Below are positions 1 through 64,000 of a stretch of DNA of 64,000 nucleotides, piece by piece. A program made the position numbers and the translations under genes. This DNA is from Candidatus Falkowbacteria bacterium RIFOXYD12_FULL_34_57 (GTDB lineage: Bacteria; Patescibacteriota; Patescibacteriia; Patescibacteriales; UBA12075), in contig MFGN01000001.1 in NCBI GenBank assembly GCA_001780285.1, positions 22 through 64,021 of the forward strand, written 5' to 3'. Numbering within the stretch: the first letter of the stretch is position 1; the number at the start of each line of letters is the position of its first letter. A model generated the notes under the pieces. It was not told the DNA's origin. It worked only from the letters and a program-made list of their open reading frames with translations, and did no database searches.

Positions 1-67
1 TTAAACCCCATTTGCATACTTATTGTCCTGCTTCGCAGTCCAATATGTATCTGAACTTATACAATTA

Positions 68-95
68 TTGACATATAATCAAAATATGCTAAAGT
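68..95 (+). promoter_or_regulatory. sigma70-type promoter (TTGACA-N16-TAAAGT) for the 158..1174 gene
   Basis: TTGACA at 68-73 and TAAAGT at 90-95. An AAGGAG SD precedes the ATG at 158. Confidence 0.5.
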
Positions 96-157
96 ATGGC
101 TAAAATAAAGACCTTTAACAATATTTTAAAAAACAAAAAAACACAAGGAGTCTAAAA

Positions 158-1174
158 ATGGCAAAAAAAATTAAGGCTGGAATTATAGGATTCGGAAATG
201 TTGGTCAAGCTCTTGAAAAACAATTATCTAAAGATCAAGCTTGGAATGTTAAATTTGTAAGTAACAGTAAACATGTTTACAACAACACCAAACAATGTAT
301 ACAATTCATTGATGAAGTCTCTAATTATTTGAAATACTTTAAAGACCTTGATATTGTTTTTCTATGTATTCCCAGTAACACCCCTAAGATTGCCCATAAC
401 TATATATGGCAACTAATACATCAAAATGTTAAAGTTGTTATTTGTGAAAAGGGGGCTATTTCTAGTGGATACAACATTCTTATGTGGGGAGGAGTGGGTT
501 ACAATGCTACGGTTGGCGGCGGAACTATGATGTTAGATGAATTAAAAAACAGAATTAACCTAAATAATTTCAGTAATATTTACTTGGTAATCAATGGTAC
601 CATCAATTTCATCTTAGATGAAATGACGAAAAGAGAACAAAGTTTAGATACTATTATTAAAAAAGTGCAAGCTGCCGGATATTGTGAACCGGGTCAAAAC
701 AATATATTGGATATTATCAATCAGGAAATTATTGAAGATGTCGGCAAAAAAATATCCATTCTTTTAAGAGTAATTTTCAAAAGTCACCTTGATCTAAATT
801 CAGATTCTAATCATTTTCATAAAATTTTAAAAAGTGATTTAAAGAAAATCAGAAAAGAAGCTCGTGATAAAAGATATGTGGTAATATTTCAAAATCCCAA
901 AAATCCGGGAAAATATAATTTAAGTAAAAACGACATCATTACAATCAACTCTATTAATGATATTAATAAAAAAACTCAAATCAGTGCCGGGTTTATGCAT
1001 TTAAACCACGATTCTTGCCTTGGAAAACTCATCATACCAGGAGTAAACAATGCCTTCTGGATTGAAGGAGAAAAGGATATATTCCCCTCCCCTTGTGGTG
1101 GTCCGGGAGCAGGTCCGGAAGCTACAGCCCAAACCATGATCAAAGACGCTAAAAGATTATTGAATATAAAATAA
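158..1174 (+). CDS. homoserine dehydrogenase-family NAD(P)-binding oxidoreductase (no ACT domain)
   Basis: N-terminal GxGxxG (IIGFGNVG). The motifs ATVGGGTMM, INGTINFILDEM, AAGYCEP and a C-terminal GPGAGPEATA resemble the homoserine dehydrogenase catalytic domain. A good SD is present. Confidence 0.55.
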   Translation: MAKKIKAGIIGFGNVGQALEKQLSKDQAWNVKFVSNSKHVYNNTKQCIQFIDEVSNYLKYFKDLDIVFLCIPSNTPKIAHNYIWQLIHQNVKVVICEKGAISSGYNILMWGGVGYNATVGGGTMMLDELKNRINLNNFSNIYLVINGTINFILDEMTKREQSLDTIIKKVQAAGYCEPGQNNILDIINQEIIEDVGKKISILLRVIFKSHLDLNSDSNHFHKILKSDLKKIRKEARDKRYVVIFQNPKNPGKYNLSKNDIITINSINDINKKTQISAGFMHLNHDSCLGKLIIPGVNNAFWIEGEKDIFPSPCGGPGAGPEATAQTMIKDAKRLLNIK

Positions 1175-1182
1175 AATTTTCT

Positions 1183-1263
1183 GTCATTCTGAACGCAGTG
1201 AAGAGTCCCGTGATACAACAAAAACAAGATTCTTCACTTCGCCATCATTATACTCAAAATGAC
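1183..1263. repeat. GTCATTCTGA...GAATGAC hairpin repeat, copy 1 (right arm degenerate)
   Basis: The sequence gtcattctgaacgcagtgaagagtc...gattcttcacttcgcc...ctcaaaatgac aligns with the copies at 4026 and 4532. It lies between convergent genes. Confidence 0.75.
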
Positions 1264-1282
1264 ATACTATAAACACACAAAA

Positions 1283-1308
1283 GACCGCTTATAAAAGCGG
1301 CCTTTTTT
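1283..1308. terminator. bidirectional intrinsic terminator
   Basis: Stem CCGCTT/AAGCGG with an ATAA loop. An A-tract lies upstream and TTTTTT downstream, between convergent genes. Confidence 0.7.
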
Positions 1309-1334
1309 ATTTATTTAAACCAAATATTAAAATA

Positions 1335-2429
1335 TTACATTCGTCCTAGTTCCACTACCTTAATTATTACTTTATTTCCTCTTTGAATCTTAAGTCCTAT
1401 TTTATCTCCGGGCTTATACTTTTGTATCACCGAAAGCAAAGTATTGTTATTTTTTATTTCTATCGCATTAACCTCGAAAATAATATCCCCATCCTGAATT
1501 TCCCCCTTTTTTGCCGGAGAATCAGCGACCACTGACGGAGATTCGTCTGTAGAGTGTACCCAGGCGCCATAATTAATAGGCAATTCATTATCCAGGGCGA
1601 TCTCCGGAGTAAGCGCCACATATCTTACGCCGAGCATAGGCCTTACAATGGCTCCGGTTTCAATAATACTGCGAATTACATTGCGCGCATCATTAATTGG
1701 AATAGCAAAACCGATTGATGATCCTTGTTGCTCTATAGCAGTATTAATGCCCACAACTTCGCCACTGAGGTTAATAAGCGGCCCGCCGGAATTGCCGACA
1801 TTGATCTTGGCATCAGTTTGAATTACATTATCCAGAATTTCGCTGTTTCCAAATTGATCACTGGCACTCAAACTTCGCCCCAAACCGCTCACAATTCCCT
1901 TAGTAACGCTATTTTGATATATGCCCAGAGCGTTGCCGATGGCAATCACGCTTGTGCCGATAGGTAATTTATCACTATTTCCCAATTTTACACAAGGTAA
2001 ATCTTTATCAAAAATTTTCAAAATAGCTATATCATTAAAAGCGTCTTTGGCGATGAGCTGCGCATAATACTGCTTTCCGGAATTTAAAATAACCCGAAAC
2101 TCTCCGCTTTTCTCGTCTACCACGCTAACAACATGCCGATTGGTAACAATATATCCATCGCTTGAAATTAAAAATCCGGTACCTTTTATTTTCTGTTTTT
2201 TATACTTAAGCATCTCTTTTTGTCCGGTTGGAGCATCAAGAGCCTCAAAATAATCCCAATCATAAACTGTAATACTGACAACGGCTGGCATCACGCTATT
2301 TATCGCCCTAACAGTCGCCTCCTGCTCATCAAAGCGTAAATCATCCGCCACCGCGCCCCTGTTATAAGTAAAAACAAAAAAATTTAATCCTAAAGATAAA
2401 ATTAATAATGTTATTAAAAAATATTTCAT
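1335..2429 (-). CDS. htrA: HtrA/DegP-family serine endoprotease (S1C trypsin-like domain + PDZ)
   Basis: Motifs TNRHVV and GNSGGPLINLSGEVVGINTAI, plus a C-terminal PDZ-like PGDKIGLKIQRG. The hydrophobic N-terminus MKYFLITLLILSL supports a start at ATG 2429 rather than the track start at 2504. Confidence 0.9.
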   Translation of the reverse strand: MKYFLITLLILSLGLNFFVFTYNRGAVADDLRFDEQEATVRAINSVMPAVVSITVYDWDYFEALDAPTGQKEMLKYKKQKIKGTGFLISSDGYIVTNRHVVSVVDEKSGEFRVILNSGKQYYAQLIAKDAFNDIAILKIFDKDLPCVKLGNSDKLPIGTSVIAIGNALGIYQNSVTKGIVSGLGRSLSASDQFGNSEILDNVIQTDAKINVGNSGGPLINLSGEVVGINTAIEQQGSSIGFAIPINDARNVIRSIIETGAIVRPMLGVRYVALTPEIALDNELPINYGAWVHSTDESPSVVADSPAKKGEIQDGDIIFEVNAIEIKNNNTLLSVIQKYKPGDKIGLKIQRGNKVIIKVVELGRM

Positions 2430-2518
2430 TTTAACATTTTCCAACATTTTATATTTATTATTATTTTTTGTTTGATCCGCCTTGAACGGGAAACATTTTA
2501 ACATATCAACAATTAATA

Positions 2519-2899
2519 TTAATTATTATTTAAATCTTCCGGAGAAATTCCGGTTCTTCTCTCCTCTCCTAATTGTTGTCTTCTAGCGCTCTCATTGATC
2601 CAATTTTGATTTTTAATTTTATCATCTTCTACACCCTCCTGTTCTCCGGAGGAGGTGATGGTGGGCCCTCTTCTTCCCCTTTTTATTTTACCAACAGCAA
2701 TATTAATTTGTTTTACTGCTTCCGCGTAGTCAAATTGCTGATTGCCAAAAATACTCCTCACAAAAACAGGACTATTTACTTCATAATCACTTTTATCCAG
2801 CGCTTCTTCTACTTTCCTTAAAAAAACATCATAACTTTCAAAAGTATTATGAATTAAATTATTCGGTTGTGTAATTTGTTCCTTCATAAAGCAAAACAT
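2519..2899 (-). CDS. hypothetical protein (orf126) inside the chaperone cluster
   Basis: Intact ORF co-directional between dnaJ and htrA with no recognisable motifs. An alternative start exists at 2887. The palindrome at 2901-2920 abuts the start. Confidence 0.5.
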   Translation of the reverse strand: MFCFMKEQITQPNNLIHNTFESYDVFLRKVEEALDKSDYEVNSPVFVRSIFGNQQFDYAEAVKQINIAVGKIKRGRRGPTITSSGEQEGVEDDKIKNQNWINESARRQQLGEERRTGISPEDLNNN

Positions 2900-2900
2900 A

Positions 2901-2920
2901 TTAACATTTTAGCATGTTAA
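2901..2920. promoter_or_regulatory. palindrome TTAACAT-N6-ATGTTAA (candidate operator)
   Basis: Perfect 7-bp arms, identical to the arms of the palindrome in the dnaK promoter (6583-6600). Confidence 0.45.
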
Positions 2921-2925
2921 CATGA

Positions 2926-4008
2926 TTACAATCCTAACTCCTCAATTAATTTCTTCTGCTTTCTGGTTATCCTACTTGGAATATTTACCCTTATCTCCAC
3001 CAAGTGATCTCCCCGCCCCCTACCCTGAAGGACATTTATTCCTTTATTTCTTAATTTAAATATGGTGCCAGACTGGGTTCCAGCCGGAATTTTTAAACTT
3101 ACCACTCCCTCAACTGTATCTATATCTATTTTATCACCCAATACTGCTTGTGTGAAGCTTATATTTTCCACGGAATGAATATCATAACCATCTCGCTCAA
3201 ATCGAGGATCGTCTTTTATATTCATTTTAATATATAAATCTCCTGCTGCCGCCCCCCTTTCTCCCGCCTCTCCTTGTCCTACCAGACGAATTGATTCCCC
3301 ATCATTAATTCCTGCCGGAATTTTTACTTGCAGTCTTACAGTATCCATATTAACACCCCTGCCGGAACACTGAGTACATTTCTTTTCATAAGACCTTCCT
3401 TCTCCGCCACATTGATCACAAGCAGACTGCACCTGCATATTACCAAGTATTGTTCTCTGAACTCGAGTTACCTTGCCGGTACCCCTGCAATTGCTACATG
3501 TAATAATTTTACTTCCCGGCTCGGCTAAATTTCCGTTGCAATGTGAACATTTTACTTTTTTATGCAAGCTTATTTCTTTTTCTGCTCCAAAAACAGCTTC
3601 TTTAAAATCAATAGTAAGAATTGTTTGAATATCATTACCGCGCCTTGCTCTTGGGCCATTTTCGCTTCTTGAACCGCCAAAACCGAACATATCTCCAATA
3701 CCGCCGAATATATCCCCCAAATCATCCATATCTACATGTATCCCGCCCTGAGAAAAACCGCCGAATCCCCCGCCGCTAAAACCGCCGGCCATGCCATTCG
3801 TAAAGTCGGAGCCAAACTGATCGTATTGCGCGCGTTTCTGTTCATTTCCTAAAACTTGATAAGCCTCATTAACCTCTTTAAATTTAGCTTCATCACCAGT
3901 AACTTTATCCGGATGATAAACATGCGCCTTCTTGCGGAAAGCTTTTTTTATTTCTTCCTGGCTGGCGTTCTTATTCACACCAAGAATATTGTAATAATCT
4001 TTAGACAT
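2926..4008 (-). CDS. dnaJ: molecular chaperone DnaJ (Hsp40, type I)
   Basis: J domain with HPD (YHPDK), a G/F-rich linker, four CxxCxGxG zinc-finger repeats and the C-terminal substrate-binding domains. Confidence 0.95.
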   Translation of the reverse strand: MSKDYYNILGVNKNASQEEIKKAFRKKAHVYHPDKVTGDEAKFKEVNEAYQVLGNEQKRAQYDQFGSDFTNGMAGGFSGGGFGGFSQGGIHVDMDDLGDIFGGIGDMFGFGGSRSENGPRARRGNDIQTILTIDFKEAVFGAEKEISLHKKVKCSHCNGNLAEPGSKIITCSNCRGTGKVTRVQRTILGNMQVQSACDQCGGEGRSYEKKCTQCSGRGVNMDTVRLQVKIPAGINDGESIRLVGQGEAGERGAAAGDLYIKMNIKDDPRFERDGYDIHSVENISFTQAVLGDKIDIDTVEGVVSLKIPAGTQSGTIFKLRNKGINVLQGRGRGDHLVEIRVNIPSRITRKQKKLIEELGL

Positions 4009-4025
4009 TTATTATCATTTCAGAT

Positions 4026-4123
4026 GTCATTCTGAATATAGCGAAGTGGGGTGAAGAATCTCATTAGTAACAGTAAAATCTAAATTCACGGGATTCTTCG
4101 TCGCTTTTGCTCCTCAGAATGAC
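4026..4123. repeat. GTCATTCTGA...TCAGAATGAC hairpin repeat, copy 2
   Basis: The 10-bp termini and the inner GAAGAATC/GATTCTTC arms are both complementary. It lies between the dnaJ start and the DUF3467 stop. Confidence 0.8.
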
Positions 4124-4129
4124 AAAATA

Positions 4130-4435
4130 TTAATTTTTTGCATTAAACCCTATTTCTTTATTGGTTGGACCAACCGATTCTTTTACCTCCCCAAACTGAT
4201 CTTCGTATTTTTTTAAATTATCCTGCATAGCCGCAAGCATCCTCTTGAAATGACCGGGATTGGTTATAATTTTACCAGTTACTCGTCCGCTTCCACCCAT
4301 AATATTCAAAAACATCATGTGCATTTCATCTTTATTATGATTAATTTGCATCGCATTGGCATATTCCGCCCCAGGAATATTGTCTGCAATCTTAATTTCA
4401 ATTTTTTTTTCGCCTTGCGGCAGTTGATTATTCAT
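4130..4435 (-). CDS. DUF3467-family protein
   Basis: The segments IEIKIADNIPGAEYANAMQINHNKDEMHMMF, ITNPGHFKRMLAAMQDNLKKYEDQFGE match my recollection of DUF3467 (PF11950). Start moved to MNNQLPQ at 4435. Confidence 0.7.
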   Translation of the reverse strand: MNNQLPQGEKKIEIKIADNIPGAEYANAMQINHNKDEMHMMFLNIMGGSGRVTGKIITNPGHFKRMLAAMQDNLKKYEDQFGEVKESVGPTNKEIGFNAKN

Positions 4436-4531
4436 ATAATTATTTAAATTGTTATATTTTTTATAATAAAATGTACTTAACTGGTTGCTCAAAACATTTG
4501 AACAACCCATGAGAACACTTTAAACCCGAAT

Positions 4532-4618
4532 GTCATTCTGAACGAAGTGAAGAATCTCGTAAATAACGGTAGTCATAATTCAACGAGATTCTTCGTCGCT
4601 ATCGCTTCTCAGAATGAC
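4532..4618. repeat. GTCATTCTGA...TCAGAATGAC hairpin repeat, copy 3 (best preserved)
   Basis: The left arm gtcattctgaacgaagtgaagaatctcg pairs with the right arm cgagattcttcgtcgctatcgcttctcagaatgac. It lies between the dnaK stop and the DUF3467 gene. Confidence 0.85.
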
Positions 4619-4630
4619 ATTATGGTTGAT

Positions 4631-6556
4631 TTATTTTTTATCGTCCTTTTTTTCTTCAAACTCTGCATCAACGGTTCCATCTTTTTTTTCTTTTTTGGCT
4701 TCACTATTTGCAGCCTGATCTGCCCCAGGTTCTCCGGCTTGTGATCCCGCCTGTGCTTGCTGCTGATACATAGCCGTACCAATCTTCTGCGCGATCTCGT
4801 TCATAGCCTCCATCTTAGCCTTGATATCTTCGGTGTTGCCGGAATCTTTTATCTTCTTTAAATCTTCTAATTTTTCTTCCAACTCTTTTTTATCTTCTGT
4901 CTTCATTTTATCTCCCGATTCTTTTATTAATTTTTCTGTGGTAAAGATAACGGTATCGGCCTGATTTTTAATTTCTATTCCCTCTTTCTTCTTTTTATCT
5001 TCGTCAGCGTGCATTTCCGCATCTTTTTTCATTTTTTCCACCTCCGCCTCTGAAAGTCCGGAAGAAGCTGTAATTGTAATCTTTTGCTCTTTTCCCGATG
5101 CCATGTCCTTAGCGGAAACATTTAAAATACCGTTAGCATCAATATCAAACTTTACTTCAATTTGCGGAATACCTCTTGGTGCCGGTGGGAGTCCGTCAAG
5201 CATAAACCTTCCCAATGTTTTGTTATCCGCAGCCATAGATCTTTCACCTTGTAATACATGAATTTCTACTCCCGGCTGATTATCTGCTGCTGTAGAAAAT
5301 ATTTGGGTTTTAGAGGTTGGAATAGTGGTATTTCTTTCAATTAACGGAGTGGATACGCCGCCCAGTGTTTCTATTCCAAGCGTCAGCGGAGTTACATCAA
5401 GCAATAAAACATCCTTTACATCCCCCTGCAAGACACCCGCCTGGACCGCTGCTCCGTTCGCAACCACCTCATCAGGATTTACCCCTAAATGCGGTTCTTT
5501 ATTAAAAAATTCTTTTACTATTTTTTGAACCATGGGCATTCTGGTCATACCTCCAACTAAAATAACCTCTTCCAGATCACCAACAGAAAGCCCTGCATCT
5601 TTTAGGGCAGCACGACACGGAGTTAATGTTTTTTCAACCAAATAACCAACCAATTCCTCAAGTTTTGATCTGGTTAATTTTATCACTAAGTGTTTTGGTC
5701 CATTTTCATCAGTAGTTATAAAAGGTTGATTAATTTCTGTTTCTCCGGATGTGGATAGTTCAATTTTGGCTTTTTCGGCTGCTTCTTTTATTCTTTGCAA
5801 AGCCAGGGAGTCTTTAGACAAATCAATCCCTTGATCTTTCTTGAATTCATCAATAATCCATTTAATAATCACTTGATCAAAATCTTCACCGCCCAAATGA
5901 GTATCTCCATTTGTTGATTTTACCTCTACTGTATCTTCTGAAACATCTAAAATTGACACATCAAAAGTTCCGCCGCCAAGATCATAAACTGCAATTTGCT
6001 GGCCCTTCTTTTTTTCAAAACCATAAGCAAGCGCTGCAGCAGTCGGTTCATTGATAATTCTCTTTACATCAAGTCCGGCAATCTTACCGGCATCTTTGGT
6101 TGCCTGACGCTGAGCATCATTAAAATAAGCCGGAACGGTAATTACTGCTTCTGTTATTTTTTCTCCAATCTTTGCTTCAGCATCTGCTTTTAATTTAGAG
6201 AGTATCATAGCCGAAACCTCTTGCGGACTATACTCCTTATCATTCATTTTTACCCCCACACTATCACCGATCTTCACAATGTCAAAGGGAACTGTTTTTA
6301 TATCCCCCTGAACTTCCGCATCATCATATTTTCTCCCAATTAGACGCTTTACGGCAAAAACCGTATTCTTTGGATTGGTCACCGCCTGTCTTTTTGCGGC
6401 TTGACCAACTAATCTTTCACCACTTTTAGAAATGGCTACAACAGAAGGAGTTGTTCTGTTTCCCTCTGCATTTTCTAATATTTTTGGCTGACCACCCTCA
6501 ATAATCGCCATAGCGCAATTTGTGGTTCCCAAATCTATTCCTAATATTTTTCCCAT
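4631..6556 (-). CDS. dnaK: molecular chaperone DnaK (Hsp70)
   Basis: Full-length Hsp70 with [17 protein letters not shown] and [11 protein letters not shown] signatures and an acidic/Lys-rich tail. Confidence 0.98.
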
Positions 6557-6571
6557 ATTTTTATAATATTA

Positions 6572-6600
6572 ATTTTAAAATATTAACATGCTAATGTTAA
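6572..6600 (-). promoter_or_regulatory. dnaK promoter (TTAACA-N17-TAAAAT) overlapped by palindrome TTAACAT-N4-ATGTTAA (6583-6600)
   Basis: On the sense strand the sequence is TTAACATTAGCATGTTAATATTTTAAAAT. The -35 element and most of the spacer lie inside the palindrome. Confidence 0.5.
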
Positions 6601-6612
6601 TTTATTAATTTG

Positions 6613-7548
6613 TTAATTTGTTAATTGCATTGATTCTACTACCTCTATAAAATCATTTAATGGCAACATGCCGAAATCCGAATTTATAAAAGATAGGCCT
6701 CTGCATATTTCACTATTTAAATTTATTAATGCTCCTACATTTTCACCAATATCCACCATTAAATCCTCTTCATTCGTGCTTGTGACAAAGCTTTTTTTAT
6801 CCACCAACAGGGCTTTTCCTTTTTCAAAATTAATTATTTTGGCGGGATTCAATTTATAGTCTTTACTATCTTTCCCTTGTGCGAAAAAATAATAACCCTT
6901 GTCATCCTCTAAAAACCCCTGGGAATCTAAAAAAGATAATTTCTGCACATTTTCATTTTCCGGCAACTCCCTGCTAACACAGCCAAAAGAAAATTTATCG
7001 TTTTCCAAAAATTCACCGCGAACAATCTTGCCATCCCCCTTTTCGGTTATTTGCACATTAACCTTGCCAAAACGAGCCGGATACTCAAAAGATAATCCAA
7101 GCATCGAGTCCGTAAATTTGAGTTTAGCCGACTCTATCAATTCAGCTTTTTTCTTTAATTCTTCATTTTCGGTTAAAAGGCTGGATTTTTCAGTCTCAAT
7201 GCCGTCTATTTTATCTTTTAAATTAGAAATACGAGCCTCAAAATCTATTCTGGTTTGCCTGGCGCTATTTTGAATTTTTTCCACGCTTGTATTGGTATAT
7301 TTTTTCTGCCAAGCATAAATAACGCTTCCCACCACCACAGCCGTAATTACCACAACAATAAAAGTAAATAATGGGCTTGTTTGCCTCTCGGGCTTCCTAG
7401 TGGAGGTCTTTTTCTCTGCCGCGGGCGCGGGCGCGCTGCTTAAAGAAGTTTTTTTTCTTAAAACCTTCTTAACTTTTTTTAGAGGCGGATTCCCAGAAGA
7501 GATGCCGCCACCTTCATTGCTAACGCTTATTTTTAATTCATTTGCCAT
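6613..7548 (-). CDS. hypothetical membrane-anchored protein (basic N-terminus, 1 TM, coiled coil, globular C-domain)
   Basis: TM segment LFTFIVVVITAVVVGSVIYAW followed by a heptad-rich region. It lies between hsp20 and dnaK on the same strand. Confidence 0.6.
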   Translation of the reverse strand: MANELKISVSNEGGGISSGNPPLKKVKKVLRKKTSLSSAPAPAAEKKTSTRKPERQTSPLFTFIVVVITAVVVGSVIYAWQKKYTNTSVEKIQNSARQTRIDFEARISNLKDKIDGIETEKSSLLTENEELKKKAELIESAKLKFTDSMLGLSFEYPARFGKVNVQITEKGDGKIVRGEFLENDKFSFGCVSRELPENENVQKLSFLDSQGFLEDDKGYYFFAQGKDSKDYKLNPAKIINFEKGKALLVDKKSFVTSTNEEDLMVDIGENVGALINLNSEICRGLSFINSDFGMLPLNDFIEVVESMQLTN

Positions 7549-7693
7549 AATTTGTTGATAATTAATTCAAAATATTCAATAACCAATATTCAATATTCAT
7601 TGAGTCTGTCGCCAAACTTTCATAAAACTTTCAATGCTTAACCTCAAAATTAAACATTAAATGAATATTGAAATATTGAATATTGGATATTTT

Positions 7694-8125
7694 TTATTTT
7701 TTTTTAGTTTTAATCTTTATAGTTTTCGGTTTTGTCTCTATGGCTTTGGGGATGGATATTTTCAAAACCCCGTCTTCAGCTACAGCAGATGCTTTTTCCC
7801 CCACCACATGCGCCGGAAGCGGAATATTTCTATAAAAACTTCCACGCCTTATTTCTTTTTTATAATAATTTTTTTCTTCTACTTCGCTCTTTTTTTCACT
7901 TTCCCCCTTAATGCAAAGAACATCATTCTCAATAGAAATATCAACCTTATCCGGATCAATTCCGGCGAGCTGCGTTTCTACGATTACATTATCCTTATCT
8001 TCATACATATCAATAGCCGGCATAAAACCTAAGTTATTGCGCATGGTTGGCGCTAATTCGGAAAAAATTTTGTCCACATCTTCAAATGAATCAAAGAATG
8101 GGGACCACTTAATTAGTGATGTCAT
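7694..8125 (-). CDS. Hsp20/alpha-crystallin small heat-shock protein
   Basis: Alpha-crystallin domain pattern (PAIDMYEDKDNVIVETQLAGIDPDKVDISIENDVLCIKGE, AEDGVLKISIPK). An AAGGGGGA SD is present. Confidence 0.9.
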   Translation of the reverse strand: MTSLIKWSPFFDSFEDVDKIFSELAPTMRNNLGFMPAIDMYEDKDNVIVETQLAGIDPDKVDISIENDVLCIKGESEKKSEVEEKNYYKKEIRRGSFYRNIPLPAHVVGEKASAVAEDGVLKISIPKAIETKPKTIKIKTKKK

Positions 8126-8239
8126 GCTTTTCCCCCTTTGACCGCGTGTTTTGTAAAAATTTCACAAAATCCACACAATCAAAAAATTAATTATTATAAA
8201 ATTTAAAATTACTTAATACTTTTAATTAAATACTATATA

Positions 8240-9103
8240 CTAACCTACTACCACCCTAGCTGGAATTATTACCTTACCCCTTAATTTATAACCGGGCTTT
8301 ACTTCTTTTATAACCACTTCTTTTTTCTCTTCTTTTTCTTCAATTTTCTTGTCATGATTTTCTTCTTTCCTGTTATTATCTTCAACGGCTTCCATGGTGT
8401 GGATATCAAATTTTTCGCCCATAGTTTTAATTTCCTCCACCCCCTCTTTTTCCAAAATATCTTTGAATTGTTTTAAAACATATTTTACCCCCTCAAACCA
8501 AGGATCGGTTATATTATTATTGTTGTGTTCTACAGATATCTTTAAATTTTCATAAACCGGTAAAATTTCTAGCAAAATTTGTTCATTACTGTATTTTATA
8601 AACTCCATCCTTTCTTCCGTGCTCCGTTTTACTAAATTTTGATAATCAGCCAGAGCGCGCTTATATCTGTGTTCAAAACTTTCGTTGTCCAATAAATATT
8701 TTTCTATAATCTCTCTGGTGAATTCTCCCAAATCTTTTTGCAGCCATTCTTCAGGTTTTAACCATCTATACTTAACCCCCTCATCACTCAACTTTATTTT
8801 ATCTGTTTTTCTTGCCCTGGCCTTATAATTTAAAAATATTAAATGCTTTTGATCTTTTTTATATTTCTCACCTAATTTCAAGCCCTCTGAAACACCCATA
8901 AATTCAATATTCTCAATTTTCATGTTTGTTTCTTCTCTAATTTCTCTTTCCACAGCATCCTTAATTTTTTCACCATATTCAATTTTTCCCCCCGGTACTG
9001 TATACTTATTTTCCCAACAAGGAGCCTTCATTAAAAATAGTTCATCTTTATCATTAAAAATAAAAACACCAACTACGACTCTGGGATATTTTTTTTCACT
9101 CAT
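8240..9103 (-). CDS. grpE: NUDIX hydrolase domain fused to nucleotide exchange factor GrpE
   Basis: Residues 1-140 carry a Nudix box (GGKIEYGEKIKDAVEREIREETNM). Residues about 141-287 carry GrpE motifs (YKRALADYQNLVKR, LLEILPVYENL, GEKFDIHTMEAV, GYKLRGKVIIPARVVV). Confidence 0.85.
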   Translation of the reverse strand: MSEKKYPRVVVGVFIFNDKDELFLMKAPCWENKYTVPGGKIEYGEKIKDAVEREIREETNMKIENIEFMGVSEGLKLGEKYKKDQKHLIFLNYKARARKTDKIKLSDEGVKYRWLKPEEWLQKDLGEFTREIIEKYLLDNESFEHRYKRALADYQNLVKRSTEERMEFIKYSNEQILLEILPVYENLKISVEHNNNNITDPWFEGVKYVLKQFKDILEKEGVEEIKTMGEKFDIHTMEAVEDNNRKEENHDKKIEEKEEKKEVVIKEVKPGYKLRGKVIIPARVVVG

Positions 9104-9123
9104 AATATATTCAATAACTTAAA

Positions 9124-9807
9124 TTAATTAGATATTTTTTTATTAATATATTTAATTAATGCGATATTTTTTTTATAATCCATTCTCATGGGACCCAAAA
9201 CACCAAACAGTCCAACATTATCTTCTGTTCTGTGTTTAGAAATAATCACGCTGCAAAAATTACCAAAAGGATTTTTGGAACCGATTAGGGTGTGAACACC
9301 TATATCAATCTCATCAAAAATACTATCAATCACTTCGTCCATGCGATCAATAACGGTGGATATGTCATGAATTAAGCTAAGCTCATTGAATTCTGGCTGT
9401 TGAAATAAGTTTGAAATTCCTGTATAGTATAAATTATTCCTATGAAATGCGCAAAATACGGCGCCGTCCGAAATTCTAGCTGTAACTTTTGCCGTTTCCT
9501 TGAGGCTTTGTTCGTCGGTATTTTGAAGTACGGAGCAAAAATGATCAGTAATCTGCTTGCTTAGCTTGGAATTTGAAAATTGTTCTAAGAACAAATTATA
9601 CGCTTTTTCGGTTGGAACCCTTCCGGCAGAAGTGTGTGGCTGTATAATATATCCCTCGGACTCCAGCCAGGCTAATTCGTTTCTAGCTGTCGCCGGCGAT
9701 ATATCCAGATTATATTTTTCAACCAAAACACCCGACCCCACCGGCGTGCCCGTCTTGATATGCTCTTGTATTAAAATTTTTAAAATCAATTCCTTTCTTG
9801 AATCCAT
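9124..9807 (-). CDS. hrcA: heat-inducible transcription repressor HrcA (short form, 227 aa)
   Basis: N-terminal wHTH with GTPVGSGVL, LDISPATARNELAWLESEGYIIQPHTSAGRVPTEKAY. The C-terminal region is about 110 aa shorter than in typical HrcA proteins. Confidence 0.85.
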   Translation of the reverse strand: MDSRKELILKILIQEHIKTGTPVGSGVLVEKYNLDISPATARNELAWLESEGYIIQPHTSAGRVPTEKAYNLFLEQFSNSKLSKQITDHFCSVLQNTDEQSLKETAKVTARISDGAVFCAFHRNNLYYTGISNLFQQPEFNELSLIHDISTVIDRMDEVIDSIFDEIDIGVHTLIGSKNPFGNFCSVIISKHRTEDNVGLFGVLGPMRMDYKKNIALIKYINKKISN

Positions 9808-9829
9808 ATAAAAATTTAAATGTATTTAT

Positions 9830-9859
9830 ATTATATATCTTTTGGCACTCAGGTGTCAA
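9830..9859 (-). promoter_or_regulatory. hrcA promoter TTGACA-N18-TATAAT
   Basis: The sense-strand TTGACA (plus 9854-9859) lies inside the CIRCE spacer. TATAAT is at plus 9830-9835. Confidence 0.65.
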
Positions 9860-9868
9860 GAGTGCTAA
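9842..9868. promoter_or_regulatory. CIRCE operator (TTGGCACTC-N9-GAGTGCTAA)
   Basis: One mismatch to the CIRCE consensus TTAGCACTC-N9-GAGTGCTAA. It lies between divergent hrcA and the 9908 ORF. Confidence 0.9.
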
Positions 9869-9907
9869 TAAATAAACAAAAAAACCCTAATTTTAAAGGA
9901 GTAAAAC

Positions 9908-10306
9908 ATGGTAGACACAAATCTCATGGACAGACTTTATGAAAAAATTAAAACTGAATTAAAAGGGCTTGAAGGCGAGGCTTTTGAGAAAAAAAAACGG
10001 GAAATTATTGAAGAATTTATTTCTCAATGTCCGGAAGATCAACAGGGGAAACTAAGAAAAAAACAAAAAGATTTTGACAAAAAAACACCGGAAGAAAAAT
10101 TAGCATACTTACAAGCAATGATTCCGAAACAAAAAGAAAAACAAAACGATGCTTTAAAAACTTTTAATGAGGCTGAAAATAAAATTCAAACAGTACTTGA
10201 AGCTATAAAAAATATAAACATAGATGATATGAAGATAGAAATAGATAAAGTGGAAAATATACTAAAGAATATCCAAAAAAACTTAGGTAAATTAGAAAAA
10301 AAATAA
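9908..10306 (+). CDS. hypothetical coiled-coil protein divergent from hrcA
   Basis: AAGGAG SD and a terminator at 10318-10341. The protein is Lys/Glu-rich and helical. A possible promoter TTGGCA-N18-TAATAA overlaps CIRCE. Confidence 0.6.
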   Translation: MVDTNLMDRLYEKIKTELKGLEGEAFEKKKREIIEEFISQCPEDQQGKLRKKQKDFDKKTPEEKLAYLQAMIPKQKEKQNDALKTFNEAENKIQTVLEAIKNINIDDMKIEIDKVENILKNIQKNLGKLEKK

Positions 10307-10317
10307 AAAAATAAAAA

Positions 10318-10341
10318 AGCAGAAAAGAATCTGCTTTTTTC
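10318..10341 (+). terminator. intrinsic terminator
   Basis: AGCAGA-AAAGAA-TCTGCT followed by TTTTTT. Confidence 0.7.
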
Positions 10342-10439
10342 TTTGACTTTTAATATGCTTTACTTTATTATTTAAATTAACGGTCATTAACCACCATGAA
10401 TTCTTGCATGCATTTACGGGAATAACGGGGTCACTTAAT

Positions 10440-11225
10440 ATGAAAAATAGTTATAAAAAAATAGCAGCAGAAGCCGCCAGAGAAGCCGGCGATAAATTAT
10501 TGTGGTATTTTGAAAGACTCAAAAAGGGTGATGTAATTTCTAAGGCAAAACACGACATTGTTACTCCAGCCGATCTGGCTTCAGAAAAAATAATTTTGCG
10601 CGCCATCAAAAAAAACTTTCCTAACCACAACATATTATCGGAAGAAGGCGGACAGCAAAAAAAGAAAAATTCTGAATACTTGTGGGTAGTAGACCCGTTA
10701 GACGGCACTACAAACTTTGCTATGGGCAATCCCCTATTCTCAATTTCTATCGGACTCTTTAAAAATAACGAGCCCATTCTGGGTGTAATTTATGTGCCGA
10801 TTTTAAACAATCTATACACAGCAAAAAAGGGAATTGGTGCTTTTTTGAATAATAAAAAAATTCAAGTGTCAAAAGAGGGAAAAATTTCCAACGCATTTCT
10901 CACCTTCTGTCACGGATCCCAAAGAAAAGACATAGAAAGAGCGACCAATATTCATAAAAAATTAAAACTTAAGGCTCGAGATATTAGACAAATCGGATCA
11001 GCGGCTATTGAATGCGCCTGGGTAGCCCAAGGAAAAGTAGAAGCAATAATTATCCCCGGGGTGCATGTTTGGGATATAGCGGCCGGCGCCTTGTTGGTTA
11101 GGGAGGCCGGGGGAAATGTAACAGACATCAATGGAAAAAATTGGAATATTTATAGTAACGGGATAATCGCCAGCAATAAAGCCATAAAAACAACTTTATC
11201 CAGGACAATTAAAAGTATTAAATAA
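10440..11225 (+). CDS. inositol monophosphatase-family phosphatase (SuhB/IMPase/FBPase-like), paralog 1
   Basis: WVVDPLDGTTNF metal-binding motif, EE at LSEEGG, and C-terminal WDIAAG. Start moved to MKNSYKK at 10440. Confidence 0.85.
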   Translation: MKNSYKKIAAEAAREAGDKLLWYFERLKKGDVISKAKHDIVTPADLASEKIILRAIKKNFPNHNILSEEGGQQKKKNSEYLWVVDPLDGTTNFAMGNPLFSISIGLFKNNEPILGVIYVPILNNLYTAKKGIGAFLNNKKIQVSKEGKISNAFLTFCHGSQRKDIERATNIHKKLKLKARDIRQIGSAAIECAWVAQGKVEAIIIPGVHVWDIAAGALLVREAGGNVTDINGKNWNIYSNGIIASNKAIKTTLSRTIKSIK

Positions 11226-11246
11226 AAAAACATTTTCATACAAGAA

Positions 11247-11268
11247 AAGCCAAAAAGGCTTTTTGAAG
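11247..11268 (+). terminator. weak intrinsic terminator after the IMPase gene
   Basis: AGCC-AAAAA-GGCT followed by TTTTT. Confidence 0.4.
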
Positions 11269-11430
11269 TCTCCGCCCAAAGCGGACACAGCACCTTTCCA
11301 TGTCCGCCTCAGGTGTGGGCGTAATGAATAATGGAATAATAGTAAAAAATAATCCACCTTCGAGAGATCCCCCACAAGATGAAGCCATATAACAGATATG
11401 GGATTAAGGGGAAAATTCCTATAGAATAAA
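11265..11430. ncRNA. candidate structured RNA / structured 3' UTR (unclassified)
   Basis: A locally GC-enriched island between two terminators. It contains the nested hairpin CGCCCA-AA-GCGGAC...GTCCGC...TGGGCG (11273-11321) plus CCATAT-AACAG-ATATGG. There is no convincing ORF and no family assignment. Confidence 0.25.
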
Positions 11431-11460
11431 AAAGACTTAAATTTTTTAAGTCTTTTGTTT
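11427..11460. terminator. bidirectional intrinsic terminator
   Basis: AAGACTTAA-ATTTT-TTAAGTCTT flanked by an A-tract and TTTTGTTTT. Confidence 0.7.
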
Positions 11461-11466
11461 TATTTT

Positions 11467-11679
11467 CTAATTATATTCCATATCACTATCTTCTTTTACT
11501 TCTATCTTTCCATGGTCTATAAATTTAATCTGTTCAATTGATACCAAGCAGCGAATATAAATATCTGTTTTTCCAAATGATTTTACAGCCCAAGTATTGT
11601 AACCAGAACATGCCTCTTTTTTTATAAATTTCTCAAAATCTTTTTCCTCAAACCAAACCTCTACCATTCTTTCAGACAT
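11467..11679 (-). CDS. hypothetical small protein (70 aa)
   Basis: Strong SD (AAGGGGGGA) 5 nt upstream and a terminator downstream. No recognisable motif. Confidence 0.5.
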   Translation of the reverse strand: MSERMVEVWFEEKDFEKFIKKEACSGYNTWAVKSFGKTDIYIRCLVSIEQIKFIDHGKIEVKEDSDMEYN

Positions 11680-11765
11680 ATTATCCCCCCTTGTTTTAAT
11701 TTATAGGTTAAATATATAAAAAGACTACAACAATCAATAAAATAAGTCAAAGTTTCGTCAATAAA

Positions 11766-11794
11766 TTGACTTTCGGTTTTTGTTCGTGTATAAT
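11766..11794 (+). promoter_or_regulatory. consensus-like promoter TTGACT-N17-TATAAT upstream of recQ
   Basis: Read directly from the sequence, about 95 nt upstream of the recQ ATG. Confidence 0.6.
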
Positions 11795-11888
11795 TTAAAA
11801 CATATGTGAATAACCTAAAAATTATTGTTAAACTTGCCATAAAAAGATATAATGCAATTATGTTGAAAGTTTAAAAAAAGCAAAAAAC

Positions 11889-14048
11889 ATGAAGAAACTT
11901 CTTAAAAAATATTTCGGATATGATCAATTTCGTCCCCTACAGGAAGAAATTATTAATAATGTTGTTAATAAAAAAGATACCTTTGTACTCATGCCGACCG
12001 GCGGTGGGAAATCTCTCTGTTTTCAGCTTCCCGCACTCAAGTTTTCCGGTATTACACTGGTTATCTCTCCCTTAATAGCTCTCATGAAAGATCAGGTTGA
12101 TAATTTAAAAAAGAACGGTATTTCTGCCGACTTTCTGAATTCCACACAGAGTGAAAAAGAACAAAATGAAATCGGGCAAAAATTAAAAAATAACGAAACT
12201 AAATTGTTATATGTAGCACCAGAGAGACTGGCACTTCCTGGATTTCAAGAATTCTTAAAAACTTTAAATATTAACCTAATCGCCATTGATGAAGCCCATT
12301 GTATATCCGAGTGGGGTCATGATTTTCGTCCAGATTACAGAAATCTAAAAATACTCAAAAATATTTTTCCGGGCACTCCGATTATTGCCCTTACTGCCAC
12401 AGCAACACCAAGAGTACAGGAAGATATTGTTGGTCAACTATCCCTGCAAAAAGCCAAAATATTTATTTCCAGCTTCAATCGGGAAAATTTAAATATTTCT
12501 ATAATCAACAAAGAAAAAGCTTTTAACAAACTTACTAATTTACTTGCGGAATATAAAAATAAGTCCGTAATTATTTATTGTTTTAGCCGCAATGATACTG
12601 AAAAAATAACAGAAAAATTAAATAAACTTGGATTCAATGCGCTTCCCTATCACGCCGGACTAAACGCAGAAATACGCAAAAAAAATCAAAACATGTTCAT
12701 TAAGGATAGCATAAATATTATGGTAGCAACCATCGCTTTTGGTATGGGCATTGATAAGCCCGATGTCCGGCTGGTGGTGCACTACACCTTTCCCAAAACA
12801 CTGGAAAGTTATTACCAAGAAATTGGCCGTGCCGGACGAGACAATCTGCCCAGTGAGTGCGTGATGTTCTATACTTATGCTGATACGCGCAAGCATGAAT
12901 TTTTTATCGGTCAAATCAATGATAAAAAAATGCGCGAAACCGCGCAAAATAAATTAAATGAGGTGCTCGAATTTGCCGAAGGCAATGTCTGCCGCAAAAA
13001 ACATCTACTTAAGTACTTCGGTGAAGAACTGCATGAAAATTGCAACACCTGTGATGCGTGCTTGACTGACGAAGAAAAATTTGATGCTACCGTAATTGCC
13101 CAAAAAATAATTTCTGCTATCCTGCGCACAGAGGAACGATTTGGAAAAAATCATATTATTGATGTCTTACTTGGTAAGAATACCCAACAGATTAGGAGAT
13201 ATGGGCATGATAAAATAAGCGTATTCGGGATTGTTAATAACATAAACAAGGATAAATTAGCTCAAATCATCAAATCCCTTCTGGATCTAAACCTGATTCA
13301 AAAAAGCACCGGACAATACCCCACCATCTCTATTACCAATAAAGGAAAATTATTTATTAAAAATAAAGAAAAGTTAGAATTGAACAAACCGCGCCAAGAT
13401 AAGTTTAGCGACAAAAAATTAAGTATAGAGGTTGAATACGATACTGCCCTTTTTGAAAAACTAAGAGTAATACGCAAACATATTGCAGAACGGGAAAACA
13501 TACCGCCATTTATGATCTTTGGTGATAAAACTCTGCATCAAATGGCGCACTGCCTCCCTGCTGAAAAAAATACTTTTTCTAGTCTTTATGGTGTAGGTGA
13601 ACTAAAACTACAAAAATATTCTGATATTTTTATCAAAGAAATTAAAAAATATATAAAGGAAAATAATATAAATATTAAAAAAATACAAAACTCTCAAAAA
13701 ATGAATCGCCAATTGCACGATGTAAATAATGTCGTCAATCAAAAGTACTACCAAACAACAATAGAACTCTTACAAAAGAAAACTAATTTAAAGAATATCG
13801 CCAAACATCAGAATCTAAAAGTAAGCACCATTGTAAATCATATCGAAAAAATAATAGACGATGAAATAAATATTGATCTGGAATATCTTAAACTTCCCCG
13901 CGATAGATTTGAATCTATAAAAAAAGCCTTCACAACCTGCGAAGACGAAAAACTAAAACCAGTATTTGAACTATTAGACGGCAAATACGATTATGATGAA
14001 ATCCGATTGGTTCGCGCCCTACTTAACACACAAATCACCTCCCAATAA
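11889..14048 (+). CDS. recQ: ATP-dependent DNA helicase RecQ (helicase + RQC zinc/WH + HRDC + extra C-terminal HTH-like domain)
   Basis: Motifs PTGGGKSLCFQLPA, DEAHCISEWGHDFRPDY and a Cys4 cluster CRKK...CNTCDAC. An HRDC-like segment is followed by about 100 extra residues. Confidence 0.95.
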   Translation: MKKLLKKYFGYDQFRPLQEEIINNVVNKKDTFVLMPTGGGKSLCFQLPALKFSGITLVISPLIALMKDQVDNLKKNGISADFLNSTQSEKEQNEIGQKLKNNETKLLYVAPERLALPGFQEFLKTLNINLIAIDEAHCISEWGHDFRPDYRNLKILKNIFPGTPIIALTATATPRVQEDIVGQLSLQKAKIFISSFNRENLNISIINKEKAFNKLTNLLAEYKNKSVIIYCFSRNDTEKITEKLNKLGFNALPYHAGLNAEIRKKNQNMFIKDSINIMVATIAFGMGIDKPDVRLVVHYTFPKTLESYYQEIGRAGRDNLPSECVMFYTYADTRKHEFFIGQINDKKMRETAQNKLNEVLEFAEGNVCRKKHLLKYFGEELHENCNTCDACLTDEEKFDATVIAQKIISAILRTEERFGKNHIIDVLLGKNTQQIRRYGHDKISVFGIVNNINKDKLAQIIKSLLDLNLIQKSTGQYPTISITNKGKLFIKNKEKLELNKPRQDKFSDKKLSIEVEYDTALFEKLRVIRKHIAERENIPPFMIFGDKTLHQMAHCLPAEKNTFSSLYGVGELKLQKYSDIFIKEIKKYIKENNINIKKIQNSQKMNRQLHDVNNVVNQKYYQTTIELLQKKTNLKNIAKHQNLKVSTIVNHIEKIIDDEINIDLEYLKLPRDRFESIKKAFTTCEDEKLKPVFELLDGKYDYDEIRLVRALLNTQITSQ

Positions 14049-14778
14049 TCACCACAAACTCCCCCCGTTGCTCGTCTTTATTATTCTTAATTTTCTCGAT
14101 TATTTCTTCCAAATCACCTCGATAAACCGTCTCATGCATCTTGGATATTTCCCGGCAAACCACCACCGAAGTTACCGGAATTCTTTTTTCAGTTTTATCT
14201 TTATAATTTCCCCTTTCTTCCTGTTTCTCATTTTCTTTTTCAATTTTTCTATTAGCCTCATTTATCTCCTCTAGAAATTTTATAATTCTATGCTTTGACT
14301 CATAAACCACAACAGGATAAACACTATCTATTATTTTATTTATAAAAGTTTGTCTACCCTTTTTATGCGGCGGAAAACCCATAAAAACAAATTTATCCGT
14401 GGGTATCCCGGAAATAGACAAAGCGGCGGCTACCGCCGATGGACCGGGTACCGACTCAATCTTCACTTCACCATCAAACCTCTCCAACACCGCCTGCACT
14501 AATTTTCCGCCAGGATCGGATATTCCCGGCGTACCGGCATCCGATACCAGCCCCAAATCCTTTCCCTGCTTCAATAAACCCAGAATATAATCAATTTTTT
14601 TAATATCTGAATGCTGATGATAAGAAATGGTTGGGGTGTGAATATTATAATGATTTAAAAGTTTTTGAGTAACACGCGTATCTTCACATAAAATAAAATC
14701 AACTTCGCTTAAAATGCGAAGCGCCCTGAGGGATATATCTTCCAAATTTCCTATTGGGGTTGCGATGATATACAGCAT
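14035..14778 (-). CDS. rsmI: 16S rRNA (cytidine1402-2'-O)-methyltransferase RsmI
   Basis: LYIIATPIGNLEDISLRALRIL...ILCEDTR signature of the tetrapyrrole-methylase-fold RsmI. There is a 14-nt convergent overlap with recQ. Confidence 0.9.
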   Translation of the reverse strand: MLYIIATPIGNLEDISLRALRILSEVDFILCEDTRVTQKLLNHYNIHTPTISYHQHSDIKKIDYILGLLKQGKDLGLVSDAGTPGISDPGGKLVQAVLERFDGEVKIESVPGPSAVAAALSISGIPTDKFVFMGFPPHKKGRQTFINKIIDSVYPVVVYESKHRIIKFLEEINEANRKIEKENEKQEERGNYKDKTEKRIPVTSVVVCREISKMHETVYRGDLEEIIEKIKNNKDEQRGEFVVIIGR

Positions 14779-14780
14779 AA

Positions 14781-14808
14781 ACTAAAAGTTAAAAGTGAAA
14801 AACTAAAA
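14781..14808. repeat. 7-bp-periodic A-tract leader repeat (ACTAAAA GTTAAAA GTGAAAA ACTAAAA)
   Basis: Begins 3 nt upstream of the rsmI ATG. It is T-rich on the sense strand. Confidence 0.7.
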
Positions 14809-14901
14809 ATAATAACTCAAAGTTCAAAACTTTTTATACAACTATTTTTGTTAATTTTAATTTTTAACTGTTGTTTTGGTTTTTCGTTCTTAATTTTTGG
14901 C

Positions 14902-16572
14902 TTAAATCTCATCTTTCCTCTCCCTAACATATTTAGTCCATTCTTCAGCTACTGTTATAAATATCTTAAAAGGGGCTTCAATGATGACATCCATTATAAA
15001 AACAAAGACATTTATTTTGGAAAATTTTTCAGAAAGCCATTTTCCTGCTTCAATAATCGGAACATAAAAAAAGTCTATTAAGAGGGTTAAAAATTTTTCC
15101 TTAGATTCTAAAACCATTAATTCACGCGCTCCCTTGCGAATACGAATACTGAAAAAACTAACAAAGGCCAAAAAGAATAAAAATATCACCATACTTACCC
15201 AGCTAAAATTTATTTTGTCTAATGCCCAAATTATGGCACCAAAAGATAAAAAGAAGGTCACAGCATAAATTAAACCAAAAATAGTATGAAGCACAGCACT
15301 TCTTTTGGCTGGTTTGCGAAGTTTATGCTTTATTTCTTCTTGTTTTTCTAAAAATATCACACCTTCTATTCCACTCACCACCTTAACGGAATTATCATCT
15401 GATGGAAATTTTGTAAAAAGTACAACAAAAAACAAAAGAATGGCCGGAAAGGCAATGTTAATTAAAAGAGAGAAAGCATTCAATTCTTCTCCAAGCCATT
15501 TATTAGCCGGCACCTCCAGGGCAATCGCGAAAACCGATTTAGTAATAAAAATATAAATGATACTCCTGATAGCCGCTCTCCATAATTTTTTCCTAACTTC
15601 TCCATACTTTTTCTTGCAAACCTTTTTTATGGATCTATCCAGGGCCTTTGGATCATTTTTAAAACTGGTATATACATCTTCTGGGTTTTCCTCTATGGCA
15701 TCAACAAGCATGGAAAAGAAAACAGTATAACGACTAATAATACGATTTAACTGTCCAGCTAATGGATGATTAATTTGTTCTTGAATTTTATCTTTTAAGT
15801 CTATAATATTTTTTGCCACACTCTCTACAGCTCTTTCATCACACCCGCTCCAGCCGCGATTATAATATTTAAAAAGAATGTGACTCATCATACCTTGGTC
15901 AAATTTCAAAAAATTTCTATAAATACCGATAAATATCTGAATCTTTCGATCATCTTCATATGGTGAATTTTTTGGTAAAGTAATGCCGCCAGCCAAAAGC
16001 TCAAACATGTAATCAACCACCGTTAAGTCCACTCTGCTTCTTCCTAAATTTTCTTCTATATCACTGGCAAGAAGTGCAATAATCCATTTAACAATTTCAT
16101 TTTTTTCGTTAATTTTTAAATCCTTAAATTCTATTAAAAAATATTTCTTTAAAATTAAATATTTATTAATTATTTTACTAATTTCATTAATCTTGGATTC
16201 CGGTATTTTATTATTCGGTAAATATGCAGCGCTGATTAATTCAGTAATCAGGTGCTTAGATATTTCGGGAATATTTAATTCCTTGGATATTACCTCAGTA
16301 ATCTTTCCTTCTATTACAATTTGTCTTCTTAGAATACGTTCAATGGCATTTTTGCGAAGCAGATACTCTTCTTCATAATCAACCATATTGCGAATTTTTT
16401 CATAATAAAAAGACATTTTGGAAACTAGTTCCGAAACTTTAATTTTTGGTATTTCATCATCATCTTTTTCCTCTTGATTCTGTTCGTGATAAATGACCTG
16501 AAAAAGCCTTTTAGCATTTTCAGAAAGAGTGAGTGACTGATTTGATTTTCTTGAAAGAGTGGGGCTGGGCAT
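14902..16572 (-). CDS. hypothetical multi-pass membrane protein (about 330-aa soluble N-domain + about 6 TM)
   Basis: Long intact ORF with hydrophobic segments from residue about 335 onward. No motif I can assign. Confidence 0.7.
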   Translation of the reverse strand: MPSPTLSRKSNQSLTLSENAKRLFQVIYHEQNQEEKDDDEIPKIKVSELVSKMSFYYEKIRNMVDYEEEYLLRKNAIERILRRQIVIEGKITEVISKELNIPEISKHLITELISAAYLPNNKIPESKINEISKIINKYLILKKYFLIEFKDLKINEKNEIVKWIIALLASDIEENLGRSRVDLTVVDYMFELLAGGITLPKNSPYEDDRKIQIFIGIYRNFLKFDQGMMSHILFKYYNRGWSGCDERAVESVAKNIIDLKDKIQEQINHPLAGQLNRIISRYTVFFSMLVDAIEENPEDVYTSFKNDPKALDRSIKKVCKKKYGEVRKKLWRAAIRSIIYIFITKSVFAIALEVPANKWLGEELNAFSLLINIAFPAILLFFVVLFTKFPSDDNSVKVVSGIEGVIFLEKQEEIKHKLRKPAKRSAVLHTIFGLIYAVTFFLSFGAIIWALDKINFSWVSMVIFLFFLAFVSFFSIRIRKGARELMVLESKEKFLTLLIDFFYVPIIEAGKWLSEKFSKINVFVFIMDVIIEAPFKIFITVAEEWTKYVRERKDEI

Positions 16573-16620
16573 ATGTTTTGGTTGGGGAAGTTTATAAAAT
16601 CTGGAGTCGCTTTACGACAT

Positions 16621-16932
16621 TTATTCATCTTCCGTTACTACTTTTATTTTGGTTTTGCGATAAATCCTTTGTACGGGTTGCTGTTTTTCTTCTGATTCCT
16701 CATGATGTTGGCGATTATGTTCTCCGTGTTCATATTCATGCTGTTTTTTATTGTCCCATTCTTCCTCAACTCCTTCCGCACCAGCACCATGAAAACTAGT
16801 TTCAATTACCTCGTGAATCTCTTTTCTATAAGCTGTATACTCAAGAGCTTTTCGCACCTTTATCAACTCCATTAAAATTGAACCGCTTACAAATAAGGCG
16901 GCGGCTACGCTAATCATTATAAATAGTGTCAT
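16621..16932 (-). CDS. hypothetical small membrane protein with His/Glu-rich tail
   Basis: N-terminal TM segment LFIMISVAAALFVSGSILM and the tail HEYEHGEHNRQHHEESEE. Confidence 0.5.
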   Translation of the reverse strand: MTLFIMISVAAALFVSGSILMELIKVRKALEYTAYRKEIHEVIETSFHGAGAEGVEEEWDNKKQHEYEHGEHNRQHHEESEEKQQPVQRIYRKTKIKVVTEDE

Positions 16933-17040
16933 ATTTATTTAATTAAATTTTTAATTTTATAAATAATTTTCTAATTTCTGATTTTTAAAAATTTTAATTT
17001 GTGATTATTCAAAAATTAAAAAATTACATACTTAATTATA

Positions 17041-17916
17041 CTATTTATTTATCAATAAATCAAAATCATTATTAGTAATTCCAACACCCAAATCTTGCAT
17101 TATTCCAAAGGCATCATGGGGACGATTCAAAAAATAACGCTCTCCGTTTTCCGGATTTATGTACCAAGCTTCGCCATTTTCCTCTACCTGCAAAAATATC
17201 TTACCCAGATGAATATCAATAAAATCATCTTCAATTAAGATATTATCATTATTTTTACCATTTTCTCTAAATTTTGTCAAATTATTATTAGAAATACCTA
17301 TTCCCTGAGAACGCATCACGGAAAAAGCTTCGTTGGGCGAACCCAAAGAAAACATCTTGTTTAAAATAGGGTGGATGTAATAAGCTCTGCCCAAATCCTC
17401 TGGTTTGACAATAATCCTGCCACGCAACTTATTTAAAATTGGTGATGTATAAACTTTTATATAACTTGTTTGAGTAACATCAATTTTTATAATCGACCTA
17501 ACGCCAATATTCACATTCATGGCCACACCATCTTGTTGAATCTTATCACCCGAAGATATCACAAATAAAACACTTCCCTGATAACTACCAATATCAGCAT
17601 TTTCCGGTACTAAAACTTTCAATTTAATATTATGCAGCTCCTCTCCTTTTAAAAATTTAAGGCTTGAGTCGGAATCAAACTTTATCCAGTCATAAATATC
17701 GGATTCATCAACTGTCGCCTTAATATTATATGGCACATCAACGCACCACCTGATTAATTTTATATCACATAACAAATTATCTCCGGTCGTTACATCTGAA
17801 AAATTAATAATAGGCGGAACAATTTTGATTCCAAAATCATTACAATCCGCCAAGACTGGTTTTCGGCTTAAGCTGAATAAAAAAATTAACAATAAAATAA
17901 CAAATTTAAATTTCAT
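17041..17916 (-). CDS. secreted protein with an N-terminal Ig-like region and two copies of a roughly 50-aa GEAWY-NP...DAF..M repeat
   Basis: Signal peptide MKFKFVILLLIFLFSL (start moved to 17916). The repeats at residues 190-241 and 262-314 are homologous to the two repeats in the 62348 ORF. Confidence 0.7.
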   Translation of the reverse strand: MKFKFVILLLIFLFSLSRKPVLADCNDFGIKIVPPIINFSDVTTGDNLLCDIKLIRWCVDVPYNIKATVDESDIYDWIKFDSDSSLKFLKGEELHNIKLKVLVPENADIGSYQGSVLFVISSGDKIQQDGVAMNVNIGVRSIIKIDVTQTSYIKVYTSPILNKLRGRIIVKPEDLGRAYYIHPILNKMFSLGSPNEAFSVMRSQGIGISNNNLTKFRENGKNNDNILIEDDFIDIHLGKIFLQVEENGEAWYINPENGERYFLNRPHDAFGIMQDLGVGITNNDFDLLINK

Positions 17917-18511
17917 AAAAATAAGCTTTTTTTTCTTTTTTGAATTTCTTACCGCTTCTTTGGAACAATTTTTGATTTTTAGATAAAAAATCAAATCTTC
18001 CTTTTCGGTCTTCCAGATTTATTTCTTTTTTAATTTTAAGCACCGGCATATTGAATCCGGTGCTTATTACTAATGCGCCGGGCTTGCACTCAAATTTAAA
18101 TTTACTGTCTACCTGCCTTATTCCATCTGGATCTAAATGGCTATATATCAAATCTGCTTCTTTCACATTTACTCGATGTATTTTTTGATAGGTTACCTTT
18201 ATTCTTGTTCTTCTTATTAATCCTTGAATTTTAGAAATAATATATGGAAAAACGTTGTTTTCAACTGCTATAAGCTCTGCATCCGGATACCTTTTTTCCA
18301 AAGCATGAAAAAATCCGGATCGTCCGGTGCTAAAAGCTATAAATTTTGGATTTTTTTTATTAATTTTTATTTCACCCAAAAGCTGTTCTACCACCCATGG
18401 ACGCGACGGCAAAAAAGGAGCAAAGCCTCTAAGTAATAAATCGAAAATGATAATAGTAATAAAATAAACAACAGGCGCTATTACTATGCCATAAATAATA
18501 AAATCTTGCAT
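17906..18511 (-). CDS. hypothetical membrane-anchored protein, possibly class I methyltransferase-like
   Basis: N-terminal TM segment. The stretch FIAFSTGRSGFFHALEKRYPDAELIAVENN weakly resembles a SAM-MTase motif I/II arrangement. Confidence 0.45.
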   Translation of the reverse strand: MQDFIIYGIVIAPVVYFITIIIFDLLLRGFAPFLPSRPWVVEQLLGEIKINKKNPKFIAFSTGRSGFFHALEKRYPDAELIAVENNVFPYIISKIQGLIRRTRIKVTYQKIHRVNVKEADLIYSHLDPDGIRQVDSKFKFECKPGALVISTGFNMPVLKIKKEINLEDRKGRFDFLSKNQKLFQRSGKKFKKEKKAYFYEI

Positions 18512-18575
18512 AAAAAATATTAATAAATAATTATACCTATATTTTACATTAAATAAACATTTTTTCCAATTAAAA

Positions 18576-18604
18576 TTTTCAAATTCATTTAAATGTGGTA
18601 TAAT
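18576..18604 (+). promoter_or_regulatory. promoter TTTTCA-N17-TGgTATAAT (extended -10)
   Basis: Read directly from the sequence, about 30 nt upstream of ATG 18634. Confidence 0.55.
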
Positions 18605-18633
18605 AAATATGTACTAAAATTACGAAAAATTAT

Positions 18634-18930
18634 ATGAATCAAGAAAATAATAAAGCATTACCACACCAAAAACACGATGTTAGGCCGGAAGAAATCATAG
18701 AACACACCCAAGAACCACCAAGTGCCATGCACTGCGATATCCATACCACGGCTGAAAAAATAACCGATAAAAAGAATTATGACTCGCTTAATCTTACTCC
18801 GAAACTAGAAACAGAATTTCGCACGGCACAAATTAAACAAGAAAAACTCATAAAATGCCAATCATACAAACAAGCAGAAGAACCTGTTAAAAAGAAGGAA
18901 TCATTTTTTGCTAAAATATTCAAAAAATAA
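18634..18930 (+). CDS. hypothetical small protein (98 aa)
   Basis: Has its own promoter. The protein is hydrophilic with no motif. Confidence 0.45.
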   Translation: MNQENNKALPHQKHDVRPEEIIEHTQEPPSAMHCDIHTTAEKITDKKNYDSLNLTPKLETEFRTAQIKQEKLIKCQSYKQAEEPVKKKESFFAKIFKK

Positions 18931-19019
18931 ACCCCAGCCATTCCCGCACCGCGGAGCAAACTTTTTCAACTAATAATAAATTAAATAAATAATCCGCCCA
19001 GGGCGGACGATTCAACTTT

Positions 19020-19259
19020 ATGTCAAAAGCAGAAGAAAAGAAATCAACTACAAAAAAATGTTGTTGCTGCGCAGATAGCGCAAAAAAGGTATGCAATGAC
19101 ATTCACAAACTTGGAGACAATCTAATCTCCATGGTTAAAACCGCAAAAACAAAATACGAAAAAGCTGATAATAAAACCAAAAAGGCAGTAATAGCCGGAA
19201 TAGCCGGAGCCGCTGCCCTAATCGCGGGAGCAATTGCCCACAAAAAAAATAAAAAATAA
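19020..19259 (+). CDS. hypothetical tail-anchored small protein with a CCCC cluster
   Basis: KKCCCCADSAKKVC and a C-terminal TM segment AVIAGIAGAAALIAGAIA. A terminator (imperfect palindrome TTCGGAAAT/ATTTCCGGA followed by TTTTTT) lies at about 19289-19315. Confidence 0.5.
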   Translation: MSKAEEKKSTTKKCCCCADSAKKVCNDIHKLGDNLISMVKTAKTKYEKADNKTKKAVIAGIAGAAALIAGAIAHKKNKK

Positions 19260-19315
19260 AAATCATTAAAACATTTAATAATTAAAGAATTCGGAAATAT
19301 TTCCGGATTTTTTAA

Positions 19316-19344
19316 TTGACAATAAGGTATATAAAATATAAAAT
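19316..19344 (+). promoter_or_regulatory. promoter TTGACA-N17-TAAAAT
   Basis: Read directly from the sequence, upstream of the first zinc-ribbon ORF. Confidence 0.6.
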
Positions 19345-19380
19345 TATATTATAATCAAACCTTAACAAAGGAAAAAAATC

Positions 19381-19641
19381 ATGTCTTATGTTCTAGATGC
19401 CTGCCCTAATTGCAAAAAAGAAACAATGTATCACCCCAATCCTTTTTATCTTCATATTTGCGAGCACTGTAAATATGAATGTACTTTAAAAGACCTAATC
19501 ACAGCTGTAGATAAAGATAAAATAGAAAAAGAAATTCAAAAATTAAAACGATTATTAGAAAATTATCCACATATCCAAAACGGAAAATTAATAGAAAAAT
19601 TTTCGATAACTGAAATCTCTTTAACGGATAAAATAACATAA
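19381..19641 (+). CDS. small zinc-ribbon protein, paralog A
   Basis: CPNC...CEHC Cys4 ribbon followed by a coiled coil. It shares CP.CK, HIC..C, L.DLI.A.D, KEI and GKLIEK with the next ORF. Confidence 0.6.
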   Translation: MSYVLDACPNCKKETMYHPNPFYLHICEHCKYECTLKDLITAVDKDKIEKEIQKLKRLLENYPHIQNGKLIEKFSITEISLTDKIT

Positions 19642-19666
19642 TGTTAATATCTGAAAAAAATAAAAG

Positions 19667-19694
19667 ACCACTCCTAAAAGGTGGTTATTTTTTT
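19667..19694 (+). terminator. intrinsic terminator
   Basis: ACCAC-N9-GTGGT followed by a T-run. Confidence 0.55.
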
Positions 19695-19826
19695 GACTAA
19701 AATAAATATTTGTGATTAAATAATAAATTATGAACCTTAACAAAAAAGGTAAAAAATGAAAACTAAAAAACCTAAACACATGGTAAACACATGGCAGTAA
19801 GACCAATTACAAACAAGGGGGAAATA

Positions 19827-20132
19827 ATGTCTCAGCTTGTAGATGTATGCCCAAAATGCAAATATGAAATAAGTGTTTGTGGAAATATGCATATCTGCGA
19901 CTTTTGCGGCCATTATTGCGGATTAAGAGATTTGATTATTGCCATAGATAGATATATGGTAAAAAAAGAAATTAAAATGTTAAACGCGAAACTCTCATGC
20001 TCTCAAAAACCAAACCCAGAAGAAAAAGAAAAAATAAAAAATAAGATAAAAAATTTAAAAAAAATGTTTAAAGAGTTGGGGCATACCAGATATGGCAAGT
20101 TAATAGAGAAAAACTCCACCGATGTGTCATAA
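19827..20132 (+). CDS. small zinc-ribbon protein, paralog B
   Basis: CPKC...CDFC ribbon. The SD AAGGGGGA sits before ATG 19827, so the track start at 19791 is rejected. Confidence 0.6.
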   Translation: MSQLVDVCPKCKYEISVCGNMHICDFCGHYCGLRDLIIAIDRYMVKKEIKMLNAKLSCSQKPNPEEKEKIKNKIKNLKKMFKELGHTRYGKLIEKNSTDVS

Positions 20133-20135
20133 TAA

Positions 20136-20167
20136 GAAAAAGCAGAGATCAATTTCTCTGCTTTTTA
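20136..20167. terminator. bidirectional intrinsic terminator
   Basis: AGCAGAGA-TCAATT-TCTCTGCT flanked by A5 and T5. Confidence 0.75.
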
Positions 20168-20202
20168 AATTATAGATTATTTAAATTTATTTCTTTTTTG
20201 CT

Positions 20203-21168
20203 CTAAGCATTGTTTCTTGTAACTTTTTCCCAAATAACAAGTATTGGGCTAGCTAAAAATATTGAAGAATAAGTACCAATAAATATACCAATTGATAAGG
20301 CTAGCACAAAATCTTTAATTGAATCGCCTCCGAAGAAAAAAATTGCCAATAAAACCAAAATGGTAGTAAAAGATGTATTAATCGAACGGGTAATAGTGTC
20401 ATTAACACTGGTGTTGATTGTTTCCTCAAAGTTATCGTCGCTCTTAGGTAAATTTTCTCGCACCCTATCAAACACCACAATAGTATCATTTACCGAATAC
20501 CCAAGTACGGTAAGAATAGCGGCTACAAAAGGAGCATTAACTTCTATTCCATAAAATCTTCCTAAAACAGCAAAGGCCCCAACAACAATAATCACATCGT
20601 GAAACAGGGCAATAATAGCCGAAATCCCATATTTCCATGAAGCAACCGGCCTAGAAACCTTTCTAAAAGCCCAAGCAATATACAACACAATAACAATCAA
20701 AACTATCACAATCGCTGTTATTGACTTTCTTCTTAATTCTTGTCCAATGGTTGGTCCGACAGCATCATAACGAAGCTCTTCTACATTAGAAGCATCGATT
20801 TCTTTGGTATTCAAGAAGGCCTTCTGATCTGCCTCGCCTTCTGTATCTACTAATCCTCTATCTACTAATCCTCGTAATCTTTTTAATACTTCCTGGTGCT
20901 TATCTTCACTGATATTTTGAAAGCGTAAAATAGTTCCCTGATCACCGACATTTTGTGTAATCAAACTTCCCAAATCAAGATCTTCTACTGCTTTTTGCAC
21001 ATCATTAATGGCTGGTCGTTCATTTTTAAACCGAACCTCCAAAAGACTTCCTCCGGTAAAATCAATACCAAATTTAAGCCCCCATATAAACAAGGCTATT
21101 ATTGAAAGTGCCACTAAAATTGTTGATATCGTAATCCATATCCCTCTTTTTTGTATTATTTGATACAT
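20203..21168 (-). CDS. secF: protein translocase subunit SecF
   Basis: Motifs GIDFTGGSL and VGPTIGQELR, six TM segments, and YSVNDTIVVFDRVREN. Confidence 0.92.
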   Translation of the reverse strand: MYQIIQKRGIWITISTILVALSIIALFIWGLKFGIDFTGGSLLEVRFKNERPAINDVQKAVEDLDLGSLITQNVGDQGTILRFQNISEDKHQEVLKRLRGLVDRGLVDTEGEADQKAFLNTKEIDASNVEELRYDAVGPTIGQELRRKSITAIVIVLIVIVLYIAWAFRKVSRPVASWKYGISAIIALFHDVIIVVGAFAVLGRFYGIEVNAPFVAAILTVLGYSVNDTIVVFDRVRENLPKSDDNFEETINTSVNDTITRSINTSFTTILVLLAIFFFGGDSIKDFVLALSIGIFIGTYSSIFLASPILVIWEKVTRNNA

Positions 21169-21185
21169 AGTATTTTAAACTAAGA

Positions 21186-21209
21186 GCTAAAAGCTAAAAG
21201 CTAAAAGCT
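21186..21209. repeat. tandem heptamer (GCTAAAA)x3 + GCT in the secF leader
   Basis: Three perfect units lie 18 nt upstream of the secF ATG. The same unit recurs at 61841-61873. Confidence 0.9.
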
Positions 21210-21234
21210 GCTGAAATCGCTTGCGCGACATTTA

Positions 21235-22014
21235 TTATTTAATTATTTTTAAAATCTTTTTAGATAAACTCAAACTGGTTGTGGCGATAAATTTGTTTTC
21301 ATCTACCTTTATTTTTTTTGAACCATCAAAACCAATAATTGATCCGCCAGCTTCTGTAATTATTAATTTACCGATAATTGCTTCATGCTTATCATCATCA
21401 TTATTTAAAACACACTCAATTTTACCAGAAGCCAGCAGGCAGTAATCAAGAGTCGGACACCAATTATCCAATATTCTAGATACATTGTTGTCGTATAATT
21501 TTTTTCCAAATTTTTTTCTGGTCTCGGTCATGGTGCTATATCCGGCCACAAGTGCCACAACTGAAGAATCTATATATTTCTTTTTATTAACAATTATTTT
21601 TTTATAATTTCTATAAGCGCCATTCCCGCGCTTAGCATAATATGTTTCATTTAATATTGGGTTATAAACACATGAAAAAATTTCTTCATTATTTTCCATA
21701 AGTCCGATAGCAACCGCAAAATAAGGAATACCAAGTGCAAAACTATTAGTGCCATCCAGAGGATCAATTACAAAAGTATAATTTGAACCATTTTTAAAAC
21801 TTCCTGATTCCTCTGCTAGAATATTATACTTGGGAAAATTTTTATTTAAAATATTTAAAATCTTCTTCTCCGCGTTTATATCTACTTTTGTACAAAAATC
21901 ACCGCTAGTAGTCTTTCTGTGTGTCTTCAGGGCTTTTCCAAAACCATCTCTCGCAATTTTCCCAGCTTCGTGCGCCGCATAAATTATACATTTTTCTCTG
22001 TCGGTCAATAACAT
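21235..22014 (-). CDS. inositol monophosphatase-family phosphatase, paralog 2 (between secD and secF)
   Basis: Motifs FVIDPLDGTNSF and LAEESG. Start moved to MLLTDRE at 22014 because the upstream codons fall inside a hairpin (TGTCTG-TTTGG-CAGACA) just after the secD stop. Confidence 0.85.
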   Translation of the reverse strand: MLLTDREKCIIYAAHEAGKIARDGFGKALKTHRKTTSGDFCTKVDINAEKKILNILNKNFPKYNILAEESGSFKNGSNYTFVIDPLDGTNSFALGIPYFAVAIGLMENNEEIFSCVYNPILNETYYAKRGNGAYRNYKKIIVNKKKYIDSSVVALVAGYSTMTETRKKFGKKLYDNNVSRILDNWCPTLDYCLLASGKIECVLNNDDDKHEAIIGKLIITEAGGSIIGFDGSKKIKVDENKFIATTSLSLSKKILKIIK

Positions 22015-22052
22015 ATTTAAATATATATCTGTCTGCCAAACAGACAAACAAA

Positions 22053-24128
22053 TTATGAATTACGAGACTTCACTCCTATTAACCATTTTTTGTTTTCCAT
22101 CCAGCTGCCGCTCAAAATCTGTAAAAATGTCTTTGTTACTATAATTGCCGAAAACATAGAAATACAAACCCCCAAAAACAAAGTAATCGCAAAACCCTTC
22201 ACTATACTAGTAGAAAACCAAATCAAGATAATACAGGTCAGAAGCGTGGAAACATTTCCATCACGGATTGATGGCCATGCCCGATCAAAAGAATCATTAA
22301 TAGCAAGACTTAATGGCTTGCCGTTCTTAAGCTCTTCTTTCAGTCTTTCAAATATCAAAACATTAGCATCAACCGCCATTCCAATTGAAAGAATAAATCC
22401 GGCAAGTCCGGCAAGTGTAAGCGTTACAGAGAATATTTTAAATATTGCGAGCACTAAAATACCATAAATAGTAAGAGATATTACCGCTATTACCCCAGGA
22501 AGGCGATAAAACAAAACCATAAATAAGGCTACAAGCAGAAGACCCAACAACCCCGCCTTGAGAGATTCGGCCATTGAAGCTTTTCCCAAAGTAGCACCGA
22601 CAGTCTGTTGATTTATAAGTTCAATTGGTACCGGAAGCGCCCCAGCATTCAATCTTTGTGCTAACAGTTTTGCCTCTTTAATGTTAAAACTGCCGGAAAT
22701 TACAGCTCGGCCCCCAGTTATTTTACTGTTTACCGTCGGTATGCTGATTGGATAATTGTCTAAAAATATTGCTACCGGCTTGCCCACATTTCTCTCTGTA
22801 ATTTCTGCAAACATATCTGCTCCCTCTGAATCAAACTCCAAACCAACTTCCGGATTATTGGTGTTTGGATCAAATTGAACCAAGGCACGATCCAGATTCT
22901 TTCCTGTAAGCTCTGTATTCTCCCAATCTTTTTCATCGCCAATAATATCCTTTTCAGTTATTGTCCTAAGGAAAATATGACTAATATTGTATTCTTCTAT
23001 ATCTCTTTCTTCTTGTTTATATATCAAATGATATCCAAATTCGGTTTCTACTATATCAGAAATTGTTCCGTTTCCTTGATTAAAAACAGCATCAGAAAAG
23101 GGCTTTACCATAGAAGCTCTATCAAACCAACCCAAATCTCCCCCACTTGGTCCGCTTGGACCGGTAGAATTTTCCCGAGCCAACTTGGCAAAATTTTGCG
23201 GGTTTGCCTCTGTTTTGAGTTTATTAACCTTTTCCATGGCCTCTTCTTGCGTTAAACCGCTCTCACACGAATCAATTCCTTCATAACAAATTAAAATATG
23301 TGCTGCTTTTATTTCTTTTTCCGTTTCTGCTTCATTGAAGGGGTTGGTTTTCTTTCTTTTTTCGTTAAGCTTGATAATCTCATAACCATTTGATGCTGGT
23401 ACTATATTGTGGGTATATTCACCAGGATTTAAACCCTCTATTTCCTTGATAATATCTGCGTGCTCTTTTTTTGTAATCCATCCAAAATTTCCGCCATTTT
23501 CTTTAGTATTTGTATCATCACTATATTCTTTTGCTAATTCAGCAAAATCGCCACCGGATGATAATTTTTCCAAAATTTCTGCACCCTTTTCATTGGCTTG
23601 TTTGTTTATTTCATTCATCTGCTGTCTTTCCTCTTCTGTTAGTTCGCGCAGTTGTTCTATTTGTTCCTTAAACTCAAGCAATGGAGTCTCTCCAATCATT
23701 TTAATCGCTTCATTCACATCTTTGATTCCGGCAAGTTCGGCAATTACTCGGTACTCTTCTCCGGAAACATTGGTTTGAATATTCGGCTCACTAACTCCAA
23801 ATACATTTACTCTTCGTTCTATTACATCGCGTACCCCCTCCAGGGCGCTGACCTTATCCTTGTCGGCAATATTTGACATATCAGCCTTATAAACCAGGTG
23901 GCTTCCACCCTGTAAATCAAGCCCCAATCTAAAAGGAACTTCTTTTACTTTTGGTAAATTAATAGAGTATCCTGTTTTATTCGCTACCCAAGTCGTTCCT
24001 CGGTTATAATAATCCCCGGCATCAATCAAGCCCCCTATAACTATCAAGATAATTATGAGTAAAAAAATACGCCAAATCTTTCCCCTCTCACTTGGCTGAA
24101 ACAATTTTTGCACTATATTTTCGGACAT
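22053..24128 (-). CDS. secD: protein translocase subunit SecD with two parvulin-like (PpiC) modules inserted in the periplasmic domain
   Basis: SecD motifs GLDLQGGSHLVY, GETPLLEFK, AIFLDNYPISIPTV and a C-terminal 6-TM bundle. The insertion at residues about 155-400 includes AAHILI, GGDLGWF and FGYHLIY. Confidence 0.9.
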   Translation of the reverse strand: MSENIVQKLFQPSERGKIWRIFLLIIILIVIGGLIDAGDYYNRGTTWVANKTGYSINLPKVKEVPFRLGLDLQGGSHLVYKADMSNIADKDKVSALEGVRDVIERRVNVFGVSEPNIQTNVSGEEYRVIAELAGIKDVNEAIKMIGETPLLEFKEQIEQLRELTEEERQQMNEINKQANEKGAEILEKLSSGGDFAELAKEYSDDTNTKENGGNFGWITKKEHADIIKEIEGLNPGEYTHNIVPASNGYEIIKLNEKRKKTNPFNEAETEKEIKAAHILICYEGIDSCESGLTQEEAMEKVNKLKTEANPQNFAKLARENSTGPSGPSGGDLGWFDRASMVKPFSDAVFNQGNGTISDIVETEFGYHLIYKQEERDIEEYNISHIFLRTITEKDIIGDEKDWENTELTGKNLDRALVQFDPNTNNPEVGLEFDSEGADMFAEITERNVGKPVAIFLDNYPISIPTVNSKITGGRAVISGSFNIKEAKLLAQRLNAGALPVPIELINQQTVGATLGKASMAESLKAGLLGLLLVALFMVLFYRLPGVIAVISLTIYGILVLAIFKIFSVTLTLAGLAGFILSIGMAVDANVLIFERLKEELKNGKPLSLAINDSFDRAWPSIRDGNVSTLLTCIILIWFSTSIVKGFAITLFLGVCISMFSAIIVTKTFLQILSGSWMENKKWLIGVKSRNS

Positions 24129-24350
24129 AATAATTTTAACTCAAAATGCAAAATTTTCCACCTGAAGCGGATCAGCCAAAATAATAAATTAATTATTGCC
24201 GGCTGAAAAACCAAAAATTGCAGATTGAATATATTTATATTATAAGTTTTAATTAAAAATAAACAACCTTAAAAAAGGCAGTTATTATAATATATAATAA
24301 ACCATAATAAAATAAAAATCAATTGACAAAACACGAAATATATATCATTT

Positions 24351-24380
24351 AAAAAACCCGTCTTTTAACGGGTTTTTTGT
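24351..24380. terminator. bidirectional intrinsic terminator
   Basis: AACCCGT-CTTTTA-ACGGGTT flanked by A- and T-runs. Confidence 0.75.
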
Positions 24381-24387
24381 TTAAAAC

Positions 24388-24996
24388 TTATAGGGCGCCA
24401 TCTATTACGCTGCCGCCAATTTGTCCACCCAAATCCTGAATAAAACCAAGCGGTTTTTTGTCTCTACGCAATATTGCCGGTCCTAATTTATCTTCGGGCT
24501 TATCTTTGTAAATAATCAAGTTATCCTTTACGATAAACATGCCGGATACCGACCAATCCCTGGTCTTGTTTACCCTTTTAAATCCTAGCCAGTCTTTCCA
24601 AAAAGCTCCGGTACCCTCGGCAATTCTTTCTTGTTCTATGCCTCTTTTTTCAAAAAATATGGTGCGAACTCCACTTGGTGCATTCTTACATTCTTCAAAA
24701 AACTCAGTTCTTACCAAAGGAACTCCATCGGGGCAAATACTCTTCATGGTAGTTATATGTCCAAACCTTTTTATGGTGATATTTTGGATATTAAATCCGA
24801 TTCTTTCTAATTCCTGGACGGTTGTAACACCAGGCTGTACCAAATCATATGCCCTTAACACTTCTTCAAAAGTATTCCACTGAGCTGACATCAGTGTTTC
24901 TTCTGAAGATGGTAAAAGATGCTTGCCACTGCAGCTTACAAGCACTGAAGAGCAAATAAATACAAAAATCATTAAAATCCAAATTCGTTTTTTCAT
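24388..24996 (-). CDS. hypothetical lipoprotein
   Basis: Signal peptide with the lipobox-like LVSCSG and an AAGGAG SD. No assignable domain. Confidence 0.6.
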   Translation of the reverse strand: MKKRIWILMIFVFICSSVLVSCSGKHLLPSSEETLMSAQWNTFEEVLRAYDLVQPGVTTVQELERIGFNIQNITIKRFGHITTMKSICPDGVPLVRTEFFEECKNAPSGVRTIFFEKRGIEQERIAEGTGAFWKDWLGFKRVNKTRDWSVSGMFIVKDNLIIYKDKPEDKLGPAILRRDKKPLGFIQDLGGQIGGSVIDGAL

Positions 24997-25199
24997 AACC
25001 ACTACTCCTTTTTCTTACATTCCTAAGTTTTTTTATTTATATTTTTTTAATTCTAAAATTCAATAAAAATCGAAAGATAATCCGTTAAAATATAAATAAA
25101 GGTTAATAAAAAATTTTAAAACTTTAAAGTACAAATCTATATTTATATACTTCTTAACACATATTTTCAAAGAAGTCAATAACCAAGTAACCGCTTAAA

Positions 25200-25228
25200 T
25201 TGACAAACAAAAACCAAAATGATAAGAT
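25200..25228 (+). promoter_or_regulatory. promoter TTGACA-N17-TGaTAAGAT (extended -10)
   Basis: Read directly from the sequence. A roughly 70-nt leader with hairpin CTCTTA-AAA-TAAGAG and a strong AAGGAGGT SD follows. Confidence 0.6.
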
Positions 25229-25302
25229 TTTTTCAACGCTAACGGCAATCGGGCTGTGGGCGCAAATTCTCTTAAAATAAGAGATTTATAAGGAGGTAGG
25301 CG

Positions 25303-26424
25303 ATGACCAAGGAAAAAATCATTGCGAACCGATCCGAGCTTATAAAAGCTCTGGGGCGTGTAAATGAATTATGTCGAAGATTAGAGGAAGCGGGAATGGT
25401 AATGGATAACGATCTGCAAGCTATTATTGATGACTCTGAACTGTGTACACGGTTTGTGAATTTATTACAAGCAAATAAATCCAAATCATCCCCTAAATCA
25501 CCTATCGTCAGCGACATTTTGTTTAAAGTAGCAAAGGGGATTGAAGCTCTGGAAAAAGAAGGTTTAACATTTAATGACCTGCAAATTCCGATTGATAACC
25601 CTGAAAAAAGAAAAGAGCTGATTAAGCTTTTGCAAAAAAGACACAAAAGTACCCCTTCAGAAAAAAAGTTCATTAAAAAGACAAAGGAAATAAAAATGGA
25701 TAATATAGGCGTGTTAGAAGAACATTCTTTGTGGTATAAGTACAAATCGCAGGTTTGGCTGGAAAAATCAAAACAAAATATCCTTGTACATAACATCATG
25801 AGAATGATTAGGGGAATTCACAATATCAGAGAATTGCATTATTATTCCGCACCAATTACATCCGGCATGGTCTTGTATAAACTTCGCCTTGAAAAACCAG
25901 AAGAAGATATTGGTAAATTAATCAGTCTGGCAATACCCATAAATCAACAAAAAAGCTATAAAAGATTTATGGAATATTGCAGAAAATTAAATTATCCCAG
26001 TATTTTCCCTCCGAGTTTAACTCCAATTAATATTGAAATGGAACAAACCCATTTCCAGGCCCTTTGGCTGAGCGTCATTGCGGAAAAATGCACAGATCAT
26101 CCTCTTGATACGGGATGGGAATTTTCCAACGGAGGCTGTGAAGAATTTGTACATAGCTGGCAGCTGAAGCTCGGCCTTCCTAGACATCCGAATCTTTTAT
26201 TTTTTAATACTAAAGAAGATGAGGAACTGTCCAGAATTAGAATGCGCAATATCAAAACTTATGACCACAAAGGTAATTATATTTCACTAAACGAAGGTTA
26301 CAAAAAAATGGAAAAATCCCTTTCCTGGATCCATGAAAACGGCTTTGAATCTCCAAAAATTGAAAATTGCCTTCATCTCCTGGAATGGACCGGAAATATG
26401 ATAGAAAAAGGATTTTACCAATAA
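25303..26424 (+). CDS. hypothetical two-domain protein; C-terminal half resembles the DUF4406 / nucleoside 2-deoxyribosyltransferase-like fold
   Basis: YYSAPITSG, YPSIFPP, LDTGWEFSNGGCEEFVHSWQLKLGLP resembles the (Y)ISGPITG...gW..S.Ga..E pattern. The N-terminal roughly 170 aa are unassigned. Confidence 0.55.
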   Translation: MTKEKIIANRSELIKALGRVNELCRRLEEAGMVMDNDLQAIIDDSELCTRFVNLLQANKSKSSPKSPIVSDILFKVAKGIEALEKEGLTFNDLQIPIDNPEKRKELIKLLQKRHKSTPSEKKFIKKTKEIKMDNIGVLEEHSLWYKYKSQVWLEKSKQNILVHNIMRMIRGIHNIRELHYYSAPITSGMVLYKLRLEKPEEDIGKLISLAIPINQQKSYKRFMEYCRKLNYPSIFPPSLTPINIEMEQTHFQALWLSVIAEKCTDHPLDTGWEFSNGGCEEFVHSWQLKLGLPRHPNLLFFNTKEDEELSRIRMRNIKTYDHKGNYISLNEGYKKMEKSLSWIHENGFESPKIENCLHLLEWTGNMIEKGFYQ

Positions 26425-26654
26425 TGCCTGAAGTATTCAAAGTATATCCAGGTTTTAATAAAAAAAAATTAAAAATTATAACCTTTTACGCCAAAGGCGG
26501 AAAAGAAAATCTGGAAGAATTAAGAGCTCTTGTTTACAAATATAAAAACAAAAATATCGGCATAAAAATGATAGGCAAAATAAGTATAATGAGCCATTTC
26601 GGCGAATTATTAATGATAAACAAAATACCATCCATACTTATCAAAACGAATTAA
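26424..26654 (+). CDS. hypothetical small protein (76 aa), thioredoxin-fold-like without CxxC
   Basis: Its ATG overlaps the upstream stop (TAATG). The pattern KIITFYAK...IPSILI looks beta-alpha-beta. The track start at 26367 would overlap the upstream CDS. Confidence 0.4.
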   Translation: MPEVFKVYPGFNKKKLKIITFYAKGGKENLEELRALVYKYKNKNIGIKMIGKISIMSHFGELLMINKIPSILIKTN

Positions 26655-26686
26655 AAAAAACAGAATCAAAAATGATTCTGTTTTTT
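26653..26686. terminator. bidirectional intrinsic terminator
   Basis: CAGAATC-N6-GATTCTG flanked by A8 and T6. Confidence 0.75.
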
Positions 26687-26745
26687 AATTTTATCTTTAA
26701 TGTTTTTATTTTGATTCAAATTTCTAATACAAAATTTCTTTATAA

Positions 26746-27210
26746 TCATTTTCCTTCTTCAAAATAAATTGCAGTATCTCTCTTTAGTGCGTCTAGGCAT
26801 TTCTGTAATCTTATACTTAATTTCTCACTTAATAGTGGTAACGCTTCGGAAATTTTCATAAATCTATATTCGATAATTTCTTTTCCGTCCAATCTAATCT
26901 TCTTAACCTCTCCTTCATTTAATCTTCCGCCAAAGAAAATGAATTGTAAACTTTCTCCTTTTTCGTCAATATTTGATGTGTACCCAACACATAAAAATCT
27001 TACCTCTTCTAAATTTATTCCAATTTCCTCTTTTACTTCTCTGATACACGCACCCCCGGGAGATTCATTTTTATCAACAACCCCGCCAACTATTGACCAG
27101 TGATTCTTATAACTAGGTTTTACAATAAGAATTTCATCATTTTCGTTCAAAATCAAGGCTCCGACACCCATTCGCTTTTTTGGTAAATTTTTATAATATT
27201 CACTGCTCAT
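26746..27210 (-). CDS. NUDIX hydrolase
   Basis: Nudix box GGVVDKNESPGGACIREVKEEIGI. Confidence 0.85.
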   Translation of the reverse strand: MSSEYYKNLPKKRMGVGALILNENDEILIVKPSYKNHWSIVGGVVDKNESPGGACIREVKEEIGINLEEVRFLCVGYTSNIDEKGESLQFIFFGGRLNEGEVKKIRLDGKEIIEYRFMKISEALPLLSEKLSIRLQKCLDALKRDTAIYFEEGK

Positions 27211-27235
27211 ATATTTTAATTTTCTTTATTGTGGG

Positions 27236-30025
27236 TTATTTTCCGCAACATTTCTTATATTTTTTTCCGGATCCACACGGACAAGAATCATTTCTTCCCA
27301 CCTTGATACCGTCTTCGTTTTTTAATTTTTTAGCTACCATATCTCTGGCGTTATTATCTTTAAGTCCTCCATCCATTGGTCCTGCGCCACTGGGCATTCC
27401 CGTTAATCCGGCAGGCAGGCCCGAGAAGGAAGATGTTCCTTTTTCCATTGTTTTTTGCGGTGCACTGAAACTGCTTATCCTGTCCGCAAGGCCAGGAGCC
27501 GCAAAACGGTGCATCTGCTCTTCGGCGGTAATTCCCAATTTATACACACCGTAAACAACTTCTTTTTGTATTAAACTATTAAGTTCGTTAAATAATCGAA
27601 ATGCCTCTTTTTTATATTCAACTAATGGGTCCCTCTGTCCATACCCCCGAAGACCTATCCCTTGACGCACAGAAGACATAGCTTCCAGATGCTCAATCCA
27701 CAAAGTATCAATAGAGCGAATCAAAATAGATTTTTCAATTTCCTTCCAATCTAAACCAATCTCCTCGGCTCTTTCTTTTATCTTCTTATACTTCCCCTTA
27801 GACAAATCCACTAGATACTCAATGATTTGGGTACGTGCCTTTGCTTTATCAAGTTTTCCGTTTTCGGCATATTGGTCCAAATTTTCTTTTATTTTTTCCT
27901 CTACTGTAAAAATGGTTGACACCACTTCTCTAATTTCCTCCAAATTCCAATCGGATATTTTATCTTGAGAAGTATGAAAACCAACCACTTGTTCAATTTC
28001 ATTTTCTACCATTCCCAACACAATATCAGATAAATCATCTTTTTCTTCCCGATTGTCTGCTTTATAAATAATATCAAACCTCTTTTTATAAATCGTTTCC
28101 CGATGCTTATTGATTACATCATCATATTCCACTAAGTGTTTTCGGATATCAAAATTATTTCCTTCCACCTTGGTTTGCGCTGATTCAATTGATTTGGATA
28201 TCAGCTTATTTTCAATCGGCATATCCTCCGGAACCCGGAGAGTGGTCATAATACTTTTCATGCGATCCCCGCCGAAAATCCGCATCAAGTCATCTTCGGC
28301 AGACACGAAAAACTGCGAAGATCCTGGATCGCCCATACGACCGGCGCGCCCGCGAAGCTGATTGTCAATTCGCCTGGACTCATGGCGTTCTGTGCCGATT
28401 ACATGTAGACCACCCAGTTCTAGTACTCTTTTCTGCTCCTCCTTGTTAACCGGATCTCCCCCTAGAATAATGTCCACTCCCCGACCAGCCATATTGGTGG
28501 CAATAGTAATCACACCCGGTTTTCCGGCCTGTGCAATCATCTTTGCTTCTTTTTCATGGTTTTTAGCGTTCAAAACCTGCGGCTGTAACCCATTTTGCTC
28601 CATAAATCGCGCTAAAAGCTCATTTTTTTCAATGGATACTGTACCAATTAAAACTGGTTGTCCTTTTTCATGTCTTTCTTTAACATTCTGAATAATTGCT
28701 TTGAATTTTCCAATTTCAGATTTATATATTAAATCATTGAAATCTTTTCTAATGTTTGGTTTGTGCGTGGGAATAATCACGGTTTCCAAATTATAAATCT
28801 TAGAAAATTCCTCGGCTTCAGTTGCTGCTGTTCCAGTCATACCAGCAAGTTTTTCGTACATTCTAAAATAATTTTGAAAAGTAATGGTAGCGAGTGTCTC
28901 TGATTCTCTTTGTATCTTTACACCCTCCTTGGCTTCAATAGCCTGATGCAAACCCTCACTATAGCGCCTGCCATGCATTAGTCTTCCCGTAAATTCATCA
29001 ACAATTATTACCTCTCCATCCTTAACTACATAATCCCGATCATATTTAAAAAGAACCTGCGCCTTTAAGGCTTGCTCTATGTGATGTACTTCCCGCACCC
29101 CTCCGGTAGTATAGATATTATCAACACCTAGCCATTTTTCCATTTTTGATATTCCCTCATCGGTTAGGGTGGCCGCTCTCATTTTTTCATCAATATTATA
29201 ATCTTCATTTTCCTTAAGCCTTCCCACTAGTTGCATGAATTTATTATACTTATCAGTGGATTCTTCTGCTGGCGCGCTAATAATCAAGGGGGTACGAGCT
29301 TCATCAATCAAAATAGAATCAACCTCATCCACAATCGCATAATACAATTTTCTTTGAGCCATTTTCTCTAAACTTGGCACCATATTGTCGCGCAAATAAT
29401 CAAAACCGAATTCATTGTTAGTGCCGTATAAAATATCGCAGGCGTAAGCTTCTTTTCTGGAAACAGGTCGAAAATGCTTTAATCTTTTATCATACTGAGA
29501 ATCATCTATAAATTCCGGATCATACTGCAAAGCGGAGTCATGAATCAAAACTCCGGTAGTAAGCCCCAATAGGTGATAAACCGGTGCCATCCATCCGGCG
29601 CCTACGCGCGCCAAATAATCGTTTACTGTAATTAGTTGCACCCCCTCGCCGGTTAAAGCATTTAAATAAAGCGGCGTGGTGGCCACCAAGGTTTTTCCCT
29701 CCCCCGTCTTCATTTCCGCGATCTGTCCGCGATGCAAAACTATCCCACCAATCAGCTGTACATCATAATGGCGTTGTCCCAAGACTCTTTTCGCGGCCTC
29801 TCTTACAGACGCAAAGGCTTCCGGCAATATTTCATCCAAGATTTCCCCTCTCTTATCTGTGTTATTTTTTAATTTTTCCTGCCATTTTCTGGTTTTTTCT
29901 TTCAACTCCTCATCTTTTAACTTCTCCAAACCTTCTTCAAAACTATTAATTTTGTCAATTACGGTCTGCATAGACTTCACAATCTTCTCATTTGGATCTC
30001 CGAATATTTTACTTAAAAATTTCAT
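27236..30025 (-). CDS. secA: preprotein translocase ATPase SecA
   Basis: Motifs MKTGEGKTLV, DEVDSILIDEARTPLIIS and TNMAGRGVDI, plus the C-terminal zinc motif CPCGSGKKYKKCCG. Confidence 0.98.
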   Translation of the reverse strand: MKFLSKIFGDPNEKIVKSMQTVIDKINSFEEGLEKLKDEELKEKTRKWQEKLKNNTDKRGEILDEILPEAFASVREAAKRVLGQRHYDVQLIGGIVLHRGQIAEMKTGEGKTLVATTPLYLNALTGEGVQLITVNDYLARVGAGWMAPVYHLLGLTTGVLIHDSALQYDPEFIDDSQYDKRLKHFRPVSRKEAYACDILYGTNNEFGFDYLRDNMVPSLEKMAQRKLYYAIVDEVDSILIDEARTPLIISAPAEESTDKYNKFMQLVGRLKENEDYNIDEKMRAATLTDEGISKMEKWLGVDNIYTTGGVREVHHIEQALKAQVLFKYDRDYVVKDGEVIIVDEFTGRLMHGRRYSEGLHQAIEAKEGVKIQRESETLATITFQNYFRMYEKLAGMTGTAATEAEEFSKIYNLETVIIPTHKPNIRKDFNDLIYKSEIGKFKAIIQNVKERHEKGQPVLIGTVSIEKNELLARFMEQNGLQPQVLNAKNHEKEAKMIAQAGKPGVITIATNMAGRGVDIILGGDPVNKEEQKRVLELGGLHVIGTERHESRRIDNQLRGRAGRMGDPGSSQFFVSAEDDLMRIFGGDRMKSIMTTLRVPEDMPIENKLISKSIESAQTKVEGNNFDIRKHLVEYDDVINKHRETIYKKRFDIIYKADNREEKDDLSDIVLGMVENEIEQVVGFHTSQDKISDWNLEEIREVVSTIFTVEEKIKENLDQYAENGKLDKAKARTQIIEYLVDLSKGKYKKIKERAEEIGLDWKEIEKSILIRSIDTLWIEHLEAMSSVRQGIGLRGYGQRDPLVEYKKEAFRLFNELNSLIQKEVVYGVYKLGITAEEQMHRFAAPGLADRISSFSAPQKTMEKGTSSFSGLPAGLTGMPSGAGPMDGGLKDNNARDMVAKKLKNEDGIKVGRNDSCPCGSGKKYKKCCGK

Positions 30026-30080
30026 AAACTTCTCATAACTCGTAACGCATAGCTCATAACAAGCACTTTTGTTATTATGG

Positions 30081-30163
30081 GTATCAACGAAAAATCTTAT
30101 TAAAACGCGCTAACTAATCCTAATTTCAAGAGAGTCTTCGTCTTTTTCGCTCCCCAGAATAAC
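30081..30163. repeat. degenerate copy of the GTCATTCTGA hairpin repeat (right arm recognisable)
   Basis: gagtcttcgtctttttcgctccccagaataac aligns with the right arm of copy 2. The left arm has decayed. Confidence 0.5.
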
Positions 30164-30194
30164 ATCAGAGAGTAATACGCAACGAATAAAATAC

Positions 30195-30215
30195 TAAAAA
30201 ACACGCAAAAGCGTG
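30195..30215 (-). terminator. intrinsic terminator after the hpf-methyltransferase pair
   Basis: Minus strand CACGC-TTTT-GCGTG followed by TTTTTT. Confidence 0.65.
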
Positions 30216-30318
30216 AATATTAAGTTATGTCTGCATTATAAATCGTTTTTAGCTAAAAATCAAGGCTGAATTATTTTAACAAAACAGCGTTCACATACAT
30301 TAATAATATCAGTATTTA

Positions 30319-31002
30319 CTATAATTTTTGCATATAAACAACCCAAAAATTTCTTTTATAACTTTGTCCTTGAAATTTTGTATAACTTGATTTTTTGTCT
30401 AATTTTAAAATCTTAAAATTTTTTCCGTATAACACATAAACATCTTCTTTGGTAAATACTCGTTCTACAAAACCTGTCTCCGGCATAATATAGGTATTTT
30501 TTTCTTTTCCTGGAAATTCTTTTAATAATTTTTTAGCGTTCTTGTCTCCCTCCAGGCGTAGTGTCCGCAGTCCCAGATAGCCGCCCAGTTTTAATACTCT
30601 GGAGATTTCTTTCAAATATATTTCTCTCTCTTTATCATTTAAGGCATTAGAAGAAGTAAAATCTATTATTACATCAAAACTATTGTCTTCCCAATTATAT
30701 TTCTCTCCTATGTTCTCCACTGCATACTTTACTACTAAATTTTCTTTTTGAGCTCTATTTTTGGCGATTTTAATCGCTGTCGGAGAAATATCCATACCGC
30801 TCACTTCCGCCCCAAGGGAAGCTAAATAATTTGCATTTCTCCCGGTGCCACATCCTAGATCTAAAACTTTCAAATTATCAAAACCTACTCCTTCTTTTTT
30901 TAAAAACCGAAAAAACCGCAATGCAAAAGATTGCGGTTTATTGCTCTTAGTAACTAGTTTGGAATCTTGGTATTCACACTCCCAATAATTAACTGAATTC
31001 AT
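30319..31002 (-). CDS. class I SAM-dependent methyltransferase
   Basis: Motif I VLDLGCGTGRNANYL. There is a 4-nt overlap with hpf. Confidence 0.85.
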   Translation of the reverse strand: MNSVNYWECEYQDSKLVTKSNKPQSFALRFFRFLKKEGVGFDNLKVLDLGCGTGRNANYLASLGAEVSGMDISPTAIKIAKNRAQKENLVVKYAVENIGEKYNWEDNSFDVIIDFTSSNALNDKEREIYLKEISRVLKLGGYLGLRTLRLEGDKNAKKLLKEFPGKEKNTYIMPETGFVERVFTKEDVYVLYGKNFKILKLDKKSSYTKFQGQSYKRNFWVVYMQKL

Positions 31003-31325
31003 TTTTGTTTTCTCTTTGCATCTTGAATTTTTTCTTTGTACTTTTTTACAGATCTGGCTAAATGGTCTTTTACTTTATCAATAGCCTTGAATAAATCTTT
31101 TTCCGTCTTTTCTACACGAAGCATCTCTCTTGGCACTTGCAGGTTTACCTCCGCCCTATAAACATCTCCTGATTTTTGACTAGGAAGAGTCTTTTCGATC
31201 TCTACATCACAATGCAAAACCTGCACATCACCCAAATATTTATCAAGCATATTCATTTTGAGCTGAACATAATCATTGATCTTGGGTGTTAATTTAATTT
31301 TCGTTCCTTTGATCTTAATTTTCAT
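30999..31325 (-). CDS. hpf: ribosome hibernation promoting factor (short HPF/RaiA type)
   Basis: The pattern I.G..I.LT..I..YV..K...L.KY is followed by RAEVNLQVP and AIDKVKDHLARSVKKYKEK. Confidence 0.85.
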   Translation of the reverse strand: MKIKIKGTKIKLTPKINDYVQLKMNMLDKYLGDVQVLHCDVEIEKTLPSQKSGDVYRAEVNLQVPREMLRVEKTEKDLFKAIDKVKDHLARSVKKYKEKIQDAKRKQK

Positions 31326-31408
31326 ATATTTGTATTATTTAACATTTTTATATTTAATTTAATTAATATATAAATAAATTAACCATAACTCATGCAAACA
31401 TTTTATTT

Positions 31409-32575
31409 TTAAAAAAGACTCAAAAATGCATGCCAAAGCGACACGAATTTATCTCCATATCTAGCTATATCTTTGAAGGTGACAAATACCACCAAAATCA
31501 TCAAAAGCACAAAACCAATATAATGAACCATTGCCTCTACTTCTTTTTTTACCGGACCCCCTTTAAATTTCTCAATAATCAAAAATAATATTCTTCCTCC
31601 ATCCAACGCCGGAAAAGGAAGCGCGTTAATAATCGCCAAATTCATAGAAAGAATTGCGGTAAACTGTAAAAAATAAACAAATCCCATGCGAGCAAATTGT
31701 CCGGTTAAAACCGCTATCCCAACAGGTCCTGAAATATCCGCGCCCACCCCCGCTCCCATTATCAAACCTTTAATCATTTCATAAAAAGCAAAAAGTATAG
31801 CTAAAATAAAAATAATAGTGGTCTTGATTCCGTACCAAATAGCCAAATGAACCGGATACTTAACTAAACCAATATCAGCCATACCAATCCCAATTCCGGG
31901 AAGCCCGGTTTCTTCCATTATTTCCGGCACTATCTTTTTTTCTATTTCCACATTTCCCCTGCGGATTATTAAACTTAACTCTTGCCCATCTTTTTCTTTT
32001 ATATAATTTTGAAATTCTTCGCTAACATTAATTTTCTGTGTATCAACAGATACAATCATGTCCCCCATTCTAATATCAGCATCTTTAGCAGGCGTTTCTT
32101 TGACCACTGCCACTATTTGAATCTGCCTATTACTGATTTTAGCATGACTACTAACGCCCTCAATCCCCTGCGGAAGTCCGACCATAAAACCAAAAGAGAT
32201 CAAGATAGCGGCTAAAACCACATTCATTGAAACTCCGGCAAGAAGTATCATAGCCCTCTGCCAAATGGGCTTGCTGTTAAAATGATTAGGATTTCCGCCC
32301 GCCTCATCGTCTTCTCCTAGCTTTACAAACCCTCCAAGAGGCACCCAATTAACAGAATAAATGGTATCATCAGCGTCTTTCACGCTCTTGTTGCCTTTTA
32401 CCTTTTTCCATTTGCCATTTTTATCCCTATAAACACCAAATGCTCTAGGTGGCAAACCAAAACCAAATTCTTCCGGCTTTAGATCAAATTTCTTTGCCAT
32501 CCAAAAATGCCCAAATTCATGCACGAACACCAAAATAGATAAAAGAAAAACAAATGATATAATTGTTATAAACAT
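31409..32575 (-). CDS. rseP: RIP metalloprotease RseP (site-2 protease, M50, with PDZ)
   Basis: HEFGHFWMAK and a PDZ-like ADIRMGDMIVSV, plus the C-terminal NLAIINALPFPALDGG. Start moved to 32575 because the track N-terminus translates a tandem repeat. Confidence 0.9.
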   Translation of the reverse strand: MFITIISFVFLLSILVFVHEFGHFWMAKKFDLKPEEFGFGLPPRAFGVYRDKNGKWKKVKGNKSVKDADDTIYSVNWVPLGGFVKLGEDDEAGGNPNHFNSKPIWQRAMILLAGVSMNVVLAAILISFGFMVGLPQGIEGVSSHAKISNRQIQIVAVVKETPAKDADIRMGDMIVSVDTQKINVSEEFQNYIKEKDGQELSLIIRRGNVEIEKKIVPEIMEETGLPGIGIGMADIGLVKYPVHLAIWYGIKTTIIFILAILFAFYEMIKGLIMGAGVGADISGPVGIAVLTGQFARMGFVYFLQFTAILSMNLAIINALPFPALDGGRILFLIIEKFKGGPVKKEVEAMVHYIGFVLLMILVVFVTFKDIARYGDKFVSLWHAFLSLF

Positions 32576-32579
32576 AATA

Positions 32580-32613
32580 AAAATGCAAAAATCAAAATGC
32601 AAAAATCAAAATG
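32580..32613. repeat. tandem 14-mer (AAAATGCAAAAATC)x2 + partial, in the rseP leader
   Basis: Read directly from the sequence. It begins 5 nt upstream of the rseP ATG. Confidence 0.8.
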
Positions 32614-32649
32614 ACTTTAAACTTTTCAATCAGCAATAATTTACTTAAT

Positions 32650-32685
32650 ATTCTTAAATATCACAAAATTCTTAAATATCACAAA
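32650..32685. repeat. perfect tandem 18-mer (ATTCTTAAATATCACAAA)x2
   Basis: Read directly from the sequence, in the frr-rseP intergenic region. Confidence 0.85.
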
Positions 32686-32788
32686 GCGATTCCGGACTTT
32701 TAACTTTTCAGTCATTAATTAAAATAATGAATAATTAATCCGCCCCGTTATGCCCGCCTTGGGCTGATGGCGGAATAAGTTTTGAACT

Positions 32789-33343
32789 TTAAATCGTCAT
32801 TATCTCCGCTTCTTTTTTTTCTCTTATTTCCTTTATTTCATTATTACGCTTTGTAATCTCCTCATCTAACTCCTTGATATACTTAAATTTTTCATCCTCT
32901 GTTACGGCTTTTTCTTTTTCTTCTTGCTCTATTTTAGTTTTAATTTCATCTCTTATCTGTCTAAAAGAAATTCTGGCTTGTTCGTATTTTTCGTTCAATT
33001 TTTTTACCAGATCTTTGCGATTTTCTTCAGTCATTCTAGGAACTGTCACCCTAATCTGCCCCCCCTCATTTACCACACTAACTCCGAGATCGGCTTCAAT
33101 AATCGCTTTTTCTATCTCTTTTATTATATTCTTGTCCCACGGGGCAATGGTAATACTTTGCCCGTCAGCCACATTAATAGCAGCCACCCCATTAAGCGGC
33201 GTTCTCACGCCATAAGCACTGACAACTACCGCATCAAATATATTTGGATTTGCTCTACCGGTTCTAAGTGAACCGATTTCTTTTTTGAAAAATTCAATAG
33301 TTTTTTCAAATTCCCCCTTTTTAGCTTCAATATATTGGTTCAT
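32789..33343 (-). CDS. frr: ribosome recycling factor
   Basis: Motifs LRTGRANPNIFD, ITIAPWDKN and RISFRQIRDE. Start moved to MNQYIEAKK at 33343. Confidence 0.93.
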   Translation of the reverse strand: MNQYIEAKKGEFEKTIEFFKKEIGSLRTGRANPNIFDAVVVSAYGVRTPLNGVAAINVADGQSITIAPWDKNIIKEIEKAIIEADLGVSVVNEGGQIRVTVPRMTEENRKDLVKKLNEKYEQARISFRQIRDEIKTKIEQEEKEKAVTEDEKFKYIKELDEEITKRNNEIKEIREKKEAEIMTI

Positions 33344-33420
33344 ATGATTTAAACATTTTAATATTAATAATTTATTATATAAATTTGCATAATACAAATT
33401 CATTATATTCGTATTATTAT

Positions 33421-34500
33421 TTATTTTTTCTCAAAACCTTTTACCCCCATATATATAATGTTGGGGTCTGTTGGGTCGATCAGGAGCGCCCATCCGGCTT
33501 TAGTTGTTGGCAGTTTCTTAGTAGCCCAATTTTGTCCGCCATCTTGAGATCTAAAAAATGTGGTATTGGTAACATAGTATATTTCATTCGGATTCTTTTC
33601 ATTTATAGCTATGGCGTTAATAGTGGCTTTTTTCTCGGGTGGAATTAATTCAATTTTTTCCCAATTATTTCCGCCATCGCTTGATTTAATCAAACCATAG
33701 AAAGTAGCTACGAAAATTTTTTCTTCTTCTGATTTCGTAACCACAAAATCCTTGATATCGTTTGATAATTTTAATTCCTTCATTTTATCTTGCAAACTAT
33801 TAAATTCTTCCCAATTTTCTCCTCCGTCAATTGTTTTAAAAACCTGAGTACTGGTAACCACATACATCTTTCTGCTGTCATTTGGATTAATAATCATCTT
33901 TTGAACACCCCCCTTAATCCTGGTGATGGTTTGCCAATCCTGTCCACCATTACTGCTCTTTACTACATCCCCCCGAGATATAAGAATATAAACATTGGAA
34001 CTGTTATACTGGTCAACAACAACATGAACAACTTTCGCGGCCACATCATTGTCATAATAAACCTGCGACCAACTACGATTACAATCTGTTGATTTATACA
34101 ACCTGTTTCCAATCGCCGCATAAATGGTACACTTAAAACTCGGATCAATAGCTATTGATTTGATAGTAGCTTGAATTAGTTTGCCCGCAGGCTGCCAACC
34201 CTCTCCTCCATTATAAGAGTAAAGCAATCCATTTGCTTCACTGCCAAAATATACGGCTTTTTCGTCACTGGGATCAATAATCATTGATGATACACTCATT
34301 CCGGCAAAACTACCCGGTTTGCCCGATGTGGTTGGAATTAAAACCTTTTGCTGCCAGGTATCCCCTTTATTAAAAGTTTTAAAAATTCCCCCATCAACAT
34401 TGGATGTGTCTTTGGTGGATTTAACACTAACACATCCGCTCGTTACAAATAAAATACTAATTAATAAGAACAAGAATGAAATTTTTTTTATTTGGTGCAT
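33421..34500 (-). CDS. BNR/Asp-box repeat beta-propeller lipoprotein (Ycf48/sialidase-like fold)
   Basis: Lipobox VTSGC. About seven S-x-D-G-G-x-x-W-type repeats (SNGGQDWQ, IDGGENWE, SDGGNNWE, QDGGQNWA and others). Confidence 0.75.
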   Translation of the reverse strand: MHQIKKISFLFLLISILFVTSGCVSVKSTKDTSNVDGGIFKTFNKGDTWQQKVLIPTTSGKPGSFAGMSVSSMIIDPSDEKAVYFGSEANGLLYSYNGGEGWQPAGKLIQATIKSIAIDPSFKCTIYAAIGNRLYKSTDCNRSWSQVYYDNDVAAKVVHVVVDQYNSSNVYILISRGDVVKSSNGGQDWQTITRIKGGVQKMIINPNDSRKMYVVTSTQVFKTIDGGENWEEFNSLQDKMKELKLSNDIKDFVVTKSEEEKIFVATFYGLIKSSDGGNNWEKIELIPPEKKATINAIAINEKNPNEIYYVTNTTFFRSQDGGQNWATKKLPTTKAGWALLIDPTDPNIIYMGVKGFEKK

Positions 34501-34580
34501 ATGTTTTTAAAAGTATATTGCGCGCCCCTATTCCAACAAGGGAAGGTGGGAAGCATGTCAAATGCGTTATTTTAGTATTT

Positions 34581-35633
34581 TTAAATAATATTTATAGCAA
34601 TATTCTCCAGTACCAATCTGGGATTTACATTAGCACTCAAGGCCTCCAAACCGTCCTTGATGCTTTGATTTAATTTTAAAATTCTTTTACTGGACAAATT
34701 AATAGTTTGAATACGCGACAAAAATACCTCGTTCTGAGTAATACTTCCGCATCCGCAGTCAAAAAGCAGCATATCTCGAATAGCCCCATTCCAAACTTGC
34801 AATATATCAAACGCTAAACTGGCCAAATTTTGTCCAACCGTTTTATTTGGTAACAATTCACTTATAGCCAACATGCGATTATTTATGTCTTGGTGGAAAA
34901 AATTGAAAAAAATGTCTACTTTCTTCTCATGGGCGCTTAAAGCATCTGCGTCTTCCATTAACTTAACTGCTAGCCTTGGTCGTCCTATACAAATTCTGGA
35001 AAATTTTTTAGCATCATCGCGCGTCGCATGACACTTATGAAACAAATAATCATAAATATCCGCTTGTTTTACTAATTTAAAATTTAAAATTTGACTGCGG
35101 GACAAAATGGTTTTTGGTAAACTATCAATATCATGTGTTACTAAAATTAATATGGTATTTTTTTTGGGTTCTTCCAGTGTTTTCAAAAGCGCATTTAATG
35201 CTTTTTCACTCAACTTTTCGGCTATATTAATAATTCCAACTTTATAAAAGCCCCCGAACGAACTCATGTTTAATTTGGTGATAAAATCCCTGACTTGTTC
35301 TATTGATATATTTTTCTTATCTTCTTCTCTGGAAAGCACAAAAAAATCCCCATGTCCGTCTATTTGCCCGTTTCTTAAAATATTACAAGAGGCACAAGCC
35401 CCGCAAGGAAAATCTTTTTCACCACTGTGTACATTTTGGCATAATAAACTCTTGGCAAAATAAACAGCAGCATTAAACTTGCCAAGATATTCGGGACCTG
35501 CAAAAATATATGTTCCTTGAATGCGCTGATTGTCTTGTTTATCGGCGGGCTGATTGACGCTTTTTTCTAAAAAATCAGTAATGGGGATATTACCAATAAT
35601 CGGCCAATCAGGCTTGAATCTTTCTTTTTTCAT
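34581..35633 (-). CDS. holB: DNA polymerase III subunit delta' (HolB)
   Basis: YIFAGPEYLGK (degenerate P-loop), zinc module CGACASC, and KTLEEP...ILVT sensor motifs. Confidence 0.8.
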   Translation of the reverse strand: MKKERFKPDWPIIGNIPITDFLEKSVNQPADKQDNQRIQGTYIFAGPEYLGKFNAAVYFAKSLLCQNVHSGEKDFPCGACASCNILRNGQIDGHGDFFVLSREEDKKNISIEQVRDFITKLNMSSFGGFYKVGIINIAEKLSEKALNALLKTLEEPKKNTILILVTHDIDSLPKTILSRSQILNFKLVKQADIYDYLFHKCHATRDDAKKFSRICIGRPRLAVKLMEDADALSAHEKKVDIFFNFFHQDINNRMLAISELLPNKTVGQNLASLAFDILQVWNGAIRDMLLFDCGCGSITQNEVFLSRIQTINLSSKRILKLNQSIKDGLEALSANVNPRLVLENIAINII

Positions 35634-35639
35634 GGTTAA

Positions 35640-35668
35640 ATTATAACATTATAGATATTATTTTGCAA
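35640..35668 (-). promoter_or_regulatory. promoter TTGCAA-N17-TATAAT placed 6 nt from the holB ATG (leaderless architecture)
   Basis: Sense strand reads TTGCAAAATAATATCTATAATGTTATAAT-TTAACC-ATG. No SD is present. Confidence 0.55.
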
Positions 35669-35678
35669 TTATTTTGCA
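35657..35678. repeat. perfect tandem 11-mer (ATTATTTTGCA)x2
   Basis: Read directly from the sequence. It overlaps the holB -35 region. Confidence 0.8.
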
Positions 35679-35689
35679 ATTTTTTATGT

Positions 35690-35722
35690 AAAAAGACAGT
35701 AAATTGATTACTGTCTTTTGTT
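35690..35722 (-). terminator. hairpin terminator after lon
   Basis: AGACAGTAA-N5-TTACTGTCT. The U-run is short on the minus strand and strong on the plus strand. Confidence 0.5.
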
Positions 35723-35744
35723 TTTCTCTGCACATCGGCAGATT

Positions 35745-38039
35745 CTAATCTTTAAGCGCAAAATTTACCGCATCTATCATATTGTGAAAAAATTTAAACT
35801 GCATTTTTTTCTTAATTTCCGAAGGTATATCATCTATATCCTGCTTGTTATTTTTGGGAAGTATAATGCATTTTATACCTTCGCGGTATGCCGCTAAAAC
35901 TTTTTCCTTAACACCGCCTACAGCTACAACATCACCCCGTAGAGTTATCTCGCCGGTCATGGCAATATCATCTCTTACCCTTTTTCCTGTAGCTCTGGAA
36001 ATCAGAGCGGTGAGCATGGTAATACCGGCCGAAGGTCCGTCTTTGGGAACAGCGCCGCCAGGCACATGAATATGAACCTTGTTTTCATTAAAAAAATTTT
36101 CATCTTCAATATTGAATTGCCCAATATTAGCTTGGGCAAAATTAAGTGCTATCATCGCCGACTCCTGCATTACATCGCCAAGCTGCCCCGTTAATTCACA
36201 AGATGGATTCGGATCTTTAAAAACCAACGTCTCAATATATAAAAGCTCTCCACCCATGGGCGTCCAAGCGAGTCCAGCCACTACTCCAGGAAGAATATTT
36301 TTTAACCTTTGCTCGCATTGTTGCCCGTTTCCTAAATATTTTTTTACATCCTGTTTGTGTATCTTAAATCCTCTAGAATTATTTTCAATAATTCCAACTG
36401 CAATCTTTCGACAAATTTTAGCTATCTTTTGTTCAAGCTCCCGCACTCCGGCTTCTGCAGTATAAGAAGCAATAATATTTTTTATTGCTGCTTCAGAAAA
36501 TTGTATATTTTTATCCGCAAGTCCTTTGGACATGATTTGTCTGGGCACCAAATGCTTTTCGGCAATTTTTACTTTTTCCTCTTGAGTATACCCGGGAAGC
36601 TGAATTACCTCCATCCTGTCCCGCAATGGATTGGGAATGGAATATAAATCATTCGCAGTAGTAATAAACATTACTTTTGACAAATCAAAAGGAACACTTA
36701 AATAATGATCGCTAAAACTATTGTTTTGTTCCGGGTCCAGAGCTTCAAGTAGCGCAGAAGACGGGTCGCCTCTGTGATCGCTTCCCAGCTTATCAATTTC
36801 ATCAAGCATAAAAACCGGATTATTGGTTCCTGCTCTTTGAATTCCCTGAATGATATTTCCAGGAAGAGCCCCAATGTATGTTCTTCTGTGTCCGCGAATT
36901 TCGGCTTCATCACGCACTCCACCGAGAGAAATACGATAAAATTCCCGTCCCAAGGCCCTCGCTATAGATTTCCCCATAGAGGTCTTTCCCACACCGGGAG
37001 GACCAACAAAACAAAGTATGGCTCCGCGCGCATTAGGATTTAAAACCTTAACAGCTAAATTTTCAATAATTGTTTCTTTGATGCTCTCTAAACCATAATG
37101 ATCTTCTTGTAAAATTTTTCTGGCTTTTTTAATATCCAAACCATCTTCAGTATATGTTTCCCATGGAAGATCAATAATTAAACCCAAATAGGTTCTTACC
37201 ACCTCCGCCTCTGAGCTACTGGGGCTCATGCGAGAAAGCCTTTCTAGTTCTTTCTCTGCCTCTTCCCTGGCTTTTTCCGGCAAATCTATAGAGTCCAACC
37301 GTTTTTGATATTCCGCAATGTCATCCTCTTTATCGTCTGTAATACCAAGTTGTTTATGAATATCTTGATGCAATAATTCCAATATCTTTTTGTCTTGTTC
37401 ATTTTTTAAATTCTTGCCAATATTTTGAAAAATTTTTATTTGTGTCTCAAATTTTCTCATTTCCAAATCAAGAGTATTTAAAATTTTCTCTAAACGCTTT
37501 TTCACATCTATGGTTTCTAGTATTTCCTGCCGCCACCCAATATCCGTGGATAATGCATTGGCCATGGAGTCAATCCTGTCAGAAATGCTTTCAAAACCAC
37601 CTTCTAAAAATTGTCTTCCCGTCAATTGCAAAAATTTATTAAAACGCTCGCACAAAGTGTTGTATAATGCTTTTATATTATTTTGTTCATTCTCTACTTG
37701 AACAAATTTAAATCTAACCACTAGCGGATTTTTTGTTAATACTTCTTTTATTTGAAATCTGCCAACGGTTTTTACTTCCAGAATAACATCCTGTCCAGAA
37801 AGCTGTACTGCCAATATCTTTGCCAGTGTCCCAATTTTTATTGTTTCAATATTTTGAGAATTTACAATTCCCAAAATTCCATTATTTTCTCTTTGAATAA
37901 AATCAATATGTTGACGAAACGAATTATTTAAATTAATAATAATTATTGTTCCAGGTAAAACAACACATCGATCCAAGGAAACCACAATTAGCTGCGCCGG
38001 TAAATCACTTGCCTGAAAAAAGGCCTTTTGAATTTGCAT
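35745..38039 (-). CDS. lon: ATP-dependent Lon protease (LonA)
   Basis: Motifs GPPGVGKTS and DEIDK, and the proteolytic PKDGPSAGITM with a downstream K. An AAGGAGGA SD is present. Confidence 0.97.
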   Translation of the reverse strand: MQIQKAFFQASDLPAQLIVVSLDRCVVLPGTIIIINLNNSFRQHIDFIQRENNGILGIVNSQNIETIKIGTLAKILAVQLSGQDVILEVKTVGRFQIKEVLTKNPLVVRFKFVQVENEQNNIKALYNTLCERFNKFLQLTGRQFLEGGFESISDRIDSMANALSTDIGWRQEILETIDVKKRLEKILNTLDLEMRKFETQIKIFQNIGKNLKNEQDKKILELLHQDIHKQLGITDDKEDDIAEYQKRLDSIDLPEKAREEAEKELERLSRMSPSSSEAEVVRTYLGLIIDLPWETYTEDGLDIKKARKILQEDHYGLESIKETIIENLAVKVLNPNARGAILCFVGPPGVGKTSMGKSIARALGREFYRISLGGVRDEAEIRGHRRTYIGALPGNIIQGIQRAGTNNPVFMLDEIDKLGSDHRGDPSSALLEALDPEQNNSFSDHYLSVPFDLSKVMFITTANDLYSIPNPLRDRMEVIQLPGYTQEEKVKIAEKHLVPRQIMSKGLADKNIQFSEAAIKNIIASYTAEAGVRELEQKIAKICRKIAVGIIENNSRGFKIHKQDVKKYLGNGQQCEQRLKNILPGVVAGLAWTPMGGELLYIETLVFKDPNPSCELTGQLGDVMQESAMIALNFAQANIGQFNIEDENFFNENKVHIHVPGGAVPKDGPSAGITMLTALISRATGKRVRDDIAMTGEITLRGDVVAVGGVKEKVLAAYREGIKCIILPKNNKQDIDDIPSEIKKKMQFKFFHNMIDAVNFALKD

Positions 38040-38215
38040 GAGTATTCCTCCTTATGAATTTCCGTAATTTCCGCCAAAAATTTTACGCTTAAATTTTTAA
38101 AGTACTTTTAAATTTTTTAGTTTATGATAAAAAAATAACATAATAATACAATAAAAACAACAAAAAAAATCAAATTGTAATCATTTAAAAATATTATTAT
38201 TTTAAGATAAAAACA

Positions 38216-38249
38216 AATTGATTCTGTGAATTGATTTTGTGTTTAAAAT
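38216..38249 (+). promoter_or_regulatory. tandem 13-bp direct repeat AATTGATT(C/T)TGTG x2 abutting a TAAAAT -10 box
   Basis: Read directly from the sequence. It replaces a -35 element about 65 nt upstream of the Na/Pi transporter ATG. Confidence 0.4.
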
Positions 38250-38310
38250 ATGTTAATTTGAATCTACAATTTTAGAACTTTAACAATTTAAATTATTAAC
38301 AGGAGGAGAA

Positions 38311-40095
38311 ATGGATTATAAAACTGTTTCTGCGGCGCCCGAATGGATAAAATCCTCAAAAATTTATATTTTTATAATTTTTGCTTTTTTGATTTTATTC
38401 CCTGAGAATATTTTTGCCGGAAATGATGCTCAAGGCATCTCGTGGATTTTTTTGACGATTAATTGTCTTGGCGGTCTAGCCCTATTTCTTTATGGCATGG
38501 AAATTATGAGCGATAGCTTAAAAAAATCTGCCGGAAGCAAAATGAAAGATATTCTTTCCAAAGTAACCCAGAATCGTTTTTCCGCTCTTTTGGCCGGAAT
38601 ATTTATTACCGCCACTATTCAATCCAGCAGTGCTACCACCGCTATTCTTATCAGTTTGGTACAGGCTGAACTTATTAAATTTACCCAAACACTAGGGGTG
38701 ATACTGGGTGCGGATATTGGCACCACAATTACTGTCCAGCTAATCGCTTTTAAATTTTCTGAATATCTTTATGGAATTATCGCTTTAGGATTTATCTTAA
38801 AAATACTAGGAAAAAAAGATCATATCAAAAATATCGGCGCCATCATGTTGGGATTCGGACTTTTGTTCTTAGGAATGAAAACTATGAGCGGAACAATGGC
38901 TCCTCTGCAGCAGCTGCCAATCATTACCGAAACCTTAAAAACATTAAGTAATCCAATTTTGGGGATACTGGCTGGTACTTTCATTACCGCCATTATTCAA
39001 GCCAGTGGCGCTTTTATGGGAATTATAATTCTTTTAGCCGGCCAAGGGGTAATCAATCTAGAAATAGCGATTCCTTTAATGTTTGGAGCTAATATCGGTA
39101 CTTGCATTACGGCGGGACTGGCTAGTATCGGCACATCACGAGAAGCAAAAAGAGTAGCAATAGCGCATGCAATCTTTAAAATCGCCGGCGTAGCAATATT
39201 CTATTTCTTTATTCCGCAATTCATAGATCTGATCCGGTATTTATCCGCACAATTTAATTTTAGCATTGAACGAGATATTGCCAACGCACATACCATATTC
39301 AATGTGGCACTGGCATTCATCTTTATATTCTTCACCGGCGCCTTTGCTTGGGTGGTAAATAAAATATTACCATACAAAAAAGAAGAAAAAGTTCTGGATC
39401 TCAGAACACAATATCTGGATGATAAAGTTCTCAATACGCCGACAGTTGCTCTGCAACTTGCCAGAAAAGAAATATCACGCATGGCTGATCTGTTAGAGGT
39501 CATGTTATCTGAATCCATTATTCTCTTTACAAAAAAGGGGGAAATGAAAGATAAATTATACCCAGAACTATCACTAATAGAAGGTCTGGATAGAAGAGAA
39601 AATCTGATAGATTTTCTGGAAGATGAAACGGGAAAATATTTAAACAAAATCGGACAACAAACTATTACACCCGCACAATTTGATGAAACCAGCGGCATGA
39701 GAACTATTCTCAGAAAAACCGAAAGAATTGGAGACATAATCCATAGACATATTTTATTTTTATATTACGAAAAGCAAAAATTAAAATATGACTTTTCACC
39801 GGATGGTAAAAAAGAACTTTTGGAATTCAACCAAAAAATATGCGAACAGTTAAACCGCCTGCAAAGAGCTTTTGCGCAAACAGATCCAGGAGAAGCTAAA
39901 AGAATCACAACAGAAGACCAAAAATATTGTCTTTTAAGCTCTAAAATAGAACAACAACACAAAGATCGTGTTTTAAAAGGAATTCAAGAATCTAAGGAAA
40001 CCCACGAAATTCACTGGAAATTATTAGATGCCATGAAAAGAATCAACAGGCACACATGTGAAATCGCCGATGTTATCCTCTCTGCTAATTGGTAA
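38311..40095 (+). CDS. Na/Pi cotransporter family protein with a C-terminal PhoU-like domain
   Basis: Duplicated GADIGTTITVQL / GANIGTCITA motifs, multiple TM segments, and a helical C-terminal half. Confidence 0.85.
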   Translation: MDYKTVSAAPEWIKSSKIYIFIIFAFLILFPENIFAGNDAQGISWIFLTINCLGGLALFLYGMEIMSDSLKKSAGSKMKDILSKVTQNRFSALLAGIFITATIQSSSATTAILISLVQAELIKFTQTLGVILGADIGTTITVQLIAFKFSEYLYGIIALGFILKILGKKDHIKNIGAIMLGFGLLFLGMKTMSGTMAPLQQLPIITETLKTLSNPILGILAGTFITAIIQASGAFMGIIILLAGQGVINLEIAIPLMFGANIGTCITAGLASIGTSREAKRVAIAHAIFKIAGVAIFYFFIPQFIDLIRYLSAQFNFSIERDIANAHTIFNVALAFIFIFFTGAFAWVVNKILPYKKEEKVLDLRTQYLDDKVLNTPTVALQLARKEISRMADLLEVMLSESIILFTKKGEMKDKLYPELSLIEGLDRRENLIDFLEDETGKYLNKIGQQTITPAQFDETSGMRTILRKTERIGDIIHRHILFLYYEKQKLKYDFSPDGKKELLEFNQKICEQLNRLQRAFAQTDPGEAKRITTEDQKYCLLSSKIEQQHKDRVLKGIQESKETHEIHWKLLDAMKRINRHTCEIADVILSANW

Positions 40096-40114
40096 AATCT
40101 ATTATCAATCCACA

Positions 40115-40139
40115 AACCGCTCAAAAACGAGCGGTTTTT
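40115..40139 (+). terminator. intrinsic terminator
   Basis: AACCGCTC-AAAAAC-GAGCGGTT followed by TTT. Confidence 0.75.
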
Positions 40140-40180
40140 AAATTTTTTATATTAATATAAATAAAAAATGACTTTTATGC

Positions 40181-40209
40181 TTGATTTTTTCTTAAAAACC
40201 TGTTATATT
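40181..40209 (+). promoter_or_regulatory. promoter TTGATT-N17-TGtTATATT, 6 nt from ATG 40216 (leaderless architecture)
   Basis: Read directly from the sequence. This supports 40216 as the true start. Confidence 0.55.
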
Positions 40210-40215
40210 GCAGGC

Positions 40216-41565
40216 ATGAATGATAAATTAAAAAAAATTATATTACTTCTTGGAGATATTGGTGTTTTGTATTTATCACTTTATATTACGCTGATTATTA
40301 GATACCAATCACTTCCAAATGTTCAAACATGGCAAAGCCACATTACCCCGTTTTCCATTATCTTTTTTGTTTGGATTGTTGTTTTTTTTATTGCCAACCT
40401 ATACAACCTTCATTTAGCCGTAAATAACTCCAAATTCATTGTAACCTCTATTCGTTCCATGCTTGTTGCCGGACTTCTTTCAGTGGTCTTTTTTTATACA
40501 AATCCAAATCTGCCCATTACACCAAAAACAAATCTTATTATTTTTTTGATAATATCAATATTATTTTTCTTGCTATGGAGGAGAGCTTTTAACTGGGTAC
40601 TTGGCGCCTACTTACCAAAAAACAAAATCGCCTTCATAGGATACAACGAACAAATCAAGGAGCTTATAAAAATTTTTAATGAAAAACCCCATTTGGGCTA
40701 TATCCCCTCTTTGGTTATTAGTAAAAATAAAATTGATGAAAAAATTTTTCATGAAAAAAATACTTATAAACTTTCTAAATTAATAAAAGAAAAAAACATC
40801 AATACGGTAATACTGGCTGATGATCCCCACCAATCTCACGCTATAAGATCGTCCCTTTTTTCCTGCCTGCATTTAAACATTAACCTTTTTTCTCTGCCAA
40901 ATTTCTATGAAGTAATTACCGGAAAAATTCCCCTGGATGCGATTAACCAAATGTGGTTTTTGGAAAATTTAAACAAAGGCACAAAAACATTTTTTAACAT
41001 ATTTAAGCGTGTTTCCGATATCGCGCTAGCTCTGATTATTTTATTTTTAACTTTACCTTTTTGGCTTATAATAATAATTATTATTAAATATGAAAGCCCG
41101 GGATCAATTTTTTATTTCAGCCGAAGATCCGGCAAAAATAAAAAAATATTTAATTTGATAAAATTTCGTACAATGCGAGAAAATGGAAACAATCATGCAT
41201 ATACCAAAAAAAACGATCCGCGAATTACTAAATTCGGTGTTTTTATGCGAAAAACAAGAATTGATGAAATTCCACAGGTTATAAATATTTTAAGGGGGGA
41301 AATTAGTTTTGTGGGTCCGCGTCCGGAGCGTCCGGAATTAATAATAAATCTGGAAAAAGAAATACCGTTTTACAACGAAAGAATGCTGGTCAAACCAGGC
41401 CTCTCTGGTTGGGCGCAGATCGCAGAGTATCACTCTCCCACTGTAGAAGATACTATTAAAAAATTACAATATGATCTATTCTATGTAAAAAACAAATCTA
41501 TCTATTTAGATTTGGTGATTATGTTAAAAACTATTTTAATGATAGCAAAAGGGGGGGGACGATAA
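40216..41565 (+). CDS. polyprenyl-phosphate sugar phosphotransferase (WbaP/EpsB-type priming glycosyltransferase)
   Basis: Motifs [53 protein letters not shown] and GLSGWAQI. Confidence 0.9.
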
Positions 41566-41632
41566 ATTTTTTTACAAAAAATTTATCTAGTTAAAAGTTA
41601 AAAATCTATAAAGTTGAAAGTAGTTTATATAA

Positions 41633-41661
41633 CAAAAAACAGACCTTGGGTCTGTTTTTTG
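41633..41661. terminator. bidirectional intrinsic terminator
   Basis: ACAGACC-TTG-GGTCTGT flanked by A6 and T6. Confidence 0.8.
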
Positions 41662-41740
41662 TTATATCAAAACGTTAAAATAAAACTTAATCTATCGCGC
41701 AAGCGATACTCGGGCGGAATAAATTTTTAACTAAGACCCC

Positions 41741-43051
41741 CTAATAATCTCTAAGCTTCTTGATTCCCTCGTGCTTTTGAATCTTTTCTAGCGCCTTGGC
41801 TTCAATCTGTCTGATACGCTCACGGGTTACATCAAATTCTCGCCCCACCTCTTCCAGGGTATGAGCCACTCCATCATCAAGACCAAAACGCATTTCTAAT
41901 ATCTTTTGTTCACGCGGAGAAAGCTGAATAATCACATCGTGTACATAATCTTTTAAGAGTTGCAGAGCGGCTGATTTATCAGGAGTAACATTTTTTACAT
42001 CTTCAATAAAATCTTCAAGTGTTGAATCTTCTTCATCATCCCCCACTGTCGTTTCAAGTGAAATAGTATCTTGAGAAATTTTCATAATGTGGCGAACTTT
42101 ATCTATTTCCTCCCCCATCTCAGCAGAAATCTCTTCCGGCAGAGGTTCTCGGCCCAAATCCTGTATTAACTGTCTTTGGATTTGCTGAAATCTGTTAATG
42201 GTTTCTACCATATGAACCGGAATGCGAATGGTTCTGGATTGGTCGGCGAGCGCCCTGGTAATTGCCTGTCTAATCCACCATGTGGCATAGGTAGAAAATT
42301 TATAACCCTTTCGATATTCAAACTTTTCTACAGCCCTAAATAAACCAATGTTTCCCTCCTGAATCAAATCAAGCAAAGAAAGCCCCTTGGCCCCTGAAAA
42401 TTTCTTAGCAATTGAAACCACTAATCTTAGATTAGCCTCTATAATATATCTCTCAGCCTCCTTATCTCCCTTTTCCTTTCTTTTAGCAAGTTCTACTTCC
42501 TCTTCGGATTTTAACAAGGGAACCTTGCCAATTTCCTTAAGATACATTTGTATGGAATCCGAACTCAATTTAGATAAATCCACCATATTTTTAGGATTCA
42601 AAATCTTGCCGCCACCGGTTTCCTGATGTTCCATCTTATCCTTTTCATATTCTAATATTTTTCCCGAATCTTCTATGATTTGCACGCCATTCTTTTGTAG
42701 TTTCTCTAAAAATAATTCATAACCAAAAATATATTCTTCCACCTCCGGAAAAACATATAATAATTCTGTTTCGGTAATAAAACCCCTGGATCTTCCTTTG
42801 GCAATTAACTTTTCGGTTTGTGCTTCTTCCGGAAAAATAATTTCTCTTTTTTCTGCCGCCTTTGGCGCAATTTTTTTCTTTGGTGTAGCTTTTTTGGTTG
42901 AAATTTTATTTTTCGGTACAAGCTTTTTCTTTGGTGCAACCTTTCTTACCGGAGATTTTTTTGTAATTGCCTTCTTTTTTGGTGTAGCTTTTTTAGTTGT
43001 TGCTTTCCCTCCAGGGCTTTTGCGCAGGGGGAATTTTTTAGTCTTTACCAT
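41741..43051 (-). CDS. rpoD: RNA polymerase sigma factor RpoD with a Lys/Pro-rich basic N-terminal extension
   Basis: Regions 1.2-4.2 are present ([34 protein letters not shown]...[10 protein letters not shown]). The first roughly 70 aa are KKATPKKK-type repeats. Confidence 0.97.
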
Positions 43052-43060
43052 TTTTTGTAT

Positions 43061-44920
43061 TTATATAGAACTTAATTCATCTGATAAAATTTTAAATTCT
43101 TCCAACAATTCATTTATTTCTCTCTGTTTATTTTCTTTTTCTTTGCTAGAAATCTCTTTTTCAATTATTTTCATCCTACCGGATATATAGCTTCTCTTTA
43201 AAAACGAAATTGCATTAATTGTATTTTCTTTTATTACACCTATTTCCAACCCCGAAAATTCTTTGTCACCCAAAAGAACCAGTCTATCTAAACTATTTGA
43301 CTGGTTTATCCCATTTTCTTTATCTTCATTTAATAACCATTCTCTAAAACTAAAATAATCAAACAAATCATCTTGAGATGATTTATCTAAACCGTGATTA
43401 TTTATATTATTATTATAATAAAAAATTAATTTTTTGTAAATAGCTATATTTGATAAACCAACCAATTCATTTACCTGAATATGATTAATTACATATTCAA
43501 ATACTGATAAATTCCTTAATGTTGCGGATAAAACGAGCTCGCTTAATTTTTCCTCCCTGCTTAATACTTGAGCATCAGACTTGTTTTCGCGTAGCTTTGT
43601 TTCTGTATTTACCTTAAATGTTGTTGGCTTGTTCTGGCTTGCAAAAATCTTTGTTAGTTCCCCCCTAATACTCCTCTCTTCTGCTCCCATTTTTTCACTA
43701 ATCTTTTTTACCCAAAAATCCTTTTCAATTTCATTTGGTAATTTTAAAACATGCGGCAACAAATTAGTTTTAATGCTATCTCGATCTTCAATTCTATCCA
43801 AATTTAATCCTTCAAAAGTTTTATCAAAATAATAATCCATAAAATATTTTGCTTCTTTTATGGCAGTTCTCCATCCATCTAAATTCTTACGAATACATTC
43901 ATCGGGATCTTTTCCATCTGGCAAGGATAAAATTTTTACCATCATCCCCAATTTCATAGCCTCAGTAATTCCTTTTTCAGCAGCTTGTATCCCGGCATTA
44001 TCCATATCAAAAGCTATTATTATTTGATTTGTAAAACGCTTTAATAGCACAATTTGCTCATCGGTTAAGGCAGTACCAGAAGATGCTACTACATTTTTAA
44101 AACCGTACTTATGAGCAGTAATTGCATCCATCTGTCCTTCCACTATTATCGCATAACCCTGATTTTTAATTTCTAGTTTTGCCTTGTCTAAACCAAACAA
44201 AATCTTACTCTTGTTATAAACATCTGTTTGCGGACTATTGATGTATTTCCCCATTTTTTCCCTTGCTTCCTTTTCTGGACTGACTCTAGCCGTAAAAGCA
44301 ACGATATTTCCGTTTACGTCGTTGATTGGAAACATAATTCTTCCGCGGAACCTGTCATAATATCCGGAAGAACCACTTCTTTTAAGCGACATCCCGGCTT
44401 CAAATATCTCATTGTCATGAAAGCCTTTTTTTCTCAAGGGGCTATAAACATTATCCCATCCCTCGGGGCTGTATCCAATTCCCCATTCAACAATCACTTT
44501 GTTGTCTACTCCCCTTTCGGTTAAATATTTTCGGGCGTTTTCAGCCGTCTTACTTTCTGTTAAAAATCTATTATAGTATTTACTGCACATCTCCAAAATG
44601 TCCAACAACCTGTTTCTTTTTGATATCTCCTGAAAATTTTGTTTTTTCAACTCCACACCCGCTTTTGGCGCTAAAAGCCTAAGGGTTTCTGCAAAATTTA
44701 TCCCCTCTATTTCTTTCACAAATTCTAAAACATCTCCTCCTTTACCACAGCCAAAACAATGCCAAATCTGTTTTTCCGGACTTACCATAAAAGATGGGGT
44801 TTTCTCACTATGAAATGGGCACTTGGCGCGAAAATTAGATCCGGCTTGCTGCAATTGAATATAATCGCGGATCACATCCACAATATCCAATCTAGATTTT
44901 ATTTCTTCGGATGGTTGCAT
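43061..44920 (-). CDS. dnaG: DNA primase DnaG
   Basis: Zinc ribbon CPFHSEKTPSF...CFGCG and Toprim EGQMDAI...DMDNAG. rpoD follows 9 nt downstream. Confidence 0.95.
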   Translation of the reverse strand: MQPSEEIKSRLDIVDVIRDYIQLQQAGSNFRAKCPFHSEKTPSFMVSPEKQIWHCFGCGKGGDVLEFVKEIEGINFAETLRLLAPKAGVELKKQNFQEISKRNRLLDILEMCSKYYNRFLTESKTAENARKYLTERGVDNKVIVEWGIGYSPEGWDNVYSPLRKKGFHDNEIFEAGMSLKRSGSSGYYDRFRGRIMFPINDVNGNIVAFTARVSPEKEAREKMGKYINSPQTDVYNKSKILFGLDKAKLEIKNQGYAIIVEGQMDAITAHKYGFKNVVASSGTALTDEQIVLLKRFTNQIIIAFDMDNAGIQAAEKGITEAMKLGMMVKILSLPDGKDPDECIRKNLDGWRTAIKEAKYFMDYYFDKTFEGLNLDRIEDRDSIKTNLLPHVLKLPNEIEKDFWVKKISEKMGAEERSIRGELTKIFASQNKPTTFKVNTETKLRENKSDAQVLSREEKLSELVLSATLRNLSVFEYVINHIQVNELVGLSNIAIYKKLIFYYNNNINNHGLDKSSQDDLFDYFSFREWLLNEDKENGINQSNSLDRLVLLGDKEFSGLEIGVIKENTINAISFLKRSYISGRMKIIEKEISSKEKENKQREINELLEEFKILSDELSSI

Positions 44921-44927
44921 GAATTTT

Positions 44928-44959
44928 AACTCAAAGCTTAAAGTGTAGAACTCAAAGCT
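44928..44959. repeat. direct repeat AACTCAAAGCT x2 (21-bp period) in the dnaG leader
   Basis: Read directly from the sequence. The proximal word AATTTTAACTCAAA is shared with the secD leader (24130-24146). Confidence 0.7.
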
Positions 44960-44965
44960 ACAACA

Positions 44966-45427
44966 TTAATTTTGATAATTAAAAATAAATTCTTTCAAAG
45001 ACTCTATTAGGCATTTTTCATTAGGGGCAATATAATCTAATGGTACACTAATCATGGGATTTAATTTTGAATCCAAAAATGCGGCTCTTATATCTGTTTG
45101 CAGCCCTACCAATAATCTGTTTTTATTATTTAATTTTTTGTCTGCATAGGCTATTCCAAGCTCAACACAAGCTCCTTCGTCGGGCACGCGGCCATCCAAA
45201 ACAAACAAAAAAATATTTGATTCTATTATTTTATCCCTGTCCAATTCAAACATTTTGTGGCGGCGCTCTTCTCTTACCATTTTATTATAAGGTGATTTAT
45301 TTTTTTCTACACCATCCCTCTGTGGTAAAAAAACATCAACACCCAAAGCCTCAATTTTTTTTGCAAGAAGTTTATTAAACTCTTTTTCTGTATTATTAAA
45401 TAATGGTCCTGCAAAATATAATAGCAT
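44966..45427 (-). CDS. nucleoside 2-deoxyribosyltransferase-like protein
   Basis: LYFAGPLFN...FLPQRDG...DGRVPDEGACVELGIAY pattern. Confidence 0.7.
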   Translation of the reverse strand: MLLYFAGPLFNNTEKEFNKLLAKKIEALGVDVFLPQRDGVEKNKSPYNKMVREERRHKMFELDRDKIIESNIFLFVLDGRVPDEGACVELGIAYADKKLNNKNRLLVGLQTDIRAAFLDSKLNPMISVPLDYIAPNEKCLIESLKEFIFNYQN

Positions 45428-45499
45428 AATGTTTTAGTTAATTTGTTGATTATTAACTAGGCGCCTAATTCACCAAGTAACTAATCAACTACATATAAA

Positions 45500-45928
45500 T
45501 TATCCGAATATTTTTTTAAACCAGCTAATTTTTTCTTTAACATTCTTAGATTTTTCTAAACTACCATCCCCCACTTTATCAAAAACATCTTCCTGTTTAA
45601 TATTACCGCTCGATATTTTATCCGCTGCCGAATTAATTAAAATCTTTAATCTTTCTATTTCTCTTTCTACTATTTCTCCGTCATATTCCGCATTGTGCAT
45701 GTGTGCGCCCGCGTAGCTAGCTTGTTTTTGATCCAGATGCAGGTTAAAAATAACTTCTGTATCTTTTTTGTCAACATACATGTGGAGCCGAGGATAAAAA
45801 TCACGAGTCAAACGGCGTACAAAGCTTTCGTTTCCGCTTCTCCTGTCCTGAATAAATCCGTAACCCGCCCTTCTCAGAAACTGTTCCGGATTTTCATTTA
45901 TTTGATTTTTATTTATTATTAGCTTCAT
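45500..45928 (-). CDS. conserved hypothetical protein (YPR.H.Y ... HLDQK ... H.H..EYDG motifs)
   Basis: Intact ORF. The His-rich motif set is one I recall from other uncultivated-bacteria proteins, but without a name. Confidence 0.55.
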   Translation of the reverse strand: MKLIINKNQINENPEQFLRRAGYGFIQDRRSGNESFVRRLTRDFYPRLHMYVDKKDTEVIFNLHLDQKQASYAGAHMHNAEYDGEIVEREIERLKILINSAADKISSGNIKQEDVFDKVGDGSLEKSKNVKEKISWFKKIFG

Positions 45929-45935
45929 TTTTTAT

Positions 45936-45964
45936 TTGTTATCTTAATTTTTTTATGATATAAT
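45936..45964 (+). promoter_or_regulatory. promoter TTGTTA-N17-TGaTATAAT (extended -10)
   Basis: Read directly from the sequence, upstream of the ZIP transporter gene. Confidence 0.6.
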
Positions 45965-46008
45965 ACAGTCAAAGATTATACTATTTTAAAAATTAAGTCA
46001 ATTTATTT

Positions 46009-46755
46009 ATGAGTTATTTTTACATTTTTACCAGTCTGCTAATTGTTTCTTTAGTATCTTTTGTGGGGATATTTTTTATTTCTCTAAGAGATAATGTGCT
46101 AAAAAAAATAACAATTTATCTGGTAAGCCTCTCTGCCGGCACGCTTCTCGGTGGTAGTTTCATTCATTTATTGCCGGAAGTGTTATCTGAAAATAATTTT
46201 CAAATTAGCATACTATACTGGGTGCTATTTGGAATAATAATATTTTTTATTTTAGAGAAAATTATCTGCTGGCGCCATTGCCATATTCCCACCTCCGAAA
46301 ACCATCCTCATCCAGTAGGAATCATGAATCTTGTCGGAGACGCTTTTCATAATTTTCTAGACGGCATATTGGTTGCCGGAGCTTTTATGGTTAACACTCA
46401 AATGGGAATTGCTACTACTATCGCCGTCATTACCCATGAAATACCGCAGGAAATCGGTGATTTTGGAGTATTGATTCACGCCGGGTTTAATCGTACCAGA
46501 GCTCTATTTTACAATTTCTTGTCTGCCCTATCTGCCATGATCGGGGCGCTTGTTACAATCTTTTTAGGGAAATATGTGGAAGATGTGAACTTTTATATTA
46601 TTTCGCTCGCAGCCGGCGGATTTATTTATATTGCCACCGCCGACCTGATACCAGAATTAAAAAAAGAAGTGAAACCATTCGGATCTATTGCACAACTCGC
46701 TGTTATCCTAATCGGAATCGTAATAATGGCCGGACTAAAAATGCTATTTGAATAA
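46009..46755 (+). CDS. zupT: ZIP-family divalent metal transporter (ZupT-like)
   Basis: HNFLDG and the HEIPQEIGDFGVLI signature, with about 8 TM segments. Confidence 0.9.
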   Translation: MSYFYIFTSLLIVSLVSFVGIFFISLRDNVLKKITIYLVSLSAGTLLGGSFIHLLPEVLSENNFQISILYWVLFGIIIFFILEKIICWRHCHIPTSENHPHPVGIMNLVGDAFHNFLDGILVAGAFMVNTQMGIATTIAVITHEIPQEIGDFGVLIHAGFNRTRALFYNFLSALSAMIGALVTIFLGKYVEDVNFYIISLAAGGFIYIATADLIPELKKEVKPFGSIAQLAVILIGIVIMAGLKMLFE

Positions 46756-46763
46756 TAAACTTT

Positions 46764-47531
46764 TTATTTTTTAACTCCACTTACTATAAATCCCGTACCC
46801 AACCACCTCAAGTTTCCTTTATAAAATTTTTCAAAGAATTTACTGATAGGCACTGTTAAAAATGGAAGGTATTTATCTATTGGAAATGGCAGAATTTGAA
46901 AATTATAATAAAAAGTATCACCTACCCTAAAACCAATATTTTGCATTGATTCTTTATATTCTTCTTCTCTGTATTCTCTGTGATCCAATCCATGGCGCTC
47001 TCCTCCTAAAAACATTTTTACAACTTTTGACAAATTCTTTATAACAAACTTATTCCATATTCGATATGGACTTTTTTTATTGGGCAAAGTAATAATGGCT
47101 ACACCGCCGGGTCTTAAAACCCTATACATCTCTTTTAGCGCTCCATAATCATCATCTAAATACTCCACCACCCCCATACAAATTATAATATCAAAAAATC
47201 CATCAGGAAATCCTATTTTTTCTACCCTGCCCACAGAGAAATGCACATTATCCAAATTGCCATATTTTTCAAGGCATTTATCAATCATGTCCTGAGCCAA
47301 ATCTACCCCATAAAAATCATAATCTTTAGCCTTAAAACCATCAACCATCACCCCTGGACCGCACCCCACATCCAAAACTTTTCCCTTTTTATCACCCACC
47401 AACTCAAAAACCCTCTGTCTGCGCATATTAAATGAATGCGCCGTACTGTTCATGCCTTTGTATCTGTTATCATAACGAGGGGCTTCATCATTAAATTTTT
47501 TAACTACTTTTTTTTCTTTACCACTCTCCAT
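46764..47531 (-). CDS. class I SAM-dependent methyltransferase
   Basis: Motif I VLDVGCGPGVMV and post-I DLAQDM. Confidence 0.85.
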   Translation of the reverse strand: MESGKEKKVVKKFNDEAPRYDNRYKGMNSTAHSFNMRRQRVFELVGDKKGKVLDVGCGPGVMVDGFKAKDYDFYGVDLAQDMIDKCLEKYGNLDNVHFSVGRVEKIGFPDGFFDIIICMGVVEYLDDDYGALKEMYRVLRPGGVAIITLPNKKSPYRIWNKFVIKNLSKVVKMFLGGERHGLDHREYREEEYKESMQNIGFRVGDTFYYNFQILPFPIDKYLPFLTVPISKFFEKFYKGNLRWLGTGFIVSGVKK

Positions 47532-47633
47532 ATATTTTTTGTTATTAAATTTATAAATTTTATCTTTCTAATTTTGTTAAATTTTTGTTTAAGGCGGACT
47601 TTAAAAATTAAATAAAATCCAACAAACAAGCAA

Positions 47634-48653
47634 CTATATTAAATTCTTTATTTTATTTAAGAATGACGAAATACCGGAAAGTATTATTTTAAATTCTACA
47701 AGATCATCTCTATTGCTTACCGGATATCTTTTTAGTTTATAAAGATTTGTGTCCGGATTATTCTTACCAGCAACTGTCGTTAGGGCGCATTTATAATTTA
47801 TTCTTTTCAAGCACCCCACAACCTCCTCGCTAAAATCTTCCGGCTGCCCATTGGGATATGCAAAATCATTACACTTTATTCCAATTTCTCTTTCTAATAA
47901 GTTCTTAGAAAATAATAATTCATTTTTTATTTGTTTCTTATTGCATTGAGACAAAATCGGATGAGTGTGGGTATGGCTGCCAAAATTAACTAATCCGCTT
48001 TGTTTCATTTCTTTTATTTTATTCCATGATAATGGTCTATATATATCGGGTGCATTATTAGAATTTAATTTCGCGCCCAATTCATTTTCTATACCCTCCA
48101 GAATCACCATTCTCTTACCAGGCTTAATCTTTTTTAATTTTGATTTAATGCTTCGTACACAATCTAATTTAGTGTTCGTATCTGATAAAATATATTTATT
48201 ATTATCAATATTCAATTTTTCTTCCTTGGTATTATTAATAGCATATTCCAATCTATCTACCCACAAAAATTTTTGTTCATCTACAAAAGAAGTGGTCAAA
48301 AAGATGGTTGCTGGCGCTCTCAATTTCTTAATTATTGGATATGCCAAACTGTAATTTGAATTATAACCATCGTCTATTGTTAAAACAATTGAGTTCTTCG
48401 GTATTTTTTTCTTATTCTTAATAATATCAACCGCCTTCTTTAATGAAATAATATTATAATCTTTTTGTAGATATTGTAACTGCTTTTCAAACGCGCTTTT
48501 AGGAATATGGAAGCCTAAATAATTTTCCACTCCTCTGTGGTCATGATCAGTAAAGCCATGATACATAAGAATTATGATCGTATTCCTATTGACATACTGA
48601 AATAATCTATGTATCTTCAAAAAAATTAATACTTTATATAAAACAATCTTCAT
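47634..48653 (-). CDS. polysaccharide deacetylase (NodB homology domain) with an N-terminal TM segment
   Basis: LTIDDGYNSNY, FGSHTHTHP and YPNG motifs. There is an ATGA overlap with the upstream GT gene. Confidence 0.85.
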   Translation of the reverse strand: MKIVLYKVLIFLKIHRLFQYVNRNTIIILMYHGFTDHDHRGVENYLGFHIPKSAFEKQLQYLQKDYNIISLKKAVDIIKNKKKIPKNSIVLTIDDGYNSNYSLAYPIIKKLRAPATIFLTTSFVDEQKFLWVDRLEYAINNTKEEKLNIDNNKYILSDTNTKLDCVRSIKSKLKKIKPGKRMVILEGIENELGAKLNSNNAPDIYRPLSWNKIKEMKQSGLVNFGSHTHTHPILSQCNKKQIKNELLFSKNLLEREIGIKCNDFAYPNGQPEDFSEEVVGCLKRINYKCALTTVAGKNNPDTNLYKLKRYPVSNRDDLVEFKIILSGISSFLNKIKNLI

Positions 48654-49768
48654 ATTCTTGCCTTAGCAAAACTTTTCTTATGCATCCTTAATGTTTCTTC
48701 TTTTGTCGGCATGCCCAAAACGGACTTTCTGGCATTTTTGCCGAGATACATCCTCATACCTTCGTCATCCATCAATTTTTTCATGGCTGCTTCCAAAGCT
48801 TCGCCGTCATTAACAGGAACTACCATGCCGTTCTTGCCGTTGATTATCAACTCCCCAGCAGAACCCACATCGGTCATAATAACCGGTAAACCATAACCGG
48901 CCGCTTCCATAATAGACACCGGCCATCCCTCAGAATGTGATGTCAATAAAAATACATCGGCCCGTTTATATATTGAAGCTATATCATTTTGCCACCCTAA
49001 AAATTTAATATTTATTTCTATGTTTAATTCTTTTGCCAAATTTTTCAAATTATTTTCCAACCCCCCCTCTCCCACAATCCACAACTCAACATCTTTTCTG
49101 GCTTTTAAAATCTCCGCCATGGCCCCGATTTGCATGGCAATATTTTTTACCGGCACCAATCTTCCAACTGTTAAAAATACAAACTTATCCGAAGAATTTT
49201 TGGACACTTGGTGTCCTATAGGGCATCGGGTGTCTAAAAATTCTTCTGGTTTAAAAAACACCGGCACTATCGTAATTTTTTCTTCTTTTACGCCAAATTC
49301 TTGTATTAATCTATTCTTAAGTCGTTTACTTACGGTTCTTACCGCGCTGGCTCGGGGAAAAATAAACTTAGCAATTAATTTTCTTATTCCAGAAAATTTT
49401 TCAAATCCATGATTTTGAATTTCTAAACCAATCTTAAACTTTTTAGATAAAAGCCAGGCTACAAATCCCAGATAATATTGGTCTTGAACGGTAATAATAT
49501 TATATTTTTCATTTTGCAATATTTTTCCAGCCTTAACATAAACCTTGAATAGTTTAAATATTTTATTCTTGCCAACCACGCCGAAAACAGTTACCTTCTC
49601 CGATAAGTCAACTTTTGCTTCCTTTTCTGCCGGCGTGATAATGGTGTATTTATCCACTAAATCCCCATAATCAATAACCCTGCGGGCTATCCTGGAATCT
49701 TTATCCAAAGTGCTGGCGTCCGTGCCTATGCTTAAAATTTTAAATTTCTGATTATCCATAACATTCAC
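48650..49768 (-). CDS. glycosyltransferase family 4 (GT-B)
   Basis: Contains EGWPVSIMEAAGYGLPVIMTDVGSAGELI (EX7E region). Confidence 0.9.
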   Translation of the reverse strand: MNVMDNQKFKILSIGTDASTLDKDSRIARRVIDYGDLVDKYTIITPAEKEAKVDLSEKVTVFGVVGKNKIFKLFKVYVKAGKILQNEKYNIITVQDQYYLGFVAWLLSKKFKIGLEIQNHGFEKFSGIRKLIAKFIFPRASAVRTVSKRLKNRLIQEFGVKEEKITIVPVFFKPEEFLDTRCPIGHQVSKNSSDKFVFLTVGRLVPVKNIAMQIGAMAEILKARKDVELWIVGEGGLENNLKNLAKELNIEINIKFLGWQNDIASIYKRADVFLLTSHSEGWPVSIMEAAGYGLPVIMTDVGSAGELIINGKNGMVVPVNDGEALEAAMKKLMDDEGMRMYLGKNARKSVLGMPTKEETLRMHKKSFAKARI

Positions 49769-49954
49769 CCCCCAACACTCCCCAATATTTTTAATAATTT
49801 ATTTTTATTAAATTTACTCGCTTGAAGCGGAGTAAAAATTCAAATAAACTATTATTATCATCGAGCAAACATAAATCATAACAACAAATAATTTACTTTG
49901 GGGGAGCTGAGCTTAAATTTAGTAAAAATAAATTATTAAAAATAATAACCACCG

Positions 49955-50998
49955 CTATTCTATATTTCCGCATTTCTTGCAAAGCGGGAATTTTCTGTTG
50001 TACGCAGCATCTCTTAATTTTTTATTCTTTGCCAAATTCCACATCTTCCTTAAATCCATCTTATCCATTTCTCCGTACACATAATCCCCGTAAAGATCAA
50101 AGCAGCACATTACCGCCCGGCCGTCGGCCAAAACCGTAAAAACCCTTTTTACATCTGCGCATTTTTTATATTCAAGCTTTGGTTTCAGTCCATGCTCATC
50201 TTTTTTGTAAACAATCGCCTCGTCCTCAATATCCTTATCCGCAAAAAACTGTTCTGATAAATTTTGTATTTCTTCTTCGTTATAAGCATATCCGCTTAAG
50301 ATAAAAGGCTTAATATATAATTTGTCTATTTTATTAATTCCGGCAAAATCTTTAATATTCTGCACCTCATCCTGATTCAGCTTGTTTAAAATAAACTGCA
50401 AAGTGGCGATCGGCCTTTTTTTCTTCAGTTCCTGCTTGCGTCGGCAAAAATATTCAATATTCTTTTTTACCGTCTCAAAATTGCCACCGCGCCTGAATTT
50501 TTCAAATGGTTCTTTTTTTAGACTATCCAAAGCAAAACGAATTTCTCCCAATCCGGAGTTGAGTAATTTTTCCGTCATTTTTTCATCCAATAAGGAGCAG
50601 TTAGTAGAAAGCATGGTATGCAAATTATTATCCGACGCGTATTTTGCCATCTCCACGATATCCGGATGTAAAAGCGGCTCATTGGAATTATAAATATAAA
50701 CTATATGCACATAATCCTTTACATTATCAATAATGCGCTTATATTTTTCCAGATTCATATATTCCGGCTGGCGCTTTTGAAAAATCAAGCGGTGAGGAGT
50801 CGGACATGTCGGGCAATTAAAATTACAGGTGTTGGATGTTTCAATGATAACCGCATAAGGCATTTTAAAAACAACATGCTTAAACATAGCCATAAACAGA
50901 TGCCAAACTTTTTTATGCTCCCCATTCCAAAGATTGTACCAAACAAACCACTTAAAAACCTGTAATGTGTATTTAATTTTTTTTATATATTTTTTCAT
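49955..50998 (-). CDS. radical SAM protein with a C-terminal SPASM-like Cys cluster
   Basis: CNFNCPTC (CX3CX2C) and a C-terminal CCFD...CKKCGN. There is an ATGA overlap with the upstream GtrA-GT gene. Confidence 0.85.
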   Translation of the reverse strand: MKKYIKKIKYTLQVFKWFVWYNLWNGEHKKVWHLFMAMFKHVVFKMPYAVIIETSNTCNFNCPTCPTPHRLIFQKRQPEYMNLEKYKRIIDNVKDYVHIVYIYNSNEPLLHPDIVEMAKYASDNNLHTMLSTNCSLLDEKMTEKLLNSGLGEIRFALDSLKKEPFEKFRRGGNFETVKKNIEYFCRRKQELKKKRPIATLQFILNKLNQDEVQNIKDFAGINKIDKLYIKPFILSGYAYNEEEIQNLSEQFFADKDIEDEAIVYKKDEHGLKPKLEYKKCADVKRVFTVLADGRAVMCCFDLYGDYVYGEMDKMDLRKMWNLAKNKKLRDAAYNRKFPLCKKCGNIE

Positions 50999-52665
50999 AT
51001 TAATGAATCAAAGACTTGTAAATGCGCATCTATAATCTTTTCTTTTTCCCAAAAAATATTACTCATCACATCATTGTCGGCTAAATTATCGTTTTTATTT
51101 GCCAAGAAATATTCAATAGCTTTTTCTATTTTCTTTTTCATGTCATCAACGCTCAGAGGATCGATATAAAAAATCTTATCGCTTTTAATGCCCAGATATC
51201 CCAACTCGCTTTCCTTGGTGTGGATTATGACCTTGCCCATCTTCAGGCCCTCGGCAATAAAATTGGAATTGATTTCAGTCAGCGACGGCAGCACCAAAAT
51301 ATCGCTTTCTATAATTTTTTTCATTAAGTCCCCGTGCTTCATGGGGCCGAATATTTTTATTCTTTTTTCCAGCTTATTGAATTTAATATATTTTTTTATT
51401 TCTCTTTCTTCCGGCCCCCCTCCTATCATTTCCAAAACTATATTCTGATGGTATTTCTTATAATCAATTTCGGCAAAAGATTCCACGAAATTTTTCAAAT
51501 TGCGGATTTTTATCATTCTGCCGGCAAAAACAAGTTTTATTTTATTTTTATCTTTATTGATTGCGCAAATATTCGTAAAATCCGGCTCTATATTTTTTAT
51601 TATTACTGTCTTGTTTTTATGAATAAGCCTGCGGCTGTTTAAATAAATATCTCGCAAAAATTGGGAATTAAAAATTATTTTATTGCTTTTAAGCAAAACA
51701 AAATTATTAATACTATAAATTATTTTTTCCCATAAATTAAAATTTTTTTTATTGTAATATTCCCGTAAGGTGCTGTCGGCATAGCCTTTCTGCGAGGCTT
51801 GTTCCCACTGATAATCTCCGCCTAATCTGGTTACCAATCTCAATTTAGGATTTAATAATTTAACCAAGGCGCACGGAAAACCTGTACTTATAGCATCAAA
51901 ACTATAAACGATATCAGCCTTTGAACTTAAAAAAAACATTTTCCAAAAATATTTTATATAGCGCAATAACAAGTTTTGATGTTTAGCTACGGTATAAATT
52001 TTAAATTCCGAATTATCAATCTTCTTGCCATATGTCAATATTTTCACATTATATCCGTTATCAGCAAATTCCCTGGCAAAAGAACTGGCATAGGTGGCCG
52101 GCCCGCTGATATCGGGCGGGAAGCTTCCCGCGGCCATAACAATCTTAAAGCTCTTATCAGATGTTTTTCTGAATTTTCTGCATTTTCTGAAAATAATAAA
52201 TTTATAAATCAAGAAACTACCAACCCCCAGCATGCCCGCAATGAATCCTTGGACAAAAACATACCAAATTTTATATTTATCTATCAAAGATATTAAAGGG
52301 TGCAACAATCTGCTTTGGCTAAAAATATTTTTAACTATTGGCCAGGTATCGTATTTTTCTATTAATAAATAAATCAAGCCGGCATTAATGCTTAAGTTAA
52401 TAAGCCCGACTATTAAATACAAAATCATTTGCCCGCTCATTCTTTCTTTGTCGTTATCGCTGAATGTCCAGAATTTCTGCAGGCAAAAACTCACAAAAAA
52501 AGCTATGGCATAAGCGATAGTAGCGGATAATACCACGTTAACCAATAAAACGCTGTGGAGGAAATAAATACAAAAAAAGTCCACTCCGGCGGCGGTCATT
52601 CCGGAAATTATGAACTTAATCGGAGTTTTATGTTTTTGAAATTGACAATAAATCAACTGAACCAT
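50995..52665 (-). CDS. GtrA-like 4-TM domain fused to a GT-B glycosyltransferase
   Basis: N-terminal FIISGMTAAGVDFFCIYFL and further TM segments. A GT-B starts at FKIVMAAGSFPPDISGPATYA and ends with LPSLTEINSNFIAEGLKMGKVII. Confidence 0.8.
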   Translation of the reverse strand: MVQLIYCQFQKHKTPIKFIISGMTAAGVDFFCIYFLHSVLLVNVVLSATIAYAIAFFVSFCLQKFWTFSDNDKERMSGQMILYLIVGLINLSINAGLIYLLIEKYDTWPIVKNIFSQSRLLHPLISLIDKYKIWYVFVQGFIAGMLGVGSFLIYKFIIFRKCRKFRKTSDKSFKIVMAAGSFPPDISGPATYASSFAREFADNGYNVKILTYGKKIDNSEFKIYTVAKHQNLLLRYIKYFWKMFFLSSKADIVYSFDAISTGFPCALVKLLNPKLRLVTRLGGDYQWEQASQKGYADSTLREYYNKKNFNLWEKIIYSINNFVLLKSNKIIFNSQFLRDIYLNSRRLIHKNKTVIIKNIEPDFTNICAINKDKNKIKLVFAGRMIKIRNLKNFVESFAEIDYKKYHQNIVLEMIGGGPEEREIKKYIKFNKLEKRIKIFGPMKHGDLMKKIIESDILVLPSLTEINSNFIAEGLKMGKVIIHTKESELGYLGIKSDKIFYIDPLSVDDMKKKIEKAIEYFLANKNDNLADNDVMSNIFWEKEKIIDAHLQVFDSLI

Positions 52666-52672
52666 TGATTTT

Positions 52673-52703
52673 GTATTAAGTGTATAGTATTAAGTATTAA
52701 GTG
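52673..52703. repeat. short tandem/dispersed TATTAAG words in a gene leader
   Basis: gTATTAAGtgtatagTATTAAGTATTAAGtg lies 8 nt upstream of ATG 52665. Confidence 0.6.
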
Positions 52704-52720
52704 AAAATTAACAACACCGC

Positions 52721-53818
52721 TTATCCTTCATAAATATTTTCAATATCTTTTATAATTTTGTTCCAATCAAATCTTTTAACAGATTCTTTGGCATTTTTCA
52801 CAAGTTTATTTCGTAGATCGGTATCTTTAAGAAGTTTAATAAGCGCCCCGGCAATTTGTTCGGAATTTTTCGGCTCAATCAACAATCCTGTTTTCTGATC
52901 ATCTATAACTTCTGGTATCCCCCCTACATTTGTACCAATAATTGGTCTGCCGCATAATTGAGCTTCAATAAACGCAATTCCCAGCCCCTCGGCCAATGAA
53001 GGACATATAACCACTTCTGATTTTTTGAACTCTTTCATATATTCATCATGAGGAATGGTAAGTTTAAGCTCTACTGAATCCTCTATATTTAAATCCTTAA
53101 TAATTTTAAAAGCCTCTTCCCTCATGTCGCCGTCACCAACCTGAACCAATTTAGCTCCGGGTATTTCCTTAAGCACCAATGGCCAGGCTTGCAACATATA
53201 ATAAGCGCCCTTTTCCCGTGATAACCTACCGGCAAAAAATACTCTATTTGATATAGATTTTACTTCGGATGGAATATTAGAAAAATCTGCTCCATTTGGA
53301 ATAACTTTAATCTTATCCGGATCAGTGCCTAAATCTACAGAACATTTTTTTAAAAACCTGCTAATAGCCGTTATTACATGCGGTGATTTGTGAATGGTTT
53401 TCATTATAAATTTAAACAAAAAATTATCCATTTTTTCCGATGTATATAAATCACCTGATTGCAAAGTTAAAATTCTTTTGGCTTGCGGATACAAATATTT
53501 TAAGATCACCAGAACAGCTCCGGCATAACTCTCCATTATTGCATGTATAATATCCGGTTTAATAGATTGGGCTTTAAAAGCTGCCAAAACTGGATATAAA
53601 AATTTATCAATTTTTTTATGCCCAATACCCAAACGAATTATTTTAAAATTTTTTCGTTCTTCTATAAAAGGTAAATTTTCATCAAAACGACCGGTTAACA
53701 AAACAGTTTCATAATTACTTCCCAATCTTTCTAACACCTCCCTAACCATTTGTTCTGCTCCGCTCATATACGGCTCGTAAAAAGCAGATAATACGACTAA
53801 CTTTTTATTTTTAGACAT
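52721..53818 (-). CDS. glycosyltransferase family 4 (GT-B)
   Basis: Contains EGLGIAFIEAQLCGRPIIGTNVGGIPEVI. Confidence 0.9.
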   Translation of the reverse strand: MSKNKKLVVLSAFYEPYMSGAEQMVREVLERLGSNYETVLLTGRFDENLPFIEERKNFKIIRLGIGHKKIDKFLYPVLAAFKAQSIKPDIIHAIMESYAGAVLVILKYLYPQAKRILTLQSGDLYTSEKMDNFLFKFIMKTIHKSPHVITAISRFLKKCSVDLGTDPDKIKVIPNGADFSNIPSEVKSISNRVFFAGRLSREKGAYYMLQAWPLVLKEIPGAKLVQVGDGDMREEAFKIIKDLNIEDSVELKLTIPHDEYMKEFKKSEVVICPSLAEGLGIAFIEAQLCGRPIIGTNVGGIPEVIDDQKTGLLIEPKNSEQIAGALIKLLKDTDLRNKLVKNAKESVKRFDWNKIIKDIENIYEG

Positions 53819-53857
53819 AAAGATTTATTCTTAAATCTTAAACCTTGGCTCTTTGAT

Positions 53858-55420
53858 CTATAGCGGCCTGGCCAATTTTCCCTCCTGTTTATCCAGTAAT
53901 TTAGAATATTCTTTTTTAATTCTCTTGGCCATATCTTCATCATATTCCATAACCTCCATGCCGGACTTGCTGTGCAAGGCAACGGCGCTATCGCTTTTAG
54001 CATCATTGGTTAAATATACAGAATCAGCTGTTTTAAAAATCAATTTATAAATCGGCATATAAATGCTTCTATGCAAAAAACCTTTTTTCTGCGCTTCGGT
54101 CTTGTCGAAAGTAAGAAGAAAATTTATCCGTTTATTTAAAAACTTTAAAAATACAGCCGCCAAGCCTCCATAACTAGCCATCACAGACCAGGCAAAACGA
54201 AAATTATATTTTGTGCTCAGCTGATACGCCCTCCATGCGCCGATAAAAGGAAATAAATATTTTCCAATGATACCGGAAGGACCCACTCGATAAATAAGAG
54301 AGTTGCCTAATTGTTTAATATTTTCTAGTCCTTTTCTGGATCTAGTAGTAATAATATAAAATTCTGTATCAGACATATTATTTATCATCTCCATCATTGC
54401 GTTCTCCGCCGGACCCATATCGGGATAATAAGTTGTCGCAAAAACAATAATCTTCTTTTCCGGCATCTCCAAATTTTTATAGTGTTCTATGGTCTTTTTA
54501 ACCCCCTCTTCCAAACCAACCTTAGGCTCCCAATCTAAGACCCTCTTAGCTAAGCCAATATCCGGCTTGCGAAATTTAGGATCTCCTGTAAGCTCCTTAT
54601 CATAAACGATGCGTGATTTAGAGTTGGTCATCTTAATTACAATATCAGCTAACTCTTTTATGGTTATTTCCTTAGTGCTACCAACATTGACGGGACCCGT
54701 AAATTCAAAAGATTTTTTCATCATCCTGTCTACCGCTTCTACTAAATCATCAACATACATATGAGACCTAGTAAAAGAACCGTCTCCATATATAATAAGG
54801 TTATTACCATTCAAGGCCGCAATAATAAAATTGCTCATTACCCGGCCATCGCGATAATACATATTTGGTCCGTAAGTATTAAAAATCCTTACAATCTTAA
54901 CATTCACATTGTATTTTCGGTGGTAATCCATGCACAGTGTTTCTGCCATTCTTTTTCCTTCTTCATAACAAGCTCTGGCGGTAAGCGTGTCAACTTGACC
55001 CAGCATATCTTCCCGCATTACTTCCCCCTTTTCCCGTACCCCATAAACATCGGAGGATGAAGCTTGAATAAATACTGCATCATGCTTGCGCGCTATTTCC
55101 AACATATTAATTACGCCATGCACATTAGATTTGGCGGTATGAATCGGATCCACCTGCAGATCAACGCAGGAGACCGGACAGGCAAAATTCATCACCCAAT
55201 CAATCTTTTCTTTGAATTCTATAGGATTATTAATGTCATGCTTGATGAATTTGAAATTTTTGTTTTTCTCAAAAGGATCAATATTATCCGTAGTTCTGCT
55301 TTTTTGCAAATTATCAATACAAATCACCTTGTGCCCCTCGCCCAGATACCGCTTGCATAAATGCGATCCGACAAATCCGGCTCCTCCGGTAATTAAAATT
55401 GTTTTTTTGTCTTTTGACAT
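53858..55420 (-). CDS. UDP-glucuronate decarboxylase (UXS-type SDR) fused to a GT4 N-terminal-half-like domain
   Basis: TGGAGFVGSHL, ACYEEGKRMAE (YxxxK) and RIFNTYGP. C-terminal residues about 321-520 are paralogous to the N-terminal half of the downstream GT4. Start moved to MSKDKK at 55420. Confidence 0.85.
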   Translation of the reverse strand: MSKDKKTILITGGAGFVGSHLCKRYLGEGHKVICIDNLQKSRTTDNIDPFEKNKNFKFIKHDINNPIEFKEKIDWVMNFACPVSCVDLQVDPIHTAKSNVHGVINMLEIARKHDAVFIQASSSDVYGVREKGEVMREDMLGQVDTLTARACYEEGKRMAETLCMDYHRKYNVNVKIVRIFNTYGPNMYYRDGRVMSNFIIAALNGNNLIIYGDGSFTRSHMYVDDLVEAVDRMMKKSFEFTGPVNVGSTKEITIKELADIVIKMTNSKSRIVYDKELTGDPKFRKPDIGLAKRVLDWEPKVGLEEGVKKTIEHYKNLEMPEKKIIVFATTYYPDMGPAENAMMEMINNMSDTEFYIITTRSRKGLENIKQLGNSLIYRVGPSGIIGKYLFPFIGAWRAYQLSTKYNFRFAWSVMASYGGLAAVFLKFLNKRINFLLTFDKTEAQKKGFLHRSIYMPIYKLIFKTADSVYLTNDAKSDSAVALHSKSGMEVMEYDEDMAKRIKKEYSKLLDKQEGKLARPL

Positions 55421-55440
55421 AATTATATATTCAAAAATTT

Positions 55441-56415
55441 TTATATTTTGTAATAATCTTGATACCACTCCACAAATCTTTTTATCCCCTCTTCTACCGT
55501 AACTTGCGGCTTATATCCAAGCATTTTCTCCGCCTTGGAAATATCCGCCGAACTTACCGGCACATCTCCGGGTTGCATCGGCATCATGTTCTTTTTTGCC
55601 CTTTTGCCCAAATTTTTTTCAATCTCAGCGATATAATCCAATAATTTCACCGACCTGCCGCCGGCTAAATTAAATATTTCATAAGAATGCTCCTCGCTTC
55701 TATTGATTGCGGACACCACCCCGTCTACGATATCCGATACATAAGTAAAATCTCTGGCCATATTGCCATAATTGAAAACATTAATCGGTTTATCCCTGGC
55801 AATAGCATCGGTAAATAAAAATAAAGCCATATCCGGCCGGCCCCATGGCCCGTAAACCGTAAAAAACCTAAGTCCCGTGCATCTCAAACCGAACAAATTA
55901 TGATAAACGAAAGCTTTTTCCTCGTTGCCTTTTTTGGTCGCCGCATACAGAGACATCGGCGCATCCACCTTGTCATCTTCCGAAAAAGGCATTTTTTTAT
56001 TAGCCCCGTAAACAGAGCTGGAAGAAGCAAAAACAAAATCTTTGATATCATGATGCCGGCACAGCTCCAACATATTCAAAGTGCCAAGATAATTAGAGTG
56101 CTGATAAGCAAAGGGATTAGTAAGCGAATACCGCACTCCGGCTTGCGCCGCTAAATGTAATATCTTGTCTATCTTTTCTGTTTTAAAAATTTTATCCATT
56201 TCCTCGTAATTCGTAATATCTGTTTCAAAAATATAAAAATTATTAAAATCTTTCTCTAAATTTTTTATCCTATCTCTTTTTATCCGCGGATCATAATAAT
56301 TATTAAAATTATCAACAATCAATATTCTATCTCCCCGATTAAGTAAAACACGAGCTACACTAGATCCGACAAATCCGGCCCCTCCGGTAATCAAAATTGT
56401 TTGATTAACTTTCAT
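55441..56415 (-). CDS. NAD-dependent nucleotide-sugar epimerase (UDP-glucuronate 4-epimerase-like)
   Basis: Motifs TGGAGFVGS, DNFNNYYDP and YAATKKGNE. Confidence 0.88.
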   Translation of the reverse strand: MKVNQTILITGGAGFVGSSVARVLLNRGDRILIVDNFNNYYDPRIKRDRIKNLEKDFNNFYIFETDITNYEEMDKIFKTEKIDKILHLAAQAGVRYSLTNPFAYQHSNYLGTLNMLELCRHHDIKDFVFASSSSVYGANKKMPFSEDDKVDAPMSLYAATKKGNEEKAFVYHNLFGLRCTGLRFFTVYGPWGRPDMALFLFTDAIARDKPINVFNYGNMARDFTYVSDIVDGVVSAINRSEEHSYEIFNLAGGRSVKLLDYIAEIEKNLGKRAKKNMMPMQPGDVPVSSADISKAEKMLGYKPQVTVEEGIKRFVEWYQDYYKI

Positions 56416-56460
56416 ATAAACATTTAATCATTTAAACATGTAAGCAAAAATTTATCTCTT

Positions 56461-56487
56461 GTCATTCTGAACTTGATTCAGAATGAC
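56461..56487. repeat. minimal copy of the hairpin repeat (GTCATTCTGAA-CTTGA-TTCAGAATGAC)
   Basis: Perfect 11-bp stem using the same termini as copies 1-3. It lies between the epimerase start and the NUDIX stop. Confidence 0.8.
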
Positions 56488-56513
56488 ACAGGTGGAAAAT
56501 ATTTTCAAACCAC

Positions 56514-57068
56514 TTAAAGTAATCCCTTATATTCCAATATCTTTAGTGTTCCTAATATTTTGATATCAACCGTAAAATCATCATGCTTTTTTACACAAAA
56601 ATCCACCAAATCTTTCAAGGGTATTTTAATTACTTCAATATCCTCCGCATCATCGCTTTCTACCCCTTCAAAACCGACATATTCCGCATCAGGAGCATAA
56701 TAAATATCCATAACACAATCAGACATGCCGGCATTAAACGGTCCGCCATGCACATAAATAAATTTATCCGCGCTATATCCGGTTTCTTCCTGTAATTCTC
56801 TTTTTGCGGTATCTGTAAAATTTTCCCCGTCTTTATCCACTAGGCCGGCGGGGGTTTCTACCACGCATCCCTCATGAGGAATCCTGTATTGTTTAGTTAA
56901 AACAACTTCTTTTTCTTTTTTGGTTACAGCAAAAACAGCCACTATCCCGCGGACATTGCTGCGCTCCACGCATTCCCATAAACAATCTTTGCCGGTTTTG
57001 GTTTGAAATTCCTTGCCGATTACGCGAAGAAACTTGCCGTTATATAAATTTGTCTTTTTAAAATTCAT
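56514..57068 (-). CDS. NUDIX hydrolase (ADP-ribose/nucleotide-sugar pyrophosphatase-like)
   Basis: Nudix box AGLVDKDGENFTDTAKRELQEETGY. Confidence 0.85.
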   Translation of the reverse strand: MNFKKTNLYNGKFLRVIGKEFQTKTGKDCLWECVERSNVRGIVAVFAVTKKEKEVVLTKQYRIPHEGCVVETPAGLVDKDGENFTDTAKRELQEETGYSADKFIYVHGGPFNAGMSDCVMDIYYAPDAEYVGFEGVESDDAEDIEVIKIPLKDLVDFCVKKHDDFTVDIKILGTLKILEYKGLL

Positions 57069-57178
57069 AAATAAATAATTAGTCGAAAGTCCATAAAGTC
57101 TATAAAGTTAAAAGTAATTTATTAAAATTTTTAACTTTCAACTTTTGACTTTTAAATTTCTACCAGACAACTAGTTAT

Positions 57179-58114
57179 CTAGTTGTCTCTATATTTATTA
57201 ATCATATCTTCCCCATAAACCCCCATAAGCAAATCAAGATCCTTTTCACTTCTCACAAGCAAATGAATATTTTTATCCCGCAATGCTTCCAAAACCCGAA
57301 GCCCATATTCATTGGCAACATCCCTCTCGTACATTTCATGAAAAGCTGCAAAATCCTTGATAAAACAATGCCCACCGGCTCCTCTTCCGGATTTATGTAT
57401 CGGCTCCATGTGCAAGTCATTAAATTTCAATGTCTGGGCGACATGGCCGCCAGGCTGTCCGCTATTGTGTACCGGATTCATATGGGTAGAACCGATCCGC
57501 GGATCCGCAGCCATGGCCTCTTTGATAATATCCCACTCTAAATCATGGGCGCGGGTCAAATCATAAAGCATGTTAAAAAATATCACCTTAAAATAAAACC
57601 AATTATTGCCGCCATACTTGATAAATTCCGCTTCTTTAGCCCTGCAAATTTTTTCATAAGGGGCTTTCGGCAAACAATCCAATACTTCCTGCGCCCTGCT
57701 TATATATTCATCTGTTTCCAGCGGAATACCGATTATATTTCTAATCGGATTGGCTGCGTCATGAGCTGCTGTAGCTTCACTTAAAAATTCAGGGGCATGC
57801 AAAACAAAAAAACGAGGATTTTCCCTCTGAATAGATTCGGTGGTGCCGGGTAAGACAGTAGATTTAATTACGACAGTAGCATCGTCTCCGGCTATTTGTA
57901 TTGATTTTCTGATAAAACTGTCATCAAAACCCTTGGGCGTAGAAGGCGTAGGCACAGCCACAAAAACAATTCTACAATCCCTGATTAATTCTTTATTTTG
58001 TATATAAGGCTCCTCAAGTGAAAACCTTACTACATCATGCCCCCTGTTTTCAAAGTCATCGGCATAATTTTTGCCGATCCAACCTTGACCAATAAAACCA
58101 ATTTTTTTGCTCAT
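57179..58114 (-). CDS. UDP-glucose/GDP-mannose dehydrogenase-family protein, short form
   Basis: N-terminal Rossmann IGFIGQGWIG and the catalytic-Cys motif GGHCFIKD. At about 311 aa it appears to lack the usual C-terminal UDP-binding domain. Start moved to 58114. Confidence 0.65.
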   Translation of the reverse strand: MSKKIGFIGQGWIGKNYADDFENRGHDVVRFSLEEPYIQNKELIRDCRIVFVAVPTPSTPKGFDDSFIRKSIQIAGDDATVVIKSTVLPGTTESIQRENPRFFVLHAPEFLSEATAAHDAANPIRNIIGIPLETDEYISRAQEVLDCLPKAPYEKICRAKEAEFIKYGGNNWFYFKVIFFNMLYDLTRAHDLEWDIIKEAMAADPRIGSTHMNPVHNSGQPGGHVAQTLKFNDLHMEPIHKSGRGAGGHCFIKDFAAFHEMYERDVANEYGLRVLEALRDKNIHLLVRSEKDLDLLMGVYGEDMINKYRDN

Positions 58115-58292
58115 AAAATTTAAAATCTCCAAGCCCCGCACTTGGATATCAAGAATTAGTATACCTTCAATAGTATACTATTAATTATTAAATAAAAAAA
58201 ATTTAAAGTCAAGATAAATTACAACACAAAACAATAATAAATTGCAAATATATCCCCTACTTTTTCCTAGCTTAACGGAAGAAAAAAATATA

Positions 58293-58321
58293 TTGCTAAA
58301 ATATAAAAAATATTCTAAAAT
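58293..58321 (+). promoter_or_regulatory. promoter TTGCTA-N17-TAAAAT, 6 nt from ATG 58328 (leaderless architecture)
   Basis: Read directly from the sequence. No SD is present. Confidence 0.55.
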
Positions 58322-58327
58322 AACAAC

Positions 58328-59509
58328 ATGAAAACAGAAAATAATAAAAAAACAATACTCTATCTAATCACTCAATCCGAAATGGGTGGAGCGCAAAAAT
58401 ATATTTTTGATCTGGTTTCGCATCTTAAAGACGAGTATAATGTTGAAGTTGGCTTTGGCGAACAAGGAGAGACCGGAGAACTGGCTATAAAACTCAAAGA
58501 AATAGGGATAAAATACCATGTTATTCGCAACTTAAAAAGAAAAATATCATTTAAAAATGACTTTTTAGCTTTTTGGCAAATCAGAAAACTTATCAAAAAA
58601 ACAAAGCCGGATATTGTGCATTTAAACAGCTCAAAAATATCCATCCTGGGATCGTTGGCTTCTATTTTTTTAAAAATAAAAATTATCTATACCGCCCACG
58701 GGTGGGTTTTTAATGAACCTGATTGCAATAATTTTTATAAAAAAGCTGAAAGATTCTCGGCAAAATTCAAAAATAAAATCATCTGTGTCTCTGAGTTTGA
58801 CAGGCAAGCGGCCTTAAGGGAAAAGATAACAGAGGAAGTAAAATTAATCACGGTTCATAACGGTGTGAGGCCAATAAATTTTTTAGAAAGGCCGGAGGCT
58901 CAAAGAAAATTAAAAGAAAAATTGCCGCCAAGCGCCATGTTTAAAATTAACGAAGGAGATATTTTAATTGGTTCAATTGGAAATCTATACAAAACAAAGG
59001 GTTTTGAATACTTAATTAATGCCGGAAAATTAATTATCAACAACAATCTTCATGTAAAAATAATAATTATCGGCAAAGACGGGGGTGAAAAAGAAGAGTT
59101 GGAAAATTGGATCAGGCAGCTTGGAGTGCAAAAAAACATTATCCTTCTTGGACAACTTGAAAATGCTTCTCAAATTTTAAAAGCCTTTGATTTATATGTT
59201 TGTTCTTCGGTCAAAGAAGGACTGTCTTATACCATTATTGAAGCCATGCTAGCCGGTTTGCCGATTGTGGCAACAAGTGTGGGCGGAAACGGAGAATTGA
59301 TTGAAGATCAACAAACAGGTATATTGGTTGATACCCAAAACGCGGAAAAATTAGCCAAACAAATCATAAATACTTTAAGAAATCAGGAATTAATGAATAA
59401 GATGGCTATAAATGCTAAACAAAAAGCAGAAAAATATTTTACCATCGGTTCCATGGTAGAAAAAACTAAGAACATTTATGAAGAAATCACACAAACACAC
59501 AAACAATAA
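58328..59509 (+). CDS. glycosyltransferase family 4 (GT-B)
   Basis: Contains EGLSYTIIEAMLAGLPIVATSVGGNGELI. Confidence 0.9.
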   Translation: MKTENNKKTILYLITQSEMGGAQKYIFDLVSHLKDEYNVEVGFGEQGETGELAIKLKEIGIKYHVIRNLKRKISFKNDFLAFWQIRKLIKKTKPDIVHLNSSKISILGSLASIFLKIKIIYTAHGWVFNEPDCNNFYKKAERFSAKFKNKIICVSEFDRQAALREKITEEVKLITVHNGVRPINFLERPEAQRKLKEKLPPSAMFKINEGDILIGSIGNLYKTKGFEYLINAGKLIINNNLHVKIIIIGKDGGEKEELENWIRQLGVQKNIILLGQLENASQILKAFDLYVCSSVKEGLSYTIIEAMLAGLPIVATSVGGNGELIEDQQTGILVDTQNAEKLAKQIINTLRNQELMNKMAINAKQKAEKYFTIGSMVEKTKNIYEEITQTHKQ

Positions 59510-59524
59510 AACCATGAAACAAAA

Positions 59525-59556
59525 AATAATTACGTAGTTACGTAATTATTTTTTTA
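59525..59556. terminator. bidirectional intrinsic terminator
   Basis: Perfect 12-bp stem AATAATTACGTA-GT-TACGTAATTATT flanked by A- and T-runs. Confidence 0.75.
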
Positions 59557-59585
59557 TAAGTATATTTCAATATTATATCTGCGCA

Positions 59586-61829
59586 CTATTTCAAACTTTC
59601 AATAAAACTATTTGCGCTTGCTTCAATGCTGGGGTCAACTTTTATAGCCCTGCCCACAGCATCAATAGCCTTTTCCTTCTCTCCTTGTTCTGCGTAAAGT
59701 TTTGCCAAATTTATTAAATGTTTTACTTCTTGCGGTTCTTGAACAGATAATTGTTCATAAAGGCCGGTAACCCTCACCCAGTCTTCCGCGTCAACATAAT
59801 GATTAATAAGTTCTTTTATGTATCCTGCCGGAGTCAAAAGACCATACCCGCCCAAATCTATGCATTTATCTATTTCCTTATAAGCTTCTTCGGTCTGGCC
59901 GTAATGCAAAAGAGTTTTTCCGAGATGACAGAAACTATCATAATATTCATCGTTTAAACTACTGGCATAGCGCAGAGTCTCAATCGCTTTATCCGGTTCA
60001 TTGCGGGTAATGTAAATTTGTGCTTTCTGAAAATAAACCGGAGATCTGCCGGGACTAGCTTCTATGGACCTATTAATAGCTTCAAGCGCCCTATCTGAAT
60101 AATACATAAATTTTTCCTGATTATTCTGATAATATACAGAAGCGGTGTTTAACATTTGAGCAAGCATCATCTGATTCAAACTGTCTCCCTTGTTATAATC
60201 TACATTTTTCTCAGCCAAATCAATCAAATAATCAATATCCTGTTCAACTGTATCCTTATTTAATTGCTTCAGGGCATTTGGATTGGTGGCAAAAATACGC
60301 AAAAGGCTAGTACGGCTATCGCGGTCTAGGACGGTATTATAACTTAAAGCCTTTTTATATATTTCCAAAGTCTCCGGCACTCGACCAGCAGCATAAGCTC
60401 TCTGTCCGTCGATAGTTCCGTTTAACATTCTCCAGGGGCTTATGTTGTATTGATACATAATCATAAATAATAAAAATCCAGCAAAAACCAAAGTATAAAT
60501 TTCTTTATTTTCAAAATATCTGTCTTTAGTAAATTTATCAGATATCATTTTTCCTTTTTCCTGCAAACCCTCCAAAAAATTCTCCTCCCCTTCTTTGTGC
60601 ATCCAATATACATAACCAAAAACTACCATAATCAACATATAGGTTATAAAAGAATCAAAAACAGCCAAGTTTTGCACAAAATAAGCAATGATTAAACATG
60701 AAACCAACACGAAGTCATGGAGACCTATGTATTTCTTTCGATATCCATCTATTAAATAATAAGCGCTGGCTAAAAGTATAAAAAGATAAGTTGAGATTCC
60801 AAAAACTCCGGTAGTAGAGGCGATATCCACCACATTATTGTGCGCCCGATCAAAATATGTCTCACCCCTGGTTTGTAGATAAAAATCAGGAGTAAAATAT
60901 TTATCAAAAATAATCGCATAATTACCATGTCCTACGCCGATAATCGGATGAGCCTTAAAATCTTTAAGTCCGGCCTTCCATGATATTATCCTGGTTTGAA
61001 AAGTATTCTTTTGAAAATCTATACCCCGAATCGCTCGAAGTCCCGGGGTCCTGTCAAGTATCGGGCTGTCTTTGTGCGTAAAGAGCCATGAAATGATAAC
61101 TATGCCCAAAAAACAAATCGCAAGTGTTGCTATCTTTATCTTTTTATTCCTATTCAATACACCGTATAAAAACAATGCTGCCAAAATGCTCAATCCAAGA
61201 CCGACATGCGCGCCGCTAGTGCCAAGCTTATCAAAGTGAACAAAAAATAAGGGCAACGGAAGAAGATACAACCACTTTAACTCCTTAACTTTTTCCTTAA
61301 AAAATAACAATACACAAAAGTACATATTGAATATCAGATATCCGCTGACATAAGCCGAGTTGCCAATAGTACTATATCCTTTCTGATTCTCCCCTAATCC
61401 ATAAAAACTAATGAAAACTCCGCAGACCACCGATGCTATCAAAAGAATTTTCCAATCTTTCTGTTCGCGAAATACAGTAATTAAAATCAAATAAAATATA
61501 AAAAAGTGCAGGATATGAAAAGCGCCAAGCATTCTCTCTACATCTCCCCAAAAACTTAAATTAAAATCAACTCCGGTCACACAGGAAATAACCATTACCG
61601 CAAAAAAACTAATAAGTCCAAAAGTAATCCATGATTTTTTTGGGCGATACTCCGGATATTTCACTAAAAATGCTATCCAAAACACCAAAAGCACCTCCAT
61701 AATAATATTAAACGGTATTTGCTTTGATGTAATATAGGGAAACAAAAGACCTTTAAATACAAAGAATACGCAAATCAAAGAAAGATATATTCCTGATTTA
61801 AGAATGGTTAAATAAGTTTTTTGAGACAT
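59586..61829 (-). CDS. O-antigen-ligase-like polytopic membrane protein with C-terminal TPR repeats
   Basis: About 12 TM segments with a large loop, as in the Wzy_C/O-antigen ligase family, followed by about 300 aa of TPR-like helical repeats. Confidence 0.6.
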   Translation of the reverse strand: MSQKTYLTILKSGIYLSLICVFFVFKGLLFPYITSKQIPFNIIMEVLLVFWIAFLVKYPEYRPKKSWITFGLISFFAVMVISCVTGVDFNLSFWGDVERMLGAFHILHFFIFYLILITVFREQKDWKILLIASVVCGVFISFYGLGENQKGYSTIGNSAYVSGYLIFNMYFCVLLFFKEKVKELKWLYLLPLPLFFVHFDKLGTSGAHVGLGLSILAALFLYGVLNRNKKIKIATLAICFLGIVIISWLFTHKDSPILDRTPGLRAIRGIDFQKNTFQTRIISWKAGLKDFKAHPIIGVGHGNYAIIFDKYFTPDFYLQTRGETYFDRAHNNVVDIASTTGVFGISTYLFILLASAYYLIDGYRKKYIGLHDFVLVSCLIIAYFVQNLAVFDSFITYMLIMVVFGYVYWMHKEGEENFLEGLQEKGKMISDKFTKDRYFENKEIYTLVFAGFLLFMIMYQYNISPWRMLNGTIDGQRAYAAGRVPETLEIYKKALSYNTVLDRDSRTSLLRIFATNPNALKQLNKDTVEQDIDYLIDLAEKNVDYNKGDSLNQMMLAQMLNTASVYYQNNQEKFMYYSDRALEAINRSIEASPGRSPVYFQKAQIYITRNEPDKAIETLRYASSLNDEYYDSFCHLGKTLLHYGQTEEAYKEIDKCIDLGGYGLLTPAGYIKELINHYVDAEDWVRVTGLYEQLSVQEPQEVKHLINLAKLYAEQGEKEKAIDAVGRAIKVDPSIEASANSFIESLK

Positions 61830-61840
61830 AATAATGTAAA

Positions 61841-61873
61841 CTAAAAGCTAAAAGCTAAAAGCTAAAAGCTAAT
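61841..61873. repeat. tandem GCTAAA(A) units x4-5 in the gene leader
   Basis: ACTAAAA GCTAAAA GCTAAA GCTAAAA GCTAATG, about 11 nt upstream of the start codon. The unit is the same as at 21186-21209. Confidence 0.9.
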
Positions 61874-61975
61874 GTCATAAATAATAATATGGTTCTTTAT
61901 AAGTAAACAAAAACAACGATAATTAACCGTTATTTAGCTAACTTTTATTATATCAAAGCCTCAAAACATGTCAAT

Positions 61976-62004
61976 TTGACATTTTTATAACTATATGATA
62001 TAAT
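61976..62004 (+). promoter_or_regulatory. consensus promoter TTGACA-N17-TGaTATAAT
   Basis: Read directly from the sequence. It drives the small ORF at 62028. Confidence 0.7.
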
Positions 62005-62027
62005 AAAAAACAAAAAAAGGAAAAAAA

Positions 62028-62204
62028 ATGTCCATTAACGATCTGGCTCAAATATATAATTTTTTGAGCAACCAAATTCAATCGCTTCGGTATAGAATCT
62101 ATATGCTTGAAGCAAATTTCCAAAACCAAAAAACCATTGAAGCTCTGAAACAAGAGCTGCAAAAAAAAGAAAAAAAACAAAAAGAAATAGAAAAACAATT
62201 CTAA
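62028..62204 (+). CDS. small coiled-coil protein (58 aa), below the ORF-track size cutoff
   Basis: Translation MSINDLAQIYNFLSNQIQSLRYRIYMLEANFQNQKTIEALKQELQKKEKKQKEIEKQF. It has a consensus promoter, an AAGGA SD and a terminator. Confidence 0.55.
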   Translation: MSINDLAQIYNFLSNQIQSLRYRIYMLEANFQNQKTIEALKQELQKKEKKQKEIEKQF

Positions 62205-62206
62205 AA

Positions 62207-62232
62207 AAGACCGGCCATAAATGACCGGTCTT
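62207..62232. terminator. bidirectional intrinsic terminator
   Basis: AAGACCGG-N10-CCGGTCTT between convergent genes. Confidence 0.65.
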
Positions 62233-62347
62233 CAATATTTTTAACTCATTTGTTTAATAGTAAAATTCTATTCAAATGCATAAGTCCTGTAATAATTATT
62301 TCAATTTTACCGGGTTTTATAGTAAGCGACCCGCTAGCCCGCGATTT

Positions 62348-64000
62348 TTACAGAGAATCAAAATTACTATTGGATATCCCCAATCCCAGATTGCGCATGA
62401 CGGCAAAAGCGTCTGCGGGACGGCCCAAAAAATATCTTTTGCCGTCTCGGGGATTTACATACCAAGCCTCGCCTTTCCCCTCAACCTGCAGGAATATTTT
62501 GCCTTTATGGGTGCTTGCAAAATTAATATCTGTATTTATTTTTCCAGCGCCCAAAGGATTGTATCCATCCTCTACTTCTTGTTTATCACCAAATCCGTCG
62601 CTATCCGTATCTTTTTTGTTTTTATCAGTACCGATTGCGTCTTCAAATATATCAGAAAGTCCGTCGCCATCAGCATCTACTCCGCTTAAACTTGCAATAC
62701 CTATCTTGATTTTGTCTAAATTGACGCTAGATATCCCAACTCCCTGCTGCCGCATAACAGCAAAAGCGTCTTGGGGCCGTCCCAGATAATACATAGTCTC
62801 GCTCGCAGGATTCACATAATAGGCTTCTCCCTTGGATTCCACTTTCAATATAATCTTGCCGCGTAAATTCTGATACATGTTCTGGTTTTTTATTTGAACA
62901 GAAGCACTTATTGATTCTTTGTTTTGATTTTGAGTCTCAGTCTGGGTTTGGGTTGTATTGGAGATTCCTGTTTGTGAACCGCCCTCCTCATCACCGCCCA
63001 AGACAGTAAAAGTGCCTGTATCTGATTTGAAAACTGTTCCCGGAGAACTTTTGGAATAAGCATAAAATTCATAAATACCCGCCGCCAGCTTTTCTATTGT
63101 AACGCTATGGCTTGCCGCCAAAGCGTCTTTGCCGATTGATAAGTATTTTGCGTCCCCCTTCTTTTTATAATACACATAGCCGGAAGATAAGATATCAGTG
63201 CTCCAATCTATGGTTATTTTTTTATTTTCTTGATCAATTTTACTGGAAACATCCCCCATAAGGCTTATTTTATCACTTGGAGGCGTAAAGCATTGAAAAA
63301 CAGCCGAAGTTTTTTCAATAGTCTGGTTTTTGGCTTTTATCTCATATAAATACTCTGTCTGCGGTTTTAATCTTTTAAGCGTAACAACATGATTCATGGT
63401 ATCATCCGCCGCAGGCCATTTAGTAAGATATATACTGAGCAAAAAACGATCATATTCAGAATAACCCTTTTCTTTGTACATTATATACCCGTCGCTTTCC
63501 TTGTTAGTGCTCCAGATAATTTGCAGTGAAGAAGAACTGATTGTGCTGCATTTTACATCAGAGATATCAAAATCATACATATCCTCTAATGACTTATAAA
63601 CTGTAATAGTTTTATTAATTGAATTATTTTCTTCATTTGTCTCTGTTAAATCGCCGTGAATATCCGCCCTGAAGCTCAATTCGTGGATTCCGGCATCTTT
63701 TATTGTGCCTAAAAATTTATAACTAATAGTTTCATTTGGATTTAATGGATTGTCCGTATCCGGATATGTGCCATGGATAATTTCCGTAATCTCTATGCCG
63801 GGAAAACTATAAAGCAAATCTCCTCCGGTTGCGTACCCATAATCCCTTTCCAAAAGTCCTTTGGCATCCAAAAGGCTGATGCCGCCGGTATTCTTTACCA
63901 ATACAGTAATAGTAATATCGTCATCAACAATTAATTTGTTCAAGTCCTTACTCAAAGAAATAGAAGTAACAGCCAGATCAATATCATCTTCAGAACCGAC
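62348..64000 (-). CDS. large secreted surface protein, 3' part (CARDB-like + Fn3-like modules + TSP3-like Ca-binding repeats + two GEAWY-NP...DAF..M repeats); the 5' end lies outside the window
   Basis: The reading frame stays open to the window edge (VGSEDDIDLAVTSISLSKD...), so the track start is an internal TTG. Motifs include DADGDGLSD...DTDSDGFGD and the C-terminal repeats at residues 364-416 and 484-535. Confidence 0.75.
   Translation of the reverse strand, partial: VGSEDDIDLAVTSISLSKDLNKLIVDDDITITVLVKNTGGISLLDAKGLLERDYGYATGGDLLYSFPGIEITEIIHGTYPDTDNPLNPNETISYKFLGTIKDAGIHELSFRADIHGDLTETNEENNSINKTITVYKSLEDMYDFDISDVKCSTISSSSLQIIWSTNKESDGYIMYKEKGYSEYDRFLLSIYLTKWPAADDTMNHVVTLKRLKPQTEYLYEIKAKNQTIEKTSAVFQCFTPPSDKISLMGDVSSKIDQENKKITIDWSTDILSSGYVYYKKKGDAKYLSIGKDALAASHSVTIEKLAAGIYEFYAYSKSSPGTVFKSDTGTFTVLGGDEEGGSQTGISNTTQTQTETQNQNKESISASVQIKNQNMYQNLRGKIILKVESKGEAYYVNPASETMYYLGRPQDAFAVMRQQGVGISSVNLDKIKIGIASLSGVDADGDGLSDIFEDAIGTDKNKKDTDSDGFGDKQEVEDGYNPLGAGKINTDINFASTHKGKIFLQVEGKGEAWYVNPRDGKRYFLGRPADAFAVMRNLGLGISNSNFDSL

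Follow-up and report, generated by a model that had tools for sequence, protein, structure and literature searches.

The systems closest to the repeats analysed here have been described twice, once as a repeat architecture and once together with an enzyme. The CGTC-tagged REPs of Di Nocera, De Gregorio and Rocco (BMC Genomics 2013; PMC3733652), which include dRS3 of Neisseria and RPE-4 and RPE-6 of Rickettsia, carry the tag CGTC, often TGTC, have A-T at stem positions one and two and short tails, and occur mostly as head-to-head dimers, frequently as heterodimers; they were reported from five phyla, seemingly without a transposase of their own and not flanking Y1 transposase genes. Chenal et al. 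(Nat Commun 2025; PMC11893778) described the Ssn family of site-specific ssDNA nucleases together with flanking Ssn-related motifs (SRM). In Neisseria the motif, termed NTS, is an oriented dRS3 (CGTCATTCCCGCGMAVGCGGGAATCYRG) that flanks ssnA, the gene for a 94-aa single-domain GIY-YIG protein; binding of the sense repeat, and cleavage of ssDNA just upstream of it, were found for SsnA and three homologues, which are inactive on dsDNA, on RNA and on the reverse strand (PMC11893778). Activity was demonstrated for Neisseria and Wolbachia homologues, Ssn reduces transformation of N. meningitidis by NTS-bearing DNA, SRM lie near 71% of Ssn homologues, and an IS-like origin of the units was put forward as a hypothesis only (PMC11893778). 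The enzyme of Chenal et al. fills the gap left by the missing enzyme of the CGTC-tagged REPs.

Our subject is a hairpin repeat family in a stretch of 64,000 nucleotides (the window throughout), nearly all of a metagenome contig of ~66 kb; synteny and a DnaK identity of 71% with a Patescibacteria MAG are no more than suggestive of its lineage. The original prediction proposed a dispersed, extragenic, REP/MITE-like repeat family, which our results support, and pointed to no formal description of it, wrongly in view of the two papers above (PMC3733652, PMC11893778). Taken together, the comparisons reported below indicate that the window elements are very probably DNA-level hairpin repeats of the SRM / CGTC-tagged-REP superfamily, present here as gene-less derivatives of Ssn-type units.

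Copies in the window

The window contains three full elements (1183-1263, 4026-4123 and 4532-4618), one mini-palindrome (56461-56487) and one decayed copy (30072-30164). All five copies originally listed are present, although the decayed one, which had been placed at 30081-30163, has its true start at about 30072. The individual features, with scores from a covariance model (R1) trained solely on modules from unrelated genomes and then run on the window, are as follows.

1181..1211, + strand: short arm of doublet 1, GTCATTCTGAACGCAGTGAAGAGTC, with one G·T in the stem; R1 37 bits
1224..1264, - strand: degenerate long arm of doublet 1, GTCATTTTGAG...GAAGAATC; R1 13 bits, E 0.36
4024..4064, + strand (sense): arm of doublet 2 with a 17-nt middle insert (ATATAGCGAAGTGGGGT); R1 29 bits; matched by the strict detector
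4088..4125, - strand (sense): long arm of doublet 2, GTCATTCTGAG-GAGCAAAAGCGAC-GAAGAATCCCG; R1 30 bits
4530..4560, + strand (sense): short arm of doublet 3, TGTC-ATTCT-GA-AC-GAA-GT-GA-AGAAT-CTC; R1 48 bits, E 5e-10
4561..4582, no strand: apical spacer of doublet 3, where the ssn gene sits in full units; ssn remnant not detectable
4583..4620, - strand (sense): long arm of doublet 3, GTCATTCTGAG-AAGCGATAGCGAC-GAAGAATCTCG; R1 31 bits
30072..30164, no strand: decayed doublet, one arm 80% identical to those of doublets 2 and 3; R1 7.8 bits for the better arm
56460..56488, no strand: mini copy, TGTCATTCTGAA-CTTGA-TTCAGAATGACA; R1 only 11.7 bits

R1 recovered all six arms of the three full elements, five of them at 29-48 bits (E 3e-5 to 5e-10) and the degenerate sixth at the 13 bits listed; the scores of the mini and the decayed copy are both marginal, and no further convincing match was found in the window. 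A covariance-model scan, proposed at the outset as a check, recovers the three full elements from foreign copies. With one mismatch or none, the motif GTCATTCTGA is found at 11 places in the window where 2.8 would be expected, a count reached in none of 100 shuffles, and the folds of the three full copies and the mini copy are more stable than those of shuffled sequences on either strand (z -4.1 to -6.3). The decayed copy reads TGTTATTATGGG...CCCAGAATAACA, and its outer stem is preserved by changes on both sides, from GTCAT/ATGAC to GTTAT/ATAAC. The apical region, described earlier as variable over 20-35 nt, is not wholly so, since the string TAAWTTCA beside one arm is common to three copies. 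The mini copy is a fully Watson-Crick 'ACTTG-loop' variant of the module, and the same variant flanks ssn at four loci fetched from elsewhere (L286, L321, L325 and L333). In doublet 3, a 35-nt stretch of the long arm is identical in a related contig (L248), where its orientation relative to dnaK is the opposite one. Target-site duplications, sought in the flanks of the four intact copies, were not found, and none is visible at any copy.

As claimed, all copies are intergenic. They lie in a region of housekeeping genes (hom / htrA-like, dnaJ, DUF3467, dnaK, secA, a NUDIX gene and an epimerase gene), each of the five with a minus-strand stop codon 7-155 nt upstream; the long arm of doublet 2 starts 7 nt past the stop of the DUF3467 gene, and that of doublet 3 starts 13 nt past the dnaK stop codon. 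The two ORFs attributed to the repeats (976..1227 and 4547..4744) do exist as mechanical ORFs, and the peptide RFFVAIASQNDI had been given correctly; the gene caller called neither of them on the source contig.

Placement past stop codons and stable predicted hairpins (-20 to -35 kcal/mol) both speak for an RNA element, i.e. a transcript hairpin serving as terminator, as a block to 3' exonucleases that would stabilise mRNA, or as a processing site in the dnaK-DUF3467-dnaJ operon. In related contigs, that DUF3467-dnaJ spacer is occupied by long hairpins of other, unrelated kinds, doublets elsewhere flank highly expressed genes (e.g. groEL and a capsid gene), and REPs can stabilise mRNA in E. 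coli, all of which count on the same side. Nevertheless, we regard such an element as a highly unlikely explanation. The window elements have no T-run, a terminator scan reports no element, and the canonical terminator of the htrA-like gene lies at 1279-1306, separate from doublet 1, whose arm at 1224..1264 is beyond that terminator. Nor did the Rfam search suggested originally match any family: Rfam 15 at the gathering threshold gave no hit in the window and only tRNAs in 18 module-rich loci, and at an E-value threshold the best hit on the elements themselves had an E of 0.054. Further points against it arise from the structure and arrangement of the module, below. A separate candidate, a hammerhead-like reading of CUGA...GAA, was rejected, since its core positions misfit on direct reading and no Rfam match was obtained.

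The self-folding module and its distribution

The conserved unit is a single oriented module of ~28 nt, not a long two-helix hairpin, and full elements are two such modules facing each other. Its consensus is T-GTC-ATYCT-GA-RC-GNA-GY-GA-AGRAT-C-T-C (ATTCT/AGAAT in the window form), in which an unpaired TGTC tag is followed by a 21-nt hairpin, consisting of a 5-bp stem, tandem G·A/A·G, two pairs and a GNA triloop, and by a C-T-C tail. The bounds are sharp, conservation ending abruptly outside T-GTC...ATC-T-C, and the base preceding GTC is T in 81% of modules. Counted through, the stem has nine positions, two of them G·A mismatches; the loop is of 3 nt (GNA, its N unconstrained) in about half of 509 modules, and longer middle inserts are hairpins of short helices with tandem GA between the helices. 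Very stable DNA mini-hairpins, e.g. d(GCGNAGC), are typified by sheared G·A pairs in tandem and by GNA triloops closed by C-G. Partly on such general grounds, the combination of GNA or GNNA loops (including GNYA) with tandem G·A suits DNA mini-hairpins better than RNA tetraloops, which argues against a function in the transcript.

Pairing within the module was tested on an alignment of 145 sequences that was anchored only on GTC and the loop core and then compared with the hairpin. Paired combinations fill 97.9% of cells and two-sided changes occur at six of seven pairs, values reached in 0 of 500 shuffles, the test being limited to free positions and non-pattern variants because part of the set had been chosen by scan patterns. 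The pair left free by the scan pattern is C-G in 81 cases, T-A in 66 and mixed in 4, and the loop-closing pair is G-C in 115, A-T in 29 and mixed in 7; seven or more other variants of the stem are compensatory as well, and the first two stem pairs are nearly fixed as A-U (columns 6-26, 140/145) and U-A (columns 7-25, 138/145). The compensatory changes for which the original prediction proposed to look are accordingly strong, but they sit inside each arm. Its two helices separated by an asymmetric bulge are one possible fold of a doublet, not the conserved unit, and in other genomes the two arms vary independently: among 103 doublets, they share a stem variant in 42 and differ in 61, close to independent assortment. 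An RNA hairpin spanning the element is poorly compatible with conserved pairing confined to the arm and with arms that are often mutually mismatched.

An exact-pattern scan in which two pairs were left free found the module in at least 120 genome contigs. The matches listed include Nitrospirota, Saccharibacteria, Gracilibacteria, Chloroflexota, Acidobacteriota, Bacteroidota, Planctomycetota, Verrucomicrobiota, Omnitrophota and Gemmatimonadota, as well as several Firmicutes families, four proteobacterial classes and others. A single-arm scan of viral contigs likewise returned at least 120 contigs, of 27-67% GC, and among the viral matches listed many are lone arms without a partner; many viral doublets combine unlike arms, e.g. 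ATTCT/AGAAT on one side and ATCCT/AGGAT on the other. In all, over 15 bacterial phyla, as well as viral contigs, carry the module in nearly the same form, and these scans bear out the statement that related strings abound in metagenome-assembled genomes. A generic RNA hairpin would need no such near-identity across phyla.

The arrangement of modules was surveyed with 509 strictly defined copies from 240 loci, which form 103 convergent doublets, 21 divergent pairs and 208 singles. Modules avoid ORFs: 31% lie inside mechanical ORFs, although ORFs cover 81% of bases, and the window copies are all intergenic. Single modules show no clear bias with respect to gene direction (38 sense, 28 antisense) and are thus not aligned with transcription, a further point against an RNA element. 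Given this orientation count, the missing T-run and the separate terminator at 1279-1306, the terminator, stabiliser or processing role originally suggested is unsupported as the primary function; the elements may have a side effect on mRNA. Strand bias of single modules is weak: the sense strand coincides with the C-rich one at 34 of 60 genome loci (not significant) and at 29 of 41 viral loci (p = 0.01), counts that were filtered because coding look-alikes in related phages inflate the unfiltered figure, 108 vs 56. There are genomes in which almost every intergenic space has a doublet.

Comparison of 78 related dnaK-DUF3467-dnaJ loci in search of empty sites showed spacers replaced wholesale, with no clean insertion boundaries; between L256 and L257, for instance, the entire spacer differs and no simple insertion can be recognised. 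A Pfam scan of ten ORFs from doublet-flanked loci gave mostly cellular genes (e.g. yidC, groEL and oxidoreductases), with one phage capsid and no transposase family, and the same scan of 97 module-adjacent ORFs gave, again, mostly ordinary cellular genes and no transposase family. All-against-all clustering for a recurrent neighbouring protein family returned only phage structural genes common to related viral contigs.

These results bear on the possibility that the elements are classical REPs or REPINs mobilised by RAYT, an IS200/IS605-type Y1 transposase. Such repeats share the organisation into singlets and inverted doublets, and the alternative 'hairpin' and 'clover' folds (PMC3116915). 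However, the tag here is TGTC rather than GTAG, no transposase was found among either the 97 or the ten ORFs, CGTC REPs have been reported not to flank Y1 transposase genes (PMC3733652), and classical REPs are lineage-specific whereas the module is found across bacteria. On the strength of the tag and of the absent Y1 transposase genes we set a RAYT-type REP aside, its probability being very slight indeed.

Association with GIY-YIG genes

The module is tied to Ssn-family genes in many phyla. Among the 97 module-adjacent ORFs, the Pfam scan identified one GIY-YIG ORF, and a tblastn search with it found four more in the fetched loci (~2.2 Mb); all five small GIY-YIG ORFs in these ~2.2 Mb lie between modules (L134, L149, L124, L286 and L218), their hosts being Cyclobacteriaceae, Gracilibacteria, Saccharibacteria, a relative of the window's lineage and Hymenobacter. 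The commonest layout is a sense module, 0-100 nt, a gene of ~95 aa from ATG to stop, 0-20 nt and an antisense module. For a blind test, eight homologues from Hymenobacter, Patescibacteria, Tissierellia, Deltaproteobacteria, Pseudomonadota and metagenomes were picked without regard to the repeat, solely on the length of the protein and of its contig. Modules were found near the start and/or stop in all eight, with R1 scores of up to 49 bits; six have them within ~25 nt of start or stop, and two (L325 and L333) within ~40-100 nt. The background, estimated from 308 kb of loci picked by an unrelated protein, is one R1 match of at least 30 bits per 44 kb. In total, sense module, gene and antisense module succeed one another at 13 fetched loci, including the eight repeat-blind ones.

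The proteins so placed are GIY-YIG by Pfam (E 1e-16 to 1e-19), and a profile built from them finds no fewer than 7,998 clusters, whose names read 'GIY-YIG nuclease family protein' or 'putative endonuclease'. Aligned by hhalign with the NTS-flanked ORF of N. gonorrhoeae, they gave 99.7% and an E of 1.9e-25 at 44% identity, and many Ssn proteins are 60-70% identical between phyla. In isolate genomes, the gene has repeats around it in S. meliloti, N. aromaticivorans, Planktothrix and Spirosoma, with lineage-specific stems; the sense-gene-antisense layout is clear in S. meliloti and N. aromaticivorans, and in N. gonorrhoeae both flanking repeats are in sense orientation. The window elements resemble the repeats of these gene-bearing units closely. 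In L329 and L331, the arm upstream of the gene is nearly matched by the long arms of the window, the resemblance being close for that of doublet 3, and in L134 only the covarying pair sets the downstream arm apart from the short arm of the window. A search of the 64-kb window itself found neither an ssn gene nor a remnant of one.

By analogy with these units, the sense strand of the module would, as ssDNA, be the recognition site of a cognate Ssn, a GIY-YIG protein of ~95 aa, which would cut a few nt 5' of the tag if it behaves as its Neisseria and Wolbachia homologues do. The full genetic unit consists of sense module, ssn gene and antisense module, and the three full elements of the window are the same convergent pair with only 20-35 nt between the modules, hence gene-less, MITE-like doublets. 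We infer that these elements are mobile: such doublets may arise from, or persist through, gene-bearing units, and those of the window could either depend on a putative ssn elsewhere in the genome or be relics, the cognate Ssn of this organism presumably recognising their modules. Either strand of the doublet carries a sense module towards its 5' end, so that predicted cuts would bracket the doublet on opposite strands, a geometry compatible with excision or copying. Locations just 3' of genes would represent tolerated insertion sites, any effect on mRNA being secondary; in keeping with a DNA-level role, SsnA does not bind RNA (PMC11893778), which again weighs against an RNA element. Several observations count against the Ssn reading: the window has no ssn gene or remnant, the module escapes the published SRM pattern, neither clean empty sites nor target-site duplications were found, spacers of relatives differ as a whole, and single modules have only a weak strand bias.

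How far such units spread by themselves is a further matter. It is possible, although we put this forward tentatively and as somewhat less than an even chance, that the tandem-G·A module and ssn form an actively spreading, horizontally transferred, selfish IS-like unit, with the GIY-YIG nuclease as its mobility enzyme and the gene-less doublets as its MITEs. This reading fits the near-identical modules in more than 15 phyla and in phage contigs, the identity of Ssn proteins between phyla, nested and tandem module arrays, the independent assortment of arms, and a deletion intermediate. The last is viral: the locus L323 is a doublet with an internally deleted ssn remnant in its apical region. 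A scan of viral contigs with the Ssn profile found three loci only.

The origin could also have run in reverse, such that the doublets are primary and self-maintaining, ssn is a homing parasite of their apical loops, and the window doublets never held a gene. In favour of this, ssn genes are far fewer than doublets and singles, recognition by Ssn could let a free-standing nuclease gene home to the module, insertion into REPs is known for IS110-family elements (PMC12288879), and the spacers of the window doublets are without an ssn remnant. Against this stand L323, in which the remnant shows that gene loss does produce doublets, and S. meliloti, in which a partial duplication has placed the 3' end of ssn and its repeat in tandem; moreover, the spread of the modules themselves would be left unexplained. 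We therefore consider a reverse origin unlikely, L323 favouring doublets as deletion products over the gene as a parasite of older doublets, and continue with the window elements as gene-less derivatives of Ssn-type units.

Comparison with described systems

The family is more general than the original prediction supposed, few non-coding strings in bacterial and metagenomic assemblies being as widespread as its module, and its recognition as an Ssn-type motif would allow annotators to mask the spurious ORFs that such repeats may generate. Ssn enzymes are under development as ssDNA tools, and the hairpin with tandem G·A and GNA triloop, a distinct ssDNA structure, may define a new class of Ssn specificity. 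The gene-less doublets, the deletion intermediate and the identity across phyla bear on the possible mobility of Ssn units. Searching the literature for the repeat strings themselves returned just primers and unrelated papers, and a search for follow-up work on the tandem-G·A variant found none in the collection covered.

More distant systems share single traits with the elements. With strict MITEs the window elements have inverted termini in common, but a target-site duplication is absent at the four intact copies. REP/REPIN-RAYT systems are similar in their short extragenic palindromes, present as singlets and inverted doublets, in the position of the enzyme gene between its own repeats and in recognition of the hairpin in ssDNA (PMC3116915, PMC2817692); they differ in tag and enzyme (GTAG and a Y1 HUH transposase, against TGTC and a GIY-YIG nuclease) and in that their repeats are lineage-specific with mainly vertical inheritance. 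On the protein side, the solved structures closest by sequence are stand-alone GIY-YIG proteins of UPF0213 / YhbQ type (1ZG2, E 7.5e-7; 1YWL, E 2.3e-4), structural-genomics entries with no assigned function and with low identity to the proteins found here.

Likeness to the CGTC-tagged REPs is much fuller, comprising the unpaired CGTC/TGTC tag, the stem of about nine positions beginning A-T, T-A, the short unpaired tail, the extragenic location, usually 3' of genes, and the prevalence of head-to-head dimers (103 convergent vs 21 divergent), of which 61 of 103 are heterodimers. The differences lie in the loop, of 3 nt in the module and 4-5 nt in those repeats, and in the stem, which has G·A pairs in the module and is 8-9 bp long in the others.

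With the SRM/Ssn system the module shares an oriented hairpin repeat of 20-50 nt and an unpaired (H)GTC tag, both of which the window module has, the termini GTCATTC...GAATC(Y) common to NTS and module, a hairpin of similar size (20 nt in NTS, 21 nt here), hundreds of extragenic copies, the repeat-ssn-repeat architecture, true of the module family although not of this window, and an adjacent single-domain GIY-YIG protein of ~94 aa homologous to Neisseria SsnA. It differs in its mid-stem tandem G·A and GNA triloop, where NTS has a continuous G+C Watson-Crick stem and a 4-nt loop, and in being nearly identical in over 15 phyla, lineages of the candidate phyla radiation among them, and in viral contigs. 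When the degenerate SRM pattern of Chenal et al. was applied, the Neisseria NTS used as control matched, but none of the 145 modules and no copy in the window did; since the pattern misses the tandem-G·A form, the published 71% and the per-genome SRM counts are probably underestimates. Both the repeat architecture (2013) and the enzyme system (2025) had thus been described, and the window elements belong there. What is new is the tandem-G·A TGTC form, its occurrence in more than 15 phyla and its escape from the published SRM pattern, and the evidence points to gene-less derivatives of such units as a further addition to what was described.

Spacers of the heat-shock gene cluster

In the window, one doublet (4026-4123), a pair of convergent hairpin modules, lies in the spacer between the DUF3467 gene and dnaJ, and another (4532-4618) lies 13 nt past the dnaK stop codon. 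The former spacer is also occupied in the relatives L247, L249, L252, L256 and L280, each of which carries a long hairpin downstream of its DUF3467 gene; these hairpins are made of short lineage-specific direct repeats (e.g. ATTCGCA or CCGAAT units). A doublet after dnaK is found at 280-372 of a related contig (L248, DUF3467 identity 77%), where one arm is identical to the window's long arm at 35 of 35 positions but stands on the opposite side of the element, its partner being a different variant of the ATGCT type.

The dnaK-DUF3467 spacer could also be compared between two near-identical contigs, L256 and L257, in which it is wholly different (~330 nt upstream of position 3001), an AT-rich repeat hairpin being present in one and, in the other, a doublet of ~190 nt that belongs to the GTCATTGCGA...TCGCAATGAC variant. 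No simple insertion boundary was apparent in the comparison of this spacer between the two contigs. The same heat-shock gene cluster is the site of an ssn insertion in L325 (Patescibacteria MAG GCA_028703545.1), in which an ssn gene, encoding a single-domain GIY-YIG protein homologous to Neisseria SsnA, is inserted together with its flanking modules between hsp20 and dnaK.

Arrays, a remnant and a possible duplication around ssn

Tandem arrays of modules and doublets adjoin ssn genes at L332:730-1660 and at L339:1290-1525, the latter with a 38-nt unit repeated four times in direct orientation. At L323:1370-1670 we identified a doublet with perfectly complementary arms of ~53 nt, whose apical region codes for what is left of an ssn gene after an internal deletion (MPYYV...REKQLKGWRRAKKIKLTEALNPKWSDL). 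S. meliloti (L343, CP090106.1) has, besides the intact gene and ~200 nt upstream of it, a second, partial ssn 3' end accompanied by its antisense repeat, an arrangement that suggests a tandem partial duplication. In a further ssn locus, L327, the public record contains a masked run of N (~790-980) exactly at the site expected for the upstream module, of which only the 3' end can be read (GAAGGATC).

Other elements in the window

Besides the modules, the following features were noted:

1279-1306, bidirectional intrinsic terminator of the canonical type, in the spacer where the hom-like and htrA-like genes converge, immediately adjoining the doublet at 1183-1263, which lies outside it
21156-21209 and 61817-61870, two stretches of repeated AAAAGCT heptamers, ~89% identical across 54 nt, each immediately adjoining the start codon of a minus-strand gene (starts 21168 and 61829)
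49786-49816 and 49914-49944, AT-rich inverted repeat with 31-nt arms, 97% complementary and 97 nt apart, in the spacer separating two minus-strand genes

Weak strand bias of single modules

Among the single modules of comparison loci L001-L242, the sense strand of the module was more often the C-rich strand of its locus, with counts after filtering of 34 on the C-rich strand vs 26 on the other in genome loci, and of 29 vs 12 in viral loci. This excess, a weak effect, would fit avoidance of cutting by Ssn, the ssDNA nuclease family, on the exposed lagging-strand template.

Follow-up and report, generated by a model that had tools for sequence, protein, structure and literature searches.

A Nudix domain joined to the co-chaperone GrpE in a heat-shock gene cluster of the Falkowbacteria, and the exchangeable N-terminus of GrpE in related Patescibacteria

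The stretch of DNA analysed here (64,000 nucleotides of contig MFGN01000001.1 of Candidatus Falkowbacteria bacterium RIFOXYD12_FULL_34_57, called the window below) carries at 8240-9103, on the minus strand, a single open reading frame with an ATG start, encoding 287 amino acids followed by a stop codon. The Falkowbacteria host is an ultra-small groundwater bacterium. The product is identical to NCBI entry OGF28019.1, a "nucleotide exchange factor GrpE" of Candidatus Falkowbacteria bacterium RIFOXYB2_FULL_34_18. The original prediction, made from the sequence of the window, had read this frame as an N-terminal Nudix domain followed by a C-terminal GrpE, and Pfam searches bore this out with both families far above their cut-offs, PF00293 (NUDIX) matching residues 7-135 with 73.5 bits against a cut-off of 21.1 (profile positions 2-133 of 134) and PF01025 (GrpE) matching residues 129-286 with 106 bits against 25.8 (profile positions 16-163 of 165). 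The domain junction lies at residue 141, nucleotide 8683, where it had been placed; the strand had not been given. In the AF2 model of the whole protein (mean pLDDT 84) helices predicted at residues 127-137 and 143-192 flank a short linker that connects the final helix of the Nudix domain to the stalk helix of GrpE (residues 136-142, 8678..8698, minus strand, from the AF2 secondary structure). Judged by the sequence and fold features that define them, the protein belongs to both families, GrpE and Nudix.

The gene sits in a heat-shock cluster encoded entirely on the minus strand in the order hrcA, nudix-grpE, hsp20, an open reading frame, dnaK, an open reading frame and dnaJ, after which come a second 126-aa open reading frame and the gene for an HtrA-like protease. 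A short form of hrcA (227 aa, 9124..9807) lies 20 nt upstream of nudix-grpE, and on the other side are hsp20, encoding a small heat-shock protein (7694..8125), a 311-aa membrane/coiled-coil open reading frame between hsp20 and dnaK, dnaK itself (4631..6556), whose product presumably partners the GrpE core, a 126-aa open reading frame between dnaK and dnaJ, and dnaJ (2926..4008), for which a J domain, a Gly/Phe-rich region and CxxCxGxG zinc fingers could be read from the translation. Upstream of hrcA, a perfect sigma-70-type promoter (TTGACA-18-TATAAT, 9830..9859, minus strand) overlaps a CIRCE operator, the predicted HrcA site, of the form TTGGCACTC-N9-GAGTGCTAA (9842..9868, no strand assigned), which has one mismatch to the consensus and was matched 0 times in 100 shuffles. 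No second grpE was found in the 64 kb window, and nudix-grpE is the only grpE of the cluster. The order hrcA-grpE-hsp20-dnaK is kept in most of 80 species-level loci from GTDB genomes (Falkowbacteria, Magasanikbacteria, Parcubacteria and unclassified Patescibacteria), the exceptions being a few which lack hsp20 or are ended by a contig edge. Two further Nudix genes are present in the window, one of NudE/ADP-sugar type at 56514-57068 and one MutT/RppH-like at 26746-27210.

The Nudix domain (residues 7-135, 8699..9085, minus strand) was delimited by PF00293, AF2 and Foldseek, and is predicted to fold as an alpha/beta/alpha sandwich with a pLDDT of 92-97 in the AF2 model. Its Nudix box, GKIEYGEKIKDAVEREIREETNM (residues 39-61, 8921..8989, minus strand), reads G39-x5-E45-x7-R53-E54-I-R-E57-E58-T-N60-M61 against the consensus GX5EX7REUXEEXGU, with G39, E45, R53, E54, E57 and E58 all present. 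The box had been described as intact, over a quoted stretch corresponding to residues 38-61, and it is indeed so, every catalytic Glu and Arg being in place; the sole departure from the consensus is an Asn (N60) for the final Gly, which is the family norm among homologues. Foldseek matched over 50 Nudix structures at a probability of 1.00, with the Rickettsia "MutT" 4KYX (TM 0.78) and NudI/YfaO 3OGA (TM 0.83) among the neighbours and NUDT15, GDP-mannose mannosyl hydrolase and Ap4A and Ap6A hydrolases among the other near structures (TM 0.7-0.83 overall). None of the NCBIfam Nudix subfamily models searched (NudI, MutT, RppH, NudC, NudB and the ADP-ribose/NudE type) reached its cut-off (44 bits against 95 for NudI, 43 against 158 for NudC, 37 against 98-148 for MutT, 27 against 116-259 for RppH and 21 against 169 for NudE), and with all characterised subfamily models falling this far short, none of them points to a substrate. 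Homology searches for a substrate using NCBIfam equivalogs, PDB sequences and Foldseek returned generic MutT/NudI/NUDX1-type neighbours only. The domain shares its size, its fold (TM 0.75-0.83, target-normalised) and a complete Nudix box with the small MutT/NudI-type hydrolases (NudI/YfaO 3OGA, 4KYX, NUDT15 and A. thaliana NUDX1), but it differs from NudI and MutT in scoring below their curated thresholds, in having Asn as the last Gly of the box and in being joined to a co-chaperone.

The GrpE core (PF01025; residues 143-287 plus stop, 8240..8677, minus strand) comprises a short stalk helix, the helices of the four-helix bundle and the C-terminal beta-domain, predicted by AF2 as a 50-residue helix (143-192), a second helix (201-219) and beta strands (222-286). 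It matched Geobacillus kaustophilus GrpE (4ANI) in the PDB with E=1.3e-14, and the motif GYKLRGKVIIPARVVV at its C-terminus (residues 271-286) aligns with the ends of 4ANI and of E. coli GrpE, in agreement with the earlier claim that GrpE motifs run through the C-terminal beta-domain; this motif is conserved among the homologues. G205, which is invariant in 58 sequences, aligns to E. coli G122, the residue altered in the classical grpE280 mutant. Because R149 pairs with R64 of E. coli and the helix is predicted to begin at 143, residues 1 to ~57 of the E. coli protein have no counterpart; the missing part consists of the disordered tail and about 18 residues of stalk helix, and the N-terminal coiled coil is in this respect shortened, as had been noticed from the sequence. 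The canonical GrpE tail is a disordered segment of ~33 residues which modulates the DnaK SBD, and in E. coli its residues 17-IIM-19 bind the SBD substrate site (PMC12915176). This pseudo-substrate tail is absent from the window protein, in which residues 1-135 are predicted to fold as the Nudix domain instead (pLDDT >90). The beta-domain contains a low-complexity insertion rich in Lys and Glu (residues 240-263, 8315..8386, minus strand), which is predicted to be disordered (pLDDT ~47) and is 24 residues long here and 7 or 14 in most homologues. The NCBIfam GrpE equivalog cut-offs were not reached (the best model, NF010750, gave 80.3 bits against 194), which is expected for a divergent CPR protein because these models are lineage-specific. 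The window protein thus has in common with canonical GrpE (E. coli P09372 and 4ANI) the bundle helices, the beta-domain, the counterpart of G122 and the hrcA/dnaK/dnaJ operon, whereas it lacks the IIM tail and ~18 stalk residues and has a folded 135-residue enzyme domain there. Judging from its family membership, the core probably forms a dimer that exchanges ADP for ATP on the DnaK of the downstream gene.

Both PF00293 and PF01025 were found in all of the 120 best of 888 homologues (identities from 97% to ~46%), which came from NCBI, JGI, ENA and Logan assemblies, and hundreds of protein clusters share this architecture, the identity falling from 97% to about 30%. When 1.84 billion 50%-identity cluster representatives were searched exhaustively, 53 matched at E<=1e-30, and Nudix-GrpE-type fusions accounted for 59 of the 148 top representatives; the Nudix domain alone, used as the query against a word-indexed protein database, gave only 21 candidates and 4 matches and was of little help. 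Across the junction, W120 and A150 lie 28-34 residues apart in 112 of 117 close homologues; mean identity over the 117 is 47% in the Nudix half and 61% in the GrpE half. The fusion could have been an artefact, two adjacent genes being merged by chimeric assembly, by a frameshift or by loss of a stop codon, and two lineages do have a separate Nudix gene just upstream of grpE, yet nothing supporting this explanation was found and the breadth of independent homologues rules it out: the same fusion recurs in hundreds of clusters from independent assemblies, its junction spacing is conserved and the exact 287-aa protein is present on 6 contigs, leaving a negligible probability for an artefact. The survey of related genomes called for alongside the original prediction shows the fusion to be genuine, conserved and common in this group.

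A census of architectures in the window and the 80 loci showed that the Nudix domain is one of several modules found at this position. Plain GrpE, preceded only by a Lys/Glu-rich tail of 20-55 residues, was found at 32 loci, Nudix-GrpE at 24, DUF1653(PF07866)-GrpE at 15, DUF1653-Nudix-GrpE at 5 and GrpE with a degenerate Nudix box at 5 (one of these also with DUF1653), proportions which are biased towards fusions because the loci were ranked by similarity to the query. Proteins of ~450 aa with the arrangement Nudix-Nudix-GrpE also occur in the same operon, and at two loci (L015 and L081) a separate Nudix gene lies between hrcA and nudix-grpE; this is the gene for P0172, the closest free-standing homologue of the Nudix domain of the window protein. 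In all architectures the conserved GrpE core begins at E-x-KYKRALADYQNL, and the short stalk is therefore a feature of the clade which the Nudix fusion did not cause. The suggestion that the Nudix fold replaces the thermosensor helix of GrpE did not survive this comparison, the stalk being equally short in relatives with or without a Nudix domain.

Close pairs of loci showed how recently these modules have been exchanged. The Nudix-bearing locus L011 and the DUF1653-bearing locus L032 encode DnaK proteins which are 94% identical and GrpE cores which are 88% identical, and the core of L032 is 98% identical to that of L028, which has a tail only. DNA homology between the three loci spans hrcA, ends there and restarts exactly at the start of the core, with intervening module DNA (about 600, 220 and 75 nt) that is unrelated among them. 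The GrpE N-terminus is an exchangeable accessory cassette in this group of Patescibacteria, and exchange of modules occurs on short time scales. Comparison of DnaK from loci with and without the Nudix domain (25 and 32 sequences) gave no signal of co-variation with its presence, the largest frequency difference being 0.35 and the substitutions conservative.

Retention of the catalytic motif was followed through the same homologues. Each of G39, E45, R53, E54, E57 and E58 is at least 90% conserved among aligned homologues, and the full motif is present in 112 of the 117 close homologues and intact in about three quarters (45 of 62) of the fused Nudix domains among the 50%-identity cluster representatives. 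Loss of the catalytic Glu residues on alignment, which had been said to indicate a degenerate scaffold, is in this way seen neither in the window protein nor in most of its relatives. In about 15-25% of fused Nudix domains the catalytic residues have been lost and the domain has been retained, about nine representatives and five species-level loci being clearly degenerate, some of which are still matched by the Pfam NUDIX model. In one such lineage (loci L042, L047 and L077) the degenerate domain has a pN of 0.13-0.20 against a pS of 0.69-0.80, which indicates purifying selection and hence that this domain is functional without its catalytic residues. The retention of degenerate domains, with one lineage under purifying selection, means that the Nudix fold can be useful without hydrolysis. 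In two other cases (L015 and P0054) the GrpE-proximal Nudix domain is dead and an intact one is encoded or fused immediately upstream. In most lineages, including that of the window protein, the hydrolytic capacity predicted from these motifs is kept in the gene or beside it.

By sequence, at least three types of fused Nudix domain can be told apart, that of the window being type A; types A and B share 33% identity with each other, and 36% each with free-standing Nudix proteins. The gene context of the free-standing homologues P0123, P0177, P0186 and P0190 is unrelated, partly archaeal, and gave no functional hint. In NJ bootstrapping, a single clade uniting all fused Nudix domains had 0.5% support, sub-clades reaching only 40-82%, and in an unbootstrapped and poorly resolved NJ tree of GrpE cores the fused and unfused forms are interleaved; close locus pairs were used in place of this tree for the question of a single origin. 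Several independent recruitments of Nudix domains to GrpE are suggested, though not proven, by these sequence comparisons.

We tentatively favour, with a confidence that falls a little short of even, a reading in which the window protein is a standard GrpE with an optional module, co-expressed on heat shock, that binds and hydrolyses a nucleotide metabolite as an add-on. The GrpE core would work as usual, while the N-terminal Nudix domain would bind, and in this protein hydrolyse, a metabolite of NDP-X or NTP type relevant to heat stress; an enzymatic or nucleotide-sensing role is plausible because the catalytic Glu and Arg residues are intact here and in most homologues. Fusion would bring Nudix activity under HrcA control in a 1:1 ratio with GrpE, and the GrpE dimer would place two Nudix copies side by side, each tethered by the ~7-residue linker to the tip of the short stalk, where canonical GrpE has its SBD-binding tail. 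Dinucleotides of Ap4A type would be the leading candidate substrates, because Ap4A accumulates on heat shock and cross-links to DnaK, as well as to GroEL and ClpB, in E. coli (PMC10148737). ADP-ribose makes a weaker candidate, since a NudE/ADP-sugar-type Nudix gene is present elsewhere in the window, as is the MutT/RppH-like one. Selection for a Nudix domain specifically is seen in the intact upstream copies, the Nudix-Nudix-GrpE forms, P0172 and the existence of at least three fused types. Counter to the favoured reading, close relatives live without a Nudix domain on GrpE, fused domains that have lost catalytic residues are retained, no subfamily model points to a substrate, and the two further Nudix genes of the window may already cover housekeeping Nudix functions.

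The main rival, which we consider doubtful but serious, is that the Nudix domain is a ligand sensor whose occupancy by a nucleotide metabolite would alter the N-terminal dimer and the stalk and so tune exchange or substrate release, hydrolysis, where kept, serving to end the signal. NrtR, in which a Nudix-like effector domain is fused to an output domain, offers a precedent (PMC2330246), the Nudix domain occupies the position of the canonical tail that modulates the DnaK SBD (PMC12915176), and degenerate versions are retained on GrpE with those of L042, L047 and L077 under purifying selection; a sensor would, however, have to be reconciled with a full catalytic set in three quarters of lineages and in the window protein, with a DnaK in which no position co-varies with Nudix presence and with the replacement of the domain by DUF1653 or a bare tail in near-identical backgrounds. 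That same replacement by an unrelated DUF1653 or a Lys/Glu-rich tail, together with the persistence of degenerate Nudix domains and the short linker of constrained length, is what would be expected if the globular domain were a structural module only, capping or clamping the short stalk as a dimer stabiliser or alternative thermosensor with its chemistry irrelevant. Such a purely structural cap is the weaker rival and appears improbable, as metal-binding and catalytic residues are strongly conserved in most lineages, the operon keeps an intact Nudix copy where the fused one is dead and tail-only relatives with an equally short stalk need no cap.

The original prediction had proposed that the fusion might couple nucleotide exchange on DnaK to hydrolysis or sensing of a nucleotide, with ADP-ribose, Ap4A and ppGpp-like alarmones as examples. 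A role as nucleotide enzyme or sensor is left plausible by the intact catalytic set, but tight mechanistic coupling is unlikely, since the Nudix domain sits at the stalk tip, has been swapped for DUF1653 or a tail across DnaK proteins that are 94% identical, and is without DnaK co-variation. In its most direct form, coupling would mean that the Nudix domain hydrolyses ADP or another adenine nucleotide expelled from DnaK, making exchange irreversible at a low ATP/ADP ratio; the two activities do target the same class of molecule, and the nearest structures are hydrolases of NTP/NDP type (NudI, MutT and NUDT15). By analogy with 1DKG and 4ANI, however, the Nudix domain would be attached at the tip of the stalk, with the beta-domain, which opens the DnaK cleft, at the other end; this makes hydrolysis of DnaK-released ADP unlikely, and with a module that is dispensable in close relatives and no co-variation of DnaK we regard direct coupling as very unlikely indeed. 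In the favoured reading of an optional add-on module, the Nudix domain would be an addition to the exchange mechanism and not a component of it, and channelling of ADP released from DnaK would not be expected.

A more far-reaching proposal, which at present we think unlikely, is that the N-terminus of ABY1-class GrpE is a socket for nucleotide-handling modules (Nudix, DUF1653 or both) through which the DnaK cycle senses or clears a stress nucleotide such as Ap4A. If this were true, the protein would be the first exchange factor of Hsp70 to incorporate a sensor or enzyme for small molecules, and would provide a direct physical link from alarmone metabolism to the chaperone cycle. GrpE is usually viewed as a single-purpose exchange factor of fixed architecture. 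What the sequences point to here is a widespread natural GrpE in which an apparently catalytically equipped Nudix domain takes the place of the pseudo-substrate tail and in which cassettes are rapidly exchanged within a clade, offering a ready-made system for asking what the GrpE N-terminus does and whether stress nucleotides (Ap4A being a long known binder of DnaK) are tied functionally to the Hsp70 cycle. DUF1653 and a Nudix clade without characterised members also gain candidate roles related to heat shock.

Known proteins resemble this arrangement in part. NrtR similarly has an N-terminal Nudix-like domain joined to an unrelated output domain, with members that have and members that lack the catalytic residues (PMC2330246), but its output is a DNA-binding winged helix and its Nudix domain is of ADP-ribose pyrophosphatase type, whereas here the partner is a chaperone cofactor. 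The nearest described bacterial case is All4144 of Anabaena, a GrpE with an extra helix-turn-helix domain (bioRxiv 10.1101/2025.04.14.648684), which differs in that the extra domain is DNA-binding and not enzymatic and in belonging to a different lineage. Eukaryotic exchange factors of the BAG family, which combine an Hsp70 exchange module with variable accessory domains connecting Hsp70 to other processes, are an analogy only, being unrelated in fold and ancestry. Our literature searches found no paper describing or studying a Nudix-GrpE fusion, the 2025 review of GrpE-like factors, which covers the classes of Hsp70 NEF, mentions no fusions (PMC12987570), and a literature search on DUF1653 gave nothing relevant. 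The fusion is apparently unstudied, and what appears to be new here is the cassette-like exchange of modules at the GrpE N-terminus. Databases annotate both domains automatically, one JGI product name, for example, being "molecular chaperone GrpE/8-oxo-dGTP pyrophosphatase MutT".

In some of the related hrcA-grpE-hsp20-dnaK operons an intact stand-alone Nudix gene sits between hrcA and the Nudix-grpE gene, as at locus L015 (Nudix gene at 1071-1508, Nudix-grpE at 1532-2371) and at locus L081 (5001-5441 and 5446-6309 respectively). The Nudix box proximal to GrpE is dead both in L015 (RKIKDE) and in P0054 (RKMKDE), a database homologue of the window fusion, and the upstream Nudix copy is intact in both. 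P0054 is a 451 amino acid protein with two Nudix domains and, because a piece of the GrpE stalk helix persists between them, its sequence suggests that this two-Nudix form arose by tandem duplication. The 64-kb window holds two Nudix genes besides the fusion, encoding a MutT/RppH-like protein of 154 amino acids directly downstream of secA (26746-27210, minus strand) and a NudE/ADP-sugar-pyrophosphatase-like protein of 184 amino acids (56514-57068, minus strand); neither reached the curated subfamily cut-offs.

At the GrpE N-terminus of many relatives, including those at loci L032, L045, L048 and L057, Nudix is replaced by DUF1653 (PF07866), which was matched at 92.6 bits in the grpE gene of L045 (4400-5035), and five species carry a triple DUF1653-Nudix-GrpE fusion; DUF1653 was noted at L018-L022 as well. 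The sole PDB relative of DUF1653, 3BE3, is labelled “uncharacterized protein” and, to our knowledge, no function has been assigned to this domain. Another apparent triple fusion, P0002, a 389 amino acid database protein with 97% identity to the query and listed with HSP20, GrpE and NUDIX domains, is probably not a real one but stems from a merge during gene calling or from truncation of its contig.

Within its GrpE beta-domain the window fusion carries a Lys/Glu-rich insertion (residues 240-263; window 8315-8386, minus strand) of 24 residues, predicted to be disordered, compared to 7 or 14 residues in most homologues. The HrcA encoded by the window (9124-9807, minus strand) is unusually short, at 227 amino acids compared to the 338 positions of the TIGR00331 model, which it matched in two separate stretches; HrcA proteins of relatives span 227-247 amino acids and the window protein looks like a compact variant typical of the clade.

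Between hsp20 and dnaK lies a 311 amino acid ORF (6613-7548, minus strand) that belongs to no Pfam family. Its product has a transmembrane segment at the N-terminus followed in the description by a coiled coil, and the ORF is conserved at this position in several relatives (L006, L009, L010, L030, L036, L054, L064 and L070). Beyond dnaK the heat-shock cluster extends over 1335-4510 on the minus strand, where genes were identified by reading their translations: a first 126 amino acid ORF (4130-4510), dnaJ (2926-4008), a second 126 amino acid ORF (2519-2899) and, at 1335-2504, an HtrA-like serine protease whose C-terminus is of the PDZ type.

Follow-up and report, generated by a model that had tools for sequence, protein, structure and literature searches.

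AT-rich tandem repeats at the spacer ends of a Falkowbacteria genome resemble known heptamer arrays of bacterial spacers

The spacers in a 64,000-nucleotide stretch of the genome of Candidatus Falkowbacteria bacterium RIFOXYD12_FULL_34_57 (contig MFGN01000001.1; hereafter the window) carry short-period tandem repeats that look like the same general kind of element as bacterial LSSRs and cyanobacterial STRR heptamers, and not like a new class of translation enhancer. On balance, we regard them as probably slippage-generated arrays of heptamer type, situated in transcribed but untranslated spacer ends and either tolerated there or mildly useful. The arrays are not promoter UP elements, nor do they appear to be a sequence-specific U-rich enhancer. 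Both roles, as well as that of slippage-prone spacers, had been considered in a sequence-only reading of the window, which drew attention to repeats directly 5' of many start codons; the sites that it listed are all found where it placed them on the minus (gene-sense) strand, and most of them are recovered by TRF.

Short-period tandem repeats make up 10-13% of spacer bases in the window and 0.8% of coding bases (TRF). At a period of >=5 and a score of >=40, TRF arrays amount to 587 nt distributed over 14 of 44 spacers, corresponding to 10.4% of spacer bases, compared with a mean of 101 nt (1.8% of bases, 2.7 spacers with arrays) in 100 dinucleotide shuffles of the same spacers, whose maxima were 239 nt and 7 spacers. 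A self-match score over positions -50 to -1 of 54 genes gave a similar picture: 13 leaders beat 95% of their dinucleotide shuffles where 2.7 are expected, and 6 of the 54 reach p<=0.01. Units are mostly 7-8 nt long and present in 2.5-5 copies, and most arrays are short and imperfect (70-95% match by TRF). Nearly every spacer has a word of its own; TTTTAGC is the only unit seen at two separate loci, all other reused units being the two arms of one spacer. The restriction to spacers is partly forced, because most units contain stop triplets. Pfam agrees with the gene names assigned in the sequence-only reading, and a search of the window for known RNA families and tRNAs found none. We also observed a separate dispersed palindromic family, GTCATTCTGA...TCAGAATGAC, which occurs in many near-identical copies and is distinct from the word arrays.

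The 66-nt spacer between suhB and secF, located within an operon, harbours (TTTTAGC)x4.3 (21180-21209, minus strand; TRF period 7, 95% match, score 53). This array ends 11 nt 5' of the secF ATG and its self-match exceeds that of shuffles (p=0.005). RNA folding of the array revealed no significant structure, and a search of spacers and adjacent coding sequence revealed no inverted partner of the TTTTAGC arrays nearby. Directly 3' of the suhB stop codon, a small conserved hairpin of sequence GTCGC-GCAA-GCGAT (21216-21229, minus strand) flanks the array and is separate from it; compensatory substitutions preserve its stem in the related loci L084 (GTCGC/GCGAC) and L085 (GTCGT/ACGAC). Across three related species, the orthologous secF spacers measure 40, 45 and 66 nt and hold about 0.5, 1.7 and 4.3 copies of the word, respectively, and the secF orthologue of L084 is without an array. 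Three independent assemblies of this population that encode the same SecF agree with the window at 100% identity over 3-21 kb, secF array included, which speaks neither for nor against copy-number variation within the population.

The same unit forms a perfect array, (TTTTAGC)x4.6 (61841-61872, minus strand; TRF period 7, 100% match, score 64), which ends 11 nt 5' of the ATG of a Wzy_C/TPR 'O-antigen-ligase-like' gene and is predicted to be unstructured. A predicted sigma-70 promoter, TTGACA-16-TGnTATAAT (61947-61974, minus strand), lies ~75 nt 5' of this array and matches the consensus at 12/12 positions; it is conserved in the orthologue L086, and L087 keeps the -10 hexamer. This placement suggests that the array lies in the transcribed leader. 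Where this array stands, L086 and L087 carry no more than degenerate words rich in T, and T-rich words of the YTTTNAG type persist at this leader position in all three orthologues. At another locus, a 57-nt array in L087 (4566-4622) has as its counterpart a 16-nt array-free spacer in L086. The same word followed by the box TTTTAGTTTA-N3-AT/TA-T-ATG precedes secF and the ligase gene, which are unlinked in the window, and could reflect shared regulation of the two. The -10-like boxes TAAAAT/TACATT at -9 to -4 were considered as leaderless promoters of secF and the ligase gene; this reading was rejected because the spacing would place the transcription start inside the ORF, and for the ligase gene it is also contradicted by the conserved promoter far upstream.

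The orthologous spacers of secF and the ligase gene and the L086/L087 pair show expansion in situ: a word that the spacer already contained is enlarged in place, in our reading by replication slippage. The earlier suggestion of slippage-prone spacers is borne out by the graded secF copy numbers, by the degenerate words that stand in place of the ligase array in two orthologues and by the L087 array missing from L086. Conservation of position among relatives holds for the T-rich words of the ligase leaders, but not for the arrays as such, which are degenerate or absent in orthologues (L084, L086, L087).

Other leaders in the window feature different units on the minus strand. Upstream of rseP, a 14-mer (GCATTTTGATTTTT) repeated 2.7 times (32576-32613; TRF 95% match, score 69) abuts the ATG at 32575 and is predicted to be unstructured. 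For holB, an 11-mer (AATTGCAAAAT) is present in 2.6 copies (35657-35685; TRF 94% match, score 51) and contains and duplicates the -35-like TTGCAA hexamer of a predicted promoter (TTGCAA-17-TATAAT with an upstream TG; 35668-35640), the -10 of which ends 6 nt 5' of the ATG. Period-7 arrays precede the GtrA-glycosyltransferase gene ((ACTTAAT)x4.3; 52673-52702; TRF 73% match, score 39; p=0.005), where the array is predicted to be unstructured and ends 7 nt 5' of the ATG, and secA (GTTATGAG-like heptads x4.1; 30032-30060; TRF 72% match, score 37; p=0.02), where it ends 6 nt 5' of the ATG. In the dnaG leader, AGCTTTGAGTT occurs twice with a period of 21 (44928-44938 and 44949-44959; score 11, p=0.005), ending 7 nt 5' of the ATG. 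Arrays of AATTAACA/TGTTAAT words in the dnaK leader (6559-6626; TRF scores 49-57; p=0.015) overlap the stop codon of the preceding gene, and (ATGTTTAA) words adjoin the ATG of an epimerase gene (gene 55441-56415; words 56412-56443; TRF 41-50; p=0.015). The degenerate T4-N3 heptads adjoining the rsmI ATG (14779-14823) are present as described from the sequence, but are weak by TRF (scores 30-39) and do not stand out from shuffles (p=0.24). Similarly, the secD leader shares the exact 14-mer TTTGAGTTAAAATT with that of dnaG, as had been noticed, but the word 5' of its ATG, GCATTTTGAGTTAAAATTATT (24129-24149), is single and not a repeat (self-repetition p=0.22).

Some leaders contain inverted pairs of arrays, again on the minus strand. 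In the NUDIX leader (57086-57159; TRF), AAAGT words at 57129-57159 are matched by ACTTT words at 57086-57108 (period 9, 2.6 copies), and the pair is predicted to form an RNA hairpin of -22.1 kcal/mol (z=-3.1). In the 6613-gene leader (7571-7691), (AATATTC) words at 7662-7691 face (GAATATT) words at 7571-7599 (period 7, 4.1 copies; TRF scores 44 and 44). This pair brackets the spacer from hsp20 to the 6613 gene, its outermost members being placed at +1 relative to the stop codon and at -21 relative to the start codon, and the predicted fold has -38.5 kcal/mol (z=-5.7). An 18-mer repeated twice constitutes a second array in the rseP spacer (32650-32685; TRF). Finally, an unstranded array of AAAGTT words with a period of 23 nt and two copies (41577-41621; TRF score 62) adjoins a bidirectional terminator in a convergent (3'-3') spacer and is a counter-example to an occurrence only upstream of starts. 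The 22-mers noted at 57099, in the NUDIX leader, and at 41605 are indeed alike, with 20/22 positions identical, but the latter copy belongs to this 3'-3' spacer and not to the upstream region of a gene.

Repeats are densest 11-40 nt 5' of starts, but they are nearly as common after stops: array coverage in the window is 20% in start-proximal, 14.5% in stop-proximal and 6% in mid-spacer sequence. In 46 long co-directional spacers coverage is bimodal, with 25-31% at -11 to -40, 25% at +11 to +30 and 8-13% further in. The 17 start-proximal arrays of the window end -5 to 24 nt from the start. On the sense strand T exceeds A in 10 of them and A exceeds T in 7; arrays near starts in the lineage set comprise 674 A and 671 T. 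Overall, there is no enrichment of U/T and no preferred strand. The -40 to -1 regions of the window are A-rich overall, and the arrays have ~19% GC.

Most repeat-bearing genes lack a Shine-Dalgarno (SD) sequence, as had been claimed, but the same is true of ~75% of all genes that have >=40 nt of spacer, including 20/30 array-free genes of the window. The proposed anticorrelation between arrays and SD exists and is modest: an SD is found at 1/14 array genes versus 10/30 array-free genes in the window (p=0.076) and at 2/42 versus 22/105 in the lineage set (p=0.014), a difference that is partly trivial because the array takes up the position of an SD. The lone arrays of secF, the ligase gene, dnaG, rseP and the GtrA-glycosyltransferase gene are predicted to be unstructured, and are AU-rich and SD-free.

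Inverted pairing is frequent in related Falkowbacteria genomes, where 39/65 arrays (~60%) have at least two reverse-complement words elsewhere in their own spacer, compared with 16-20/65 in three control orientations. RNA folding yields a median z of -3.4 for spacers with arrays versus -1.65 for array-free ones, values that derive from mononucleotide shuffles and are less strict than the z of the NUDIX and 6613 folds. The outermost inverted pair begins at a median distance of 6 nt from the stop codon and ends 9 nt short of the start, distances to starts being blurred by the crude gene calls used for related loci (longest ORF, first ATG). In a ribosomal-protein operon of the relative L012, every spacer is a near-perfect stop-to-start hairpin with z of -9 to -13. 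By contrast, the window arrays of secF, the ligase gene, dnaG, rseP, the GtrA-glycosyltransferase gene and secA are without inverted partner and without structure. Mismatches in the stems, compared as a sign of selection at the RNA level, comprise 24 G·U versus 18 A·C pairs (p=0.44); since the positive control, array-free terminator stems, was also flat (19 versus 19), this comparison lacked power. Slippage alone leaves the formation of the inverted partner arrays unexplained.

Coverage of spacer bases by arrays varies strongly among relatives, from 13% in the window to 38%, 35% and 23% in L004, L012 and L027, respectively, and ~0% in L008, L018, L029, L043 and L052, which are as AT-rich. The arrays thus represent a lineage-specific trait and do not simply follow from AT-richness. 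Over 81 sequences, they cover 0.6% of coding versus 3-6% of spacer bases. The commonest periods among 103 spacer arrays are 7 nt (20), 8 nt (14) and 14 nt (13). Certain words, such as AAAAGCT, AAAATTG, AATTACG and AACGCRT, recur across genomes; with 74 distinct units among 113 arrays and a small AT-rich word space, this shared vocabulary may be no larger than chance would give. A match to the secA leader in L012 was rejected as an orthologous site, as the L012 copy precedes a ribosomal-protein gene. At least 120 unrelated contigs from metagenomes, with a GC content of 24-66%, contain the sequence (GCTTTTA)3, near stops more than near starts and in both orientations. An origin of the heptamers from mini-hairpins (a 4-nt palindrome, for example AGCT, plus a 3-nt loop) was considered and not adopted: palindromic tetramers occur in 45/74 units versus 38.8±3.3 expected, which is marginal (P=0.05).

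STRR heptamers were reportedly first described by Mazel et al. in 1990. A hairpin-forming STRR is located between the hupS and hupL cistrons of cyanobacteria, where a role in transcript stability was proposed (PMC2670836). Like these elements, the arrays reported here are 7-nt tandem units in spacers that are able to form hairpins between co-transcribed genes. However, STRRs fall into a small number of heptamer families, each of which recurs many times within one genome, in filamentous cyanobacterial hosts, whereas the present arrays comprise the many different units counted above, hug both stop and start codons and occur in a small-genome candidate-phylum bacterium. TAACTGA direct repeats, known from marine Beggiatoaceae, some cyanobacteria and Bacteroidetes, consist of 2-6 copies ending a few nt from starts, with an SD at ~10% of downstream genes and S1, Csp and CsrA proposed as binders (MacGregor 2015, PMC4679880). 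They share with our arrays the heptamer direct repeat near starts, the rarity of SD downstream and the absence of any functional theme among the downstream genes, but they have one dominant word in fixed forward orientation. Here, words vary from spacer to spacer, there is no orientation or T/A bias, and arrays are nearly as dense after stops and frequently paired in inverted orientation.

Over-representation of heptamers in bacterial spacers, for which polymerase slippage was proposed, is attributed to Mrazek 2007 in the accounts given by PMC4679880 and PMC4692102, and GGGAATC and GGGGAYT repeats are described in Xanthomonas and Nostoc. The LSSRs resemble our arrays in heptamer bias, spacer location, variation in length and sequence at the same locus among close relatives, and a position closer to one of the two flanking ORFs. 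Tandem units of 5-11 nt with 7 nt as the commonest, an excess over composition, location in spacers and locus length variation, which characterise the LSSR/STRR kind, are all found here. The Xanthomonas and Nostoc repeats differ in being G-rich and quadruplex-forming with one word per genome, whereas ours are AT-rich, diverse and often inverted pairs. The sequence-only reading knew of no description of such repeats as a class; the TAACTGA repeats (PMC4679880), the heptamer excess (PMC4692102) and the STRR hairpins (PMC2670836) are prior reports. The tandem repeats of Borgs originate independently from site to site and evolve rapidly, and a regulatory RNA role has been suggested for them (PMC9879509). 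Independent origin at each site, rapid evolution, absence from related genomes and frequent location at gene ends or in spacers are common to both; Borg repeats, however, are perfect, with longer units, a one-strand A bias and half of them inside ORFs as amino-acid repeats, unlike the short, mostly imperfect arrays excluded from coding sequence here. REP/BIME, REPIN and MITE elements likewise form hairpins in spacers of co-directional genes, but as dispersed copies of one family mobilised in trans, whereas the word hairpins are each unique to their own spacer and apparently made in place. REP hairpins stabilise upstream mRNA.

It is possible, although we consider it rather unlikely, that the arrays form a functional hairpin system, with paired arrays acting as selected RNA stems that join a stop to the next start region for coupling, RNase III processing or 3' stabilisation, and lone arrays being half-built or decayed. 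The bimodal coverage of both spacer ends, the excess of inverted partners over controls, the extent of the stems from just past the stop to shortly before the start, the L012 ribosomal-protein operon with all its spacers and the described hupS-hupL precedent (PMC2670836) are in favour of this model. However, most window arrays have neither partner nor structure, arrays are gained and lost between close species, and the stem mismatches carry no G·U over A·C signal, albeit in a comparison of low power. Improbable in our view is a function of the arrays as U-rich, S1-dependent translational enhancers that replace the SD. It would agree with the coverage peak at -11 to -40, the SD depletion at arrays, the unstructured lone arrays and the T-rich words retained in the ligase leaders of three species, and S1 was likewise proposed for the TAACTGA repeats (PMC4679880). 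Yet, sense strands are not biased to T over A, leaders are A-rich overall, arrays follow stops nearly as often and occur in convergent spacers, most SD-less genes are array-free and the L084 secF orthologue dispenses with the array; as a general explanation, the U-rich enhancer is therefore weakly supported at best.

Copy-number slippage might also tune or switch the downstream gene within a population, as in phase-variable contingency loci. Variation among related species, a perfect ligase array suggestive of recent change and several envelope-related downstream genes (the Wzy_C ligase-like gene, the GtrA-glycosyltransferase and other glycosyltransferases) fit this scenario; we nevertheless judge it very improbable, as arrays precede many housekeeping genes (secF, dnaG, rsmI, holB, secA and dnaK in the window, ribosomal-protein genes in L012) and so lack the association with surface or virulence genes typical of contingency repeats, and are short and mostly imperfect, and as the secF array is identical in the three assemblies. 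HutP-type RNA recognition involves heptad-spaced UAG triplets, at least three UAG separated by 4 nt. With UAG-CUUU-UAG-CUUU-UAG, the arrays of secF and the ligase gene have this spacing, which applies to this word only; together with the word and downstream box common to the two unlinked genes, and with the motif CTTTKAGTTWA, located no more than 20 nt from the ATG of 5 genes (derived post hoc from those genes), it would be compatible with binding-site arrays for an oligomeric RNA- or DNA-binding protein and a secF-ligase regulon. The diversity of units means that no single factor explains the whole class, (GCTTTTA)3 is widespread in unrelated contigs, more often near stops and in both orientations, and orthologues lack the array or have it in degenerate form, which makes the idea very improbable. 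Among the 20 window proteins scanned (64 kb of genome), no HutP-family match was found. Least probable of all are promoter UP elements or curved DNA from phased A/T tracts. Although the arrays are AT-rich and the holB 11-mer, an exception, overlaps and duplicates a predicted -35 hexamer, geometry excludes this role in general: a core promoter cannot be accommodated between array and ATG when the two are 0-25 nt apart, the conserved promoter of the ligase gene precedes its array, the secF array occupies a short intra-operon spacer, and repeats with a period of 7-8 nt do not keep helical phase.

According to the slippage model that we prefer, arrays would collect in the least-constrained parts of spacers, namely the stretch from promoter or terminator to the start and the stretch just after the stop, and most would be transcribed as 5'UTR or intercistronic RNA, as the conserved ligase promoter and the operon context of secF suggest. 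Lone arrays may be tolerated, because about three-quarters of the genes here initiate without SD, and are perhaps mildly favoured. Paired arrays, as in the leaders of the NUDIX gene and the 6613 gene and in the majority of spacers of relatives such as L012, are predicted to fold from the stop codon to ~10 nt before the next start; as hairpins of the mRNA between cistrons, they would probably act in stability, processing or the coupling of translation. Purely neutral arrays would not readily account for the strongly folded ribosomal-operon hairpins of L012 in a streamlined genome, nor for the YTTTNAG-type words kept in three ligase leaders. A bolder proposal, to which we assign a low probability, below that of the hairpin system, is that some Falkowbacteria-like candidate-phylum bacteria systematically rebuild their spacers as self-made 'word hairpins', consisting of a post-stop array and an inverted pre-start copy, as an SD-independent device for coupling or processing, the lone arrays of the window being its one-armed members.

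To our knowledge, translation initiation and operon expression in candidate-phylum bacteria are essentially unstudied. If the arrays are slippage products only, they still characterise a lineage whose mutational regime is unusual, indicate how much untranslated sequence is tolerable beside starts in a genome that rarely uses SD, and caution annotators that start-codon and small-ORF calls in such spacers are unreliable. If the stop-to-start hairpins are functional, they would suggest a means by which candidate-phylum bacteria connect or process cistrons, and the old question of the role of STRR and TAACTGA repeats could then be tested in another lineage that is very distinct; the word-hairpin device, if true, would be a previously undescribed organisation of polycistronic expression in reduced genomes.

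The tandem repeats listed by the sequence-only reading were each recovered in place on the gene-sense strand, and Pfam agrees with the names given to the adjoining genes (secF, secD, an rsmI-like methylase, dnaG, an M50 protease, holB, GtrA-GT, NUDIX, secA and a Wzy_C/TPR protein, hereafter the ligase gene). The host, a candidate-phylum (Patescibacteria) genome originating from the Rifle aquifer, has in the window a GC content of ~35%, down to 25% in spacers, and a coding density of 89%, with most genes on the minus strand. Best among the arrays are (TTTTAGC)x4.3 upstream of secF (21180-21209, -) and a perfect (TTTTAGC)x4.6 upstream of the ligase gene (61841-61872, -); both end 11 nt short of the ATG and are followed by TTTTAGTTTA-type sequence. 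Arrays called by TRF make up 10.4% of spacer bases and occur in 14 of 44 spacers, compared with 1.8% and 2.7 spacers in shuffled sequence, and cover 0.8% of the coding sequence of the window. In 13 of 54 leaders, self-repetition exceeds that of 95% of the dinucleotide shuffles, where 2.7 such leaders are expected. The repeat observation is real and statistically solid. As to single entries, the rsmI repeat is present but weak, secD carries one word with no tandem copies, and both copies of a shared 22-mer exist, although one lies in a convergent 3'-3' spacer and thus not ahead of a start codon. In SecD itself (22053-24128, -; 691 aa), an insertion of two PpiC-type rotamase (PPIase) domains separates the N-terminal P1 part from the P1 head; an inositol monophosphatase gene lies between secD and secF.

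The arrays had been described as lying upstream of starts, where they are indeed densest in the window (20% coverage within 45 nt), but stop-proximal spacer also reaches 14.5% (within 45 nt), with 6% in the remainder. Among 80 related SecF loci, in which gene calling is crude, the array-rich relatives L004, L012, L027, L009, L005, L061 and L060 have 14-38% of their spacer bases in arrays, whereas the equally AT-rich Patescibacteria L008, L018, L029, L043 and L052 have almost none; the phenomenon is lineage-specific. In 12 array-rich sequences, the commonest periods are 7, 8 and 14 nt, and arrays occupy 62/115 co-directional, 6/15 convergent and 8/18 divergent spacers. Coverage of the 46 long co-directional spacers in this set is bimodal, peaking at 25-31% at positions -11 to -40 before the start and at 25% at +11 to +30 after the stop, with only 8-13% further inward from either end.

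Two proposed functions fare poorly against these arrays. Shine-Dalgarno (SD) matches of at least 4 nt precede only ~25% of window genes with spacers of at least 40 nt, so most genes here seem to start translation independently of an SD. For U-rich enhancers acting without an SD sequence, the expected anticorrelation with SD sequences exists but is modest (2/42 versus 22/105, p=0.014, in the lineage set of array-rich loci; 1/14 versus 10/30, p=0.076, in the window). General U-richness was not borne out: T exceeds A in 10 start-proximal arrays and A exceeds T in 7, leaders taken together are rich in A, and arrays near starts in the lineage set total 674 A and 671 T, leaving the enhancer reading weak. 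A role as promoter UP or curvature elements is ruled out by geometry for nearly all arrays, which end 0-25 nt from the ATG. holB is a partial exception, its 11-mer repeat duplicating the -35-like TTGCAA of a predicted TTGCAA-17-TGtTATAAT promoter (35640-35668, -). Because the predicted -10 ends 6 nt ahead of the ATG, the holB mRNA may be leaderless.

The suggestion of slippage-prone spacers gains support from orthologous spacers of species at 78-82% protein identity. In the suhB-secF spacer, L084 has 40 nt and just TTAG, L085 has 45 nt and AGCTTTTAGCTTT, and the window has 66 nt and 4.3 units; a small post-stop hairpin within this spacer is kept through compensatory changes. This mini-hairpin, (A)TGTCGC-GCAA-GCGA(T/C), recurs directly after stops (window 21216-21229, 16606-16618 and 41694-41707; L084 and L085 suhB-secF) and is a possible 3'-end signal or processing signal. 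At the ligase gene, a perfect sigma-70 promoter and a leader hairpin are both conserved, and the array lies ~75 nt downstream of that promoter, directly ahead of the ATG, so at least some arrays probably lie in transcribed leaders. Orthologues carry only degenerate T-rich words at the array site (GTTTTGAG..GCTTTTAT..TTTTGAGTT in L086, TTTAAG x4 in L087), and where L087 has a 57-nt (AAACATCT)n array, the matching spacer of L086 is 16 nt long. These differences show that pre-existing words are expanded in situ into arrays, which turn over fast; three same-population assemblies are identical to the window.

The window also contains other elements. A back-to-back pair of sigma-70 consensus promoters, both perfect (12/12), lies at 61947-62004 and shares TGTCAAATTGACA; the plus-strand one faces a 58-aa coiled-coil-like ORF (MSINDLAQIYNF...; 62028-62204, +) with an AGGA ribosome-binding site, a terminator and no NCBI gene call. 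A dispersed palindrome of ~110 nt, TGTCATTCTGAGGAGC..GCGACGAAGAATC..CGTGA ... GAGATTCTTCAC..TTCAGAATGACA, occurs at 4009-4129, 4511-4630 and 1175-1290, in spacers around dnaJ, DUF3467 and dnaK, and is partially copied near 56440-56475 and near 30130-30170. These copies make up a genuine multi-copy, REP/MITE-like family separate from the word arrays. A CIRCE-like inverted repeat (HrcA operator type), TTAGCACTC-N9-GAGTGCCAA, lies at 9842-9868 between the divergent genes 9124-9807 (-) and 9908-10306 (+).

Many arrays have inverted partners. The recurrent order is stop codon, (word)n, spacer, (reverse-complement word)n and ATG, as in window 7549-7693 and 57069-57178, L012 3506-3603 and 9764-9897, L004 7219-7460 and L009 4168-4354. 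At least two reverse-complement words occur elsewhere in the spacer for 39/65 arrays, against 16-20/65 for reverse, complement or direct control words. Median folding z is -3.4 for spacers with arrays versus -1.65 without, and in the 25 structured spacers that contain arrays, the outermost base pair is placed at medians of 6 nt past the stop and 9 nt ahead of the start. In the S10/spc ribosomal-protein operon of the marine Patescibacteria genome L012 (1-11539), nearly all spacers are stop-to-start word hairpins (46-134 nt; z -9 to -13); the operon also holds two inserted four-helix-bundle (23S-IVS-protein-like) ORFs (4788-5183, 8600-8980). The paired type is represented in the window by the leaders of the 6613 gene (z -5.7) and NUDIX (z -3.1). 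The secF, ligase, dnaG, rseP, GtrA-GT and rsmI arrays are lone and predicted to be unstructured, whether or not the start region is included. The main open alternative, which we consider improbable, is that selection maintains the stop-to-start hairpins as a coupling or processing device.

The TTTTAGC word is not particular to this genome. (GCTTTTA)3G matches at least 120 metagenome contigs of 24-66% GC, with up to ~20 copies, from soils, peat, sludge and water. Among the matches listed, arrays occur in both orientations, have stops nearby more often than starts, and often adjoin sibling AGCT-containing heptamers (GCTCTTA, GCTTCTA, GCTGTTA, GCTTTTG) or inverted (AGCTAAC)n partners; GCTAACA is a further such word, and multi-word clusters and inverted pairs are common. 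This spread places the window arrays in a pan-bacterial heptamer-repeat class and speaks against a dedicated, lineage-specific regulator. The class had been thought undescribed, which is incorrect: start-proximal, SD-poor TAACTGA heptamers are known from Beggiatoaceae, cyanobacteria and Bacteroidetes, with S1, Csp or CsrA as proposed binders (PMC4679880); spacer heptamers are over-represented, vary in length between close relatives and have been explained by polymerase slippage (PMC4692102); and between hupS and hupL, STRR heptamers of cyanobacteria fold into hairpins that may raise transcript stability (PMC2670836). Borg repeats (PMC9879509) likewise arise fast and independently but are otherwise mostly different. 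The present arrays differ from these precedents in host phylum, word diversity (74 units in 113 arrays), density and stop-to-start inverted architecture.

Taken as a whole, the data are best explained, we think somewhat probably, by in-situ slippage combined with two fates of the resulting arrays. Heptamer and octamer words would expand in spacer ends that are transcribed but not translated, in a lineage that makes little use of SD sequences; lone arrays would then serve as unstructured leaders, neutral to mildly useful, and paired arrays would form intercistronic hairpins.
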